In this document: positions 1 to 64,000 of the stretch, piece after piece
How the letters are laid out: every line of letters starts with the position of its first letter
Numbering within the stretch: the stretch's first letter is position 1
Assembly (NCBI GenBank): GCA_000002435.2
Contig: CM018789.1
DNA length: 64,000 nt
Strand: one strand, 5' to 3'
From: Giardia intestinalis
Taxonomy: Eukaryota
The notes under the pieces: model-generated
Told to the model about the DNA's origin: nothing
The model's input: the letters and a program-made list of their open reading frames with translations, nothing else
Database searches by the model: none
Made by a program: the position numbers and the translations under genes

Positions 1-757
1 CAGGGGACATAGCGACTTGATGGTGTTGTGACAGCGTAGATAATAGTAGCTGGTTTTGAGTAGTAGCTCCATATTCTTCAAGATCAAAAACACCTACCCC
101 TGCTGATCCCTTAGCACAGCTTATTGTAGATGGAAAGTCATCACCCATCTCTAGTGCTTGAATTAATAAGTCCAATTCCTTAGTGTATGCCTTTGATTCT
201 TGAGTTGGAAGATTGATCCCTACAATCTTGGTCAAGAGTCTTGCAACGCTCCTAATATCGGTAACTAGGTTAGCACTCGCATCCAGACCATATCCTAATA
301 AGGCAATGCGTGATGTGTCTGTAAGAATAACAGTCTCAGCTGAGATGGCCCCATGAGATGAAAAGAGACCATTGTATCCCGGGGTATTAGAAAGAAATGT
401 AACTGCATCACGCAGCTGACTATAGATATCATAAATTTCTGCCTCTGTGAATGGTTCATTCCCCGTGCTCTTCACATTAATAACTTCCGCGAGAGAGGGC
501 TTATCGGAAAACAAAGAGACAAGGTATCCTCTGTGTGCGGAGTCGCTTATATAATCGATATATGGAACCAGGGTCCGCGGTGCACGACTAATAAGCCCCA
601 CAGCGTACTGAAAAACACCTTCTATTGTATCAGCGCAAATACCGGGTACTTGGAAGAGTAAGCACTGTTTCCCATCAGATTCTCGCTGGGCATGTTGCAC
701 ACGCGCATTGTTTAACGGCTCCAGTAAAATGTAGCTGTCAAACTTCCCTCTCAGCAT
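1..757 (-). CDS. NEK-like protein kinase-like gene. Its C-terminal part runs off the window start and the reading frame is disrupted (see findings).
   Basis: On the reverse strand an ATG at 755-757 opens MLRGKFDSYILLEPLNN...YIDYISDSAHRGYLVSLF...TEAEIYDIY, which is kinase N-lobe/hinge-like. Downstream frames give SQLRDAVTFLSNTPGYNGLF, then SSHGAISAETVILTD...LLGYGLDAS...LLTKIVGINLPT, a degenerate HRD/DFG region. The three segments lie in two frames joined by 1-nt shifts near 420 and 361. It is not in the ORF track because it has no clean stop-to-stop ORF. The frame was read by hand and needs verification. Confidence 0.45.
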   Translation of the reverse strand, partial: MLRGKFDSYILLEPLNNARVQHAQRESDGKQCLLFQVPGICADTIEGVFQYAVGLISRAPRTLVPYIDYISDSAHRGYLVSLFSDKPSLAEVINVKSTGNEPFTEAEIYDIYSQLRDAVTFLSNTPGYNGLFSSHGAISAETVILTDTSRIALLGYGLDASANLVTDIRSVARLLTKIVGINLPTQESKAYTKELDLLIQALEMGDDFPSTISCAKGSAGVGVFDLEEYGATTQNQLLLSTLSQHHQVAMSP

Positions 758-835
758 CTCCTTTCTTTGCCAAAATTGAAGCTCAGTTAAAAACAAGGCC
801 TGCTCACGGTCTCAAAATTCAATATCTGGATTTCA

Positions 836-3800
836 ATGGAAACACCATGCTTTTCTATACCAACATCTACAACGGTAATCCAGCCCGAGCAGCCGATCGT
901 TAGCACAGTCAATGAGTCTACTCCTTGTGCGGAGTACTCTATTCCAACCCAGATTTGGCTCGCTGACCAGCTTACAAAATTGAGCCCTGCACGTTTGGCT
1001 CCATTTGACGATTTACTGGAACCAATAGAGGTCCCTACAAAAACAAAAGTCCCGTTCTTGCAAGATGAGGAGCTAAAGGCTCGGGTTATCCAAGAGGCAG
1101 TACAAGCAGAGAAGGATCGGAGGGACTCAATGATGCTCAAGGCAAGAGGGCGGTTTGCACAGCTGGTGCATGAAAGCGCAACAGAAGGTAGGCCAAAGTC
1201 TGCAATCTTTCTGGCTCCGGAGCGAGCAGCCACTCAGTATTCAAAGTTAACCATTAATGAACCCGTCAATAATAGCGAGTTACACCGACCTCCGAGCATA
1301 GATTATGTAAAAAGTAGAACCGTGAGCTCAAAACTGGACAAACACATATCCGAGTACCCCGAATACAAAGAAGCAATGACAAATCAGCGGCAACAACGTA
1401 AAACAAGTAGAAAAGCTGCCTCTCCATCTTGGAGAAGTGTCCGTGCAAAATCTCCAGAGTCCGTTGATGGCATTCTTGCTAAAACTGCCCCACAACTGTT
1501 AGATAATAAGAGATTCAAGCCTCAATACCACCTCGTCGAGACATACGTTGATAACCTCAGTACAACGCCGTTACAGAACTACAAAAGCATCGGGACAAAA
1601 GATACACGGCCTTCGTCGTGTTTTCTTTCATCAGAGAGAGATAAATATGTGCCATCTCTGGCGTACAGACAAAACAAAACAGAATCGGAGCTAAAAGCGC
1701 CTCGCCTTATGGCAGAAAAGGCTTCAGATCCTAAGCGTGCAAGGTGTACTGTTAGGTGCTCTTCTGCTAACGTAGAAGCACGAGAGAGACAGAACGAAGA
1801 TAGCAATGGTCTAAACCCAGTACCTTCGGAGCCCGCAGGAAAGCCTTCTCGTGAAAGAACATTGGCGCGAGAAACATTAGATAATAGAGATTTTTGCGTA
1901 GAGCGCTCCGCCCCGGATAGACTTATGCGAGAGACAGATAAAACCAAGCCAAGCAAGGAGCAGGTCACTAGAGCATTGGGAACACGATCTATAGCGTCTC
2001 GCTCTGTAACCAATCATACATATAAGCGCAACGAACGGTCAGTCAGCCCATGGAAGGATTGGCGTATAAAGAATAGTCTTTCCGTGCGTCAGCCAGAGGT
2101 GGTAACAGATCTACTTGTGACTGACGATAAGGGGAATGATCCACAGAAGCAGAAGGATTCTCTCATGGCTATAGCTAAACAAAAGGGCAAGGTTGATGAA
2201 CGCCTTCGTGACCAGGGTGTGAAAGCTAAGAGGAACATGAGTGGCGCACAAGAGAACCTACCGAACGATCCTGCTAGCGTTGATGCCCAGTATGAGACAA
2301 AAGATATAGATGCTAAAGCAATCAAGGCAAAATTAGATGAGAAATATGGGCAAAAACGCTTTAGGAATAATGTGTCAATGGAAAATAGCAGAATAGATAT
2401 AATAAAAGAGAATACAAACGCTATACAAGGTACTCAGCCAATCGACCGTAGGCTGGTGGCACAGTTGAGACAAGAGCACGTCAGGAAACTTGGCGCAGGG
2501 AGAAATTCTTCAGAACTTAGGTATAGCCCAAATAGGCGGGCACAGAGCATCATTGCAAAGGCCAAACAGTCTGCATTTTGTTTGGAGGACGAAGAATCAA
2601 GTACGGTATATGCCGACGGAAATGCACGCTCCCCAAGCTCTCGCAGAGGAGCCTCACTTCCACCGGATGAGCCCCACAGGATATCTGGTTGTTCAAGCAC
2701 GACAGCTCGATTAACGAATCGAATCCCGGTACATGATAGAATTAAGTACAAGACCAGTGCATATATTCCCGACTATTCTAAAACGTCTGGTAGAGACCAG
2801 AGCCCTGGACACAGGCACCTTTGTAATGTAAGTCCTATGGAGGCCCCGCAGTCAGCCCCAGCAAGAGCACGAGGAACCTCGTGTGGGAAAAGAGGTGCCC
2901 CTACTAGTCCGAGATATCATGATATGCAAGGTCTGCTATATACGCCAGCAGGCTTACCGGTTCCGAAATCTCTTGTATCTATGTTATCTGATAATATTCT
3001 CGGAAATATCAAGGAGATTCCCGCGTCCACCATTACTGCAGATGTAGAAGGAGCACAAACATTTCTCGTAGCCAGAGAACATACAGACTATACTGGGGTC
3101 AGGAGGTTTTCTGCGCAACGACCGATCTCAGTCAATGATTTGCACTCAAGTCCAGGGCGCAACCATGTCCCCATGTCCCAGCAATCTCCTCGCTCCAGGC
3201 CAATCACTCAATCTGGTATGCGATACGATTCCAAGAGAGCCGCAGAGCCATTCCAGCCTGTTGTAGACAACTTTGACTTCATGCCAAATGCGGAAGCGAC
3301 CATAGAAGAAGCGAACTTGGAACGGAAGCGCTATAACATGACACATCCGACCCTTACACTGGCAAGTAAGATGCCTAAAACGGGGAGGGAGGTTGTCCCA
3401 GGAAAGATGGCGGCTTACACGCTGACAAACCTGAATGTGCCTATGTCGACTATGATCACAAAAGCGAACGAGACTCAAGCAGGAGCAGAACTTCATAGAC
3501 CCATAATCTCGACAAGTCACTTTGACTATATAGAACAGCTAGACGTGCGCAGCGCTGGAGCATACGTGAAGCCAAGAGTCAAGGTCCCACGTATAATGCC
3601 AAACAAGTTTGAGGGAAGCAACATGGAAGCCAGCCGGTTGGGCCTAGACCTAAAGATTGGTCTTCTAGACGATGAATATATGCAAGGCAGTAAGTTTTAT
3701 GACAAGACGCACATAGATGACTGCTTTAAGAGTGTTGCCAGTTCTCCCTGCTTTTCCCTACAAACCACTAGACCAGAATTCGTTAAGAAAGGACATGATA

Positions 3801-3886
3801 TCACGTATAAAGTTAACTACAGTGCAGTTGAGCCTAGAATTGCAACAAGTCCGTCTATGGCGCGGCAAAGACGCCGTTTCAAGTAG
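836..3886 (+). CDS. Hypothetical basic, Ser/Arg/Lys-rich low-complexity protein of 1016 aa.
   Basis: An uninterrupted 3-kb ORF with an ATG at 836 behind an AT-rich initiator (caaaattcaatatctggatttcaATG). I see no recognisable domain. Confidence 0.6.
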   Translation: METPCFSIPTSTTVIQPEQPIVSTVNESTPCAEYSIPTQIWLADQLTKLSPARLAPFDDLLEPIEVPTKTKVPFLQDEELKARVIQEAVQAEKDRRDSMMLKARGRFAQLVHESATEGRPKSAIFLAPERAATQYSKLTINEPVNNSELHRPPSIDYVKSRTVSSKLDKHISEYPEYKEAMTNQRQQRKTSRKAASPSWRSVRAKSPESVDGILAKTAPQLLDNKRFKPQYHLVETYVDNLSTTPLQNYKSIGTKDTRPSSCFLSSERDKYVPSLAYRQNKTESELKAPRLMAEKASDPKRARCTVRCSSANVEARERQNEDSNGLNPVPSEPAGKPSRERTLARETLDNRDFCVERSAPDRLMRETDKTKPSKEQVTRALGTRSIASRSVTNHTYKRNERSVSPWKDWRIKNSLSVRQPEVVTDLLVTDDKGNDPQKQKDSLMAIAKQKGKVDERLRDQGVKAKRNMSGAQENLPNDPASVDAQYETKDIDAKAIKAKLDEKYGQKRFRNNVSMENSRIDIIKENTNAIQGTQPIDRRLVAQLRQEHVRKLGAGRNSSELRYSPNRRAQSIIAKAKQSAFCLEDEESSTVYADGNARSPSSRRGASLPPDEPHRISGCSSTTARLTNRIPVHDRIKYKTSAYIPDYSKTSGRDQSPGHRHLCNVSPMEAPQSAPARARGTSCGKRGAPTSPRYHDMQGLLYTPAGLPVPKSLVSMLSDNILGNIKEIPASTITADVEGAQTFLVAREHTDYTGVRRFSAQRPISVNDLHSSPGRNHVPMSQQSPRSRPITQSGMRYDSKRAAEPFQPVVDNFDFMPNAEATIEEANLERKRYNMTHPTLTLASKMPKTGREVVPGKMAAYTLTNLNVPMSTMITKANETQAGAELHRPIISTSHFDYIEQLDVRSAGAYVKPRVKVPRIMPNKFEGSNMEASRLGLDLKIGLLDDEYMQGSKFYDKTHIDDCFKSVASSPCFSLQTTRPEFVKKGHDITYKVNYSAVEPRIATSPSMARQRRRFK

Positions 3887-3908
3887 ATGAAGATGGGAAT
3901 AGATACAT

Positions 3909-5264
3909 TTAGCTCCTCTCTTCATATTTATCTAAGCACAGAAGACAATCTGTGGCCTGAAACTCTTCACACCACTGTCTCACGGTTTTCCCATGGGGGA
4001 ATTGTGAAGATGGAGGTTGCGATAGGTGGTATTCTTTAGGAAGAAGCAGCTCAAATGCTGCCTTTGCATTTGCCTGGCCGGCAGCCATCAGGGCGGTGAA
4101 TCCTGATCCGCACCTATGATGTCCACGTGTTATCAGTGAGCACTCCTTGGCCATCAGGAGTTGCACAGCAAAGACCCAATTATTTGCTGCTGCGATCATC
4201 AGCGCTGTCTCGCCAAAGTAATCGGATTGACCTGCCTCAGCCGGTGCCAGGATTGGAATTGCTTCCATAAAGCCTTCTTTGCATGCAATGATAAGTGCCG
4301 TTTCCCCACAAGCCATTTGCTCACCACCCTCAGCGGAGGCAAGAATATGTAGGGGTTCGATGTGATGATGAATTACAGCTGTTGCTAGGGCGGTATACCC
4401 AAGAAAATTCTTCTGTTTGCGCTGCGCTAAGTTTCTTTGAATCATGGGCAAGTCATTGACGGCGGCGGCTACAATGAGCGGAGTCGAGCCTACTGCGTCA
4501 AGAATACGATACTCTCCGTGAAGCACCTCAAAGGCCTGGAGAATATATGGAGAAGTGTTAAACTCGTGAGAGGTAATTCTATTCGATGGAGACGGGGCAA
4601 CAAAGCGGGTTAAAAGAGCTACCAACGACGAAGATGCCAGACTATAGGCTTCAGTACAGTGTCTGCGGTGTATTTGCGTATTGATGGCATATAGCTCCAA
4701 CATCAGAATACCAATACTATAAAGTGCAGAGCTAAAACTGGTTCTAGTAGGCTTGTGGTCTTTTTGGAGCAAAAGTGGATCAGCTGCTGGAAGTTTTGTA
4801 AAGAGAGACGGGTTTAGTGAAAAATAAATAGAGTCACAAAGAGAAAAGGCCAAAGAGCCGTTGTTTTCAAAGTACAAGGATGTTGGGAGAAAAGTAATGG
4901 TAAGAGGATAGCGTTGAAGCCAACCACCAAGCTTATAGTGCTCTAAGAAGAGCATCACTTGAAGGAGTATTTTGTAGAGATAGCTAACGTCTATGGTGTC
5001 TTCATGAAACAGACACGCAGCAGCAAAAGATTCTAGATTAATACCACTAGTACTAGGCTCTATGATGGCTGTAATCTGATTATCAGTACTTTCCACCTCC
5101 AAGATGCGACCTCTTGGCAAGGCCCCGGGTCTAATTTCTCCAGCGGACGTCACAATCATCCTCTGAAGGGCTCTAGCGTTGATACCTGTTACTGGAGGAA
5201 TGGTCGTGCAAACTCCCAAGCGCCCGCACTTCATCCGTGTCAGATGCCTTTCAAATGTACACAT
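3909..5264 (-). CDS. NEK-like pseudokinase with C-terminal ankyrin repeats (Giardia NEK / protein 21.1-type).
   Basis: N-terminal kinase-fold motifs with the HRD and DFG residues degenerate (ILLQVMLFLEHYKLGGW, FSSALYSIGILMLELY). The C-terminus has at least four ankyrin repeats (GSTPLIVAAAVND, GYTALATAVIHHH, GETALIIACKEGF, GETALMIAAANN, GFTALMAAGQANA). The ATG at 5264 follows an AT-rich initiator. Confidence 0.75.
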   Translation of the reverse strand: MCTFERHLTRMKCGRLGVCTTIPPVTGINARALQRMIVTSAGEIRPGALPRGRILEVESTDNQITAIIEPSTSGINLESFAAACLFHEDTIDVSYLYKILLQVMLFLEHYKLGGWLQRYPLTITFLPTSLYFENNGSLAFSLCDSIYFSLNPSLFTKLPAADPLLLQKDHKPTRTSFSSALYSIGILMLELYAINTQIHRRHCTEAYSLASSSLVALLTRFVAPSPSNRITSHEFNTSPYILQAFEVLHGEYRILDAVGSTPLIVAAAVNDLPMIQRNLAQRKQKNFLGYTALATAVIHHHIEPLHILASAEGGEQMACGETALIIACKEGFMEAIPILAPAEAGQSDYFGETALMIAAANNWVFAVQLLMAKECSLITRGHHRCGSGFTALMAAGQANAKAAFELLLPKEYHLSQPPSSQFPHGKTVRQWCEEFQATDCLLCLDKYEERS

Positions 5265-5279
5265 CGACCAATTTTAAAA
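5265..5279. promoter_or_regulatory. A 15-bp AT-rich spacer between divergent start codons. It is a minimal bidirectional initiator.
   Basis: gaccaattttaaaaa sits between the ATG at 5264 (-) and the ATG at 5280 (+). Confidence 0.45.
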
Positions 5280-6128
5280 ATGTCCATAGCAGATGCTGAA
5301 AAGCTGATCAAGTCTGCTGAAAAGAGTGCCAAGAAAGGTCTCTTTTCGAAGCCAAATCCAGATGCTGCACTATCTGACTATAGAGAGGCAGGAAAGATAT
5401 TCAAGCAGTTGGGTGCCATGGACCGGGCACAGATTGCTTTCACCCGAGCAGCAGAGTCTGCCGTCAGTGCTAAAATGGAGCAGCCTGCTGCCGTGCTATA
5501 TAGAGAGGCTGCAGAGTGTGCGAGACAACAGCTTGGAGTGGGAAGTGTTAAAAAGGCTGACGTGGCATCTTTGCATCGGAGATGTGCGGAATACATGTGT
5601 CTCGCTGGCAAGTTTCTAGAGGCGGCGCGAGAGTACGTCAATATGTGCAAATATCTTGACAGTACTAAGGATGTCGACTCGACAATGAAGCAAGCCCTTG
5701 CGTTGTTTGAACAGGAAAAAAGACCGATGCAGGCATGTAGCACAATAATGGAGCTTATAGATGCCATCTGTTTGGATAAGACACAACTAGGCAATGTACT
5801 CCAGCTTGTTGAGAAGGCCACGGAAATGTACCGTTCCATGGCCGGCTATGGATTTAAAGTAGACATGCTCACGCTCTTCCACATAGTACTTCTTCTTACT
5901 GCTGATGACCCCGAAAGAGCAAGAGAACAATTGCTAAGATTTGACAGTTTCAAAGATTCGGCAGCCATGGCGGAGGACATTATAAATGCGTATGAGAGTG
6001 GAGACAAGGAGGCCATGGACACCGCGAGAAGCAACAATGGTGCCCGCATCACCTTGACCAACAACATGCTCCGCGTCCTCGACCAGCTAGTGCCATCTGA
6101 AAAGACAGATGCCGAGAAGTACCTTTGA
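5280..6128 (+). CDS. SNAP-like (soluble NSF attachment protein family) TPR-like helical protein, about 283 aa.
   Basis: The first ATG after the aaaa initiator is at 5280 (MSIADAEKLIKSAEKSAKKGLFS...). Length, N-terminal 'AE..AEK..KGLF' and the repeated amphipathic-helix layout resemble alpha/gamma-SNAP. This rests on remembered similarity only. The track ORF starts at 5244, but that would overlap the divergent gene. Confidence 0.5.
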   Translation: MSIADAEKLIKSAEKSAKKGLFSKPNPDAALSDYREAGKIFKQLGAMDRAQIAFTRAAESAVSAKMEQPAAVLYREAAECARQQLGVGSVKKADVASLHRRCAEYMCLAGKFLEAAREYVNMCKYLDSTKDVDSTMKQALALFEQEKRPMQACSTIMELIDAICLDKTQLGNVLQLVEKATEMYRSMAGYGFKVDMLTLFHIVLLLTADDPERAREQLLRFDSFKDSAAMAEDIINAYESGDKEAMDTARSNNGARITLTNNMLRVLDQLVPSEKTDAEKYL

Positions 6129-6130
6129 GC

Positions 6131-6137
6131 AGTGAAT
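6131..6137 (+). promoter_or_regulatory. Putative polyadenylation signal (AGTRAAY).
   Basis: AGTGAAT lies 3 nt after the TGA stop of the SNAP-like gene. Confidence 0.4.
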
Positions 6138-6527
6138 TTACCCTTTGACTTTGCTTTTGGCTACACGCCCAAGTCCTGGAATGACAAACGAGGGCTTTGT
6201 GGGCTTTGTAGGGGCGGACTTGTGTGCAGATTCCGTTATCGTAGGCCTTTGGGGTGGCGCAGGCTTTACTCTTTGGGTTGCGCTTGATGTGGAGGGCTTC
6301 ACAGGGATAACATCCTTATCCTGTGTAAAGAATGCCACCTCCTCGCCCCGAAGAACAACCAAGCCAAGGCTGCGGGCACTTTCTTTAACGCGGCAGCAAC
6401 AAGACGAAATAACCATGTTCATATGCCTATCAATGGCTAGCAGCGTCCCTGTGTAAACGTAACCATTCAATGCATGCACCGTCAACGGAGAACCCACGTA
6501 GTTCACTAACTTTGGGGCCCTTACCAT
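6138..6527 (-). CDS. Sm-like (Sm/LSm) protein with a basic, Pro-rich C-terminal tail.
   Basis: Sm1-like PLTVHALNGYVYTGTLLAIDRHMNMVIS and Sm2-like RSLGLVVLRGEEVAFF motifs are present. The ATG at 6527 follows an AT-rich initiator. Confidence 0.7.
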   Translation of the reverse strand: MVRAPKLVNYVGSPLTVHALNGYVYTGTLLAIDRHMNMVISSCCCRVKESARSLGLVVLRGEEVAFFTQDKDVIPVKPSTSSATQRVKPAPPQRPTITESAHKSAPTKPTKPSFVIPGLGRVAKSKVKG

Positions 6528-6542
6528 TTAATCACGCCTCTT

Positions 6543-7628
6543 TTAGAAATTGCGGGCCTCAAAGTCCTCTACAATGCGTGTCACGACAGCCAGTGCCGTG
6601 TCACGGTCCTTTGCGCCCCCAAGGAAACCGCTCTTATGAACAAAAGACATGCCCTGGTACCCGCTGACATTCTGAAGCGCTTCGTCCCTCAGCCCGCGCC
6701 AGGCCTCCGGGAGTCCCAGCCTGAATGCAAATGAGCCCTTCTGTGTCGAAACGGTCCTAATACGGTAGCCAGCTTGGTAGTCGTCTGGATGTATGAGAAA
6801 CAGGATAGTGTCACCGCCAGGCCCGTCTTTGCATAGAGATAGATCATGTTCCACCGAATGAATAAATTGTTGATATGGCCCCGGGCTAGAGAGCTCAATG
6901 ATGCGACCACTGGGGTGAAGCTTATGTGCTTGCTCAATAGCTCTAACAAGCTCTCTGCGCGCGGGCAAGTAAGTTATTACTACGGTCTGTATCCACTCCA
7001 TGAAGTCCTGTCCAGCCATCTTGTAAGCTGTTCCAAAACCCTCATCACCGGCAATCTCATAAATGCGAGTGATTCGTGCACTCATAGATGTGGGGTCAGT
7101 CCATCGGCAAATAGGCTCAGACCCATCAGTGTTATAGTGACTCTCTACCCCGTTGTCCACAGCGTCAACCACGCGGATATAGTTGTCATACACATAGTGA
7201 TAGAGAAACTCAAGCTCTGTGGGCCCGTCTAAACGCGGGAAGAGCTGCTTTAGAATACTTCTTCCATAGTGCACATATATTAGTCCTGCAGAACTTAAAC
7301 ATATGTCTTTGTACGCATCTGAAAAGAACACCTGGAAGCCCTTCATGTGATGATCGAAGCACAGCTTCTCGCTATCGTAAACATCCCCCACATCCACTGT
7401 GATGGTAGCAAACTCTAGCTCTTCAGGGTCGCGCGTACGCATGATGCGTGCGTCAATATAATCTGGAAGCTGCTTAATGAACCAAACCGCAAGACATTCG
7501 TCCCAGTGAAATTTACCGTCATGGGTGGCAATAATTTTAAATGGTGTGCCTGAACCCTGCTTAGGGGAGTCAGATGAAACTATGCTTGACGTGGAGGCCA
7601 CGAATTTGAGCTTCGAGGTGTCAATCAT
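6543..7628 (-). CDS. MYG1: MYG1 / UPF0160 family metal-dependent protein hydrolase.
   Basis: Strong match to MYG1 over its full length, including THDGKFHWDECLA, RTRDPEEL, SSAGLIYVHYG, VDAVDNG and LPEAWRGLRDEAL (human MYG1 has LPEPWRGLRDEAL). Confidence 0.85.
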   Translation of the reverse strand: MIDTSKLKFVASTSSIVSSDSPKQGSGTPFKIIATHDGKFHWDECLAVWFIKQLPDYIDARIMRTRDPEELEFATITVDVGDVYDSEKLCFDHHMKGFQVFFSDAYKDICLSSAGLIYVHYGRSILKQLFPRLDGPTELEFLYHYVYDNYIRVVDAVDNGVESHYNTDGSEPICRWTDPTSMSARITRIYEIAGDEGFGTAYKMAGQDFMEWIQTVVITYLPARRELVRAIEQAHKLHPSGRIIELSSPGPYQQFIHSVEHDLSLCKDGPGGDTILFLIHPDDYQAGYRIRTVSTQKGSFAFRLGLPEAWRGLRDEALQNVSGYQGMSFVHKSGFLGGAKDRDTALAVVTRIVEDFEARNF

Positions 7629-7649
7629 TTTTTAAGTCGGTGTATCTTT

Positions 7650-8177
7650 TTACTCTATCATATAAATTCGTCCGTTCTCATGCATGTCTGCCGGTGGCAT
7701 TTGCACAGCCGGATACCCTATGGCTAAAGCACAGAGTACTCTTCTGTTTGGCGAGTTGAGTAACCGTAAAACATCCAGGACAATCCTTTCCGAATCTTCT
7801 CCGTAAACGTTCTTGCGGCCATAGAATTGCTCCCAGGAACAGGCGAGGCCAAAGTCTGAGCATGCTAGCTGGATCATGGCGGCGGCTATCGACATGTCCG
7901 TCGCGATGCTTGTTACCCCGTCATTTTGTATTCCCATAACGACAATCAGCAGCTTTGCATGCTGCATATATTCTGCTTTTTCGCCCTTGGCCTGCGAAAT
8001 CGTCTTTATTATGCGCGGATTAGTCACAAACGCGAACTCCGTGTGTCGCGTGTTATGCCCCGTGGGGATAGCGACGGCAACTTTGCGTAAATATTCGATG
8101 GCCTCTATTGAAACGGATTCCTTCGTGTACTGCTTGATTGCGCGCCTCCGTAAGATAGCGTCACAAATGGGAGGCAT
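7650..8177 (-). CDS. Nitroreductase-family protein, about 175 aa.
   Basis: MPPICDAILRRRAIKQYTKE... has the typical nitroreductase N-terminus and fold length. The track start at 8204 is GTG. The first ATG is at 8177, behind an AT-rich initiator (ggaaatttcaaaggtctATG). Confidence 0.55.
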   Translation of the reverse strand: MPPICDAILRRRAIKQYTKESVSIEAIEYLRKVAVAIPTGHNTRHTEFAFVTNPRIIKTISQAKGEKAEYMQHAKLLIVVMGIQNDGVTSIATDMSIAAAMIQLACSDFGLACSWEQFYGRKNVYGEDSERIVLDVLRLLNSPNRRVLCALAIGYPAVQMPPADMHENGRIYMIE

Positions 8178-8240
8178 AGACCTTTGAAATTTCCAGTTTT
8201 TCACGTCTTTTTACATTTCTCACAAGGACTGAGGATTTGC

Positions 8241-8273
8241 ATCTATATCTATATCTGTATCTGCATCTGCATC
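8241..8273. repeat. Imperfect ATCT/ATCTGC microsatellite in a divergent 5' region.
   Basis: The sequence is atctatatctatatctgtatctgcatctgcatc. Confidence 0.8.
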
Positions 8274-8294
8274 CATAACTTCACCCTTGCCTTT

Positions 8295-11200
8295 ATGGCT
8301 TCCAACATAGATCTGGTACAGGTCGTCTTCCCCACTGCAGTAGTTCATAACGTCTGGAACTGGATAGATACTACCGAGCAGAGGTCAAAGGTCGCTGTCT
8401 TCCTTGTTGACTTCTTGGATCTGCACGACTCCGTCATCTCTGAGCGATGTGACCATCTATTTACCTGTTCGTTCAATAATAAGCGCCCCCAAAAGCTCGG
8501 CCACAGAGCCGCATACGCCGGTGCAGGTGTCTGCGAAGTATCTTCTCTTTTGCCCAGCACGTGGACCAGCAAAAGTCTATTGATAGGCGTGCTTTGGTCG
8601 GCAGGCGAGTTGGCTGACACAACCAAGATCTGCACTGAGATGGCAGAGGTAGTGTTTGCCAAAGGATCTGAGAGGCGCAAATTTCTTATCCAGATACCTG
8701 TATATAGCGAACCACTATCCTTTCTTACGATGTTTACCATAGTCATTGTTCTCTTTCTTTTCTGTATTGCATTAGGGTTTACAATCTTGGCCTGTTTCCT
8801 CATCCAAAGAAGTTACACACAGAAATTTATCGTTCTCACATCACTGAATCGCGCTGCAACCAATTATGCTTACTTTGATTACATTACCAAGCAGATAATC
8901 GCTAAGTGTAAAGACATGCATTCAGTAACCGAGCAGCTTAGGCCATTGGGCCCAAAGCACAAGGAGTTACCGGATTATGCATCCACTAAGGAACCGAAAA
9001 GATCAGCATCCAGGAAGATTGGTATACTTGAGGCTGACCCATACGCTGGAAAGGGCAAAGAACGCAAGCAGGACAACGCTGGCACAGCTCTTACATTGTT
9101 GTCTTCACTTCCTCATATGCCCAACGACGCAGCCGATAACTCAGCGCAACACAGAAGAAAGACACGTCAGCTACGGCATCGGCACAACTTAGGTCCACGA
9201 TTGGCCCCTACTAGACAACTCAGTAGTTTATCCCTTGAAAAGCTGAGAGAACGAGCACTTCCACATTCTAACAATTACGCCGTTGATAACATGACTTCCG
9301 AAGACCAACGTAAGGTCTGCTCATTCCTTCCGAAGCAACCTAATATCATCCAAACTCTTGACGACAATCTTCGCTACTTATCAAGCTATCCCATTGAGCA
9401 CATCTCCAATCTTGACACGAATTATTCATATGAAGTTCATAAATATAACAATGCAAATGTGCTTTTTTCACAAATCGTTATGCCAATCTGGGCCAGCGCC
9501 CTAATATTTTCCAAAACAATGAAGCTACAGGCCATGTCGGACAATAGAAAGGCCGATGTTGCAGCTATCAAAGGGGTCTTCATTTTAGTCGTAGATAAAA
9601 TCTACGATAATAGGTACGTGCTTCCTAGAGAGCTTGTGGGCATCTGTGCCTTCAATAAAAATAGTAAGTTTCACTTCTGCATGATCACTGATTTGAATAA
9701 TTATATGCCTTTGCCGGACTTCCTCCAAGGTGTAAGAGCTAGCGTCAGCAGGCATGGACTTACCTCTGAAAGCTTCTGTTACAATATTAATCTAATCCAC
9801 GAGCTCCTTAGGCTATGCAGACAACGAATGCGAGACAGGAAAGAACCAACTAACATATCGAAAGACGATCAGGCCCACCAAGATTCAAGCACCGACTTGG
9901 AGCCGGACTTGTTGAACACATCTGGCACTAAGCACTTTGTATCACCGGCTTCATCTTTTGTTACGGCACATCCGTCTAAGAGTCCATCCACTGTCTCTAC
10001 TAAAGAATCATCTATTTCTGTCCCTTCCCTCAAAGAACTTAAGAGGATGAACTCTCAAGAGCTGATAGATCTCCTCAGACCAGATGTTTTTACCATCTTG
10101 AATAGGCCTGCCACGAGATTCATTACGATAATCCATGCACTGAATGCTCAGCATATTCGTCGGTCATCGGGTGCAGCCTTTCTGCAGCTAAGGTCTGGCC
10201 AATCCCTGGAAGCCGCGGGAAAGTGTCAGCAACGGCAGACGGATAGCGCTGTAGACGATAAACCTGATAGAACTAGCTCTTTTTCGGGCTCCCGACGAAA
10301 CAAGACTCTACTTTATAAACTTCCGCCTTCCCATCTTCAGAGCAAGCTGCGAAACTCTAAAAACATATCAGAGACATCTGAAGTAACAGAGTCGTCAAAT
10401 GATGATAGATACAGTGACAACTTACCGTTAACTCCTTTGTTTGACGGGTTGCAAGGCACAAGAGACAGCACTGACAGTTCAGACCCTGATAATTGTGACA
10501 TAGTTGCGTGCTTGTGCCACAAGCTAGAGCAAACAGCAGACGTCAAATCTGGCGACACTCAGCTTCGGGCAGTGCCGTTGGACACTGTAGCGACGCAGAG
10601 CGTTTCGCAATGTATTTCACAGAGCATTTCGCGGTCATCCTATACTATGCTCCCACCACTTCCATTGAAGTATAGCACTAGCCCTACACCTAGCTCTACA
10701 TTCACGCCATGCACAGATACCCAAGTCTATATGGAAGCCCACAGCAGCTTTATGTTCGGTAGCTGCTTAGTTGAGGACTGTGCTCTGCAAGAAATTTATG
10801 ACGCTTTGGCATACTTGGGATCATCTGCCAGGGAGCGTATGGCTCGACTTTTAATAAAAGAGATTGCTACACGCAGGCACAGCCTTAAGGACATACAATA
10901 TTTTGACAAGGATTGCATACTAATTAGCATGGATCGTGTATTAACTGATTCTGAGATGGAAGTCGAGATTGACATTAAGCTGGAGCCATTCTCTATGTTG
11001 CTGCGAAACATCAATATGATACCCCGACCAGTTACCGCGAAGACAGACTGTGGGAATACGTCAAGTGTCGACATGTATGTGCGGATTCTGCTTATCTATT
11101 TAGAGCTTATCACTCTCCTGGATTGTACGCAGAGCGATTTGGAGGAACTTTCTATCTTCTTACCTGAGCTCAGAGGCGACGCAGACTACGGGACTGCAAT

Positions 11201-11345
11201 TCAGCGTCTGCTGCTATTGATCAAGGACTTCTCCACAATAGTATCGGGGGAAAGAAACGACACAAGCGGCGGAGCTAGCGGAGCCGGTGCTAGTTTAACG
11301 AAAGCAGACTTGTGGAGAGGATATTTACTCCCTATATTCACATGA
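8295..11345 (+). CDS. Hypothetical protein, about 1017 aa, with an N-terminal hydrophobic segment. The true start is uncertain.
   Basis: A long ORF. The track start at 8184 is TTG and its first 37 codons cover a microsatellite, so I moved the start to the first ATG at 8295. No domain recognised. Confidence 0.45.
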   Translation: MASNIDLVQVVFPTAVVHNVWNWIDTTEQRSKVAVFLVDFLDLHDSVISERCDHLFTCSFNNKRPQKLGHRAAYAGAGVCEVSSLLPSTWTSKSLLIGVLWSAGELADTTKICTEMAEVVFAKGSERRKFLIQIPVYSEPLSFLTMFTIVIVLFLFCIALGFTILACFLIQRSYTQKFIVLTSLNRAATNYAYFDYITKQIIAKCKDMHSVTEQLRPLGPKHKELPDYASTKEPKRSASRKIGILEADPYAGKGKERKQDNAGTALTLLSSLPHMPNDAADNSAQHRRKTRQLRHRHNLGPRLAPTRQLSSLSLEKLRERALPHSNNYAVDNMTSEDQRKVCSFLPKQPNIIQTLDDNLRYLSSYPIEHISNLDTNYSYEVHKYNNANVLFSQIVMPIWASALIFSKTMKLQAMSDNRKADVAAIKGVFILVVDKIYDNRYVLPRELVGICAFNKNSKFHFCMITDLNNYMPLPDFLQGVRASVSRHGLTSESFCYNINLIHELLRLCRQRMRDRKEPTNISKDDQAHQDSSTDLEPDLLNTSGTKHFVSPASSFVTAHPSKSPSTVSTKESSISVPSLKELKRMNSQELIDLLRPDVFTILNRPATRFITIIHALNAQHIRRSSGAAFLQLRSGQSLEAAGKCQQRQTDSAVDDKPDRTSSFSGSRRNKTLLYKLPPSHLQSKLRNSKNISETSEVTESSNDDRYSDNLPLTPLFDGLQGTRDSTDSSDPDNCDIVACLCHKLEQTADVKSGDTQLRAVPLDTVATQSVSQCISQSISRSSYTMLPPLPLKYSTSPTPSSTFTPCTDTQVYMEAHSSFMFGSCLVEDCALQEIYDALAYLGSSARERMARLLIKEIATRRHSLKDIQYFDKDCILISMDRVLTDSEMEVEIDIKLEPFSMLLRNINMIPRPVTAKTDCGNTSSVDMYVRILLIYLELITLLDCTQSDLEELSIFLPELRGDADYGTAIQRLLLLIKDFSTIVSGERNDTSGGASGAGASLTKADLWRGYLLPIFT

Positions 11346-11586
11346 TTTATGTACTAGCTTTTATATATGAGCTCCCTCCTTCCCTCTAAGTTGCTAATTG
11401 ACATCTGAGCATGAGGTCAAGAGTTTAGTACAGATCATGTTCATTTATAGAGTCAGAGAATGCAATATCTCTGAGTAGGGATTTACAATGACTGCTATAT
11501 TAAGACTACTACATTAAATACAACTCGTGAATAACTTACCGGTCTATCATCACAAGAATCCTATAATTCAGAAGGATTGAAACTTT

Positions 11587-12579
11587 TTAACGTTTCGAGC
11601 GCATGATCTGCTGTATCTTTACCCCTATTGTCATTAAGATCTTGGCCTGAACTGACAAGTGCTCACCAATTTGCTTTACTATGGACGGATCTTTAAGAGC
11701 AGGGTATCTGGCCATAAAGTCCTTTTCCACTTTGTCCTTATCCCCGTCTAGAACCTCCTTCAGTAACAGAAAGCGGCTACGCAGTGTATCTCCGTATTGT
11801 GATTCTAGGGATTGGTTAATTTTCTTACATGCAAGCTCGTGCGTTATTGGTATCCCCGTTTGCTCCTCTAATCTGGACCCTATGGAGAAAATTAACAGCG
11901 TTGACTTCTTAGACAGCTCTTTGAGCTTCTTACTATTATCTAGCACTTTATCTGTTTCTTGGTAAATAGATTCCATATCTTTCTTTATCTCTTGTAGCGT
12001 CGTGGTGTGTGCAGCTGCCCGTGCAGCCAGCTGTTCAAACCCGTACACGAGGACGGGGGAGTATCGCGTGCAGTCAGGGCAGCACCGCCTTGCCTCCAGC
12101 CAGAGCTTTTCATCGTTATACGGTGGAACGTTGGGGTCGGCAGAGGGAGGTTGCGGGGCCGGTGGAGCCCCAAAACCGGGTTTGGAGAAGCTTCCGAAGC
12201 CAGAACCAAACCCGCTAAGGCCTGTCGTGAGAGGCGCAGGTGGAGGATCCTTTTTAGAGGCAAGCTCATCGTAAAAGAAGCCGGAGAGAGGGGTCTGGTA
12301 AGATGAGGCGTAGATATTAAGAAGAGAGCTGAAAACGTCGACAAGCCTGCCCTTCTGTGCCATAAGATGAAGAGATTGAGGAATGTCTATCTGCTGTTGA
12401 TGGCTGCACGGCCCCTGCACCTCCCGTTTTGCATTGTCGTTTGTAGGAGCATTAAGGCCAAAAATACCCTTATCTGCAGACAAAGAAACACCGATGGATG
12501 AAGACGTTAGCGGGGCAGACGGTTTTGATACTCCAGAGAAGGCTGCAATAGACATGGGCTGAGCGTTGAAGGACCGCAT
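11587..12579 (-). CDS. FG/GFG-repeat low-complexity protein with a C-terminal predicted coiled coil. It is a candidate FG-nucleoporin of the Nup54/Nup58/Nup62-complex type.
   Basis: LSGFGSGFGSFSKPGFGAPPAPQP repeats are followed by a helical, heptad-like C-terminal half (LQEIKKDMESIYQETDKVLDNSKKLKELSKK...). The ATG at 12579 follows an AT-rich initiator. Confidence 0.55.
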   Translation of the reverse strand: MRSFNAQPMSIAAFSGVSKPSAPLTSSSIGVSLSADKGIFGLNAPTNDNAKREVQGPCSHQQQIDIPQSLHLMAQKGRLVDVFSSLLNIYASSYQTPLSGFFYDELASKKDPPPAPLTTGLSGFGSGFGSFSKPGFGAPPAPQPPSADPNVPPYNDEKLWLEARRCCPDCTRYSPVLVYGFEQLAARAAAHTTTLQEIKKDMESIYQETDKVLDNSKKLKELSKKSTLLIFSIGSRLEEQTGIPITHELACKKINQSLESQYGDTLRSRFLLLKEVLDGDKDKVEKDFMARYPALKDPSIVKQIGEHLSVQAKILMTIGVKIQQIMRSKR

Positions 12580-12607
12580 GACTCAATGAAATTTATTCTT
12601 AGAAACA

Positions 12608-13648
12608 TCAGGTTAAATGGCTAATGCTCAGGTTATCCGATGGCGCTGCGTCCGATTCTGCCCGTTTGTGGACAAGCTTGACACGCAGCTGCTCCAAAAA
12701 CTCCAGCTCTTGGGCAATGAAAGCTCTTAAATCTGCAGTGGTCCGGGAGTCAAGGGTCATCCAAAGAGTGTTGAAATCTCCAAACCCGCTACGCATCGAT
12801 GAGAGGGTTACAAGCTCTCTTGTCGTCCCTTCAACCATATCACCTAGCTGAGTCGCTGCACTGAGTATTGCTTTCCGCTGAGCCGGATTGGAACACCCAT
12901 ACTCCCGCTCTTCAATAATCTTCATGAGTTTAAAAGAAATAGCTCCGTAAAGGGAGGTGCATTGAGATAAAAGAGATGAAATGACATTCGAGTGATTGAC
13001 CAAGTCGTTTAGACGCTCGTCAAAGTTATAAGCAGACGGCGAAGACAATCCATCCTTGAGCTCGCTAAGTTTAGCAGTGTGGGTATTTGCGCGTGTAACC
13101 AGCCCCTCTATCCCGACAACTTCATTTGCATCTGACTTACCTTGAGCAGGCTTTTGTTGGAAGCCAAGGCCGAAACCAAAACCAGATCCTCCACTTTGCC
13201 CCAAAACGCCTCCTCCTCCGAAGCCGCCAAACCCTCCTGGCTTTGTCCCAAACCCTAAAGTGCCCGAGGACCCTAGCGTACCAGATGTGGCTGTGGTAGT
13301 TGGTAACGGCTTGTCTAACTTTAGTCCTGCTGATTTAAAGTTCGCCTTGAAGAGGCAAGTATCTGATTCGGTTGGCAGATAGGCCTTTTCCAGTACTGTG
13401 GCAAACACTCCAGCTCCTATTGTGTTGATAACCCGTGCCATCTCACTTTGCTGAGTCGTGTTTTGGGCTTGCCCGGCTAGGCTTCCAAACTCCATGCTGG
13501 GCTTGGCCCCAAAGCCCCCGCCAAACGTCGTGCCTCCTGCTGAAGTAGACCCAGAACCGAAGGTACCGAAGGTACCAAAGCCCGTGGGCTTGGCCCCAAA
13601 GCTGAAGCCCGACGTGGGAGCGCCTGCAGAAAATGCACCGGCCTGCAT
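12608..13648 (-). CDS. FG/GFG-repeat protein with a C-terminal coiled coil. It is a candidate Nup62/Nsp1-like FG-nucleoporin.
   Basis: The N-terminal half is SGFSFGAKPTGFGTFGTFGSG...GFGGFGGGG...GFGFGLGFQQKP. The C-terminal ~170 aa is helical (LEFLEQLRVKLVHKRAE). The track start is TTG, so I placed the start at the first ATG, 13648, behind a strongly AT-rich initiator. Confidence 0.55.
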   Translation of the reverse strand: MQAGAFSAGAPTSGFSFGAKPTGFGTFGTFGSGSTSAGGTTFGGGFGAKPSMEFGSLAGQAQNTTQQSEMARVINTIGAGVFATVLEKAYLPTESDTCLFKANFKSAGLKLDKPLPTTTATSGTLGSSGTLGFGTKPGGFGGFGGGGVLGQSGGSGFGFGLGFQQKPAQGKSDANEVVGIEGLVTRANTHTAKLSELKDGLSSPSAYNFDERLNDLVNHSNVISSLLSQCTSLYGAISFKLMKIIEEREYGCSNPAQRKAILSAATQLGDMVEGTTRELVTLSSMRSGFGDFNTLWMTLDSRTTADLRAFIAQELEFLEQLRVKLVHKRAESDAAPSDNLSISHLT

Positions 13649-13704
13649 TTCCAACTTGATTTTTCCACTTTACCAAAATTTAAAACAAAAACTAAAATTG
13701 CAGG
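13649..13704. promoter_or_regulatory. A 56-bp AT-rich bidirectional initiator region shared by divergent genes.
   Basis: tccaacttgatttttccactttaccaaaatttaaaacaaaaactaaaattgcagg sits between ATGs at 13648 (-) and 13705 (+). Confidence 0.5.
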
Positions 13705-14448
13705 ATGAGCAGGAACACCTTCATGAAGAAATTGGCCGACAAGATAAACTACAAGGCCGACGACAATGAGATTTATGAGAAACGATTGGCCTTGGCACAG
13801 TTGCTGGAGGAGTTTGGTTCGCTGCCAATGCTTGTTGTAAGTGGATTTTTGCAAAAGAGTATCGGTGGGATGTTTTTCAATGGAACGGTCGCCTTTGTCG
13901 GCATCGTTATGGCGTGGATCTTGCCGGCCAACGCCTTGTTTGATGCTTTTCTTTTTCTTTCAATATTCACGCTTTTGAAGATCGTGTTTTCGGCGGCTGC
14001 AGTTGATAAAGCGATCGATGACATGCTAAAGAATGTCAAGAATAGAGAGATTATTTACGAAAAACTCCTGAAGAGTATGGCCAAGCACGCAGTCTGTACC
14101 CGTACCGCCTTCGAGACCCTCGGAGCTCAGAACCAACTTATGCTTATGATAGTACTAACCTTTTTCGCCTTCTTTATCCCCCTGCCCGTCTTCGCCACCA
14201 TCGGCCTTCTGCTCGTCGCATTATTCCCCGTTTATAACATAATCTCGAAACAGGAGGCAGAACGATTCCTGGCCTCACCACCGGTCTCTCCACGTGTGCG
14301 AACAAACCACCCTATTCGCGGTGGGGTTCCCGACTCTCTTGTCAATTCCCTGCGTAATGATCAAGCAGCTAATGATGCAGGGTCTCAACTGGTCACATCT
14401 CTCATCCCGCCGCCACCACCACCACCGCCAGCTAAGCTTGGTGAATAA
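13705..14448 (+). CDS. Double-hairpin membrane protein with reticulon/PRA1-like topology. It is paralog A. The C-terminus is poly-Pro.
   Basis: Two ~35-aa hydrophobic hairpins (FFNGTVAFVGIVMAWILPANALFDAFLFLSIF and LMLMIVLTFFAFFIPLPVFATIGLLLVALFPVYNII). The shared motif W(I/S)LP(A/Q)NALF also occurs in the 17185 gene. Confidence 0.6.
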   Translation: MSRNTFMKKLADKINYKADDNEIYEKRLALAQLLEEFGSLPMLVVSGFLQKSIGGMFFNGTVAFVGIVMAWILPANALFDAFLFLSIFTLLKIVFSAAAVDKAIDDMLKNVKNREIIYEKLLKSMAKHAVCTRTAFETLGAQNQLMLMIVLTFFAFFIPLPVFATIGLLLVALFPVYNIISKQEAERFLASPPVSPRVRTNHPIRGGVPDSLVNSLRNDQAANDAGSQLVTSLIPPPPPPPPAKLGE

Positions 14449-14524
14449 GAAGCGTCGACACTTTCAGTAAACATCATTCCCTGCGCGATCGACTTTTCTG
14501 TAATTTAAAACTAAAGATTGCGGC

Positions 14525-17143
14525 ATGGACAGCCGCCCAGAAGAACCTGCAGACCCGACGGAGGTTGTGGATAATCCGTTGCCGCCCAGTGTCCCATATG
14601 CCTCTGTGCCTCTTCTTGTCGGGGAGGAGTATGCTGCTCCTCTTAGCTGTGCAATAAACCCAGCAAAAGATCTTATCGCATGCGGAACGGAGACAGGAGT
14701 GCTTCTCATTTATCACTCCTTTTCGATGCAGCTTGTCCGTTCACTGAAAGTGGATGAAAATGCCATCTATAAACTTATTTGGGCCCCAGATAGCCAATCT
14801 ATATTGGCCATCACTATGGGCTCAATCCTATGGGTCTCCCTTGCCAGAGATACTAGCATAACTAGGATGGTGAGCGGAGACTCGATCTACGTTCCCGGGC
14901 AGGCAGCCAAGGGAGGTTCGAACGAATACTTAACTACGCAGGGAACTGGCAGGGAAGATCCACTCAGGGAACCCCAGGGAGACATTATAGAGGCGTGGAG
15001 TCTAGAGGATCAAGAGCTCTCCCTATTGTCATATTCTATTTCAGCATGGTTAATAGAAGTCGATCCTTCTGCTCTCCATTATACAAAGTTCGGTGCTGAA
15101 AATTTCCGCTATAGATCTTGCTTCCGGGTCATAGGAGTAGAGCTACTCATTACCGTAGCACTAAACTACTATGAAGCCACTGGGCTGAAGTCTATAATCT
15201 TTCTTGCAAATAAGTGCAACGATCCATCGTCAGACATGCACTCCTGGGCAGCTATCAACGAAGTCGACTACACAGCTGCCCTTGCCGATGCCTTTGGTGT
15301 GACCAGCATTCCGGCCACATCTGATGTCCTGGCGATCACGGGGCACGTCTTTGTAGTCTCAACTGGTCTTAAGTATGTCATTTTTCGTCGCAATACACTA
15401 TTTACGCCTTACAATCTCGCTGGAAAGGTGGATTATGCATCTCAGTTGCTAATCCAGGGTATAGGGTACACAGGGTCTGTTAATGAGCGGCGATTTGAAG
15501 CCCATAAGCAAACCCTTCATACCAATGAAGAGCCAACAATTGCCGTCACGTTTGTAACAACTAAGCAAACGATGGCGGTTACCAATTTCAGCACTGGTAT
15601 CGATACTAAGAACACAGGTGTCAGTAGAGGGACAAGTGCAGATGCATACGAAGTTCTGAGGGCTTTGATGTCTATTCCTCGGCAAGGAGAGGGCAATCAA
15701 TCTTATGTTGCGGAGTTTCGGTCATTCCACCATTTTTTTCTGTTCATTTATGCATATCACGCGTCTCTTTGTAGAGCAAGCATTACTTATGGACGCTCTC
15801 GCTTCTATCAAGCGCTAACAGACCTCACCTTTCAATCCCTATTCACTTCGGCAGCCAACGCAGCACGGGAAGGAGATGCCTTTACAAAACTAATGACAAT
15901 CCTATCATTTACCTTTTCTGCTGACATATGTGACTTCAGTTCGGTAATATACGATGAGCTAATAGCATCTTTCACTCTTGTAGAGGTCAGCGACGGTTGT
16001 AAGAGTACAGAGAAAACGGCAACAATAGATATGTACATGACAGGTGTGTTCAACTTGGCAGACATATTTAAAGCACTCGGAGATGATGTTCTGAAGCAGG
16101 CACCGGACCTATGTCTTCTTTATCCCAATCCCAGCCTTGCAGAGCTGCTCCTCAACTATCGCATCATCTCCTTCAAAACGAGTATTGACAAGCAGTGGTT
16201 GTATGTGGCCAATCCTCGATTCATACTGACTCTTTCTACCAAGCATAATGTGTGTGAGATATATGAATATGGGGAGAACTTCCTCATCAGCGACCTAGTT
16301 TTTGATATGAGGCCCTTCCCGGCCATTCACGTTGAATTTGGCTATGCTCCCTACGAGCTAGTGATGGCATCAGTAGGGTATTCTCCCCCATACACTCCAG
16401 AGAACATACGGTTACTGTCTGCCAATTGTAGCAAAACTACTATAAAGCAGACAAACGTGCTGTACGCAAATCTGGCCTCGCTGTCACAAGCAAGCAGGGT
16501 CACCAGTAGAAACGCAAGTCGGAGGCTAAGGCTAGTTCCACAGAGGAAGTCAAGGAGAAGGATAGACAAACGGAAACGAGATGCCCCTAGCCCAATCAGC
16601 ACCCTGTCAGAAAACAGGGGTTTCAGAGGAAAGAAGGTGAATCAGCAGAGAACACAGGCTAACCCAGAATCTAGTGCAACAGGTCCATTAACCAGTGATG
16701 ACCTTTCAAGCATAACAACCAGCTCTATGGTCAATCCAAATGAAGCAGGAGCCCAGGAGGAGAACCTAGCTATTACTACTTCAGACATAGACTCACTGCA
16801 GCGCCTCCTTCTGCAAGTAGAGCCACAGCTGGTGTTTTGGGCGTGCAGAGAAGTGCAGGACTTCAACAGCTGTTTCCCAGGCTTTGAAACTGTTAGCACC
16901 AATGTACTATATATAGAACGCGAGGACGAACTAGACATAGATCAGTCAGATCTATATCCCCCGACTGCGCTACCCCGGGCTGTTGACGTGGATTACAGAG
17001 AACTCCAATATCCGACGAAGACCGTGCAGGATGACGAGTTAGATATATTATCACTGGAAGACAGCATCCCAGCATACCATTACTTGCGATCTTATGCAGA
17101 GGTTCATGAGCTTCCCATAAAACTGACCATAGAAATAATATAA
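14525..17143 (+). CDS. Hypothetical protein of 872 aa. The N-terminus looks like a beta-propeller/WD region.
   Basis: A long ORF with an ATG behind an AT-rich initiator (taatttaaaactaaagattgcggcATG). N-terminal LIACGTETGVLLIYHSF...KLIWAPDSQSILAI suggests WD-like blades. Confidence 0.55.
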   Translation: MDSRPEEPADPTEVVDNPLPPSVPYASVPLLVGEEYAAPLSCAINPAKDLIACGTETGVLLIYHSFSMQLVRSLKVDENAIYKLIWAPDSQSILAITMGSILWVSLARDTSITRMVSGDSIYVPGQAAKGGSNEYLTTQGTGREDPLREPQGDIIEAWSLEDQELSLLSYSISAWLIEVDPSALHYTKFGAENFRYRSCFRVIGVELLITVALNYYEATGLKSIIFLANKCNDPSSDMHSWAAINEVDYTAALADAFGVTSIPATSDVLAITGHVFVVSTGLKYVIFRRNTLFTPYNLAGKVDYASQLLIQGIGYTGSVNERRFEAHKQTLHTNEEPTIAVTFVTTKQTMAVTNFSTGIDTKNTGVSRGTSADAYEVLRALMSIPRQGEGNQSYVAEFRSFHHFFLFIYAYHASLCRASITYGRSRFYQALTDLTFQSLFTSAANAAREGDAFTKLMTILSFTFSADICDFSSVIYDELIASFTLVEVSDGCKSTEKTATIDMYMTGVFNLADIFKALGDDVLKQAPDLCLLYPNPSLAELLLNYRIISFKTSIDKQWLYVANPRFILTLSTKHNVCEIYEYGENFLISDLVFDMRPFPAIHVEFGYAPYELVMASVGYSPPYTPENIRLLSANCSKTTIKQTNVLYANLASLSQASRVTSRNASRRLRLVPQRKSRRRIDKRKRDAPSPISTLSENRGFRGKKVNQQRTQANPESSATGPLTSDDLSSITTSSMVNPNEAGAQEENLAITTSDIDSLQRLLLQVEPQLVFWACREVQDFNSCFPGFETVSTNVLYIEREDELDIDQSDLYPPTALPRAVDVDYRELQYPTKTVQDDELDILSLEDSIPAYHYLRSYAEVHELPIKLTIEII

Positions 17144-17184
17144 TGATTAAAAAATTAATTTAAGGTTTCGGTAGTTAAAAAAGG

Positions 17185-17763
17185 ATGCCGAGCAAGTGCC
17201 CCCTCCGTGATCACATTGAGAAGCTCAAGACTGGAATCGCGCCAGACGACCTTGCTAGATGCAAGACAGAAGTCGCCGAGTGCGTGTCAAAGTTCAAGAC
17301 ACCAGTCAAGATCTTCCTGGGTGGTGTGACCTATGAGCACCTCTACGCAGTCGTGTTCAACGCCGTCATTTCTGTCATCATCCTGGTTATCGCATGGAGC
17401 CTTCCGCAGAATGCTCTCTTCAACGTTTGTTTGATCATTACCTTGCTCATGGGGGCGAAATTTGTATTCCAGCATCCGATCGTCGAGAGCAAGCTCGGGC
17501 TCATTTCTGGGAAGCTCGGTCCAGGGGACGCCAAGCTCGACATGCTAGTCGACACCCTCGCTGCCCTTCGTGCCCGACGCATTCAGCTCAAGGACACATT
17601 CTTCAACGACAATAAGAAAGTGCTCGCCCTCCTTGCCGGCCTCGCCTTTCTCTCCTTCTTCATCTCGACCCCTGTCATCGTCACAGTCGTTCTTGTTGTC
17701 CTTAATCTAGTGCCTTTCTATGTCAGATACGTTGTGGCGTCTCACAAGCAACCGGAGAACTGA
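17185..17763 (+). CDS. Double-hairpin membrane protein, paralog B of the 13705 gene.
   Basis: VVFNAVISVIILVIAWSLPQNALFNVCLIITLL and LALLAGLAFLSFFISTPVIVTVVLVVLNLVPFY have the same topology and shared motifs as paralog A. The ATG follows an AT-rich initiator, and an AGTAAAT poly(A) signal follows the stop. Confidence 0.6.
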   Translation: MPSKCPLRDHIEKLKTGIAPDDLARCKTEVAECVSKFKTPVKIFLGGVTYEHLYAVVFNAVISVIILVIAWSLPQNALFNVCLIITLLMGAKFVFQHPIVESKLGLISGKLGPGDAKLDMLVDTLAALRARRIQLKDTFFNDNKKVLALLAGLAFLSFFISTPVIVTVVLVVLNLVPFYVRYVVASHKQPEN

Positions 17764-17773
17764 GTTTAGTCAA

Positions 17774-17780
17774 AGTAAAT
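17774..17780 (+). promoter_or_regulatory. Putative Giardia-type polyadenylation signal (AGTRAAY).
   Basis: AGTAAAT lies 11 nt downstream of the TGA stop of the 17185..17763 gene. Confidence 0.4.
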
Positions 17781-17799
17781 GCGCACTGGCGGTGTCTGG

Positions 17800-18135
17800 T
17801 CAGTGGAGTACCTTGACCAGATGTATGTCGTAGATCAAGTCTGTGTTGGGTGGGACTATCTCGAAAAGTCCTCTGGGCCCATACCCGAATTCTGCTGGGA
17901 CCTGGAGGATGGCGTGCTCTCCCTCAGACATTGTCGGGATAGCTATGTCCCATGCCCGGATTGTTTGGTTTATCCCAACTTTGAAGCTGATTGGCTTGTT
18001 GGTGAAGCGCGTCGAGTCGAATACCTTCCCGTTTTTAAAGGCTGCAGTATAGTGTACCAGCACAGAACTGCCCTTTTGCGGATACGTGCGTCTGTCCCCG
18101 TGGCGTAGAATGTGTTTGTAGAGCGCTAATGACAT
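17800..18135 (-). CDS. FKBP-type peptidyl-prolyl cis-trans isomerase.
   Basis: VLVHYTAAFKNGKVFDSTRFTNKPISFKVGINQTIRAWDIAIPTMSEGEHAILQVPAEFGYGPRG..IPPNTDLIYDIHLV matches the FKBP12 core (VVHYTG..DGKKFDSSRDRNKPFKF..G..EVIRGWEEGV..M..G...L.I.P..AYG..G.PG.IPP.ATLVFDVEL). Confidence 0.8.
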   Translation of the reverse strand: MSLALYKHILRHGDRRTYPQKGSSVLVHYTAAFKNGKVFDSTRFTNKPISFKVGINQTIRAWDIAIPTMSEGEHAILQVPAEFGYGPRGLFEIVPPNTDLIYDIHLVKVLH

Positions 18136-18147
18136 TGCTGAGAGTTT

Positions 18148-20907
18148 TTAAACCTTGCTACCTCGCTTATCGGGAAGCATCGCATCGACACGCTTGGCAA
18201 GCTCCTCTAGAGATTCTATTAGTTCCTGGCTCATAGCGGGACTGCACATGGCGGCATGCTCGGACCTGGCCCGCCTAGGGCACAGATTGTGATGTTGCAT
18301 CATGTCTTGCTTCCCAATAACGGCCTCAGCATACTTGGTTTGCTCTGATTTATGTCTAGCAAGTTGCCGCACTTGGTGCTGAAGCTTTAATATTCGTTCC
18401 TCATATACGTCGTGTTCTCCCGCTTCATCTTTGCCCTTTAGCAGTCTGTATTTCTTTTCTCCTTGTCTCAACGCTTCGGCGCCATGTGTGCGCAGTGACA
18501 TGAGCTTGGTTACGTAGACAATAGCTTTTCTGAGATTCTGCTTGTATGCGTCGCGCTGCTGCAGTGCTTTATTCAGATCTAACAACAGCTTTGTTTTTTC
18601 TACATTAACATTATCAATCTCAATTGTCGACGAGACCCGAGGGGAAGAGGATCTGATTCTCTGCCGTGACAGCTCCGCGTTAAGCCTTGTGCACTCAGCA
18701 ACTAGCTTCTGGTTGCAATCGTTGAGCTTCTGATGCTTTTGTAGAAGAGCTTTAAGTTCAGTTTCTCGAGCGGCACACTCCGCTTTCAGCTCACTGCACT
18801 GCTGCTTTGTTTCTCGCAAAGCCTCCTCAAATCGGGGCGCTTGAAGCACGCTACTTATGAGCTCGGCAGGCCCCATCTCCGGGCATACGTCCGTTTGAAC
18901 CGCACAGCTGGTGGTGTGGATGGGGCTTTGGAGCGAGTAGCACTGTAGGGATACAGGCTCAGAGTCGTCGCCGCTTGCTTGACATGCAACCGACTTCGTG
19001 ACGAGTGTCACTGTTGATATAAGCATCGTGTGTGTGGCTTTGTTAGAAGTTGCCATAATATGCTGACATGCAGTGGATACACTATTAGTGGCCTTGTCTG
19101 TCTGAGTTGCTGCGCAAGAGGCGGCGTGGATACCCTCCCCTGGTGGACTTGATACGCCAAACCGCGTGAGAGACGCTAGCATGCATTTCTTGCAGTAACC
19201 TTCCTCTATCACAGCAAGCTCTGCCTCCTGCAGTTTAATTTGATCTGTCATGCTGACGATATTATCCTCCAGCAAGCGAATGTGGGCGTTAGCCTCCATC
19301 ATCTTGCCGGTAATGGTCATCTCTGCTTCTGCCATTGTTGATTCTCGAATAGCAGCTAGCTCAGCTCGATGATTTTCAATTGTGGAGGCTAATTCCTTCT
19401 CCACTCGGGAAAGATTGGAGGCTAAATCGTCGCGTTCGGCAGTCATTTCTTGCAAATTCTCCTGCGTAGTTCCTACGGCGTTCCGCAGCTGCTCTATCTC
19501 CTCTGTAAGATTAGAAATGGCTCTTCGCGCCTTTGCTAGTTCTGCTTTGTCATGGTAGCTCGACTGCTCCTCTTCGTTGTGAACCTGCACAAGGGCATCT
19601 ACAAGGATTTTAATTTCATCATTCTTCTGCCGTATCTTCTGATTGAACTGGCTATACAAGTCCTCGGTTACCATTCCGATTCTGTTGCATTGTACCTCAG
19701 CCCTTGCCAGAGCTATGCTTTCAGACAGCAATCTGAAGGTGCTTGAGACTTCATCGATGGAGTGCTCTGGACGCTTATCGAGGAGATGCAGAGGATAATT
19801 CTCTTGAAGAGGGTCCTGGCACGGAAGCATTGGTCGAGAAGGTTGTGCTGCAACAGCCCGACTGACAGATGGTACCAACAGCCCAGGGTCCGTCTGAGTT
19901 TCTGCCACTGCCGATGAACAGAGTTGTTGTTGTTGCTGTAATGATAAGGATAATGATGGTGATGAGTCTGTTAGTTTTAGAGGAGCAGCAGTCCCAGAAA
20001 GTTCAGGTTGATGCGTGCTGCAGAATGTCTGTGCACTAGCACCAAGATAGTCTAGAAGATCATTGCTTTGAGATAGTCTGAGATTGCTGGACCTCAGTGT
20101 GGCACACGTGGCAGACAGCGAAAGTACCTCCTCTTCTAGATGCTCCTTCTCATGCTTAGTCTCAGCTAGCGCATCCTTCAGACTCTTGATTGTCTCCCCT
20201 CGCTTGTTGAGCTGCATAATCGTTTCTTCGAGAAGGCCCTTCGCATCTTGTAGCCGAGCTCTCATAGAAAGAAGGAGCTCAGATGCCCGGCTTCGTGATA
20301 GGCTCTGCAGTTGGTCCGTTATCTGGACTGTGTTATACGTTTGCAAGTTTGGAAAAGCAACCAGTAGGCCGACAATGTGTGCAAGATCGGTGTGCGTTGT
20401 ATCGGAACTGTTGGCTTGAGATTGGAGGTCTAGCTGAAGCTCGCACAGAGTAAGTGCATTGAGTGCAACAGAGGCCATGGTAATAAATGTTTGGACTGGC
20501 GTTTTTCCCGGAATGAAGACTCCGGATATGGCTAATTTGCGGACATGGCTATAGCGCCGCCGAACAGAGGCGCTAAGAGAAGGGTGCTCCTTTAAAAGCG
20601 TCTGCTCTTCCTCCCTTGCTTGAAAAACAACATTATCAATGCTGATCTCCTTGACCATTGGAAATTTGTCTGCATCTCCTAAGAAGATCAGCAGCTCTGA
20701 AAGGCTAGTGTCAAGCCGCAGGTGAGCCAGACTTATGGTACGAATATGCTTATAGTTTGCTAGAAGACCAATATCGCGAATTGAGTGGTTGTTTATCAAT
20801 ACCGATTCAATCCGAGGATTGATGCGCACAGTAGACAAAGCACGAATAGGCTCCTGTTGGACGCGAGGATAATCTAGATTAAGGAAGAGATCAGCCATTG
20901 CGCTCAT
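18148..20907 (-). CDS. Leucine-rich-repeat plus long coiled-coil protein, possibly LRRCC1/centrosomal-like. Hypothetical.
   Basis: LRR-like N-terminal segment (INNHSIRDIGLLANYKHIRTISLAHLRLDTSLSEL, ISIDNVVF) followed by more than 500 aa of heptad-rich helices. The track start at 21027 is GTG, so I moved the start to the ATG at 20907 (MSAMADLF). Confidence 0.5.
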   Translation of the reverse strand: MSAMADLFLNLDYPRVQQEPIRALSTVRINPRIESVLINNHSIRDIGLLANYKHIRTISLAHLRLDTSLSELLIFLGDADKFPMVKEISIDNVVFQAREEEQTLLKEHPSLSASVRRRYSHVRKLAISGVFIPGKTPVQTFITMASVALNALTLCELQLDLQSQANSSDTTHTDLAHIVGLLVAFPNLQTYNTVQITDQLQSLSRSRASELLLSMRARLQDAKGLLEETIMQLNKRGETIKSLKDALAETKHEKEHLEEEVLSLSATCATLRSSNLRLSQSNDLLDYLGASAQTFCSTHQPELSGTAAPLKLTDSSPSLSLSLQQQQQLCSSAVAETQTDPGLLVPSVSRAVAAQPSRPMLPCQDPLQENYPLHLLDKRPEHSIDEVSSTFRLLSESIALARAEVQCNRIGMVTEDLYSQFNQKIRQKNDEIKILVDALVQVHNEEEQSSYHDKAELAKARRAISNLTEEIEQLRNAVGTTQENLQEMTAERDDLASNLSRVEKELASTIENHRAELAAIRESTMAEAEMTITGKMMEANAHIRLLEDNIVSMTDQIKLQEAELAVIEEGYCKKCMLASLTRFGVSSPPGEGIHAASCAATQTDKATNSVSTACQHIMATSNKATHTMLISTVTLVTKSVACQASGDDSEPVSLQCYSLQSPIHTTSCAVQTDVCPEMGPAELISSVLQAPRFEEALRETKQQCSELKAECAARETELKALLQKHQKLNDCNQKLVAECTRLNAELSRQRIRSSSPRVSSTIEIDNVNVEKTKLLLDLNKALQQRDAYKQNLRKAIVYVTKLMSLRTHGAEALRQGEKKYRLLKGKDEAGEHDVYEERILKLQHQVRQLARHKSEQTKYAEAVIGKQDMMQHHNLCPRRARSEHAAMCSPAMSQELIESLEELAKRVDAMLPDKRGSKV

Positions 20908-20978
20908 CCCTACAAATCTGCCGATGCGACGAGCTGTTGGCGGAATTGTTAGATTGAAATGGATTTTGGACAAAAAGC

Positions 20979-23900
20979 ATGAAAGTAAATTTAACACAAA
21001 AGCAAATGGCTTCGGCTGCACTGGCACTCTTGCATGCCCCGGGATTCTCGACCAATGAAGAGGCCATCAAGCTTGTGCAAGAGCAGATTGAAACAATCCA
21101 CTATCAAGTCGACACGGGAACTATCGTTGATCTTTGCCGTGTGGCTCTTCAGACCAAGGCTCCATCTCTCTGCTTACTTCTTTCACGCTTCTACCACGCA
21201 GAATCGAGGATAGGACTCGCTGCCTTTTTCGCCCTTCTTCCTGACCCGGCAGTGCTTTCCCTCACAGAGTCTGACCTCTACAGCCAGGAGATCATGACAT
21301 CTATCGTCGATTTTTATATAGCCTACCGTTCTGGGTTGGTCGCTGGCTCGCTAGCGTCTGTAAGGTATACAGAGGACAGCACAACAGGGAATCTGCGCCA
21401 AGTCAGCCAGCCCCATGGGTCCTCCAGTGTCAATTGTAGTGCACATGGTAGCTCTGTGATCTTTGGCAAGCAGTCTGCCACCGATTTACTTGCGTCCAGG
21501 CAAAGTGTGCATTTTGCCAATAAGAACGCCACACTCTTTGGACTCGATCAAAGTGGGTCTGTGCTTCTAGACGACCAGTCCAGAGCTGGTGCCGCGGGGT
21601 GCTCTTCTTCCACACTTATTGGGAAGAGCGTCGTGGGCCATTCCTCGCAAGCAGATCGCAACCGTACACGCATGTTGACCGACGACGAGTTTGTAAAAAT
21701 GTACATCACTTCTAGGCCGACCACGACGTACCAAGAGCTTTGCACTATCGGTAATCCAGACAGCATTGTTTTTAGTGAGCTTTTGCATGCTGATCTGAAC
21801 AAGATAACCGCGGTTATCGATGCAATCATCGAAGGATCCAAGATGCACTCTAAACTTAGCTTCCTATTGCAGACACAGCACATTGAGCCTACGCGAAAAG
21901 CCGAAAATGTGACTATTGATTTGTCCTATTTGCAGATACCAGGGATGCCTGACCTACAACCAACAGACATTCAAACCAATGCCGACAATGACTTTGTTAT
22001 TCCGCGGCTCTCTGAATTGACCAGCGTCACTGCAACTCCTTTTATCCGGCAACTACCCCTTGACACCTTGCGGACGATGGAGAAGGATGCTCACTTTATA
22101 ACTGATTTTGCCTTTTGCTCTAGTATTTTGTGTGCTGTTGGAGACGAATACAAAAGAAGATGCTTGTTCGAAGACGCAGCCCGCTGCTATGCACAGAACA
22201 GCAATCTTGAGCCATTGGCAACGCTGTTTTTGGATATGATAAAGCTTATATCTGAGCCATCTGGCGCCGCCTCTACTGTTTCTGTTCCTGCACCAGAAAA
22301 CAAGGTGCGCAACATAATCATCTCTCATACCATACAGCTGGCGTTCCAAGTATTTCAGGACTTGCCCGGCGCTATGCTAGACAATCTCATTTCGATGCTG
22401 AAGGAGGAAAGCATCCCAACGCCCTTCGGCTCTGCATTTCTCGGCTCTCTCAAAAACCATATCTTAACAGGAAAATGCCAGAGCTCTCTTTACAAAACCG
22501 TTTTTGCTGAAAAGACTAATACGCGGATCGACCGCAACATCCTCCTCAAAATCCAGCAAAACATCCACAGGTCCTCTTCGGACTCGTTTATAATCACTAC
22601 CGCCTTCTTTATGGCCAGTCTTATGCATGCGCAGCTAGGGCACTCGCTACAATCAACAAAGGACCCCTCTGTCAATCTTTCGACATGGGATAAATTTGGG
22701 CGTATATCTTACGAGGGGATAATCTTCCGGGGTGTAACAATGCCTGGTGACGTGGGTGTCTACAATAAATACTACTCTGTCATGAAGGCTGGAAACCTCA
22801 CTGCCGACATTGATGGGTATGCCTGCGGCGGTATGCTCCTTGGCCTAGGCATCATGACCTCAGAGATGCCTTCAGTTGACGGATTTTCCTCGTACACCCT
22901 TTTGAACGCAGCTGAGCCGATCCTCTCCAATCCTGGAAGGTACATGCTGCTTTTTGATGAGAACGGGATGCTCGCCCCCCGCCCTTCAATGTCGGTTCAG
23001 GGCTATGAGGCCTTTGTTTTCGGATATGCCGTCTCAGCAGGGCTCATGTGCTTGGGGACTAGCAACGAGAAGCTCACTACCCGCCTGAAGTCACTCTTGA
23101 CTTCTCCAGCTGCGTCTCACCCTGACGCAATCTATGGTATATTGTTTGGCTTGGGCCTAATTCACTTAGGTGATCCTCTATTTCTCAAAGCATTCAATTT
23201 CAATGAGTTCTACATTTCCAAGTTTGGAATGGGCATGACAACGTCAAAGACAACGATCACAGTAACGGATGAGCCTCCTAAACTTTATACAGACCTTGCG
23301 GCGACCGTTCTTGAGTTTCTTGTGTCCAAACATGAAAAGGTGCGGACAGGTGCCGCAATGTGCATTGCTCTTTGCTGCTACTGTATTGACGCTCAGGCCA
23401 ACCAAGCCATAGAGTTTCTTCTGGACTTTGAGCCGCGGATTCAGACTTCGCATCTCACGTCGAACAAGCTTTGTGATGGCATTCAGAAAGCGGGGCCAAT
23501 CGCCCTGGGCCTGGCATATGCTCATACTAACTCCCTCGAGGTGGCGACCCAGCTTGTCAGCATAGCTTCTCGCTCCACGGTGGATGAGGTGAGCTATCAC
23601 GGACTGGTAATGATAGCCTTTGTGCTCTCCTCCCAGCGTAGCTTTGCTAATGAGCTCCTCATCCTCGCTGCCAAGTCTCACCGGGTTGCATGCAGACAGG
23701 GTGCAGCTCTGGCATTGGGGTATATTAACGCGGGAACATGGGACCCAGTTGTCGTTAAGGAGTTGCGCGATTTGATGAGCGACCAAGTTGAGGCCGTGCG
23801 CACGCACGCCATTATTGCACAGGCGTTGGTCTTGCAGACGTGCAGCGCCCCGACGCTTCCTGAGAAGATTAAAATTGAGTCGGATGCTCCATTAGGAGAT

Positions 23901-25025
23901 AGGCAGAAGAATGTTATCTATAAACAGGACCATGATCCCACGTTCATTAGAAAGGTCGCGGCTTTAAACAAGCTTCGACATATTCCAGGAAGAGTCCAAG
24001 ACCGATCCCGCGAATTTGCTGCTTTTGAAACCTCACTGGCTGCCAAGCCAGAGAATATATCTTCTCAAGAAAACGCTGATTCAGAACAGGACACGGCAAA
24101 GAAGGAAAAGCGATCGGAGAAACACACCAACGAGGCAAACGAGGCTGCAAGGAAGCTCTTCAACGACAAAACTAATACAGATGCTGGCATAGTGCAGAGT
24201 CGAGAGTTTGCCAAGAAGGTTGAGGAGCAGTTGGAGAGAGGCTTCACCCTTGAAGATTACTGCTCCCAGTTTCGCGCTGACCTTCTGGGATCTTTCACAG
24301 AGCATAACTTTATCGATCTGTTTGCAACGGATCTTGGTCTACGCGCGTGCGCGATTGCACTGGGCCTCTTGAACTGTGGGGGAATGAATTCGAGCTTCTC
24401 CATTCTTACCCCAGCAGGCCTCCCGAAGACCACTGCCACAATAGGAGCGCTCTTATTTGCAGAATCACACATGTGGCATCCGTTTTCTCCCTGTATTGCC
24501 ATGTGCCTCGCACGCGACATCTGTATAACGGTCACTCCATCCGTCGATGAAGCAGGACAGCTGACCATGGAGATAGCCGAGGGCATTCTCTTGATAGATA
24601 AGGCGCACGACTATCCTTATCCGGACCTGTCAGTGGAGAGGACAGCCACAATGTGGGACAAGTACGTTAAAAATGCCAAGCTTTCTCTGGGTACAGCGAG
24701 ACGACATGTCAGCGAGATTGACACAGAAGGTACAGAGATATCGAACTTCTCTTATGTGAGGAAGGCGAGTCGAACGGCTACTCAGCGCTTTTTGCACGAG
24801 GCTATGAATGCAAATCTAGGGGATGTCGTGGTAGACGATACTGTTAAAAAAGAGAGTGAGCAGAAGCTTCACTCTAACGAAGGAGCTTACAGCATCTTGC
24901 AAACGCCGTGTCGTATACTTAAGAGACAGGTGGAGCATGTGATAATCCCAGAGAATAGCGATTTAGTACCCATATCCTCAATGTCCCAAGGAATCGTTGT
25001 TATGTGTGAAATCGTCGATCTCTGA
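20979..25025 (+). CDS. PC-repeat (proteasome/cyclosome repeat) giant protein of 1348 aa. It is a candidate 26S proteasome regulatory subunit (Rpn2/Rpn1-like) or, alternatively, APC1-like.
   Basis: Central run of about eight PC-like repeats: YACGGMLLGLGIMT, FVFGYAVSAGLMCLGT, AIYGILFGLGLIHLGD, TGAAMCIALCCYCI, IALGLAYAHTN, VACRQGAALALGYINAGT, HAIIAQALVLQT. The ATG at 20979 follows an AT-rich initiator. Confidence 0.5.
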   Translation: MKVNLTQKQMASAALALLHAPGFSTNEEAIKLVQEQIETIHYQVDTGTIVDLCRVALQTKAPSLCLLLSRFYHAESRIGLAAFFALLPDPAVLSLTESDLYSQEIMTSIVDFYIAYRSGLVAGSLASVRYTEDSTTGNLRQVSQPHGSSSVNCSAHGSSVIFGKQSATDLLASRQSVHFANKNATLFGLDQSGSVLLDDQSRAGAAGCSSSTLIGKSVVGHSSQADRNRTRMLTDDEFVKMYITSRPTTTYQELCTIGNPDSIVFSELLHADLNKITAVIDAIIEGSKMHSKLSFLLQTQHIEPTRKAENVTIDLSYLQIPGMPDLQPTDIQTNADNDFVIPRLSELTSVTATPFIRQLPLDTLRTMEKDAHFITDFAFCSSILCAVGDEYKRRCLFEDAARCYAQNSNLEPLATLFLDMIKLISEPSGAASTVSVPAPENKVRNIIISHTIQLAFQVFQDLPGAMLDNLISMLKEESIPTPFGSAFLGSLKNHILTGKCQSSLYKTVFAEKTNTRIDRNILLKIQQNIHRSSSDSFIITTAFFMASLMHAQLGHSLQSTKDPSVNLSTWDKFGRISYEGIIFRGVTMPGDVGVYNKYYSVMKAGNLTADIDGYACGGMLLGLGIMTSEMPSVDGFSSYTLLNAAEPILSNPGRYMLLFDENGMLAPRPSMSVQGYEAFVFGYAVSAGLMCLGTSNEKLTTRLKSLLTSPAASHPDAIYGILFGLGLIHLGDPLFLKAFNFNEFYISKFGMGMTTSKTTITVTDEPPKLYTDLAATVLEFLVSKHEKVRTGAAMCIALCCYCIDAQANQAIEFLLDFEPRIQTSHLTSNKLCDGIQKAGPIALGLAYAHTNSLEVATQLVSIASRSTVDEVSYHGLVMIAFVLSSQRSFANELLILAAKSHRVACRQGAALALGYINAGTWDPVVVKELRDLMSDQVEAVRTHAIIAQALVLQTCSAPTLPEKIKIESDAPLGDRQKNVIYKQDHDPTFIRKVAALNKLRHIPGRVQDRSREFAAFETSLAAKPENISSQENADSEQDTAKKEKRSEKHTNEANEAARKLFNDKTNTDAGIVQSREFAKKVEEQLERGFTLEDYCSQFRADLLGSFTEHNFIDLFATDLGLRACAIALGLLNCGGMNSSFSILTPAGLPKTTATIGALLFAESHMWHPFSPCIAMCLARDICITVTPSVDEAGQLTMEIAEGILLIDKAHDYPYPDLSVERTATMWDKYVKNAKLSLGTARRHVSEIDTEGTEISNFSYVRKASRTATQRFLHEAMNANLGDVVVDDTVKKESEQKLHSNEGAYSILQTPCRILKRQVEHVIIPENSDLVPISSMSQGIVVMCEIVDL

Positions 25026-25095
25026 GTTTGTAGCCGTGTAAACCCCCACAAGAAGTTTTAATAATTAATTGCAAAGCTGCATTTTTAGTTAGATC

Positions 25096-26208
25096 ATGTC
25101 TGACAAACGCAAGCTTGCCATTGCCTACACAACTGCGTCGGAGCCCCTTGCACGGCGCATTATTAAACTCATCCAGCCACTATATGAGTATTCTGTAGTT
25201 ATCACCCTCAACATAAAGCAGTTCAGTGATGGAGAGATTAACCTTCAGTACGAGTCCAATATCCGCGGCTGCGACCTTTTCATAGTCGGAGCTATCTGCC
25301 CTCCCCGCTGCAACGACAATCTCATGGAATTGCTGCTCGCCATCGATGCGGCAAAGCGTGCGTCGGCCGCCCACGTTACTGCCATTATTCCATACTTTGG
25401 ATATGCACGCCAGGACCGTAAGGCTGCCTCGCGCACGCCCATCTCAGCAAAGCTGGTAACGGACCTTTTAATTGCATCTGGTGTGGATCGTGTCGTGGTC
25501 CAGGATATTCACGCCGCCCAGATCCAAGGCTTCTTCCCGTCGTCCATACCCTTTGATCACATTGACGGCTACCTCGTGTTCATCCAGGCGATAATTGACA
25601 GATTTGAAGAAGATATTAAGAACCTGATTGTTGTGTCTCCCGATGCCGGAGGGGCTACCCGGTGCCGTAACCTGGCAACCCAGCTGCATGCCGACATCGC
25701 GATTATAGATAAGCGCAGGGTTGTCGCCAACATGTGCGACGTGATGAACGTTGTTGGGGACGTCAACGGCAAGATCTGCCTTCTCTATGATGACATTGTG
25801 GACACTGCCCGGAGCCTTACCAAGGCCGCCCAAGCCCTCAAGGAAAAGGGTGCAGAGCAGGTCTTTGCGTGTGCGTCACATGCAGTGCTCTCTGGAGAAG
25901 CCACGAGGAAGATAAAGGAAAGTTGCATCGACTACATTCTTTTCTCTGACTCCATTCCTCTGTCTCCTAAGCAGATTGAGGAGCTTGGCGAGAAGCTCCA
26001 GATTGTCAGTGGGGACTTCATGTTCGCCAACTGCATCAATTGCATCCACACAGACACCTCCTTTGGCGAGAGCATCAAGTCTGTAAAGGTGCTGGCCGAG
26101 CAGAAGCTCTCAAAGATCACAAAGGGGTACAGTAGCAGCGATGGGGTTGTCGTTAGCCGGGAACAATCAGTCGATCTTCGTCGCTTTGATGTCGGTACAA
26201 AGCAGTAG
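25096..26208 (+). CDS. PRPS: Ribose-phosphate pyrophosphokinase (PRPP synthetase).
   Basis: PRPS hallmarks over the full length: KLVTDLLIASGVDRVVVQDIHAAQIQGFF, VVSPDAGGATR, AIIDKRR, and the PRPP-binding loop LLYDDIVDTARSL. Confidence 0.9.
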   Translation: MSDKRKLAIAYTTASEPLARRIIKLIQPLYEYSVVITLNIKQFSDGEINLQYESNIRGCDLFIVGAICPPRCNDNLMELLLAIDAAKRASAAHVTAIIPYFGYARQDRKAASRTPISAKLVTDLLIASGVDRVVVQDIHAAQIQGFFPSSIPFDHIDGYLVFIQAIIDRFEEDIKNLIVVSPDAGGATRCRNLATQLHADIAIIDKRRVVANMCDVMNVVGDVNGKICLLYDDIVDTARSLTKAAQALKEKGAEQVFACASHAVLSGEATRKIKESCIDYILFSDSIPLSPKQIEELGEKLQIVSGDFMFANCINCIHTDTSFGESIKSVKVLAEQKLSKITKGYSSSDGVVVSREQSVDLRRFDVGTKQ

Positions 26209-26320
26209 TTTCTGTACTGTTATTGGCTTCCAGGAAGCATAATATTAGAGTGTAAATGGCACGGACGCCTGCTCATTGATTTTCTTGTGGGCGGTAGGTC
26301 CCCGAGAAAGAATTAATTAA

Positions 26321-29300
26321 ATGTCATCCCTCCAGCAGCAGCTCAGTCGGCTGTCCTCTGAGACCATAGTCTTCAGCTCGACCGGGGCTCGTAAGAATGT
26401 CCCGTCTCTACTGTATGGAGACAATGCAAAGTCAATTTCCGTGGAGACAATTCATGAAATAGCGCTCGCCGCCCTTACAGAACTGCAGGGTATCGACCCC
26501 AGTTTCGCCGCCTTCAGAGCCAATATCTTCCATCCCAGTGCCCCACAATATGACCGGGAAGCCCACACAGAGGAACACAATCTGACATTTATAGACAAGC
26601 CGATGTCTCTCTTCCTGGACCAAGTAATCCCATATCTTCATCTTCCTGCGGCTCACAGGGCCATCGAGTTCCTTATTCGTCGCTTCCGTGCAGATATTAA
26701 GTGCGTTGAGCAGCTTGTAATGGCCTTTCTACCTTATCATGAAACGGTAATCTTCAGTTATCTGGTTACCTGTCTTTTCAGCATGAATGATCCTGAAAAA
26801 CTCCCTAGCTCTCATATTTTGCTTTTGCTGGGCCGGGATGGGTGGCCAGGTCCTCGATCTATACTTCTGAAGCAGCTCCGGAGAAATTCATACAGTCTTT
26901 ATGCTAAGCTGATCTCTAAGGTCGTTGACCTCGAAAGGGTTTCGCCAGAGTCGTGCCTCTTCTACATGCGGTTCTGCTTTGCCGTCACGTATGACCTTCT
27001 GGGATTCCCTTCCCTGGGCCAGGATCAGGTGCTTCTTCGAGAAACGCTTCGGCTTGTCTCCTGGGCTCTGGGTCCCAAGGCTCACTCAGAGTGCCGAGAT
27101 GCGGCGTGTCTTCTGCTCCTGAGGGCCCCTCCTGTACTCTTGCATGGCCTTGCAGAGTCGAAGCAAGGCAGAAATGTCATGAAGCTTTTCCTCTTGCATC
27201 CTGTTAGCGGGGATCGTCGGAGGGCTCTCAAGGTTCTTTTAGGACTTACACACAACGCTCTGGAGAATAATGTCCCCACTGTACTGACCCTGACTGACAT
27301 GCTTTACAGCCTGTGCCAAGGAGATTGGGTACTAGAGCTCACGGGGAGCGCGTTTTCTGACCTTGTCAACACAGCAGCTAAGAGGAAGACAGACGATAAA
27401 TGCCGCACTCTGCTGGTATCCTTCACATATATCTTCTCTGACTCACTCTTCCGCTTCACAGTTGTTCCCTGGAAGTCCACAAGTGTGCCAGACAAAGATC
27501 GGCCAAGTCTGCTGGCAGCTTTTAGAAACGGGCTTCGGAGCATCACTGCTGCACTCCGGGCCATTGTTGAGGGGGATAAGCAGAAGGAGAAGACTCTTCG
27601 TGTTGGACTCTCTAAGCTGATCAGGCACGTAGCGTTTCTCATTGCAAAGTACACCCTTGTCGATCCAGACCCGTCGTCAAACTTAGAGCTCCAGGAACTT
27701 GCACGGTTAGCAGCTGACATCGATGTGCGTAGCTTCGCCAGTGGGGCTATGCAATCGGTAGAGGAAACATCGGCGGAACCCCGTGACTCTGGTGCAGACG
27801 TCCCAAATCGTGTATTGGCACTTTTGTTTGGAGAGAATAGAGAGGAATACTGGATGTTAGCCCCAGTGGCGGCGCCTTCAGGCGTGCCCTGTATATTGGC
27901 CCTTGATAGTAGCTCAACGGAGCTGAGGACAATGGGCTACAGCCAGGTTCAGGTTCTGATAGAAAAATTCGTGAACCAGAAGCCGGTAAACATTAACGGA
28001 TTGCTGAAAACTCTTCCTCTATTATGCACTCGCCTACTTTCGGAGGGAGACACAAAGCTCCTCGAGACTCTGTGCGGCTGTATATCCCATCTCATATCGT
28101 CCTTACCCCGAAGGCTATCTACCTCGCTTCCATCGGATGAGCTAATGACGCTTCTTTCTGAGACAGTCTTTTTCTACAAGCGTCTGATATCTAACGGGAT
28201 GCTGACTGATACCTATTTGTCCACGCTTGCACAGCTGCGGGAGTGTCTCTTTTGCCTTACAAAAGAGGAGATCGGCCAGGAGTATGCCTATCTTGGGGCA
28301 CACTTAGAGTTGCTGCAGTCCCCTGATGCATCGCATAGAGTGCTTTCCGTCGAGGAGCTCATCTTTCCATTTGGTAGTATAGCAGGAATGCTTGAAGCTG
28401 TGATGCTCTCTATAAAGAATGGTTATGCGTCTAAGCATTCAGATATAATTATAACGCACGTTTTGCAGATTGATGCCGCCGTCTCAGAAGGCTCTAAGGA
28501 GGGTGCCGTGTTTGAGGCATTTATATCACAGGTCCTTGCGTCTCCGGGCTACTCACATTTATTTGTTGATGTCCTTTGCCAGCATATTGCGGGATGCTCT
28601 GCATTTTTGCTAAACACAGCGATAAAGCACAGTACCAGCCCTGACGTTTTGACGAGAATAGGGACAGCTTATGTAGCAGACAAGGACTTGTCTGCGTGGT
28701 CCACTCCCTTATTTAGCGGGTCGTTCGATAAGTTACTTGCAAGCTGCATATTGCACAACATTTTCACGGACCAAACCTGGGTCTCTAGGGCAGTGGAGCA
28801 TTTTCAAAGCGCGTCTTCGAAAAAGGCATCTAAGCGCTCTTCCGCTAAAGCCTCAAGAGGATCGTCGAAGCGTGAGTCAACTGTTATTCAGTCTCCCAAT
28901 GTAGAGGGGAATAGCACATGCGACCCTGACTTTCTTATTGCCTGTGCATTTTATGTCTTGGACAATAAGGATGAGCAAGGCACAGAGCTTCTTAGGACTG
29001 CAAGCCAGGGGTTACATCTTCTTGGCAGCAAGATCAGTAAGGACATCTATGGCCCTATTTGCGAGGCTTTGCAAAGCGCCCTGGGTACAGGAGAGCCATT
29101 TGACTTGTCCGGTTCCATCACCGAGCTCCTGACTTTGATAGCAGGCTCGACGCGTATGTGCCATGTGTTCATAGCACAGTTCATTAGCAAGGCTCTGATA
29201 TGCTGCATAGATCAATGCGAGGAAGGTAGCAACCCTGTAGAAATGCTCACAGACATAGCCATGTTCATTAATAACGCCTCCTCTGAATCATCGCCTACCA

Positions 29301-32300
29301 CGATGGTGTTGTTTGGGCACGCCCTAGAAAAGTCCGTCCTTACATTGCTGGGGAGGCTCTCATACACAGATCGCATAGGGATGCTGCTACTGCCTGATCA
29401 TGGCGATTGCGCTGATCCTATGATTTCCACCTTCTGTGAACAGTCGTCTCTGAGTCCCAACTTCCTTCAAACGTCTCTTTCCAGCTCACGCATGACAAAT
29501 CCAGTTAAGAGTTCACTGATTAACCTTGCAGAATCCTGCTATGTTTGTATGGTTTCCATTGCAGACTCCATTACAGACAAGGAGGTCTCTGCGTGTGAGA
29601 TCCCTCTTCAGCAGGCACGACTCTACGCTGTCTTAGCTGTACTCGGAACCATTCCAGAGCTTGTCTCCCTGTCACATGACATATCGTCACTGGCTTTTAT
29701 TCTGCTAGGAGGCTGCGACTGTGCATCTGTTCCTGAGGAGCTAGCCACTATCTACAAGGATCTGGCAGTAAGCAGCTTTGAATATTTGCTTCCCATACCA
29801 CTTTCAGTGGCTACTGAGCTAAGGCGTCTGGCATCTGACTACGTTTCTCGTGCTCCTCTGGCAGTGGCGTATGTTAACGATTATATTTCAACATTCCCCA
29901 TAGAATTTCTCGAATCCTTGACGCGCAGAAGACATCTAATAGATGACCCTGGTGCTCTTCTGAGCATTCTTATTGCACAGATTGCAGGCGGAGACATTCA
30001 GATTAATCCTGAAAGCCGACGTGAGGTTCTTATCCTGCGGCTGGTGCTGCGGATGATGTCCTTTAGCTCCTCTGATAGATCGATAGATAGCTATCAGGAG
30101 AAAAATGTCTATGGGGAGTTTGCCGACAAAGACCAGAAGACGCCAGAAGACGACGATAACTCTAAGACCCTGTCTCTTTTGAGATCTTTGGAGGCCTTTG
30201 ACCAGATGTCTTGCATTGTGCCGTCGCAAACAGACGCAGAAAGCCTCTCGGGCCTTTGCTTTTATCATCCCGAGCTTCTGGCATGCGCACAAACAGTCGC
30301 TCCCGATCGCTTTCAGACGTTATTCATTGCCCGTATGGTCAATAGATTGACGGCAGAGCCGTATCCCTCACCACTGCCCCCAGAGAAGATAAGTCAGGTC
30401 ATTATTAATCTCTTCCAACTCGCAACTAAAATTTACCCGGATACCTCTTTGTTCTGGAGCACGGCAGTCACGCTAATCAGGACCAGTGTAGACCTGACCT
30501 CACGTGAGCTAATCTCAGCTCTTGATCAGCAAAGAATCTTCCTGGCTATTCTTTCTCTGACGGAACAGGTGCACCACAGCATTTACCTCCTGATCTTCAT
30601 CCTTTCTAACATATACTCCAAAGCCAATGACACAGAAACTAAGAAGGCCCCAAAGGTCTTGCAGGATCAGTTGATAGGACACTTTGTTACACGAGTGGAT
30701 ATGGAACGTCAACTGCAGGCGCTTTATCTTCTCTGCCACGGGGTTGTCTGGAACTTTCTAAAGACAGGAGTACATGAGCAGAATCTTGAAGATGCCATCA
30801 ATGTACTGTCTAAGACGGCACACTGCATAGATCCTGACAGGAAGATGCTTGAATCATCAGCGACCATGCGGTCTCTGGGGTTCTCTCTACTATTCGATGA
30901 TCTTAGCTCCAGTTTGAATTTTCTCAATAGAAACGTTTCTGAAGAAGAGGATGTTAATTCCGTATTCGAAGATAATCCCGTAGGAGGAGAGAGGGGCAAC
31001 AGTGAGCAGGATGACGAGGCAGTTGCATGTGAGGATAACTTCCTTTCGACTCTCTTAATCCATGTTATGCGTGAAATTTGGAAGATACGGTCAATTGATG
31101 GTACGGAGAAGTCGTTGAAGAAAAAGGCACAATCCGACCCTGCACTTATGGGAGCGTTGAAGGCCGTGCAAATGAGCATCGACACTATGATAGTCTACTT
31201 GGACACATACGCATTCTATGTTACTACCCAGACAGAGCAATCTGTTGTCCGCTATGCCATGTCATCCATTATTGGAGCCTCCATTCTGCGGGTTAACGAT
31301 AAGGAGCGGGGAAGCAAGCTACTGGAAAAGCTCGTCGCTAATCTTAGCGTCACATCATTGTCCATGGCGTGCGTGAAGCTGTATCAAAATATCTTAGACG
31401 GTATAAATCTACAACAGCCATGCGTGACTCTCTTCCTGCTTCTTCGGCAAAAGATATCAGGCACACTTGAAGGCCGTAGAGTGGACGTAGAAGACGTGAA
31501 GCAGGCTTTTCTCGTACTATATAATGTTTTTGTCGATGTTATTGCCGAAGACGTTGACAGAGATTTGAAGAAGTTGATTTTAGATGTTTTGGTAGAATTC
31601 TGTACTGGATTTCCTACTGTCTTAGACCCTGCAGCCGCGGTGGCAATAACGAAGGCTATTTCCTCCGCAGAGTTCTATGTGTCACTTTCATCATTGACTG
31701 ACGGGGCGTCTAACATCCTACATGGTAGCTTGTACGCTCTTGGACACTTAGTTGAGGCGTGCGACTGCTCCATCATTCCCGTGCTCAAGGAACTTGTTCC
31801 GCCTTTACTCGGCTATCTTAACGCCCAGGTGGTCAGGGAGGGGATATCAGCCCGCATGGAATCCTTCGATGTCTCTTTCTATTCAGAAACAACTCTTGCT
31901 GTTGTCACTGTACTCTCTAGCTTGATGATCTCCCAGGGGCGCTTCATGACTCCTTATCTCTCTGAGGTTATCACCCTGCTCTGTATCTTATGTCCACTTG
32001 GTCCCTGTGTTGGCGAGGTTTTCGCCATAGATAATGACAGTGCATCTCCTCAGGATATCGACGTCAAGCTTGATGTTGTCAGGAGAGTCTTTAAAGCTCT
32101 TCTTCCGGAGTTACCAATGGAGACCCGGCACGGAATAACGGATTATGCTCTAAAGATTCTGACCACGGCAGTAGCCGGCCTTAGTGCTATATCGAGGGTG
32201 GTCGCCCTGCGTCTTCTCCTTCCAGCCATGCACGTTGTTCTAGACAAATATGTGGTGCTGGTACGGAAGTACGCATTGCAGTATGTTGAGCCACTTGTCC

Positions 32301-33466
32301 ACGCTATTACTCTTGTCTTGTACCCCACACTTTCAGAAGCAGTTCTAACTAATGAGCTTCGCGTGGATGTTGTCAAGTTTGTCCTCTCCGTGGTCGCCAT
32401 GCGTGCAGATAACTCTTGCTATCCCCTGTTATTTTCACAGTATGATCGACTTGAGACATGCGCCATCTATCTCTTGGCCGAGCTGGATCTGAAGATGCAA
32501 GAGAAGTCTCTCGGAGGCGTCATCGAGCAATGCTGGTCTTGGTGCATGGAGTGCACCAGTAACTCCTTAACTGAGGACAACACCGGTGATGCACGCGCTA
32601 CCAAATTCAATCTTTCGCTATTTGGTTCATTGTTTGAAAAGACATACACAGAAGCTGTCACAAGTATCCAGCTCACTTCTCCCCCTTCTGTCCCGCGGAT
32701 GACAGCCTGCGCACATATCTTGGCTGTGCTTGGCGGTCAGGATCCTCAGCGCCTTGTTACAGGCGTCGGGAAGCTCTTGTATGAGGTCATCGGCACGTAT
32801 CTTTTTGCCATCACGAGCCCACTGGGCTGCGTGCCGTATAGCTTAGATACTAAGACAATCGCGCAGTTGCTCGATACTAGGCAACGAGCGGTGGAGCTTT
32901 CTAGTGCGCCCATGGGGATGTTCATAACATGTGGTCTCGAGTCCTCGGCGTCTATCAGTGGAATCGCAGAGGATAGCTTTTACGAAGTGTACTCTATGGG
33001 CCGCTACTTTAATCTCTTTCTCTTTGCATGCGGGCATGTTGTAGGAGCCCTGAGGGATGACGTGTACATTGCAGCGATAAGCTTTATGGTGGCAATTGTC
33101 TGCTCTGCCGTAGCACCTTGCAATGAGCTTAAGGACGTCGTTTACCCCTCCCTCAAAGTAGCACTACAGGCAGTGGAGGGGAACAACAATACCCCCATGC
33201 TTTGGGAATATCTCCATGACATGTCTATAACCCTGACGAAGAACTCTAACGATGCTTTTCGCCTCCGAGGGATTGAACTTTTGGAGGTATTTCTTTGTGT
33301 AGTACTTCCCCACGACACACATTGGTTGACGAGAGCTGCTGGTGTGATTGACGAGGCCATTGAAGACTTGCATGAAGGGGTCAGCGCAGCCGCCCAACAT
33401 CTAATTCGGTCTGTTGAGAGCGTAACGGGCAAATTGTATAGAGACCTGGTCAGTGCTGGGGTGTAA
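26321..33466 (+). CDS. UTP10: HEAT-repeat giant protein. The N-terminus matches the U3 snoRNP/SSU-processome component UTP10/HEATR1.
   Basis: MSSLQQQLSRL....IALAALTELQGIDPSFAAF....LPYHETVIF parallels the HEATR1 N-terminus (MTSLAQQLQRL...LEELLGIDPSFEQF...LPYHETRIF). The size of 2381 aa also fits. The ATG at 26321 follows aattaattaa. Confidence 0.6.
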   Translation: MSSLQQQLSRLSSETIVFSSTGARKNVPSLLYGDNAKSISVETIHEIALAALTELQGIDPSFAAFRANIFHPSAPQYDREAHTEEHNLTFIDKPMSLFLDQVIPYLHLPAAHRAIEFLIRRFRADIKCVEQLVMAFLPYHETVIFSYLVTCLFSMNDPEKLPSSHILLLLGRDGWPGPRSILLKQLRRNSYSLYAKLISKVVDLERVSPESCLFYMRFCFAVTYDLLGFPSLGQDQVLLRETLRLVSWALGPKAHSECRDAACLLLLRAPPVLLHGLAESKQGRNVMKLFLLHPVSGDRRRALKVLLGLTHNALENNVPTVLTLTDMLYSLCQGDWVLELTGSAFSDLVNTAAKRKTDDKCRTLLVSFTYIFSDSLFRFTVVPWKSTSVPDKDRPSLLAAFRNGLRSITAALRAIVEGDKQKEKTLRVGLSKLIRHVAFLIAKYTLVDPDPSSNLELQELARLAADIDVRSFASGAMQSVEETSAEPRDSGADVPNRVLALLFGENREEYWMLAPVAAPSGVPCILALDSSSTELRTMGYSQVQVLIEKFVNQKPVNINGLLKTLPLLCTRLLSEGDTKLLETLCGCISHLISSLPRRLSTSLPSDELMTLLSETVFFYKRLISNGMLTDTYLSTLAQLRECLFCLTKEEIGQEYAYLGAHLELLQSPDASHRVLSVEELIFPFGSIAGMLEAVMLSIKNGYASKHSDIIITHVLQIDAAVSEGSKEGAVFEAFISQVLASPGYSHLFVDVLCQHIAGCSAFLLNTAIKHSTSPDVLTRIGTAYVADKDLSAWSTPLFSGSFDKLLASCILHNIFTDQTWVSRAVEHFQSASSKKASKRSSAKASRGSSKRESTVIQSPNVEGNSTCDPDFLIACAFYVLDNKDEQGTELLRTASQGLHLLGSKISKDIYGPICEALQSALGTGEPFDLSGSITELLTLIAGSTRMCHVFIAQFISKALICCIDQCEEGSNPVEMLTDIAMFINNASSESSPTTMVLFGHALEKSVLTLLGRLSYTDRIGMLLLPDHGDCADPMISTFCEQSSLSPNFLQTSLSSSRMTNPVKSSLINLAESCYVCMVSIADSITDKEVSACEIPLQQARLYAVLAVLGTIPELVSLSHDISSLAFILLGGCDCASVPEELATIYKDLAVSSFEYLLPIPLSVATELRRLASDYVSRAPLAVAYVNDYISTFPIEFLESLTRRRHLIDDPGALLSILIAQIAGGDIQINPESRREVLILRLVLRMMSFSSSDRSIDSYQEKNVYGEFADKDQKTPEDDDNSKTLSLLRSLEAFDQMSCIVPSQTDAESLSGLCFYHPELLACAQTVAPDRFQTLFIARMVNRLTAEPYPSPLPPEKISQVIINLFQLATKIYPDTSLFWSTAVTLIRTSVDLTSRELISALDQQRIFLAILSLTEQVHHSIYLLIFILSNIYSKANDTETKKAPKVLQDQLIGHFVTRVDMERQLQALYLLCHGVVWNFLKTGVHEQNLEDAINVLSKTAHCIDPDRKMLESSATMRSLGFSLLFDDLSSSLNFLNRNVSEEEDVNSVFEDNPVGGERGNSEQDDEAVACEDNFLSTLLIHVMREIWKIRSIDGTEKSLKKKAQSDPALMGALKAVQMSIDTMIVYLDTYAFYVTTQTEQSVVRYAMSSIIGASILRVNDKERGSKLLEKLVANLSVTSLSMACVKLYQNILDGINLQQPCVTLFLLLRQKISGTLEGRRVDVEDVKQAFLVLYNVFVDVIAEDVDRDLKKLILDVLVEFCTGFPTVLDPAAAVAITKAISSAEFYVSLSSLTDGASNILHGSLYALGHLVEACDCSIIPVLKELVPPLLGYLNAQVVREGISARMESFDVSFYSETTLAVVTVLSSLMISQGRFMTPYLSEVITLLCILCPLGPCVGEVFAIDNDSASPQDIDVKLDVVRRVFKALLPELPMETRHGITDYALKILTTAVAGLSAISRVVALRLLLPAMHVVLDKYVVLVRKYALQYVEPLVHAITLVLYPTLSEAVLTNELRVDVVKFVLSVVAMRADNSCYPLLFSQYDRLETCAIYLLAELDLKMQEKSLGGVIEQCWSWCMECTSNSLTEDNTGDARATKFNLSLFGSLFEKTYTEAVTSIQLTSPPSVPRMTACAHILAVLGGQDPQRLVTGVGKLLYEVIGTYLFAITSPLGCVPYSLDTKTIAQLLDTRQRAVELSSAPMGMFITCGLESSASISGIAEDSFYEVYSMGRYFNLFLFACGHVVGALRDDVYIAAISFMVAIVCSAVAPCNELKDVVYPSLKVALQAVEGNNNTPMLWEYLHDMSITLTKNSNDAFRLRGIELLEVFLCVVLPHDTHWLTRAAGVIDEAIEDLHEGVSAAAQHLIRSVESVTGKLYRDLVSAGV

Positions 33467-33480
33467 ATTGACATAAAAAC

Positions 33481-34962
33481 GTGACTACCTCGACATCTCT
33501 GCAGCCCGAAGGGGCTTCGGCCGTGAGTGTTCCTGTGCTCAAAGAGATAGCTTCAAAGCTGGAGACGCTAAGGAGGACGTTGGAGAGGGTCACTGGTCCC
33601 TCAGACGTCAAGAAGAGGATGAAGGACATTATCACGGAGACGCTGAATCTCGTCGACATATCCATTCGTGATAGTGATAATCATCCTGAAGGAGGAGTAG
33701 AAACAGCAGGCGCCTACCGCGTAGAAAGCGCTATCCAGGATGTTTTAGATAAAACCCTTGATCGGCTGATGCACGTTGAAAAACGAGCTAGTATAGCAGA
33801 AGCAGAGAATAACCTTATGAGGCAGGAGCATGAACGCCTTGCTGCGCACCAAAGGCAACAAGATAATCTTTTAGAAAACATTCAAAGGCTCTACCGGGAG
33901 GCACGCGACTGCTCAGACAGAAACGCTGCTTCAGCCAAGGAGTGGCGTGCCCGAGCCCATGAACTCGAGGCAGAGCTTGCTACGAAGAAAAGCATTTCTG
34001 GTGATCAGGAAAAAATCATGCAGAGACTCCGGGCTTTATACATTAGATATACAGAGCTAGCGGCTCGCATGAAAGAGCGGGACACTGAGCTCCGAACACA
34101 AGATGAACTCCACAAGGCTGAACTAATGACTCAGAAGAGCCTGGCAGCCGAACGGATCAAAACCCTGGAGCAGGAAATCTCAGCACTTAAGCGGCAAATA
34201 GAACTGCTAAAGAAGCTGGAGAGATCACCGGGAGGCTCGGTGTTGGACCGCCACGGTAATCATCTTCAGAGGCCTCAGACTCCACCGCTCTCGTTGGCTC
34301 GGGACCGTTCTCTTCGCGAGGACTCAGATCAGGGCGTCGGCACTATTTTTGTACGCAAACCTCTCCTGCAAGCAGAACAGCCGCAGCAATCAGATAGGAC
34401 CATAGGAAGCGGAAGCGTGGGGAGCAGCAGCGTTGTGGATGATATTGACTTACAAACTATACAGAAGATTCAAGAGACCATGGACAAACACTATCCTCAC
34501 AGCTATTCTCGCAAAAATACAGTCCATTCAGGGATACCATCATCATCTCAGCGGCTTAGACCGCATTCATCAGACCTATCTACACGACCCAAGATAAAGC
34601 CCAGTGGTTATCAAGCACAAGAGGATGGAGTGGCATACAGACCTAAGAAACACGCACGGAGCCTTCAAGAACAGTATGAGCGGCCAAAACACATTCAATC
34701 TTTATTAAAAAGCACATCTGTGTATGACCTGGTTGAGCCGAGCACCAATACCACTCGGGTATTTCCGTCGGAATCAAGCGTCCAGGAACAGGATTTAGGA
34801 TACACGAGAACATACGATAAATCCCCTGATATTCAGGAGAGTAGACTAGAGGATGAGACAGACCTGCAAAAAAGTAAGGCGCATTCTATTCTGACTGGCT
34901 TATTTCAGTATTTGAAGCAAACAGAAGAGCAAATGATGGCAACTGATACCAAGCAGGCATAA
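33481..34962 (+). CDS. Coiled-coil protein. The start codon is uncertain.
   Basis: Heptad-rich helical ORF (EQEISALKRQIELLKKLER...). The track start at 33481 is GTG directly after an AT-rich stretch. The first in-frame ATG is at 33619. Confidence 0.5.
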   Translation: MTTSTSLQPEGASAVSVPVLKEIASKLETLRRTLERVTGPSDVKKRMKDIITETLNLVDISIRDSDNHPEGGVETAGAYRVESAIQDVLDKTLDRLMHVEKRASIAEAENNLMRQEHERLAAHQRQQDNLLENIQRLYREARDCSDRNAASAKEWRARAHELEAELATKKSISGDQEKIMQRLRALYIRYTELAARMKERDTELRTQDELHKAELMTQKSLAAERIKTLEQEISALKRQIELLKKLERSPGGSVLDRHGNHLQRPQTPPLSLARDRSLREDSDQGVGTIFVRKPLLQAEQPQQSDRTIGSGSVGSSSVVDDIDLQTIQKIQETMDKHYPHSYSRKNTVHSGIPSSSQRLRPHSSDLSTRPKIKPSGYQAQEDGVAYRPKKHARSLQEQYERPKHIQSLLKSTSVYDLVEPSTNTTRVFPSESSVQEQDLGYTRTYDKSPDIQESRLEDETDLQKSKAHSILTGLFQYLKQTEEQMMATDTKQA

Positions 34963-35740
34963 GGGCCTATCTTTCACACATTTGCCATCTTGAATACTAG
35001 CTTCGTGCATTGATGCAGAGTGGAACTGGGTTTGAGGCTAGTTAATGCTATCTTTAACAGCTGTACATGAATCATCGGTAATGAGACATGGCCCAGAGTC
35101 CGTGCTCATCTTCATGTTATCCTGATTAGGTCCTTCAGATGGTTTGAAATCTAACCTTGCGATTGGCGATGTTTTATGCATAGGTCGTGCGAGGGCATGC
35201 TACACTTAGTCGGGTGTTAGCCAACACTCCTATGGTACTATTTAGAAAACTAATTCATTACAGGATAAGCCTTCCATATGATGCCGCGGTAGTCATGATG
35301 GTAGGCGTAACTGAGGCGTACTGCATCGTTTTAAAAAGTACCAGTTGTGGGGCTGCTGAGTTGATGTATTTATTGTCTAGGTCATGCCCTCTATTGCCCC
35401 ACCGTGCCTTGTGGCTGGCTCGTGTGGCCCTCGGCATGTCCCTGCTGTGGAACGCACTTTTGGAGCCGACCACGCGCAGAGGACAGACCCCCCTACTCAG
35501 GCCCACGGTCTCCTGTCTTTGGCACTGAGCCCCAGCGCCACAGGGTTGCGGCGGGCTTCAGAAGCAAGGGTGACACCCGTAGCCGACGCAGAGCCTATGC
35601 GGTACATACCGTGAGCAGAGGAGAAAATGCAAAATGAGACTATGTTTGCTTGAACATATGAATATATAAATGAATCATATGCTCAATTATCAACTTAAAC
35701 CTATTCAATCTATAAGATATCTATCAATCTAACAAATGCA

Positions 35741-36494
35741 ATGACTAGAAGAGTAGTAACTAACGGCTTTAGCGATAGTTTCACCGGAATCCTGAAAGAC
35801 ATGGTGCTGGTGCTTCATTATAGCTCTTACTGGGTCACCTATGCACTCAAGAGTTTTCCTGATGAAGAACTCAGGGAAGTCGCATTGCAATGCACATCCA
35901 GACAAGAACTGATGATCGTAGAAGAAAGAATCCGCAGCTTGATGGCCCTTCATCATCCAAACATTGTGAAGTGCATGCGAGCCTTTGTATGCAATTCCTT
36001 ACTGTACTGCAGGACAAAACGCTATAATAGACCTTTCGAGCACAAAAGGAAGCAGAATCTTCGCGAAAGCTGTCGTATGTCTGAAGGACGAATGCTCTAT
36101 GTTGTCTGTCAAATAGCATAAGGACTGGCACACCTACACGACCCGAAGAAGAGAAGTAGAGCAGGGCACCCTCTTCCTGTGATTCCACATGGTGACGTTT
36201 GTCCGGCAAACACCCTCGTCAGTGAGTGCTTGGCCAGCTCCTAATGCTTACCCAGCAGAGCGAGCCACGGCAAAGGAGCTCGGCGCCATAATTACTGGGC
36301 TTAGGCAACCTGTCAGGAATCAGACCAACGAACACTCATGCTCCTTAGTGGACATGCGACAAGATAAGAACGACTTCACGAATCAGAAACCTGAGGCCGT
36401 CACGTTGTGTGTGCTACTCAGTGGCGGATCTAAAGTTCTTGTAAGCGCAGTTTGTGAGAGCAGCATGGATACTGCCGGTCTAGATACCAGCTGA
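35741..36494 (+). pseudogene. Remnant protein-kinase (NEK-like) domain with an in-frame stop and frameshifts, directly upstream of the 21.1 ankyrin ORF.
   Basis: Frame 2 reads ...ALHHPNIVKCMRAF...RMLYVVCQIA[TAA]GLAHLHDPKK...VIPHGDVCPANTLVSE, which is kinase subdomain IV-VIB with TAA at 36119 where a residue is expected. Frame 2 stops at 36242. The activation-segment-like NAYPAERATAKELG continues in another frame and stops at 36492. Confidence 0.5.
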
Positions 36495-36571
36495 TCTTAC
36501 AGAAATGGCAGAGCGGCCTCAGCACGTGTCATGAAGTGGGGAGGGATATCGGGTTCAAAAAATGTAATGCA

Positions 36572-38620
36572 ATGGAGTTGGCCTACTTCACCCGCCTCTG
36601 CTACAACGATAGGGAGTTTGCTATTACGCACGCGGACGCTTTCCAGTTCGCAATAGAGCGACGGCCCTCGACGCGTGAGATCCTCGCCTTCGACACACAG
36701 ATCCAGACGCTTCCCCAGACCTTGACTCGGTACTCAGAAAGCGGGCTAGAACTTTTCGGAGAAGAGACTGTGCGCCACAATTTCGCGGGCCCCATCATCA
36801 ATGGCGCGACGCCCCTCATCTACGCCTGCTACCACGGCCATCACGTCATCGCCCAGCATCTCTCAGACCACACAGCTCAGCCATGTAGCAGGGACGCACT
36901 GGGACGCACGGCGCTCATGTGGGCTTGCTGCAATATTACCACTCCAGAGGCGTTAGACTGTGCACTTCTGCTCGTAGATAAGGAGGCGGGCATGGCAGAT
37001 TCCTGTGGCAACACTGCCTTGATGTATCTATTAGAAAACATGTACTTGCGGAAGTATGATAAGTACCTAGAATTATTCCGCAGACTCGTTCGCGTTGAGG
37101 CTAGACGCTTCAACCAGGCCAACAACACAGCGCTCATGCTGCTGGTTAACTCCGACACGTCATTTGATAACATCTTATCTGCCGATCAAATACGTTTGCG
37201 CAAGCATGTCCTTAAGGAGCTCTGTGAGGTTGAAGGACCGCTGGTAGCAATAACAAATACGACCGCAATGGCAATCTTTCTACACAACACAGAGCGGATT
37301 TCTCCTCTAAAGCACAATGACTACTTGGAAATTATTGACTGTCTGCTTCCATATGAGGGGCTTCTCATGGATGTCAAGGCCATTGATAAGAACATGTTCA
37401 AACACCTCTGTAAAACAGATGATGGTAGGAAACGTATACAAGAGTTGACAACATATAGACCGTTTAAGTTTAGAGCAGATTTTGTCTGCGGAGAATACGG
37501 AGTGCATCAACTTCAGGATCGGCTACACGCCATAGCTCTGAGTTACATCAATACAACAAAGCAGCGCCTTTCGGAACTGTATGGCGAACACCTTGGCATG
37601 GACTCTCTTCTAGCTCTTACCATACCGGATAGCTCCGATGACCCAATTTTGAGGATAACTCCGGAGCATATAACATCGACTCTACTCTGTAGTCTGGATG
37701 AGACTAGCCTTGACCTTCTGCAGAATAATACAACGATTGGGTTGCCTTGTTTCAAAGACTCTCTTCATCTGAGTGAAATGAGCACTATAGTCATGGATGA
37801 TCAAGAGGAGCCTCTGGCCCCTAGTGAGCATATTTCTAGTATTATTCAAAGCCCAAACAAGTCCATCAGTATCTTGTTAGGGCACACCGAAGACCAGTTG
37901 CCATCTAAGACTGAGGCTAAGCTGGCAGTGCCTGGTATGAGAGACAGCGACAGCATTGTTGCATCTCTGCCCGGTGTAGGCTCTAAACTAGCGGTTACAT
38001 CTACTCTTCTGCAACCTGAAGGTAGCCATTTGCTTGAAACCACAGCGAGCGTGGCACCCACTGCCTCTACGTATAATCAAGATCTAGGCCAAGCAGAAGG
38101 GCTCCTCTTCACAACATACATCGCTAAGAACATGTACCACGTTGTCTTCTACTATCTTACCAGCAAGAGATTCTTGCAACGTAGGGCCTTGTTATACAAC
38201 ACGCATATGCTCCCAGGCTCTACTTCCCACCTCATTCAGCTGACGAGAAATAAGCTGCTGATGGCATTGGAGCTGGGCCATGTTGAGGTACTTGTTGTGC
38301 TCCTTATGATGTACTACCATGACCACGTTACCATCCCTTTTGCTCCTCTTCTCAAACGTGGGAGCGCTCTTCTTGATCAGATGGCCGATACTGTGCCCAA
38401 GAACGTTAGTCGCGGTGGTGGCACAGACCCCGTTGTGAGCGCACGTACTGGCCTAGCCGAGTGTGTGGATGTCCTGAGAGCCTTGGATCTCCGCATAGAC
38501 GAAATATTCAACAAGATACGGCTTCATCTTGGAGGCCGCTTCGTCACTGCGCTGGAGATCATGCGGCCGTCCCTGAAGCTCCACCAGCAGAGGGGCGCGG
38601 CCTCGGACACGATTGAGTAA
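36572..38620 (+). CDS. Ankyrin-repeat protein (Giardia protein 21.1-type).
   Basis: Multiple ankyrin repeats (ATPLIYACYHGHHVIAQHL, GRTALMWACC, GNTALMYLLEN, NNTALMLLVNS). The track start at 36536 is GTG. The first ATG is at 36572 (MELAYF...). Confidence 0.7.
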   Translation: MELAYFTRLCYNDREFAITHADAFQFAIERRPSTREILAFDTQIQTLPQTLTRYSESGLELFGEETVRHNFAGPIINGATPLIYACYHGHHVIAQHLSDHTAQPCSRDALGRTALMWACCNITTPEALDCALLLVDKEAGMADSCGNTALMYLLENMYLRKYDKYLELFRRLVRVEARRFNQANNTALMLLVNSDTSFDNILSADQIRLRKHVLKELCEVEGPLVAITNTTAMAIFLHNTERISPLKHNDYLEIIDCLLPYEGLLMDVKAIDKNMFKHLCKTDDGRKRIQELTTYRPFKFRADFVCGEYGVHQLQDRLHAIALSYINTTKQRLSELYGEHLGMDSLLALTIPDSSDDPILRITPEHITSTLLCSLDETSLDLLQNNTTIGLPCFKDSLHLSEMSTIVMDDQEEPLAPSEHISSIIQSPNKSISILLGHTEDQLPSKTEAKLAVPGMRDSDSIVASLPGVGSKLAVTSTLLQPEGSHLLETTASVAPTASTYNQDLGQAEGLLFTTYIAKNMYHVVFYYLTSKRFLQRRALLYNTHMLPGSTSHLIQLTRNKLLMALELGHVEVLVVLLMMYYHDHVTIPFAPLLKRGSALLDQMADTVPKNVSRGGGTDPVVSARTGLAECVDVLRALDLRIDEIFNKIRLHLGGRFVTALEIMRPSLKLHQQRGAASDTIE

Positions 38621-38878
38621 AGGATATCAGAGCGACAACTAACATCAAGGGTCAGTACAGGTCTGTGGTTCTGTCTTCATTTATTTTTTCGTCTGCTTTT
38701 GTTCTCATTTGCTTCGGAGCTTTTTAAAACCGTTTTTGAAACGATCTCGGTTCCCAGACTTGAACTTGCTGCCTAGTAACTTGCAGTAAAAGCACCGGTC
38801 CGGCCTCTGCGTTACCGTATCTCATAAATCTCTGTAATCTGTTTTGGATTTTTTAGAAAGCGAGGTTGAGTTGGCTGG

Positions 38879-40054
38879 ATGCAGACTGCTCCCTTCGATA
38901 TTGGCTCAGACTTCTCGAAAGAGCTTATGAAGAAGTACAAGCGGCTTTTGCGGGAAGAAACGCGCAGCCCAATTCACCAGCACCTTCTAGAAGATGATGC
39001 GGCACCTGACGGCATTCCGCGTCCTTCATCCAATAGTCGTCGCCCTTCAAATGACCTGACACAAGAACTACAAAGTTTTGTAACAAGCGAGGTTGGTGCT
39101 CAGCCAGTAGCTCGGGACGTGGAGCGTCTCGGAACACCTGTTCTCCAATTGAATAGCCCGCTTAGAGACCGTCCCAAGGTTTCTTTTAGTTCACTACACA
39201 CTGAAAAGAGATCAGAAAAACCAGACAATAGTCACAGAGTGGTTTTCGACAGAACAGAGCGAGACCTTGGCTCCCAAGCAGAGCTCTATCCGATGGAAAA
39301 CAGCACAACAGACATCCTTAAGGCAGAGCATGCTTCAATAGTCCGTGCACTGAAGCAGCGGGCACAAGAGCAAATCATGCAAGCCCACAAGGAGCGGGAC
39401 ATGGCAATTAACGAAGCTAGGGAATCAAGTTTAACATACATGCAAAAGATTGATCAATTAGAGTCGCTTCTCATGGCCAAGGACAATGCTATTAAGAATC
39501 TGCAGGGTGACATGGGTCAGCTCAAAGACCTTTACGACGCGCGGCAGCAGTCAATGATCGACAGACAGGTTGTTCTGGAGCAGGAAAATGCTCGTCTCAA
39601 AGATGAGGTACGTTCTCTTAATACTCGCGTTGATCAAATAAGGGACCACGAGCGAGCAACACTAGAGGAGAGGGTGAAACTGGCAACAGACGCCAATCTG
39701 GCCAGAGTGGAGAGCCTGGAGAACAAGTTGCGGTTAGCAGAGCGCACGATATCTTCTTTGGAGAGGGACAAGCTCGCGATACTCCAAGAGACAGCAAAAG
39801 ATGTGACAGAAATGAATAAGTGTCATGAGGAGCTCAAGGACCGCTACTCTGAACTCGTATTAGCATGTAAAAAGCTCAAGCAAAGAGTGGTCATTGCTAC
39901 CAGTGAACGGAATGCACTAAAAGAGGAAAACGAAGCACTGCTGGACGAGCTTTCTGGGCTGAGAGAACGGAACGAAAATCTCTCACGAGAACTTATCCGA
40001 GCAGACAGGCTTGTCTTTGGAAAACCGCGCAACTCATCTGGAGTGCGTATTTGA
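38879..40054 (+). CDS. Coiled-coil protein, hypothetical.
   Basis: ATG at 38879. Extended heptad helices (LESLLMAKDNAIKNLQGDMGQLKDLYD...KLRLAERTISSLERDKLAILQE). Confidence 0.6.
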   Translation: MQTAPFDIGSDFSKELMKKYKRLLREETRSPIHQHLLEDDAAPDGIPRPSSNSRRPSNDLTQELQSFVTSEVGAQPVARDVERLGTPVLQLNSPLRDRPKVSFSSLHTEKRSEKPDNSHRVVFDRTERDLGSQAELYPMENSTTDILKAEHASIVRALKQRAQEQIMQAHKERDMAINEARESSLTYMQKIDQLESLLMAKDNAIKNLQGDMGQLKDLYDARQQSMIDRQVVLEQENARLKDEVRSLNTRVDQIRDHERATLEERVKLATDANLARVESLENKLRLAERTISSLERDKLAILQETAKDVTEMNKCHEELKDRYSELVLACKKLKQRVVIATSERNALKEENEALLDELSGLRERNENLSRELIRADRLVFGKPRNSSGVRI

Positions 40055-40122
40055 CTTACTGTTGCTATCGCCAGGGGAAGTGAAATTCGTATTTTTTATT
40101 TCTCTCCCCTGAAGAGCTTTCT

Positions 40123-41832
40123 ATGAGCTATTCCCGCGCATTTGAGCGGACGATGCTGAAGCGTGAACTGGATGGGGAAAAGGGGCGGACAATTGCCCCT
40201 CCAAACGGGGCTCAGGGAGAGAGAAACAATTACATAGGCTTTCTGGAAGGCCAGCTCGACAAGATAGCAGCGACAAGCGAATTCACTAAGCTTCTCTCTG
40301 ATAAGATTGAAAACTTGCATACGACATTGACCATTCACGAGGAGAGGCTACTGAATCAGGCCCGACTATTGAACCTGACGCAAGAAGCCATAGATCAAGG
40401 GAATCAGCAGCACGGAAAGACTATAACCTTACTAAAGGACCAGCTCAGTATGCTGGACGCTCAATTGAAGAACTTGCAGGATCAGGTCTGCGCGACATCC
40501 TTGTCCATTGCAAAGTGTGCTTCAAACTCGGCTACGGCCCCCGTTCACGAGGGTGTTAGTGAAGAAACATATAAGGGAGTCCTAGCAAAAATGCATGAGA
40601 TTCAGGATGTGCAGAAGCAACACGCTAGACAGCTCAGCCTACTATGCGCTGAGAATGAGGATGGCCTCACCCTTGCGAAAGTCAAGGGTCAACTAGATTC
40701 ACTTGACACATATGTCCAGAAGTCCATTGCGGACTTGAAGGCGACAACTGTAAAGCCTTCCCAAATAGAAAGCACAGTTTTGGGAATGATTCCTGAGTTG
40801 AAAGCATCTATCCTCGCCGCATGTGAAGCAGAACTGACGAGCAAGCTCACACACGAGATTTCAGCCCAGATCTCGAAGTCTGCAAAATCCTTGACAGACA
40901 ATCTTCTGTTGGCAATCCTTCCTGAGGTGAAAACACACGTCAAAGATTCCATTAAGCACATACAAGCTGAAGTTCGGCAAGAAACGATGGCGCTAAGCTC
41001 CGCACTCAACAACTTGAACGAGGACATGAATCAGAACCGAAGGCGAGTGAGCTCTACGCAGGGAGAGGTTGAGACGCTGGTCACGGTCATGGAGGAAATT
41101 CGGAAGCAGATCCGTCTGATGGAGCGGGGAGAGATAACAGAGCGAGCGCGGGCAATTCTGCAGTCCAATTCACCTAGACGCACGGGAGAGTCATCCCCGC
41201 GGATACGACGGTCCACGACCGGCGAACCAGGCGAAGACTGTACACTTCGCAACGGAATCTGGACAGACCAAAAGCGCATTTACACAACTTTCCGTCCTCT
41301 AGATGATAGGCAATACGTACCGATTGCAGTGCCCACACGAGGCTCTCCCAGTCCACCCCGTGATCTAGCTAATCGGTTCGACCCAGAGAAAATGCAGAGG
41401 AGAATCAAGTATCTGCTCACAAACAGTCCACAAAGTCACGCTGGAGACCTGAGCATTGGATCTGCCTCTAGTTCTGACCATGAGTCTAATAGGCAACCCC
41501 AACACCAAAAGCGAGAGAGGAGTGGAGGAGAGGGGAATGGAGACCACACATCACATGATATTGCACGTAAAGTGTCCAGAAATGCACGCTCTTCGAGTGC
41601 AGACGGTAGCCTCAGAGAAGGTGTGGGCCTGAACGTAATGACCAAAGAGCTTCGTAACTCTGGTAAGCTGTATAGTTCTAGCTCAGCCGTGGATGGAGTT
41701 GGGAAGCGTGTGTCCACAGCCACGAGTGCTCACACAAAGGGGACATCTTCCAAGAGCCGAGGCTCGTGCGACGGTCAGAGGGTTTTCACTAAGTCATCAG
41801 CAGGACAGATAACCGCCAGGTCCAAGCGGTAA
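40123..41832 (+). CDS. Coiled-coil protein with a Ser-rich disordered C-terminus, hypothetical.
   Basis: ATG at 40123. The N-terminal 330 aa are helical (LKDQLSMLDAQLKNLQDQV...). The C-terminus is S/R/G-rich. Confidence 0.6.
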   Translation: MSYSRAFERTMLKRELDGEKGRTIAPPNGAQGERNNYIGFLEGQLDKIAATSEFTKLLSDKIENLHTTLTIHEERLLNQARLLNLTQEAIDQGNQQHGKTITLLKDQLSMLDAQLKNLQDQVCATSLSIAKCASNSATAPVHEGVSEETYKGVLAKMHEIQDVQKQHARQLSLLCAENEDGLTLAKVKGQLDSLDTYVQKSIADLKATTVKPSQIESTVLGMIPELKASILAACEAELTSKLTHEISAQISKSAKSLTDNLLLAILPEVKTHVKDSIKHIQAEVRQETMALSSALNNLNEDMNQNRRRVSSTQGEVETLVTVMEEIRKQIRLMERGEITERARAILQSNSPRRTGESSPRIRRSTTGEPGEDCTLRNGIWTDQKRIYTTFRPLDDRQYVPIAVPTRGSPSPPRDLANRFDPEKMQRRIKYLLTNSPQSHAGDLSIGSASSSDHESNRQPQHQKRERSGGEGNGDHTSHDIARKVSRNARSSSADGSLREGVGLNVMTKELRNSGKLYSSSSAVDGVGKRVSTATSAHTKGTSSKSRGSCDGQRVFTKSSAGQITARSKR

Positions 41833-41908
41833 TAGTATGTTGTGGCGCGATCTGTATCACTCCAGTAAAGACTTGGTTTGTAATTAAAAAACCCCGTTTC
41901 GCATTAGA

Positions 41909-42481
41909 ATGGGCAGCTCTAATCGCATCAGAAAGATGAAGCTTCGCCATATGGGGATAAAACGTACAGACGAACGCGTCCGCTTCCACCGAAAAGAGAA
42001 GCCCACTGAAGAGAAGGAGATAATGCGAAATGAAGAGCGAGTGTCTGCAGACCGCTTCTTTGAATATAACCCTAACCTAGGCCCGCCGTATCATGTGCTT
42101 GTTGACACATCTTTTCTAAATTACACAGTGAAGATGAAGCTCGACCTCGTCAATGCGATGATAGACTGCCTTTACGCCAAAGCAATTCCATATGTCACTG
42201 ATTGCGTTATACAGGAGCTTGAACGACATGGTCAGCGCTTTGGAATCGCCCTCAGGCTTGTCAAGGACCCGCGGGTCAAAAGGCTCAAGTGCGATCATGA
42301 CAACATAGGCTATGCAGACGACTGTCTCTACAACAGAGCCAAGGCAGCTCAGTGCTACATTGTGGCAACAAACGATGTGGAACTGAAACACAGGATCCGT
42401 AAGCTTCCGGGGATACCACTTATGAGCGTTCTTAGGGGTCGCTATGGTATAGAGCGGTTGGCAGACGCTGCCATAGCGTAG
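41909..42481 (+). CDS. FCF1: rRNA-processing protein Fcf1/UTP24 (PIN domain).
   Basis: Near-colinear match to Fcf1: PPYHVLVDTSFLNYTVKMKLDLVNAMIDCLYAKAIPYVTDCVIQELERHGQRFGIALRLVKDPRVKRLKCDH..YADDCL..YIVATND.ELK.RIRK.PG.P.M, compared with [76 protein letters not shown]....YIVATNDRDLKRRIRKIPGVPIM. Confidence 0.9.
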   Translation: MGSSNRIRKMKLRHMGIKRTDERVRFHRKEKPTEEKEIMRNEERVSADRFFEYNPNLGPPYHVLVDTSFLNYTVKMKLDLVNAMIDCLYAKAIPYVTDCVIQELERHGQRFGIALRLVKDPRVKRLKCDHDNIGYADDCLYNRAKAAQCYIVATNDVELKHRIRKLPGIPLMSVLRGRYGIERLADAAIA

Positions 42482-42500
42482 TTACGTAGTTACGTAGTCA
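42477..42500. repeat. Three tandem copies of the 8-bp unit gtagttac, overlapping the Fcf1 stop codon.
   Basis: The sequence is gtagttacgtagttacgtagtcac. Confidence 0.8.
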
Positions 42501-42588
42501 CATCGCTCGTGGATTTTAGTATCTAATGTGTATATGCTAAGGGTCCGTGCTGGCGGCGATCTGCACCCTTCTATCACGGCCACTGAGA

Positions 42589-42610
42589 ATGTGCTAAAAT
42601 GTGCTAAATA
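42589..42610. repeat. Two tandem copies of the 10-bp unit (a)atgtgctaaa, upstream of the WD40 gene.
   Basis: The sequence is atgtgctaaaatgtgctaaata. Confidence 0.6.
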
Positions 42611-42661
42611 GACACTTTGAGACGCTTTTTTGTGTAAATTTTGATAATTTATCAGAAGGAT

Positions 42662-45025
42662 ATGGGTTCAAATTCAGAATTATCCATGACGCTGAACTTC
42701 GAGGATCTGGAGGGCGTGCCCGACATGAGCTATGTTTCTTTTATAGGCTTCTCCGGACACCTAATGAGGGGTCTGTTCTTAATGCCCGATGGCGAGGAAT
42801 TTATCTACGCTGCAGGGAGTCACGTTGTCTTTAACAAAATACAAGAAAAGCAGGCCGTATCTTGCGGCAACACTAAGACCAACGCCCCCACAACTCGTCG
42901 CACGGGAGGCGGCTACGTGGCACCTCGGGCACGCGCACTTGGAGGCCACACCAACGACTATCTTGGGACAACCGTCGAGGGGTCTACCGGGTACATACCA
43001 AACAAAAAGCATGGACCCCCAGTGGGCGCATCCGGGTCTTCTGCGGCAGGTGGAGCTTCCTACCGAGATGTACAGGTAACAGACACAAACGCCATTCTTC
43101 CTGGCAATTTTGTCCGTCCCATTCTAGTAGCAGGACATACACAAAACATTTCATGCATGGCACTCGCCAATTCGGGAAAGTATCTTATCACCGGCACAGT
43201 CACCAATTACGGGTTTTCGCCAGAGATCATAGTCTGGGATACCAGCACCCGTAAGGCGCTCACACTGATAACCCAGCACAAGTCCTCAATCATAGATATT
43301 GCCATCTCCATGGATGAGACGTGGTTCATCACCATCGGGGAGGACAACTGGATTATTGCACACTCTTTGGATGAGGCCTGTGGGTATGAGCAGTTCAAGG
43401 CATTTGCTGGTCGCCGTATTCAAGCTAATAGACCTCCCACAACACTCATTGTTCTTTCTAGCAATGTCATAGTAGCTGGCGGCGAGGACTTTCTCTGCTT
43501 CTACGAATTGGACATACAGGGTCGTGTGTTTAGGGAGAACCCTGTACGCCTACCCCTGCGCCGGAAGATAAACTGCTTTAGAGAGGTTGACTCGCTTCTC
43601 TATGCGGGCACAGAATCCGGTGATGTCATAAAGATAGACCCGGTCCGACAGGTTGCAATGCAGGTTGTCCCGTCCAAGAAGCCATTTCCGGGAGCGATCA
43701 CCAGTATTGTGCCGAACGACAACGGGAATCTCCTCGTGGCCACCAGTGCATCTAAGGTCTATTTGGTTAGAGCTGACACCATGGTGCCGGTTTCTGTCAA
43801 CGACCTTCCGGCTGACACTCAGTTGGTGAGCTCAAGTGCGGCATTTACAAGCGCAGCTACGTCTGCTGTTTCTAGTGCCAAGACCGCCGCTGTAGCTGCT
43901 GCAGCATCGGACAAGGAATCGGCTATGGGAAACGGTCACTTGGCCGTTGTCAATGCGATAGCCAATGGCATAGCTTCATTGGCGGTGGCGTCTTCAGGTG
44001 CCTCAGAGTATGCCCTTGCCTACGGCCCCAACTGTTTCTGTAGAATAAATAAGGTTAGCCTAGAATCTCGGCTACTACAGACTGCTCCCCCTGCCATTAC
44101 TACGCCACTCGGCACCGGATGTGTTGCTTTCCCGTATGACTGTGCACGCATCTGTGTGTCTGCGTGTGGTAGCTTCGTCTCTGTCTGGTCTCTCATCACA
44201 GGGCGAGAACTAGTTAGAATTTCTGTTCCAGGTGTGCGTGCTCTATCTGTGCTCATCTCGGAGGATGGATGTCAAATTATTTCTGGATGGTCGGATGGGG
44301 CAGTTCGATCTCATGCACCACAAAGCGGAAAGTCCTTATGGATAGCTGAGCAGGCTCACGATAACGGTGTTACTGCCTTGTCTCAATGCAGAGGAGGCGC
44401 GTATTTGGTTACTGGTGGCGGTGATGGCCGTCTGTGTCTCTGGGAAATTAGGGACTCATTCCAGCGCCTGGTACAAGTTCAGAAAGGCCACAAAGGAGCT
44501 ATTACCTCCATAAATGTCAAGGTATTGGATAATGGAGACGAGGAAATGGTGAGTACTTGTTCAAGTGGGATGATACAGCTATTCCGCTTTACACATGGCC
44601 AGCTCTTCAACAAGCAAGATGCATTGCAGCACGAACCTGTCAAAATAGAACTCTCGTGGGCAAGCCGCTCGGAGGGAGGGTTGGCTGGCGCTTGGGAACT
44701 TTCAGATGGGTCGCAGGTCTTTTGTTGTGGATCCTCTGGAATGTTGTGGCTACAATGTGGTCGCGCAAATGGCAGTATTCTCAGAGCGCTGCCTCTCCCT
44801 ATACCAGCCACGGCGTGCTACCTCTACGAAAGAAAAGATATAACGAAGATTTTAGTGGGTCTCCGCAACGGCCAGATCTTGCTGATTGACTACGACAGTG
44901 CTGAGATTGAAAAGAAAATCCACGTGCTCTTCGGCGAGGTCAAGTGTATAACTATGTCCAATGAAGATAACCTTGCTCTGGCTTCTGGAAACGATGGGAA
45001 CATCGTTGCCTTCTGCCCCTTTTAG
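42662..45025 (+). CDS. WD40-repeat protein.
   Basis: Multiple WD-like blades (LITGTVTNYGFSPEIIVWD, LVTGGGDGRLCLWEI, IISGWSDGAVRSH, LASGNDGNIVAF). The track start is TTG. The first ATG is at 42662, behind an AT-rich initiator (aattttgataatttatcagaaggatATG). Confidence 0.7.
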   Translation: MGSNSELSMTLNFEDLEGVPDMSYVSFIGFSGHLMRGLFLMPDGEEFIYAAGSHVVFNKIQEKQAVSCGNTKTNAPTTRRTGGGYVAPRARALGGHTNDYLGTTVEGSTGYIPNKKHGPPVGASGSSAAGGASYRDVQVTDTNAILPGNFVRPILVAGHTQNISCMALANSGKYLITGTVTNYGFSPEIIVWDTSTRKALTLITQHKSSIIDIAISMDETWFITIGEDNWIIAHSLDEACGYEQFKAFAGRRIQANRPPTTLIVLSSNVIVAGGEDFLCFYELDIQGRVFRENPVRLPLRRKINCFREVDSLLYAGTESGDVIKIDPVRQVAMQVVPSKKPFPGAITSIVPNDNGNLLVATSASKVYLVRADTMVPVSVNDLPADTQLVSSSAAFTSAATSAVSSAKTAAVAAAASDKESAMGNGHLAVVNAIANGIASLAVASSGASEYALAYGPNCFCRINKVSLESRLLQTAPPAITTPLGTGCVAFPYDCARICVSACGSFVSVWSLITGRELVRISVPGVRALSVLISEDGCQIISGWSDGAVRSHAPQSGKSLWIAEQAHDNGVTALSQCRGGAYLVTGGGDGRLCLWEIRDSFQRLVQVQKGHKGAITSINVKVLDNGDEEMVSTCSSGMIQLFRFTHGQLFNKQDALQHEPVKIELSWASRSEGGLAGAWELSDGSQVFCCGSSGMLWLQCGRANGSILRALPLPIPATACYLYERKDITKILVGLRNGQILLIDYDSAEIEKKIHVLFGEVKCITMSNEDNLALASGNDGNIVAFCPF

Positions 45026-45030
45026 CAAGC

Positions 45031-48000
45031 TCATGTTCTGTTTTGTGAACTGGATGTAAAGGACAGGTACCGAGACAGTATGTAGTTTGCGCTTTCTATT
45101 GATCCTGTGGTCAAGTAAATAAGGACAAGTGCATGGGCTGCGGTCTGTACTATGGATTGTTCGTCGTCCGGTGTATATGACTGTCGTGGAGGAGGCCGCT
45201 GTGTCATGTGCTGTTCAAAGAGGAATTTCGTATTGGGGGCAACACTATCAGTGACATCTAAGAGGGAGTTTGAAGATGCTCGGGGGAGAATTAATAGGTG
45301 TAGTGGCCGGTCAAAGAAATTGCTGGAGAGTGAGGGGCCGTATTTGGATCGAAGGATCTTCTGAAGGATAAGCTCTGCTATGTCGAGTCTATGGCAATAG
45401 TACATGAGAGCCAGAGCAACCGCAAGGTGAGTCAGCTTTAGGTTCTGTCCGGAACATATGGTAAAGAGCTGGAGATAACGGAGACCCATCGCAATATGCT
45501 GTGTCTTGGTGTGGATCCTCTTGTTCCCACTAGTTTGCAAATAGGCAACTCCCAGAGTGTAGCACACTGAGGCCTGTATTGATCGCTTTATCATCTCTCG
45601 CTGTTCAAAAGGGCGATTGGTAAATCGCATCTCATCCTGCTCAAGTGCCCGAAGGATGTCGTCACTGAAGCATAAGGGGCAGAGCTTTTCATAGATGGTA
45701 ATGGCCTCTTTAAAATAAGATGATTGGAAGAATGTGGCGGCCATTGCAAACGTTGCTGGAACGGAGTCAGGATACTTCCTAAGGATGCGCTTAAGAAACT
45801 TTCCAATTGGAAGGCTGGGTTCTGTCTGCTGATATTGCCGTATCAGGATAGTGTAGTCTTGCATATTATATGGGCTAGACAGACACCGGCCTCGCTGATA
45901 TGAATACTGCATGGAAACTATTCCTGTCTTATGGATGAGATCCTTGGCAAGAAGGTGCATATAATCCAGGTGTTTCGAATGGGCCACCATGCCACCAACC
46001 TTCGGACTCCGCTCTGTAATGAAGAAGAGAAGGGACAAAAGAGTACTGCTTCTGCACGAAATGCCTTGATAGGTTCCTTCGGCCTCAACAATCTTCCCTA
46101 TAATCTGCTGCAATTCTATCAAGAATAAATAAAAATCAATGCGGGAGACAACCTCCCCTGACACAAGGTGTGAATGCATCTTCTCGTCAGACAATCCCCT
46201 GAGGAGCAAATCTAGCTCCCAGCGACAGCTCTCTATGTCCTCGGGCAAGCTCAACAATATGGAGTTCCGAAAAATATGTAACGGATGGGCTGAGAAGAAC
46301 TGATCGGCGATCTTTTGAAACTTGGTCGCAAAACTGTGCTTACTATTAAATTTGTAATTATTACGCAAACTAGAAAAAAGTTTGTATGCGTAGCGAGGGC
46401 GTGGATAGTTGGCTGGTAGCAGATAGGCATCTGTAAAAATAAGGCCAAAGCCAACGAAAAATGCGGTACATGCAAGCAATTCTAAGCCTCCAAATCCTTG
46501 ATCTGGATAATGCTTTCTCAGAAAAGCTTCGATTGACAACTTCGCCTTAGACCCTGATTTGGCGCTTCGTAAAGCGACATAACTAGAGAAGAGCGAGAAG
46601 AGTGCATATAGCTGCAAGTTTGTAGAAGAGTACGCCTCCACAATACCGATTGTGTCTTGTTCAAACTCAATCCATTCTCGCAGCACTAAATCTTTTCGAA
46701 GGGGTATTGTTAGATGCTCAGTAAACGCAATTCCATAATCTTCAGGATATGATATTAGAGGAACTTCTAATGTAACCGTCGGAGGAGCGTCATCTATATC
46801 AATTGCTTCTGAAAGCGCGGGTCTTGGATGGACAATGTCTAATATCATTTTCAAGTTCCGGGTGATCTCCAGTTCGCTTGCTGATTCAGCATCTGCGGTT
46901 TGTGCTGTCAAAAGAGCAGCATATCCATCTGTTTGCTGTGCGTAAAGAAATCGTGCCAGCTCCTTACGAGGACCGACACCCTTGTAATACTTAAACGCCA
47001 TGCCAAGCTGCTTGGCTACTTCGGCTTTCTGGACCCCTTGAAGGGCTTGAATTCTTGAGCTCACTATGAATAGACGGGAGATTGATCGCTTATGAAGTGG
47101 AGACGGTGTTTCCTGTGCCAAGAGCAGGTTAAGGTAAGACGTGGTCATGTCTGGCACCAGCTTTAAAAAGTTGAGGTCAAGTTGCTCAGCAAGCTTGTCA
47201 AGCGACATTTGTATTGCGGGGTCTAGAGCAGTGCCCCCATTAGACACAGGCTCATGAATTCGTGAGCCCGATCGGCTGAATAACTTCTTTGGGATACGGG
47301 TGTCTGCGTCTATGTTGACAATAAGATCGTTGATAAGTGCCATATTCCGTGTTTTTGTCAACCAAATGGCATCTGCTAGTCCTTCTAGTAAAAAGGTTGA
47401 GACATCTTCAAGCTCTTCGTCATATTGTGGGTGATATGCATGAGTGTAAAAGGTGCTTAAGACATTCTTAATGTGGAGAATAGATACCTTAGTCATCTGC
47501 CGCACCAGCATCGTATTCAGACCAGTACCAACACTGACGTTGCTGTTGTCATCGAGACAGGCGTTGGCATTACCGCTCGAAGCCTTCAAAGCCGAGATAA
47601 CACTTTGCAAAGTGATAATGATATCAACTGCTGCCTTGTGCAGTGAAAACAGACAAATATATCTCTTGTACTCTGCCCGCTCCTGTCCTCTCTTACTTCC
47701 AACACTTTTCAGAGCGAATTCTAAAAGAGTATTGAGTAGTTCAATAATACTTTCATAGCGTTTTGTTTTGTAAAGCAACTTCAACAGACGATTGATAATC
47801 CCTGGAAGAAGACCACTGACCTCTAACATACGCACTTGCTGGCCGATGAGAAACGCGATCTGCTCACTAGCACAACGCATCTTGTGCACATTACCCACCT
47901 TTAGGTCGTTAATTTTGTCTATAAACTGGAGAGTATGATTCTCAACATACGGTGCGTGCATAAGGTGGGTGCAAACCTTTCTATTAAAGCTCAAAAGGAC

Positions 48001-48984
48001 CCCGCGGTCGCGTGCAGTAACGTCTCCATGATTTTCCAGCATAAAGCGATTGAAAATATTACACATGTCTCGCTCAAAAACAAGAAGCTGTGAGTCTCTC
48101 TCAAATATGTTATTACAATACATATCATCGAGCCCAGCTATGAAAAGAGGCAGAAGTCGGTGAAGACAGTATAAAGCCTTAGGCAATCTTCTAACCTTTA
48201 AATAATCGGTGATCAACACGAGAAACTTCTCTGCTTTTGGCTGAAGAATGGCAGCGGCAAGTTGAAACTCCAGAGAAGCAATAAGGAGAGTACTTTCTGC
48301 AAGAGATTGTGGCTTATTATACACTCGCAACACTTTTGCTAATTTAACGTGCTTTAAGAATAGCTGCTCACGGATAATCGTTTCGTAGAATGATGCAAGC
48401 ATCTCAAAGGCGTGGTATGCACGGGCGTCATCTGCAATGCATTGCTTAAGCAGGTTTATGGATTCAACGTAGTCCTTCTCTTGAAAAGCCTGCATAGCGA
48501 GAGACACACTATTCCGGGTGCTTTCTTTTACGATCCTAGTGGGTTTCTCTTGCTGAATAATGGTGTGGAGAAGGGCCAGCGAGGGATACTCTCGAAGCAA
48601 GGCCATCTCCGTGTCAGTCTGCTGAAAGAGAACCTCGTCTGTGAAGGCAAGCTCCCCCTGCTCATCTGATTGCTGCTCCGTCTGCTCTTCATCAAGCAGC
48701 TCTTTATCAAATCTCTTAGCCCTAGAAGATTTAGCTGTCCCATTAGTTGATACGGTTCGGGCAGACACCTTCTGCTCTCGTGGCGAGGCGAGGCCGTCAG
48801 TACTAATATCAGTTGGAGCATCGCTTGGTGTACTGAAGGACTCTTCGTGTGAGGACTTAAAGCTTTCTGCATAGGTATCCGACGAGCTTGGATAGTAGTC
48901 TTCGTCTATGTTCTTGCGCTTTGGTTGTCTCTGGGGCCGAGAGATGAACCCAGTGACGTAGCGGGCGTCTGGATGATCCTGCAT
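45031..48984 (-). CDS. Large TPR-like helical protein with an acidic N-terminus. It may be a TFIIIC TPR subunit (TFC4/GTF3C3-like).
   Basis: N-terminal acidic tract (DEEQTEQQSDEQGE), then YVESINLLKQCIADDARAYHAFEMLASFYETIIREQLFLKHVKLA, which resembles the first TPRs of TFC4/GTF3C3 (..DPYHTLA.IYEE.G...KAL.F.LLAAHL). The track start is TTG. The ATG is at 48984, behind an AT-rich initiator. Confidence 0.4.
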   Translation of the reverse strand: MQDHPDARYVTGFISRPQRQPKRKNIDEDYYPSSSDTYAESFKSSHEESFSTPSDAPTDISTDGLASPREQKVSARTVSTNGTAKSSRAKRFDKELLDEEQTEQQSDEQGELAFTDEVLFQQTDTEMALLREYPSLALLHTIIQQEKPTRIVKESTRNSVSLAMQAFQEKDYVESINLLKQCIADDARAYHAFEMLASFYETIIREQLFLKHVKLAKVLRVYNKPQSLAESTLLIASLEFQLAAAILQPKAEKFLVLITDYLKVRRLPKALYCLHRLLPLFIAGLDDMYCNNIFERDSQLLVFERDMCNIFNRFMLENHGDVTARDRGVLLSFNRKVCTHLMHAPYVENHTLQFIDKINDLKVGNVHKMRCASEQIAFLIGQQVRMLEVSGLLPGIINRLLKLLYKTKRYESIIELLNTLLEFALKSVGSKRGQERAEYKRYICLFSLHKAAVDIIITLQSVISALKASSGNANACLDDNSNVSVGTGLNTMLVRQMTKVSILHIKNVLSTFYTHAYHPQYDEELEDVSTFLLEGLADAIWLTKTRNMALINDLIVNIDADTRIPKKLFSRSGSRIHEPVSNGGTALDPAIQMSLDKLAEQLDLNFLKLVPDMTTSYLNLLLAQETPSPLHKRSISRLFIVSSRIQALQGVQKAEVAKQLGMAFKYYKGVGPRKELARFLYAQQTDGYAALLTAQTADAESASELEITRNLKMILDIVHPRPALSEAIDIDDAPPTVTLEVPLISYPEDYGIAFTEHLTIPLRKDLVLREWIEFEQDTIGIVEAYSSTNLQLYALFSLFSSYVALRSAKSGSKAKLSIEAFLRKHYPDQGFGGLELLACTAFFVGFGLIFTDAYLLPANYPRPRYAYKLFSSLRNNYKFNSKHSFATKFQKIADQFFSAHPLHIFRNSILLSLPEDIESCRWELDLLLRGLSDEKMHSHLVSGEVVSRIDFYLFLIELQQIIGKIVEAEGTYQGISCRSSTLLSLLFFITERSPKVGGMVAHSKHLDYMHLLAKDLIHKTGIVSMQYSYQRGRCLSSPYNMQDYTILIRQYQQTEPSLPIGKFLKRILRKYPDSVPATFAMAATFFQSSYFKEAITIYEKLCPLCFSDDILRALEQDEMRFTNRPFEQREMIKRSIQASVCYTLGVAYLQTSGNKRIHTKTQHIAMGLRYLQLFTICSGQNLKLTHLAVALALMYYCHRLDIAELILQKILRSKYGPSLSSNFFDRPLHLLILPRASSNSLLDVTDSVAPNTKFLFEQHMTQRPPPRQSYTPDDEQSIVQTAAHALVLIYLTTGSIESANYILSRYLSFTSSSQNRT

Positions 48985-49023
48985 TGAAGGCAAGACCGAA
49001 AGCCAAAAACTAAAAAGAAGGCC
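48985..49023. promoter_or_regulatory. A 39-bp AT-rich bidirectional initiator region.
   Basis: tgaaggcaagaccgaaagccaaaaactaaaaagaaggcc sits between divergent ATGs at 48984 (-) and 49024 (+). Confidence 0.5.
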
Positions 49024-52000
49024 ATGTCATCACGGCCGGGCTCCTCGCGAGCGGATGCCATATCTGCACTGATGACTATGAGCCAATCGGTTACACGAGT
49101 GGGATACGTTCCAGCGGAGCTTCAAAACACATTGAGCAAAGGACTTCAACGACCCGTATATGCATCTCCTCCACACTTCTTTTCTCAGAAAAATCTCCGG
49201 TTAAACCAGCAGCAACAGAGATCACCAATCCGTACCATTTATCAGAGACCAAAAAGATTTTCCTCCGAGGGCCCCCAGCCATCTGTCTATGTACGCAATC
49301 TGGCCAACGAGATTAGAACAACGTCATCACCAGAACACTTTCGTCGATATCCCAAGCAATCGTTCCACACAAGTCAATCTGCAACCATTACCTATAAAAT
49401 TGCGTTATCGAACCATCAGACAAAGCTTATGCATATTCCTTCAGATACCAGAGATGCTAAGGCGTCTAAAGAGACGGATAGTTGCAGCGTTGGAGGGTTT
49501 CGCCCTATAGACCCATCTGCTGCTGCGTTAGTCAATACAAAGGCCTCCGGTCCTGATTTGCGAAAGCATGAACAATCACAGGAAGACATCCAAGAAACAT
49601 TTCTCACAGAACCGCCCGTTGATTCCATTCATATAAACGAGGCTCCAAGGTCACCGTCACCGCTTGCGCAACAGCTCTTGGATGATGAGGCGCTCACCGA
49701 AGAGGCCAGGTACTTGTACCCAAAAGTGCTTACTCCAGATCGTCGCCGTCTTGATCGCTATATTCAGGCGTCCCATGGATATGTGGGGAAAGAGTTTATA
49801 GAGGTCACCGAGAAACATAGTGTTGGGCAAAAGAGACTTGTTGCAGAAAAATACAACAGTGAATATATCAATAAGCTCCCATCATCTCACCACAAGATAG
49901 AGAAGTCAAGTATATCAAAGCGCAACAGCAACAGGGGCTCATCTCTACCTTATGACCCTTCATCATCTAAGCAGCGAGGTCATTCTGAATATTCCCAAGC
50001 ATCCATATCTACCGTGCAGAAACAGCGGGATAATAGAGCAAATGTTCAGGTCGAACTCAGCAAGCTCGCGTGGGAGGACGCTTTTATAAGGAAAATCGAT
50101 CTCATGACTGGCGCTCAATTAGAGAAGCCCGAATCTTCTACAAAGCCACAGGAGAAAGTCTCTGACTCACCACACCAGTCCCAAAAGCGCTCCACTCCAT
50201 ATCCCCACTTGGCAAGCATGTATACTGCAAGCGCTGAACGTAAGCAGAGGCCCCGTACAGCTAGGACAAGCAACCTTAATGAAGTGCGTGAGTTGATGGT
50301 AACGTCTGTGGCGAGACAAGGTCTAGTAAGGAAAAGACCAGTATCAGCAACCATCCCACAGACTTCTACACTGCCATCTACTTCTTCTCTTGATAACTTA
50401 TCAAGCGATGGCATTAAGAAGATGATTTCTGCAACAAGATTCATATCTAGTGTAACTGCTGCTGCCCCTTCGAAGGCAGAGATACGAGATATGTGCGAAT
50501 TCCACAAGAGGACCGCCCGGGACGCCCAGACAGAAAGAAATGTTTCTCTTCTTAATCCAAATGTTGCAGACTTATTCACACGTCTTGGGGAACAGCGCGC
50601 ATGCACATTTTGCGACCATTACAACAAGAACAGAGCAGTGGCTTGTAGACTCGTTCTTACACAGATCTTACACCTATGCCGACAGCACATGTGCATGCAG
50701 TACTTTAACTGCATTTCAGCTGTACACAATCCCTTCCAATCTACACAGCTCTTCTTAGAATGGGAGAATCACTGCATAGTAATTAGAGCGTGTCTGCAGG
50801 CGCTCCATCGCCTTCGGTTTTTCCATGTTATCATGGATCAGCTCCTGTACCATCTACCAGAGTCTTTTTTCAATGAAATTTCTAAGGCTCCGCTCAATCA
50901 GCTGGGTCTTTCGGCGGAACTCATACGCTCCTACTTTACCCTCAAGCGAACCACTAGTGATAGATACGACGATAACACGTCGAATAAACTACTGACCTCA
51001 TTGTCGCCCAGACAAGATAACCCGCAAGTTTCGCTAGACCAAAAACGATCGGTGGAACCTGAAGCAAGCATTTCTGCGGGATTTTTTCCTGACCACAAAC
51101 ATGTGATAGACTTATCGCTTATAGAGCTAAGCACTGCTGTTTCAGAAAGTGGACAGCAAGGAGGTATTGCAAACAATAACATTACAAACACCAACGCCCG
51201 TCTTGCAAATGTCAATATTGGCGCTTTCGATGCACCAGCTCATTCATCTCCCTTACCTGACCAGACAAAACCCCAATCTATAGCTACAGACCGACGGTAT
51301 CTTGCACCACTTTCCCTAGAAGTAGCAGTTGCCATTACTAGCATTCTAGCTGAGAGATTGAACATCTTCACCAGAAAGACACAGCGGAAGTCAGGGATAG
51401 ACGGCGCTCTTCTCTGTGGAGTCATTGCTTTTATTGGGGCATGCAACTATGACTGTTACTATGAGCTCATAAGCCCAGTACCATTAGAAGAGCGTTTGAG
51501 TACATTTGCCGGTCCGAGTGTACCGAAGATTAGAGCAAGAAGCTCTAATAACCACGGAGAGGCATCAATAACGCGTATCCTGGACTACCTGTGTGTTGAG
51601 ATCTTAAGCATGCTCGTCAATAGTTATAATGATTCCCTACCCAGTAATTTAACATATACCAATAAGTCAGCAAAGACACCGTCAACGGCCCCGCGATTTG
51701 AGGTAGTTTCCTCACTCAATAGGGCGCACCCAATCAACGCAACAAGCGTAGACTGGCTCCAGCTCAGTCTGTACGATGGCTTCATCGCGGCAGTCTCGTC
51801 ATTTCGAGCAGCATGCAACAAAAATAGATTCGTCGCCGAGCATACCTTCTTACTGGAATTTAATCCTCAATTGTCGCACAGAGTGTTTGAGGCGGCCGCA
51901 ATAGTCCTGAAAAACATGCCAGTACATGTCGCAGCCCAGCATTTTGACCGTGTGTGCCTAGTCACCTTTTGCACCATTACCTTTATCAAAGGGGCCATAG

Positions 52001-52629
52001 TCTCGGCCTCTACACGGAAGGTCATAACGACAATATTTCAAGGCGTCATTCTGAATGACCCCTACACGATAGCAAACGGATACTACTTGTTATCCACGTG
52101 CATAAGCATTCTTCTGGATATGAGGATAATGTGTAGAGAGAGCCAGAGCAATAACCAGAACAATGCAGAGAATAATCTCAGATATCTGTCGTACTTATTT
52201 TCAGAGCTGTGCCTCCTCAGTGGGATAATAGTAGAGACACATTGCTTGAGCCTAGCATCCGGTATAGCCTTGGGGAATATTCACATGATGTTTTCTAATT
52301 ATCCATCTAATATAAACGGTGCACTGCCCCCCTTTATTTTCTTTTTCAGCGGAGCTGAGGATGCCAATCAGACAGATATAAATATTAATCATGAAAAAGC
52401 AGGGATATATTTGAAGTACTACGTAGCCTCATTCGTCATGAGACTGGGAATCTCATATGCTCGGTGCGCGGGTCGCCTGGACATGTCCATTGCAGAAATC
52501 ATCTCCAGTTCTAGCGTTTTTAGGCACTTATACCAGGAATACTCTGCGTATCGTGAAAAGTATGTCCTCGTAGATGAGTTTTGCAGGGTTCTGTTCGAGG
52601 AGAACAAGGGCCTGATGCTAATCGGCTAG
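49024..52629 (+). CDS. Hypothetical protein of 1201 aa.
   Basis: A long ORF with an ATG behind the AT-rich initiator. The N-terminal third is S/P/Q-rich. No domain recognised. Confidence 0.55.
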   Translation: MSSRPGSSRADAISALMTMSQSVTRVGYVPAELQNTLSKGLQRPVYASPPHFFSQKNLRLNQQQQRSPIRTIYQRPKRFSSEGPQPSVYVRNLANEIRTTSSPEHFRRYPKQSFHTSQSATITYKIALSNHQTKLMHIPSDTRDAKASKETDSCSVGGFRPIDPSAAALVNTKASGPDLRKHEQSQEDIQETFLTEPPVDSIHINEAPRSPSPLAQQLLDDEALTEEARYLYPKVLTPDRRRLDRYIQASHGYVGKEFIEVTEKHSVGQKRLVAEKYNSEYINKLPSSHHKIEKSSISKRNSNRGSSLPYDPSSSKQRGHSEYSQASISTVQKQRDNRANVQVELSKLAWEDAFIRKIDLMTGAQLEKPESSTKPQEKVSDSPHQSQKRSTPYPHLASMYTASAERKQRPRTARTSNLNEVRELMVTSVARQGLVRKRPVSATIPQTSTLPSTSSLDNLSSDGIKKMISATRFISSVTAAAPSKAEIRDMCEFHKRTARDAQTERNVSLLNPNVADLFTRLGEQRACTFCDHYNKNRAVACRLVLTQILHLCRQHMCMQYFNCISAVHNPFQSTQLFLEWENHCIVIRACLQALHRLRFFHVIMDQLLYHLPESFFNEISKAPLNQLGLSAELIRSYFTLKRTTSDRYDDNTSNKLLTSLSPRQDNPQVSLDQKRSVEPEASISAGFFPDHKHVIDLSLIELSTAVSESGQQGGIANNNITNTNARLANVNIGAFDAPAHSSPLPDQTKPQSIATDRRYLAPLSLEVAVAITSILAERLNIFTRKTQRKSGIDGALLCGVIAFIGACNYDCYYELISPVPLEERLSTFAGPSVPKIRARSSNNHGEASITRILDYLCVEILSMLVNSYNDSLPSNLTYTNKSAKTPSTAPRFEVVSSLNRAHPINATSVDWLQLSLYDGFIAAVSSFRAACNKNRFVAEHTFLLEFNPQLSHRVFEAAAIVLKNMPVHVAAQHFDRVCLVTFCTITFIKGAIVSASTRKVITTIFQGVILNDPYTIANGYYLLSTCISILLDMRIMCRESQSNNQNNAENNLRYLSYLFSELCLLSGIIVETHCLSLASGIALGNIHMMFSNYPSNINGALPPFIFFFSGAEDANQTDININHEKAGIYLKYYVASFVMRLGISYARCAGRLDMSIAEIISSSSVFRHLYQEYSAYREKYVLVDEFCRVLFEENKGLMLIG

Positions 52630-55600
52630 ACACGACCAAAGTTCTCAACGGTGTGGGGGCTTCTGTTGCAATCTCCTACTTCTTCTGTTAATATGGAGGA
52701 TGTGCTCGTCGGAGATTCTTCTGGTTCCATGGGTGAGTCCTTGGGCTTCAGCCGCCGCATAGCAGAGCGCTTGCTTAGCTCCCTGCTATGTGCACTCACC
52801 GGTTTGCTGTGCTGTGCACTGGACGTCCGCGACATATTACTGGGAGTCTCGCTGACAAGATTTCCGCCTGGCGTTATGCAGCTGTACCTGTCCTTGCACC
52901 CTTGTTGAATGGACAGGTCGTCCCCGACTATGCTGCGAAGAGTTGCACAGCCAACCGAACTGACTTGGTCTATGAATGCGTCAAAGATGCGCCTGTGTGT
53001 TTCTAGCACAGGAAACTCATCTATCTCGTTGAGATCGAAATCAAGAACATTACTAAACAGGTCTGCATTGCGCATGTTGAGGATTTCCTCTTCTATCAAT
53101 AGGACCATGTTCGCACATTCGGACATTATTTGTTCTGTGTCCACAATTAAGTTATGCATACCGTTCAATACTATGTGCTCGTTTGTTCCCTTCTCCAAGA
53201 CCTTGAGTAAATCTTCAACTGTGTTGATGTTCAGTGTGCTAGCGTATATGCCGTTCATGCTGCGTATAGCCGCCATGTCCACAGCACCTGCCGAGGTATC
53301 GCGAGCTGACAATGCAGAAATGGGCTTTCCTTTCTTGGGTGTTCCTATCGGAGGCATAGACCTGTTGAGGATTGGCTTAGCGGTTGCAATTGATGATCTT
53401 GCGGTCGCGTTGGCATAATCAGAGTCGCCGCGAGATATGTAAATTTGAATGCACATGTCAACAAGCACGCTAATCACCTTATACGTTTCTGTGAGGGTTG
53501 TGGCCAGCGATCGTACAAAGGAACGGATGACAAAGATGCTTTCGTGCTTGACGAAATTGTTGATTATTTTACGCAGTCCTAGAGAGATATGGGTGGCAAG
53601 AGGCGCTAATTTAGAGTCCCTATGGGGAGGAGCTGCATTCGTTGCACGAAAGATTGAAAGACTGGATGTAGCCCCAGCAGCTCTCTGAACCCCGGGGTCA
53701 TTGAGTAGTAATCGCTCAGATGCAGAGCGTTTGCCAGAAGGAGTTGAACCCCTGACAGAGCTAGTCGTGGCAGAAATCTTTCCAGAAAGCTTTTTAATCT
53801 GCTTTGTGGACAGCCCCGTCAGCATGCGTTGCATATTCTGAACGCTCCTCACCAAAACAGATAAAATGCTCCTGGGTCCCTCGTCGCAGTTCGTAATGAG
53901 GGCTTCAAAAGTGGTTGTTTTGAGGTCACTGTACTGGTTGAGAAAAGACGCCAACAGCACACACGTTTCACTCCAGATTTGCGTGCAAAGGCCAATGCAA
54001 TCCCGAGTGGCTGCACAGGTGCGTGTGATTGCAAAACTGTTTGCTCGCGTGTTATTCGTTGTGCACATAAATGTTTTGTTTGCAAAAAAGGCAAAATATT
54101 CCAACAATTTGATAAAGTCTTCAAACGGCACATTCGAGGAGGAGATTGGCAGCTTCCCGAGAGATCTCAGGGTCGCTAGGAGAAAGGCAAGTTTCTGCTG
54201 CGACAAGAAAGATATAGGTTGACCGGCAGCCGGACGCGCCTTGACCAAATTGTATTCCTCTGTAACGTTCTCCAGCTGTGTTGACAAATAGTCTTTGCTG
54301 CTATAGCTCGGGGGCTCGAAAGTGGAATACTCAGCACTCGAAAAAAGATAGTTATTAAGCATTATAACTCCAGTGCGTGGGAACATGCTGATGATAATGG
54401 CCATGCAGTGGGCAACAAATTCTATTGGACCTATTTGCTTTGCAGTATTGTAAGACGGCAAAGGGTAGACAAGGCTGTGGGAGGAAATAGGAGAGCTAAT
54501 ATACCCTGGTGAGAGGCCCAAGGAGAAGAAGTTCCGCGAAGTAGAGGGGTCGATGTCTTTGCCATAAATATCGTTAACGCTCATTGCTAATGTGACAGGA
54601 TCGTATATATTACGGTAAGACACTGGCTCTGTGGCAAAGAACGAGGTCGGCAAGTAGCTGAATAGGCTATGCACTATGAAGTCCAGGTACCTAGTGGATT
54701 GAAGATTTTCTTCGCTAAGCTTACGAAGTACTGACATCAGCAGAACTGTGAGAAAACGCTGTAGGGCCCCAAATATCACCGTGGAGAGGGTTAGTGAGTA
54801 AGTAGAACAGAATGCAAAAATGGTGAACATTTCCGACTCTAATGAAAACGAAACTGCTTCGGTGATGACGTCTACTTTGTGCTCAAGCAGGCGTAAAAAT
54901 TCTAAATGGAACACGGACCTTACAGACTCGTTGGCAAGTTCTGCGTCGTTTATGATGTCATCTAAGGAGATGTCCGGCATGAATGACGCCTCCTCGGCCA
55001 CCTGGATATATTTTTTCCGCATGTATACATTGTTCAATGCGTAATCATGTATTTCATATGCGACTCCGGAGAGTTCCTGCAGATTAAAGTTCTGCTCAAT
55101 CATTGCAATATAGGCTCGATTATCCATGTCTAGGAAGCTCTTCTGGAGAAGGACAAGGGTGGCCTGGGCAATCTCCGCAAAGGTAACCACTCTAGTGACA
55201 AACTGGGCATTGTAGAGCTTGTCTCGTTCTTTGCTGGTAACAACAGGATTGGCCACCGCAGGCGCCTTGATGACTATTGGGATATCTCTGCCAATCCGAG
55301 ATGTTGTCTGCTTACTGCCTCGCGTAGATGGGCGTGTGGTCTCAGGCTTATCACAACACGTAGGATGTCTTGCAATCTTTTTCGTTGTAAATTCATACAG
55401 GTACGTTAGAATGGCGCACGCGCCCATCTGCACCGCTCCAGACTCTCCACACACAGCATCAACCCGCCTATCCCAGTCTTCTGGAAACGGAAAGTGCACC
55501 GCCGCCAGACAACGCCTGATATAGGACCAATTTTCTCTCCTGTCGGCCAGTATATTGCCCTCATTGAGGTCCAGAATGGTGCAGCTGTCGCGAAAATATC

Positions 55601-55718
55601 GCGAAATGATCTCTGCAACAACGTGGCCGGAGGAGACATCATGCTTAAGATTTCGTGGAACCTTCTTAAGCTCTAGTGTGTTCAACCACCGAAGAACGTC
55701 AAAGCTGAGGCTAGCCAT
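52626..55718 (-). CDS. Protein with an N-terminal CH-like domain (SPEF1/CLAMP, DUF1042 type). It is probably cytoskeletal or flagellar.
   Basis: MASLSFDVLRWLNTLELKKVPRNLKHDVSSGHVVAEIISRYF parallels SPEF1's LYKWLD.LPLSRPKRNI.RDFSDGVLVAEV.K.YFP. The track start is TTG. The ATG is at 55718, behind an AT-rich initiator. Confidence 0.5.
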   Translation of the reverse strand: MASLSFDVLRWLNTLELKKVPRNLKHDVSSGHVVAEIISRYFRDSCTILDLNEGNILADRRENWSYIRRCLAAVHFPFPEDWDRRVDAVCGESGAVQMGACAILTYLYEFTTKKIARHPTCCDKPETTRPSTRGSKQTTSRIGRDIPIVIKAPAVANPVVTSKERDKLYNAQFVTRVVTFAEIAQATLVLLQKSFLDMDNRAYIAMIEQNFNLQELSGVAYEIHDYALNNVYMRKKYIQVAEEASFMPDISLDDIINDAELANESVRSVFHLEFLRLLEHKVDVITEAVSFSLESEMFTIFAFCSTYSLTLSTVIFGALQRFLTVLLMSVLRKLSEENLQSTRYLDFIVHSLFSYLPTSFFATEPVSYRNIYDPVTLAMSVNDIYGKDIDPSTSRNFFSLGLSPGYISSPISSHSLVYPLPSYNTAKQIGPIEFVAHCMAIIISMFPRTGVIMLNNYLFSSAEYSTFEPPSYSSKDYLSTQLENVTEEYNLVKARPAAGQPISFLSQQKLAFLLATLRSLGKLPISSSNVPFEDFIKLLEYFAFFANKTFMCTTNNTRANSFAITRTCAATRDCIGLCTQIWSETCVLLASFLNQYSDLKTTTFEALITNCDEGPRSILSVLVRSVQNMQRMLTGLSTKQIKKLSGKISATTSSVRGSTPSGKRSASERLLLNDPGVQRAAGATSSLSIFRATNAAPPHRDSKLAPLATHISLGLRKIINNFVKHESIFVIRSFVRSLATTLTETYKVISVLVDMCIQIYISRGDSDYANATARSSIATAKPILNRSMPPIGTPKKGKPISALSARDTSAGAVDMAAIRSMNGIYASTLNINTVEDLLKVLEKGTNEHIVLNGMHNLIVDTEQIMSECANMVLLIEEEILNMRNADLFSNVLDFDLNEIDEFPVLETHRRIFDAFIDQVSSVGCATLRSIVGDDLSIQQGCKDRYSCITPGGNLVSETPSNMSRTSSAQHSKPVSAHSRELSKRSAMRRLKPKDSPMEPEESPTSTSSILTEEVGDCNRSPHTVENFGRV

Positions 55719-55815
55719 GGTGTCTGTGAATTTTCCCAATTTTTTGAAAATCTAGGGCTGAAACGGTAGTTGGATTTGAGGAGAAATATCTAACTAAAAA
55801 AGGACGGAGCGTTAG

Positions 55816-56358
55816 ATGTTAAGGCTCTGGCAAGAATACGTACAAGAAGATGATGTCCTTGCATGCCTTTCTGTCCTCGATGAAGACTGTCAGCGAGCGG
55901 TACAGGTCATTGAACGGTTAGATGTTGAAGGAGGAACACCCGAGATGCAGACCCACGAAAGAGTATGCACTAGTTTCTCCCATGGTCTAATTCGGACTGC
56001 GCTGCGCCGCTTCCCTCTTGCCTTATCGAAGAATCTGGGCCGTGTCCAAAGTATGCTCAATGCCTTCAACCATGCGCTTCAGGAGACATCAACCGAATCC
56101 TTTTCACATGCCATCTCGTCCTCTTGTGGGTCGCTAGTTTCAAGTCTCTGTAATAATCCATCTGCGGGAGCCGCCATGGGTGCTCTTCCCAACCTTAGAA
56201 AGTCACCGGGGGCTGCTCTATCTGCCCTTCTTATGGGGCCCACTATTGCTCACCTGGTGGGCTCCGTCTATTCGCTGGGCCTAAACGCATACCATATCTG
56301 CAAGCTAGAACTCCGTGACCTCCGTCTCCACCGAGCAGAGATGGACAAGAAGGCGTAG
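55816..56358 (+). CDS. Hypothetical small protein of 180 aa.
   Basis: ATG behind an AT-rich initiator (ctaactaaaaaaggacggagcgttagATG). No domain recognised. Confidence 0.45.
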   Translation: MLRLWQEYVQEDDVLACLSVLDEDCQRAVQVIERLDVEGGTPEMQTHERVCTSFSHGLIRTALRRFPLALSKNLGRVQSMLNAFNHALQETSTESFSHAISSSCGSLVSSLCNNPSAGAAMGALPNLRKSPGAALSALLMGPTIAHLVGSVYSLGLNAYHICKLELRDLRLHRAEMDKKA

Positions 56359-56387
56359 GTTTACTTCTGCTGCATGTGTGCTTATCC

Positions 56388-56717
56388 CTAGACAGCGAGA
56401 AGCTCTACCTCAAAGACCAGCGTGGCCTTAGGTGGAATCACGGGGGGATAGCCGCGCTCCCCATATGCAAGCTGGTAGGGAATTGTAAAAAGAGCCTTCT
56501 CCCCCAGAGTCATGGTAGCAACACCTTGATCCCATCCCTTGATAACCTCCCCGGCCCCAAGAGTAAATTGAAAGGGTTTCCCACGGCTGCGCGAAGAGTC
56601 AAACTGCTTGCCGTCGGGAAAACGGCCATCGTAATGAACTGTGACCTTCTTCCCCGCCTGGGGCTTTGTGACGCCGTCGCCAGGGGTAAGAACCTTCTTC
56701 TCCAGCTGAGCCGACAT
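56388..56717 (-). CDS. FKBP: FKBP12-type peptidyl-prolyl isomerase.
   Basis: At 109 aa it is colinear with FKBP12: GVTKPQAGKKVTVHYDGRFPDGKQFDSSRSRGKPFQFTLGAGEVIKGWDQGVATMTLGEKALFTIPYQLAYGERGYPPVIPPKATLVFEVELL. Confidence 0.88.
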   Translation of the reverse strand: MSAQLEKKVLTPGDGVTKPQAGKKVTVHYDGRFPDGKQFDSSRSRGKPFQFTLGAGEVIKGWDQGVATMTLGEKALFTIPYQLAYGERGYPPVIPPKATLVFEVELLAV

Positions 56718-56788
56718 CTCAAATTTTGAAACTGGGGTTTACCAAATTCGTGGGCATTAGATGCGGGAGATTACGGGCTAATGATAAT

Positions 56789-57721
56789 TCAATCCCACCC
56801 GCCAGTCAGTGAGCTCATGTAAGAGTCGGGTGGAAGCTCCCTCTGGTCCGCGGGAACAGCCTCGAAAATCTTGAATTCTTCTTCTGCAGACTTAACAACC
56901 ATAATGCTCGCACTGTTCTTAGTGCGATAGGAGTAATTCGGCGCGCTCCAGATTGTAACCACCGTGCCATTGAAGTACTTCTGATACCCGGCAATGGCGA
57001 GCTGGTGCGCGCGGGCAATCATCTTGAGGTCGTTGATTCTAAGGAACTGGTCAACCGCTCTGGGCCCAAAGAGGTATCCTGCTCCGCGGTACGAGTGCTC
57101 CCACGTCTCAAGGGCCGTCGACGGATCAGACCACTGCAGATCTGCAAAGGGCCCCTCGCTGGGGATCTCCGACGACCGGTTCAGGATGCGAATATCGTCA
57201 ATGGTGGGCAGAGACGGGCTGATACCGCCATGGACGCAGAATATGCGCTCATCGATGATCGCTACAAGAGGTAGCTGGTCGAAAAGCTCCATGTACATCT
57301 TCCAGACACCGGCGTGGCCGTACTTCCTGTACGCTTCATCATAGAATCCATACGTCTGCGTGACTGCCCTGCACTCATGGTTGCCCCGCAGTAAATATAT
57401 TCTTGCGGGATAATTGACTTTCAAGCAAAGAAGGAGGGTGATCGTCTCCAGACTGTAGTACCCCCTGTCAACGTAATCTCCGAGAAAAAGGTAGCGAGCC
57501 CCATCGACGATCTTCCCCCCGAATTCAAACATATATCGTACATCATAAAACTGGCCGTGGACGTCCCCGCAAACGTTTAGAGATGGAGCAGACGAGATAG
57601 GAATAACGGTCGGCTCTTCTGAAAGAAGCTCCATGGCGCGCCATAAAAGGGCCAGTACATCGGCCTCGGGGAGAATTTCTCGGTTCAGGCATCGCTCAAG
57701 GTACGAGGCAAAGTCAGGCAT
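56789..57721 (-). CDS. Ser/Thr protein phosphatase catalytic subunit, PPP family (PP2A/PP4/PP6-like). This is tandem paralog 1.
   Basis: GDVHGQF, GDYVDRG, RGNHE, HGG, SAPNY, RG and H motifs are present. The first codon in the track is TTG. The ATG is at 57721. Confidence 0.85.
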   Translation of the reverse strand: MPDFASYLERCLNREILPEADVLALLWRAMELLSEEPTVIPISSAPSLNVCGDVHGQFYDVRYMFEFGGKIVDGARYLFLGDYVDRGYYSLETITLLLCLKVNYPARIYLLRGNHECRAVTQTYGFYDEAYRKYGHAGVWKMYMELFDQLPLVAIIDERIFCVHGGISPSLPTIDDIRILNRSSEIPSEGPFADLQWSDPSTALETWEHSYRGAGYLFGPRAVDQFLRINDLKMIARAHQLAIAGYQKYFNGTVVTIWSAPNYSYRTKNSASIMVVKSAEEEFKIFEAVPADQRELPPDSYMSSLTGGWD

Positions 57722-57865
57722 CAAACCGCCAGAGACTCTCAGAAACGCTTTAAAGGATTCATGAATAATTTTAATTTCGCGTATAATTTTAACATAAGAG
57801 ATACGTGGCAGTAGTCGCAGTGGCTCGAAGGACTGGAAGGGTTTACTTTGGCATAGAAAGACAGA

Positions 57866-58792
57866 TTACTTTAAACCCTTGATAGCCTCCAATAGCTCGT
57901 TGGGAAGGTCGGCCTCAGTATATTTATATGCATCAAATATGAGGTAGTCCTTCGCCTCGCCGTTGCTGACTGGCATGATGCAGGCCTTGTTCTTGGTACG
58001 ATAGGAGTAATTCGGGGCACTCCAGACTGTTACCAGCTTCTTATCGAAGTATTCTTGGTAGCCCTCCGTGGCAAGCTGGTGCGCGCGGGCAATCATCTTC
58101 AGGTCATTCATGGACAAAAACTGTTCAACAGCCTTTTTGCCAAAGAGGTACCCTGCTCCGCGATATGAATGCTCCCAGTTGTCAAGGTTTGTGCACGGAT
58201 CGGACCAATTGAGATCTGCAAACGGTCCCTCACTGGGGATCTCTATGGTTCTGTTAAGTAGGGTAATGTCATCGAGCGTCGGAAGAGCAGGGCTAAGCCC
58301 TCCATGGACACAGAAGATTGAATTGTCAACTATGGCAGCAATAGGCAGATGGTCAAAGAGCTCCATGAACAACTTCCAAACGCCGGCATGGGCGTACTTC
58401 TTCGTGGTCTCCTCGTAGAATCCATACGTCTGCGTGACTGACCTGCACTCGTGATTGCCTCGAATTAGGAAGATATCGTTAGGGTAGTTGATCTTATAAC
58501 AAAGGAGAAGGGTGATTGTCTCCAGACTATAGTATCCTCTGTCAACGTAATCTCCAAGGAAGAGGTAGCGATTTGTCCCGGATACCTCCCCACCGACCTC
58601 GTTTATCATTTTTATAACGTCTTGAAACTGGCCGTGGACGTCTCCACATACATTGATCTTGTCGCCGGTGGACTTGACTTGCAAAACATTCGGCTCCATG
58701 ATGAATATCTCTATTGCCTTCCATATAACACGGCGCAGCTCCTCCTCATCAAAGAACTCCCTCTTCTTGGCCTTCTCCAACCACCTGTCCAT
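57866..58792 (-). CDS. Ser/Thr protein phosphatase catalytic subunit, PPP family (PP2A-like). This is tandem paralog 2.
   Basis: The same motif set: CGDVHGQFQD, LGDYVDRGYYSLETI, IRGNHECRSVTQTYGFY, FCVHGGLSP, VWSAPNYSYR. It is about 70% identical to the neighbouring gene. Confidence 0.9.
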   Translation of the reverse strand: MDRWLEKAKKREFFDEEELRRVIWKAIEIFIMEPNVLQVKSTGDKINVCGDVHGQFQDVIKMINEVGGEVSGTNRYLFLGDYVDRGYYSLETITLLLCYKINYPNDIFLIRGNHECRSVTQTYGFYEETTKKYAHAGVWKLFMELFDHLPIAAIVDNSIFCVHGGLSPALPTLDDITLLNRTIEIPSEGPFADLNWSDPCTNLDNWEHSYRGAGYLFGKKAVEQFLSMNDLKMIARAHQLATEGYQEYFDKKLVTVWSAPNYSYRTKNKACIMPVSNGEAKDYLIFDAYKYTEADLPNELLEAIKGLK

Positions 58793-58970
58793 GACTTTTT
58801 ATTTTGATTTTTGCACTGCATCGTGGTGTAACAAGGTTTGCAGTGGTGAAGTGCAAGAAGCATCTGCAGTCTGGCAACTGCTTGCTGGGCAGGTTCTGGG
58901 TTCTAAATAGACAGCGTTGCAAGACGAGGTCGCTTTGCATAATCCTTTTTGTTTCCAAAAAATCGTGTCT

Positions 58971-60824
58971 ATGAGGGCTATAGAAAACCTTGTCGTTGTC
59001 CACCTCGGAGACCCTCACTACAACAGACGCTTCGAGACTCTGATGCAGATCTTCCTCGATAACTGTCTTCACGTCGATTATCTAACGTTTTACAAGGCGA
59101 CCCTGCCCCAGTGGCTCCGCGCCTCTCCTCTCGTATCGTACATGTACATGGACGCAGCATTCATACATACTGCACCGAATAACATATTCTTTTGGCTTAT
59201 TTACCCAATTCAGATCCTCTTTGATACTATATATGTATTCCTTCACATTCTTGTGCTCTGCAAGGCCAATCTGCGTGCGATTGCTGTGTTTTCTTCTCCC
59301 TTCCGTCCGGGCTGTGTTATTGGAGCGCGTGCAGCTGCCAAGTACTTCCGAATACCGTTCTGGGTAGACGTATGTCGTGAGTCCCACAGCCTGGAATACA
59401 CTGGTCTTCGGAGGGCGCTTGTTCAGAGACTTGAAAGAAAGCTGCTGCAGAGCAATTATAAAAACGAAACAGTCCTCCTGGACTCCTCAAGTCTGATCAA
59501 ACACTTCAGTCTGACTCGGAATTACGTCCTCACCCTCAACACGCCAATTTCTTTCAACATGGGCCTGCCTATTCCCATGCACCATATGCTCTTATCGACC
59601 TTGCGCTTTGCTCAGCCGGAGCAGACGTCGATTGGAATTAGAACCCTGTTCCATTATGCCCAACTTGTCCGCAGCATGGATTCAACAAGTGATCGCTCCC
59701 AACTAGAAATAAATAGCCATCGTCCGGCCCTAATTCTGTGTCCTTGCAACTTTCGTGGAGCCGATGACTTTGTTGGCATCTACCAGCTTGCGGCTGCTCT
59801 CGAAAGAATATTCGCGACACAGTCATCAGCTACCGCTAAGGGTGGACGTGTCAGGTTTACTAGCGCCATTATCGTAGTCACGGGGCGTGCAGACCCTTAT
59901 GTATGCTCGCAAACACGAGAGTATCACAAGCAACTAAAGGGGATAGCTGATGCATTCAACAATCACTACACATGGGAAGAGGGTGCAAAGGCACTGTGTC
60001 AGCTGGATGAGCAGAATAAGGCACGTACAGAGGATGCTGCAGAGGATGCTACAAACGATAACTTGGGTAAGGATAATGTCAGAGATGACGAAGAGCCCAA
60101 AGATGAAGATAAAACCGAACACAGAATTGAAGGTGCCGCAAGCCACGAGGAGGGGAAGCATTCTATTAAGGGTAGAAGCATCGAGGCCCGTGCAGCCCGC
60201 GAGGCCAAGTTGGCTAAGAACAGGATGCTGCTGAAGGCAGCCATGAAGGCCCACGCAGCGAACACAAACGGGATCTCTGGAGCAAAGCACGTCAGAGTAT
60301 CAAAATGCTACCTATACAACCGCGATTATCATACTCTTTTAGATTGTGTTGATATGGTGTACATCGCCAAGAACAGCGAGCAGATCTATGGTGTCCCTGC
60401 AGCACTAACTGACGCACTCATATATGAGAAGATAGTGTTACGGAACTTTCCCATAGATGGGACAGACGAGCTATCGGAACTCGTTGCAGATGCTACCATA
60501 GAAGTTACCACCCAGTCAATCCTGTGTTCCAACTTGATCCTGGCTTTGAATCAGGAGGAGGCACGAGCCAACGAAGCAAGAGAATACCATATGGAGCGGA
60601 AGTCTAAAATCATGAAAGCCAAACAATATATTTTGAGCAGATCGTATTCGACGATCTTCAAGGAGACACTGCTTCCCCAGATTCTCCTAGATAATACATC
60701 AGTGGAAGAGTTCATGAAGATGGTGCAAGAACAGAAGGAAGAATTGGAAAGAGAAAAGGCGGAACAAAAGGCAGCAGAGGGAAGCAAATGCTGTTCATGT
60801 GGAAGCTGCGGGTGCGGCTCGTAG
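58971..60824 (+). CDS. Hypothetical protein with a K/E-rich helical region and a C-terminal Cys cluster (CCSCGSCGCGS).
   Basis: The track start is TTG. The first ATG is at 58971, behind an AT-rich initiator (ccaaaaaatcgtgtctATG). The 3' end overlaps the convergent 60795 gene by 30 nt. Confidence 0.5.
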   Translation: MRAIENLVVVHLGDPHYNRRFETLMQIFLDNCLHVDYLTFYKATLPQWLRASPLVSYMYMDAAFIHTAPNNIFFWLIYPIQILFDTIYVFLHILVLCKANLRAIAVFSSPFRPGCVIGARAAAKYFRIPFWVDVCRESHSLEYTGLRRALVQRLERKLLQSNYKNETVLLDSSSLIKHFSLTRNYVLTLNTPISFNMGLPIPMHHMLLSTLRFAQPEQTSIGIRTLFHYAQLVRSMDSTSDRSQLEINSHRPALILCPCNFRGADDFVGIYQLAAALERIFATQSSATAKGGRVRFTSAIIVVTGRADPYVCSQTREYHKQLKGIADAFNNHYTWEEGAKALCQLDEQNKARTEDAAEDATNDNLGKDNVRDDEEPKDEDKTEHRIEGAASHEEGKHSIKGRSIEARAAREAKLAKNRMLLKAAMKAHAANTNGISGAKHVRVSKCYLYNRDYHTLLDCVDMVYIAKNSEQIYGVPAALTDALIYEKIVLRNFPIDGTDELSELVADATIEVTTQSILCSNLILALNQEEARANEAREYHMERKSKIMKAKQYILSRSYSTIFKETLLPQILLDNTSVEEFMKMVQEQKEELEREKAEQKAAEGSKCCSCGSCGCGS

Positions 60825-61523
60825 GATGTGCGCTAATTCTGCATTGAACTGAAGCAGCTTGCGGACCGTGCGTCTCTCTGACGGCTTGAATATGAAGACG
60901 AAATACAGCAGAATTGAGTTGGGTGACTCATACCAAGGTAGACCGACGCGGTCGCTTCTTTCCTTCAGGACATTGAGGGTGTGAATTAGAATAACATTCT
61001 TTAAATCAAAACCGGAGCTCTTCTGCATATCGCGTAGAGCAGTCTCGCAGATATAATAGGGAATGAACTCATTGACTGTCCTCTGGAAGACAGAGATGGA
61101 CGACATTGTGGCAAGGCCTAACCAGAGCGAGAGAAGCATGTCTTTGATAGTTCCTAAGTAAGGGCACATGCTGAGATGCTCCGTTGAGCTCACGAGAAAC
61201 TTACAAAAGGCGTCCACGGGGACCACGGCAGAATAAAACTTCTCGGCCAAGCAGAGAGCCTGCTGGCTACCTACCAGCTTCAGCTGTTGAAGTCGCTTAT
61301 CCTTGACGTTTAGCAGTGTGTAGAAGGCGATTTTCTGGTAGGAGTAGTCATCTTTCCGTCTTTCAGCCAAAAGGATTTGCTCAGAGACCGCATCACCATT
61401 TCGGGCTTTCGGCTCGAGAGGTGTTTTTATCGTAGACAATGGCGTGCTTGGAGTTTCAGAAATCAGCTGGGAAAGAGGGGTTTCTTGGGGAGCCATGATT
61501 GATTCTTTTTTTGCCCGTGACAT
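60795..61523 (-). CDS. Small cyclin-box-containing protein (cyclin-like).
   Basis: KIAFYTLLNVKDKRLQQLKLVGSQQALCLAEKFYSAVVPVDAFCKFL parallels the cyclin-box core (ETLYLAVNYIDRFLS....[23 protein letters not shown].EFV). ATG at 61523. Confidence 0.45.
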   Translation of the reverse strand: MSRAKKESIMAPQETPLSQLISETPSTPLSTIKTPLEPKARNGDAVSEQILLAERRKDDYSYQKIAFYTLLNVKDKRLQQLKLVGSQQALCLAEKFYSAVVPVDAFCKFLVSSTEHLSMCPYLGTIKDMLLSLWLGLATMSSISVFQRTVNEFIPYYICETALRDMQKSSGFDLKNVILIHTLNVLKERSDRVGLPWYESPNSILLYFVFIFKPSERRTVRKLLQFNAELAHILRAAPAAST

Positions 61524-61580
61524 CTCTCAAAGAAAGACCTTTACCTTGGTGAATAGCAATGATATGATTTGGCAGAAGAA

Positions 61581-61613
61581 TCACTGATAGGTCACTGATA
61601 GATCACTGATAGT
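61581..61613. repeat. Three tandem copies of the 11-bp unit tcactgatagN, in a divergent intergenic region.
   Basis: The sequence is tcactgatagg tcactgataga tcactgatagt, between the 61523 (-) start and the 61826 (+) start. Confidence 0.8.
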
Positions 61614-61825
61614 ATCCGTGAATGCTTAGATAACATCCCTTTGTTGCCTGCAGAACGCTGAATGCAGCGCATACGTTGAACTTTTCAAATTACCACTGTT
61701 TCGTTACCTCTTTTGCTCTCGTCGTTCTCATTCTTCTACCGCCCATCAGTCGAAACCCAGAAGCACGTACATCTTGTCAGGGAGGGAGCAACATAAAATT
61801 AGGTGTTTTTCCTTTCGGCAAGCGT

Positions 61826-64000
61826 ATGTTTGCTCTTGTCATATGCTTGCTCCATGTCCTGACGAAGAGCACCAAAGTACAGCTAGCCCCAAAGAACTTC
61901 CCCGCTGCAGTGGAAAAGATTTGCGCCACCAGCGACATCGAGCATGTAAGTCTGACTGTGGACAATTATTTCGCAGTCTACTTCAAGGAGACTTGCGATC
62001 TCTCCTTTGTAACTAGATTAGTAGTACTCAACTACGGAACTAACCAAACGATCCAGCTGACGCACACTGCCACATATCCTAGACTGTACTATTCTCAGTT
62101 CACCAGCCCTATCGCCGCGTCACCTATGTTTCTACAGATCATCTATCCACATTGCTCCTTTAGTGGACTTATTCCCGTCAGTTTGCACCGCACCCCGTGT
62201 CTTATAACTGGTAACATAGTCGCTGGGATCTATGAGCAGTCACTCTACATCTACCCGGGAAATTTCAGCGTGCTCATGGGAACTGGCAAAGTATACTGTG
62301 ATACTTATCTCAACCCGCATCTAACGATAACCGTGAGTGGAACTGCATTGGACTGTATCTTTTACGAGTACTATTATTCCTGCCCTCTTTCCAGTGGTAC
62401 TCTTTCCAGTGACATAACCATATTCTCCATCTATAACACATCACCAATTGTTATTACATCAAGCAGTGTGAAGCAGTTTACTAAGCATTGCTTCACTGAA
62501 AGTCCAGACACGAACAGTGACTCTACCTATTCCTTCTACGCATCCGTCTATTCCAAGAGCAACCAAACAGTTCTTGTTGTGCGCCATCCGTATCTCTCTA
62601 CGGTTACGCCACCACCATCACCATCACCAGCGCCAGCGCCAGCCAACACTGACTGCTTGCCGGTGATGCACAAGTGTACTTACAATGGCGTATTAATGAA
62701 TCGTTTCAACTATCACCTGACGGCTAACTATACCGGTAAGAAGCCAACTCAAAGTGCTGCAGAGGCTGTCACCATAGTGTGCAACATTAATTCAACTAAA
62801 ACAATGGAGAGAAAAATAGCGAGCCCACCAGTTGAGGATAAGTATGTATGCTTCCATTCTTTCGTGGTCGCAGAGAAGCCAATGAACAACAGCGTCACAT
62901 CCCTTAATGACATGTTTATAATCTCTAATATGAAGATCGAGCTGACACCCTTCCTACTAAACATTCAGGACAACGAGACAACGTGCACGCTACTCCCCAA
63001 TACCTATCTAAAAATAAACACCACTATCTTTCAGAAAAACTATACCAATTATGCATTTAACTACCAGATGGATGTAACGGGCCAGGATAACGTTAGCCTT
63101 ATAGCACTGACCAACATAGACCCAGGCGTCTCTAATATCTACATGCTTCTCCCACAGTACATGTCCGATAGAGATGCTGGTGACATCACCCTGGACACAT
63201 ATCAAGGGGTTCCTATCTTTGATTTCTTGTCCTACACCACGAAAAATTGCTACGCTATTGACCAAATCCGTTATTACTGTGTTAATAATGTGTTCTACGT
63301 ATCAACTCAGAAATTCTGCAACCCACCAAGTCCTCCTGATAGCCTTACTATCTCTTTATATGATGCATCAGGTCCCAGTCACACCCTCAAACTGGATAAG
63401 TACAGCAGTGTGTCGGGCCAGAATTATATCCACAATTATACTGCCGCTGGTAATAATGAAATCTGCACTGCAAAGCCCTACTTTTCCGTAGACAAGTACC
63501 AGTATGGAGGGATATACCTCTTCATCAACCCACAGTTCCCCGTCAACCTTGCAATAGAGCTTACAGCCACCTACTGCTCCCTCATGGACCCTGCGTTTGA
63601 CTATCAAGTACAGCTCTTTGAAACAACCCTGTACTTTCAAGGGCTCTGCAAGCTCGATGGATACTGCTTTGAGGATATCTATTCTTACACACCTAAGCCT
63701 CTGCAGCTCATACCTAACAACGCAACCCCGGTCTCTCCTATTGAAACCCCGAGATACAAGTACTTCGTCTCATCTATTATAGGTTCAGATATGCCTTATC
63801 TCATAAGTCTGCGCACGTGCTCCAGGTCTGACGAGATAAAAACAAGCATTCTTGGAGCGCCAGCTGTTGGGATGTCAACTGTTCATGACTACTTTTACTC
63901 ATATTTTCAGTCGCCCATGGCTCATGAGATCAACTGGAACAACCAGACACGGCATATGATACTCAACTACACGCGCTCATGCATAGAGGCTCCAACTTAC
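61826..64000 (+). CDS. Secreted or surface Cys/Tyr/Asn-rich protein with an N-terminal signal peptide. It is truncated at the 3' end of the window and absent from the ORF track.
   Basis: Hand translation from the ATG at 61826 is open for 725 codons to the window end: MFALVICLLHVLTKSTKVQLAPKNF.... It has a hydrophobic signal-like N-terminus and about 30 N-x-S/T sequons. Cys residues are spaced irregularly (no CXXC). There is a PPPSPSPAPAPA linker, and the protein is Tyr-rich. Confidence 0.5.
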   Translation, partial: MFALVICLLHVLTKSTKVQLAPKNFPAAVEKICATSDIEHVSLTVDNYFAVYFKETCDLSFVTRLVVLNYGTNQTIQLTHTATYPRLYYSQFTSPIAASPMFLQIIYPHCSFSGLIPVSLHRTPCLITGNIVAGIYEQSLYIYPGNFSVLMGTGKVYCDTYLNPHLTITVSGTALDCIFYEYYYSCPLSSGTLSSDITIFSIYNTSPIVITSSSVKQFTKHCFTESPDTNSDSTYSFYASVYSKSNQTVLVVRHPYLSTVTPPPSPSPAPAPANTDCLPVMHKCTYNGVLMNRFNYHLTANYTGKKPTQSAAEAVTIVCNINSTKTMERKIASPPVEDKYVCFHSFVVAEKPMNNSVTSLNDMFIISNMKIELTPFLLNIQDNETTCTLLPNTYLKINTTIFQKNYTNYAFNYQMDVTGQDNVSLIALTNIDPGVSNIYMLLPQYMSDRDAGDITLDTYQGVPIFDFLSYTTKNCYAIDQIRYYCVNNVFYVSTQKFCNPPSPPDSLTISLYDASGPSHTLKLDKYSSVSGQNYIHNYTAAGNNEICTAKPYFSVDKYQYGGIYLFINPQFPVNLAIELTATYCSLMDPAFDYQVQLFETTLYFQGLCKLDGYCFEDIYSYTPKPLQLIPNNATPVSPIETPRYKYFVSSIIGSDMPYLISLRTCSRSDEIKTSILGAPAVGMSTVHDYFYSYFQSPMAHEINWNNQTRHMILNYTRSCIEAPTY

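Follow-up and report, generated by a model that had tools for sequence, protein, structure and literature searches.

The locus and its gene pair

Two adjacent genes, referred to here as gene A and gene B, lie on the minus strand of the window, a 64,000-nucleotide stretch of Giardia intestinalis contig CM018789.1 (assembly GCA_000002435.2). As an earlier sequence-only reading had described, both open reading frames are at these coordinates on the same strand; the distance between them is 28 nt:

11587-12579, minus strand: coding sequence of gene A, 330 aa plus stop; XP_001709163.1, UniProt A8B780, "Nucleoporin complex subunit 54"
12580-12607, minus strand: spacer of 28 nt from the stop of B to the start of A
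12608-13648, minus strand: coding sequence of gene B, 346 aa from the ATG plus stop; GL50803_0014400, UniProt D3KGH1, "hypothetical protein"

The product of gene B is 100% identical to GL50803_0014400 of Giardia duodenalis WB, and the start codon at 13648 is supported by the residues MQ(A/T)G, which open all B orthologues. A spacer this short leaves room for the promoter of A only if it extends into the 3' end of B. The order B then A is kept in assemblage E, where the two genes carry the consecutive locus tags GLP15_417 and GLP15_418, in G. muris with a spacer of 7 nt, and in another Giardia lineage with a spacer of 34 nt. Among the open reading frames of the window, B has the highest density of phenylalanine-glycine (FG) motifs (3.8 per 100 aa) and A the second highest (1.2). 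The two neighbours are probably both nuclear-pore channel proteins, a reading that is not new for A and is plausible for B.

Gene A and the Nup54 family

The identity of gene A as Nup54 is not new, as it is so named by NCBI and UniProt and was reported in 2010, when Neumann et al. listed a Giardia Nup54 candidate (gi|159117887) that is identical to gene A. The Pfam Nup54 family (PF13874) matches A with 40.9 bits, above the cut-off of 30.5, and hhalign comparison with a profile of non-Giardia family members gave a probability of 97-98%. Three features of the protein are relevant here:

12262-12396, minus strand: conserved segment of A, residues 62-106, ending GFFYDE; kept in G. muris
12166-12219, minus strand: FG patch of A, residues 121-138, LSGFGSGFGSFSKPGFGA; an insertion not kept in G. 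muris
11905-12126, minus strand: Pfam Nup54 domain match (PF13874), residues 152-225, with W.EA..PD....P.LVYGF.QL..R and the start of the first coiled-coil segment, CCS1

The segment ending GFFYDE is the Giardia version of the Nup54/57 "F..YFYN" motif. When the FG patch was excised, 108-127 columns of A aligned to the family profile with a probability of 98%, and the G. muris protein, from which the patch is deleted, aligned contiguously to profile positions 5-110. A contains four FG motifs against 0.93 expected (P = 0.007), three of them inside one 17-residue patch, and its G. muris counterpart has a single FG. The enrichment is marginal in G. duodenalis and absent in G. muris, and Giardia A is FG-poor and probably a mainly structural protein. 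The sequence-only reading had assigned to both proteins an N-terminal half of FG repeats and a C-terminal half of coiled coil. All four repeat motifs that it quoted are present, GFGSGFGSF at residues 123-131 of A and FGTFGTFGSG, GFGGFGGGG and GFGFGLGF in B; the layout holds for B, with 12 FG and a helical tail, and was overstated for A, with only four FG. The coiled coil was itself inferred; when heptad periodicity was assessed by a crude contrast, z was 2.2 for B and 0.7 for A.

Architecture of gene B

The protein encoded by gene B can be divided into four regions:

13472-13648, minus strand: FG patch 1, residues 1-59; 7 FG, including FSFGAKP, GFGTFGTFG and FGGGFGAKP; 5% charged
13304-13471, minus strand: non-FG segment, residues 60-115; highly conserved among Giardia assemblages
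13139-13303, minus strand: FG patch 2, residues 116-170; 5 FG, LGFGTKPGGFGGFGGGG...GFGFGLGF; 3.6% charged
12611-13138, minus strand: C-terminal alpha-helical domain, residues 171-346; three or four long helices

Residues 1-170 hold 12 FG motifs where 4.35 are expected from shuffles (P = 1e-4), and these are grouped in the two patches, in which only 4-5% of residues are charged. Patch 1 contributes 7 FG against 2.6 expected (P = 0.001); its counterpart in G. muris is FG-rich but not alignable. The whole G. muris protein carries 7 FG against 1.5 expected (P < 5e-5), though its FG region cannot be aligned. FG domains usually hold their composition while their sequence becomes unalignable. B is considered to have an FG domain because the enrichment is found in both the G. 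duodenalis and the G. muris proteins, and it shows the general features of FG nucleoporins, being FG-enriched, of low complexity and low charge, and conserved in composition.

The conserved non-FG segment between the two patches went unmentioned in the sequence-only reading; AlphaFold2 (AF2) predicts a helix within it, at residues 64-89, with pLDDT below 30. In the tail of about 170 residues, helices are predicted at residues 180-200, 207-249, 255-287 and 301-334, with a pLDDT of only 54, and the lengths of these modelled helices fit coiled-coil segments CCS1-CCS3.

Similarity of gene B to Nup54/Nup57

B was compared with a family profile of 24 non-Giardia, non-metazoan Nup54/57 members, typed by hand from the 2010 supplementary alignment of candidates, which may hold errors or false members. 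Full-length B matched this profile in hhalign with a probability of 84.8% (E 6.5e-6) and its C-terminal domain with 85.5% (E 5.7e-6, 107 columns). Excision of FG patch 2 raised the probability to 93% (E 3.4e-7), and the two signature motifs were collinear in this alignment. Two segments of B correspond to motifs of the family:

13337-13390, minus strand: residues 87-104, EKAYLPTESDTCLFKANF; resembles the Nup54/57 N-terminal motif [AW][YW][DN]-P..P.C-F[KR]..YN
13040-13123, minus strand: residues 176-203, EVVGIEGLVTRANTHTAKLSELKDGLSS; corresponds to the "V.GF..L..R...Q" junction at which CCS1 starts in Nup54/57

The mid-region of B that contains EKAYLPTESDTCLFKANF aligned to a profile of the N-terminal motif with a score of 14.6 (E 0.005), which was reached by 0 of 400 permutations. 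In HMMER, B ranked no higher with the N-terminal motif sub-profile than random open reading frames of the window, and G. muris B has a degraded form of the motif. At the CCS1-start junction, all B orthologues share one register against the independent family profile. BLASTP of A against B found 12 of 27 residues identical at the CCS1-start motif (E 8e-4), and hhalign aligned the two proteins over 60 columns (E 4e-5); their mid-regions, compared directly, showed no similarity (E 0.2). The family signature W..A...NPD....P....GF..L..R...Q is represented in B by its second half only (VVGIEGLVTRA; VDVKGLLGRAEAQ in G. muris). The W..A..NPD half is absent, and in the family alignment its place is occupied by FG patch 2.

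The likeness of B to Nup54/Nup57 comprises FG motifs in the N-terminal part, a tentative match to the "[AW]Y.P...C.F+.." motif, a junction of the form "V.G...L..R" and an in-register CCS1-CCS2 (hhalign 85-93%). At the level of profile-profile comparison, the similarity covers the junction of the alpha/beta domain and CCS1-CCS2, in register and in a manner specific to this family.

Comparison with the other channel families

The same procedure gave noise-level scores of 12-21 for the other channel families. Against the Nup62/Nsp1 CCS1 profile of 29 species, B had a probability below 1% (E 0.07-0.13); against Nup58 CCS2-3 (16 species) E was 0.2-0.27, and against Nup49/58 CCS1 (16 species) 0.01-0.025. 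Neither the "F..LP" signature of Nup58/49, located where CCS1 starts, nor the "W...L....F..A..V..WD" signature of Nsp1_C occurs in B. Similarity to Nsp1_C/Nup62, which the sequence-only reading had proposed as a test, was thus not borne out, as neither a Pfam match nor a significant hhalign alignment was obtained, and B as a Nup62 or Nup58 orthologue is unsupported. Among the channel families profiled, the likeness of B is specific to Nup54/57.

An FG region followed by a helical tail of about 170 residues fits all three channel families, and B contains an FSFGAKP motif like those of Nsp1. Giardia proteins are often extremely divergent, and the Nup62 and Nup58 slots are both empty, since Neumann et al. 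(2010) list no Giardia candidate for either. B may on these grounds be a true Nup58/Nup49 or Nup62/Nsp1 orthologue, diverged beyond recognition, whose resemblance to Nup54 reflects the ancient common origin of the channel coiled-coil proteins or their convergence. Such a relationship is improbable, as the profiles of these families remain at noise whereas Nup54/57 gives E values of about 1e-5 to 3e-7, and B aligns to an N-terminal motif that belongs, in the alignment set used, to Nup54/57.

Controls on the profile match

Several searches with B gave no family assignment. Neither B nor its C-terminal half nor any of four orthologues, among them the G. muris protein, matched a Pfam family at E <= 10, and B does not reach the PF13874 gathering score. 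Single-sequence HMMER comparison of B with the family profile gave an insignificant 0-5 bits, though in register; A scores 5-8 bits against Nup62, so the value for B is no better. With a CCS1 sub-profile, B ranked third, behind a random open reading frame of the window. When 1.84 billion representatives were searched exhaustively by HMMER with a B C-terminal profile, all matches were Giardia proteins apart from a single bacterial Calx-beta protein, which is spurious. Among solved structures, sequence searches with B alone and with the B family profile picked up nothing but the heptad repeats of coronavirus spikes (E >= 0.07), a match that reflects coiled-coil noise.

The Giardia-only distribution and the insignificant single-sequence scores are compatible with B being a lineage-specific FG nucleoporin unrelated to Nup54, an analogue recruited beside it, with the profile likeness an artefact of coiled coils. 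The family profile aligned to its own reverse scores 29.9, which means that coiled-coil noise reaches about 30. The observed scores of B, 40-49, nevertheless exceed all 600 of 600 block permutations and every cross-family control: a score of 40.4 was reached by 0 of 600 permutations, whose maxima were 25 to 35, and reversed-profile controls for B gave 14-18. The matches to two distinct motifs come in the expected order, and when the family profile was lengthened the alignment became longer without losing register, and its score rose from 34.7 to 43.7. An unrelated analogue is on this evidence still less probable than a diverged orthologue of another channel family.

It is least probable that B has no place at the nuclear pore and is a Gly/Phe-rich cytoskeletal, vesicle-tethering/SNARE-like or RNA-granule protein that happens to adjoin Nup54, even though adjacency by itself is weak evidence among the tightly packed genes of Giardia, and fold searches with a low-confidence model (the B models have pLDDT 35 and 54) found only generic helical bundles, syntaxin Habc and SNARE-type first. 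The RGG/FG-type RNA-binding protein that the sequence-only reading had named as a competing identity is unsupported, as there is neither an RGG motif nor a match to an RNA-binding domain.

Proposed origin and role of the pair

Since B resembles Nup54/57 and not Nup62 or Nup58, the most fitting interpretation of the pair is that both genes are paralogues of the Nup54 type. We favour, with moderate confidence, a tandem pair of Nup54/Nup57-family genes in which B is the divergent paralogue; most likely it is a tandem duplicate of Nup54 and not one of the missing subunits Nup62 and Nup58. That both genes encode channel nucleoporins is already known for A, which scores above the PF13874 cut-off, and plausible for B in view of its FG-nucleoporin architecture, tight linkage to Nup54 and Nup54/57 likeness.

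The simplest origin of B would be a tandem duplication that preceded the split of G. muris and G. duodenalis. B would then be a fast-evolving copy, not annotated as a nucleoporin, that may have retained the two signatures flanking the Nup54 alpha/beta-domain region together with the CCS1-CCS2 helices. In this copy, an FG patch may have replaced the W..A..NPD segment; B carries most of the FG motifs of the pair. The helix lengths of A and B would be compatible with a three-chain coiled-coil bundle, and their helical tails could join the channel-nucleoporin bundle, possibly with a third chain. Such a bundle would anchor both proteins to the inner ring of the nuclear pore, from which the short uncharged FG patches of B could project into the central channel, bind transport receptors and add to the permeability barrier. 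A bolder and rather unlikely extension is that canonical Nup62 and Nup58 disappeared from Giardia and that its central-channel module was reassembled from tandem-duplicated Nup54 paralogues, with A supplying structure and B the FG barrier, so that a bundle from one family replaces the three-family heterotrimer.

Relation to known nuclear pore systems

Nup54 of vertebrates and Nup57 of fungi (PF13874) are subunits of the Nup62-Nup58-Nup54 heterotrimer, and A is a member of this family by the Pfam threshold. The Giardia pair differs from the known members in several respects. B lacks the W..A..NPD..P segment and has an FG patch instead, has no Pfam match and is known only from Giardia. FG motifs are few in A, four in G. 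duodenalis and one in G. muris, and both proteins are short (330-346 aa). With Nup62/Nsp1 (PF05064) and Nup58/Nup49 (PF15967), B shares its layout, in which a helical domain of some 170-200 residues comes after an FG region, and with the Nsp1 repeats an FSFGAKP motif, but it has no detectable sequence or profile similarity to these families and lacks their signature motifs.

A parallel is found in Trypanosoma brucei, another divergent protist, where the short FG and coiled-coil nucleoporins TbNup62, TbNup53a and TbNup53b co-purify mutually and with the Nic96 homologue TbNup96 (Obado et al. 2016, PMC4758718). Small FG/coiled-coil proteins can thus form a channel module outside the opisthokonts. 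Trypanosomes have a recognisable Nup62 of the Nsp1_C type, whereas none is reported for Giardia, where the pair appears to consist of two tandem Nup54-type genes.

The Giardia nuclear pore is among the least defined in eukaryotes. In the comparative screen of Neumann et al. (2010), Giardia sequences occur in only seven of the supplied nucleoporin family alignments, and of the three channel subunits only Nup54 has a Giardia candidate; Nup62, Nup58 and also Nic96/Nup93 are without one. B was probably absent from the gene set screened at that time, given its late protein accession. No third channel subunit was found, and our literature search returned no named Giardia Nup62 or Nup58, no mention of GL50803_14400 and no localised Giardia channel nucleoporin. 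B, the more FG-rich of the pair, is a concrete candidate for a second channel FG nucleoporin. Half of the finding, gene A, was already annotated, which limits the surprise. If B is indeed a Nup54 paralogue that pairs with Nup54, the locus would illustrate how a highly reduced eukaryote can rebuild its transport channel by duplicating one subunit, with consequences for the degree of conservation ascribed to the Nup62-Nup58-Nup54 trimer.

A tandem repeat within FG patch 1

One further feature concerns the DNA that encodes FG patch 1 of gene B:

13556-13580, minus strand: 9-bp tandem repeat, 2.8 copies, 93% matching (Tandem Repeats Finder); encodes the TFGTFG stretch

At the site of this repeat, a deletion has removed 10 residues from the assemblage E orthologue P0006. 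The 9-bp repeat suggests that FG motifs expand through replication slippage.

The Gene Pair and the Identity of Gene A

The window comes from Giardia duodenalis (assemblage A, WB) and contains two minus-strand genes arranged head to tail, with 28 nt between them:

12608-13648 (-), gene B, ORF of 346 aa, upstream of gene A
11587-12579 (-), gene A, ORF of 330 aa

The product of 12608-13648 (-) is 100% identical to GL50803_0014400. The tandem arrangement of B and A is conserved: in Giardia muris, in assemblage E (GLP15_417 and GLP15_418, consecutive locus tags), and in another Giardia lineage, B again precedes A with only a very short gap between them. In G. muris, the spacer is 7 nt and a gene with a Nup54 domain lies directly downstream of B; two further nearby genes are common to the window and the G. 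muris neighborhood, where the order is rearranged. The other genes around the pair in the window bear no relation to it; their products are ankyrin, SNAP, MYG1, PRPP synthetase, and proteins whose function is unknown.

Gene A is Nup54 and is FG-poor. Its product matches Pfam Nup54 (PF13874) over residues 152-225 with 40.9 bits (cut-off 30.5), is named "Nucleoporin complex subunit 54" by NCBI and UniProt (XP_001709163.1, A8B780), and is exactly the sequence aligned as nup54_giardia (gi|159117887) in the supplement to Neumann et al. 2010 (PMC2951903). Giardia is present in those alignments for Nup107, Nup155, Nup35, Nup54, Nup98, Rae1, and Sec13, and absent for Nup62, Nup58, and Nup93 (PMC2951903). 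For A, the finding repeats existing knowledge, and novelty is confined to gene B.

FG Content of the Two Products

The sequence-only reading had described both products as carrying an N-terminal half of Gly/Phe repeats. All four motifs that it quoted are found in the pair, and the description holds for B, where residues 1-170 contain 12 FG dipeptides compared with 4.35 expected from shuffling (P = 1e-4). For A it was overstated, since there are only four FG dipeptides, three of them inside one 17-residue patch that has been lost by deletion from the orthologue in G. muris (L001 6992-7831, 279 aa, a single FG motif). In this orthologue, a conserved segment ending GGYFYD directly abuts the W.EA..NPDP motif, and the two align contiguously to a Nup54/57 family profile. 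The annotated channel nucleoporin of G. muris is essentially FG-free, the FG load being on the B orthologue.

Enrichment of FG in B and its conservation are both observed. Of the window's 56 ORFs that reach 100 aa or more, B and A rank first and second in FG density. The FG motifs of B form two patches with 4-5% charged residues, separated by a strongly conserved non-FG segment and followed by long predicted helices. The G. muris orthologue of B, 28% identical to it, is also FG-enriched (7 vs. 1.5 expected), with an FG region that is unalignable with that of B. A 9-bp tandem repeat of 2.8 copies inside gene B (13556-13580) encodes TFGTFG, and indels among the orthologues fall exactly there (10 residues are deleted in assemblage E, for instance), which suggests gain and loss of FG motifs through replication slippage. 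B is annotated as "hypothetical protein" (UniProt D3KGH1, XP_037901641.1), and its late accession suggests that it was missing from the 2007 gene set.

Similarity of Gene B to the Nup54/57 Family

The family profile was built from 24 non-Giardia, non-metazoan Nup54/57 segments of the Neumann 2010 alignment, typed by hand. Against it, single-sequence HMMER gave 36-47 bits for A and a non-significant 0-5 bits for B, in a register that was constant every time; for comparison, A scored 5-8 bits against Nup62, and one random window ORF scored above B. Profile-profile comparison is clearer for B, and extending the family profile from 138 to 201 columns lengthened the alignment in register and raised its score.

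Table. hhalign comparisons with the 201-column family profile (query; probability; E; score; columns)
Full-length B; 84.8%; 6.5e-6; 43.7; 73
B C-terminal domain alone; 85.5%; 5.7e-6; 40.4; 107
B minus FG patch 2 (residues 116-170); 93%; 3.4e-7; 49.4; 105, both motifs collinear
A (positive control); 98%; about 1e-13; 87.6-90.5; 97-127

Reversed-profile controls scored 14-18. When the B alignment was permuted in blocks 600 times, the observed 40.4 was never attained (maxima of 25.3, 26.0, and 35.3 for blocks of 7, 14, and 21 columns). The family profile scored 29.9 against its own reverse, so coiled-coil noise is heavier than the nominal E-values imply. That B is a diverged Nup58 or Nup62 is unlikely: it scores only 13.6-15 against a Nup62/Nsp1 profile of 29 species, 12-13 against Nup58 coiled-coil segments CCS2-3, and 18-21 against Nup49/58 CCS1, compared with 40-49 for Nup54/57. 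Judged by these profiles, the similarity of B is specific to Nup54/57, not Nup62 or Nup58. A resemblance of its C-terminal half to the Nup62 family, one of the checks that the sequence-only reading had proposed, was found neither there nor in Pfam.

Compared directly, A and B have in common a motif of 27 residues where the helical domain begins (VYGFEQLAARAAAHTTTLQEIKKDMES in A, VVGIEGLVTRANTHTAKLSELKDGLSS in B; BLASTP E 8e-4), and adding the G. muris sequences gave an hhalign E of 4e-5 over 60 columns. This motif is the "V.GF..L..R...Q" junction of the Nup54/57 family in the Neumann 2010 alignment. The same alignment has an upstream family motif, [AW][YW][DN]-P..P.C-F[KR].Y.YN, which residues 87-104 of B (EKAYLPTESDTCLFKANF) resemble; alone, this motif of B scores 14.6, a value reached by 0 of 400 permutations.

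Other searches returned no relatives outside Giardia. No Pfam family matched at E <= 10, whether the query was B, the C-terminal half of B, or any of four orthologues. Sequence searches of the PDB brought up nothing but spike heptad repeats at noise level, and exhaustive HMMER with a B C-terminal profile against 1.84 billion representatives recovered only Giardia proteins. AF2 gave models of B of poor quality (pLDDT 35 and 54), whose matches in fold searches were non-specific. A lineage-specific FG-Nup unrelated to Nup54 would fit these searches; with the hhalign scores of 40-49 lying above every permutation and cross-family control, it is somewhat less probable again than a Nup58 or Nup62 origin.

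A Probable Tandem Pair of Nup54/57 Paralogues

The best-supported reading of the locus is that A and B are paralogues of the Nup54/57 family in tandem, gene B, the new element, being a divergent, FG-rich, unannotated addition to a known family. The proposal that both genes encode channel nucleoporins is partly supported; it stands for A through PF13874, as already annotated, and is plausible for B through profile similarity. B would sit in the nuclear pore, A and B would belong to a common coiled-coil bundle, and the FG patches of B would face the channel; a non-pore role for this FG-enriched neighbor of Nup54 is the least probable alternative. The TbNup62/53a/53b module of trypanosomes (PMC4758718) is the closest characterized protist analogue. 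Chain I of PDB 9sob, which may be a protist pore structure, has 237 residues, is named NUP58, and matches human NUP58 weakly (E 2e-9).

Neighboring Open Reading Frames

The mechanical ORF 8184-11345, whose product has no Pfam match, has a translation opening ...ICIYIYICICICIH (window 8184-8300), which implies that a short simple repeat of TA/TG type immediately precedes the probable true start, MASNIDL, at about 8298. The divergently oriented neighbor of gene B (13705-14448) encodes a 247-aa product with hydrophobic membrane-like stretches, a C-terminal run of nine prolines, and no Pfam match; another Giardia lineage (L002, L003) has a 253-aa gene in the same position. For an 872-aa ORF (14525-17143), the only hint is a weak match to a beta-propeller family (PF23414, E 0.0015), far under the cut-off. 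Taken from their mechanically called GTG and ATG starts, the long divergent ORFs 18148-21027 (-) and 20979-25025 (+) would overlap at their 5' ends by ~49 nt; more probably, one start codon is miscalled.
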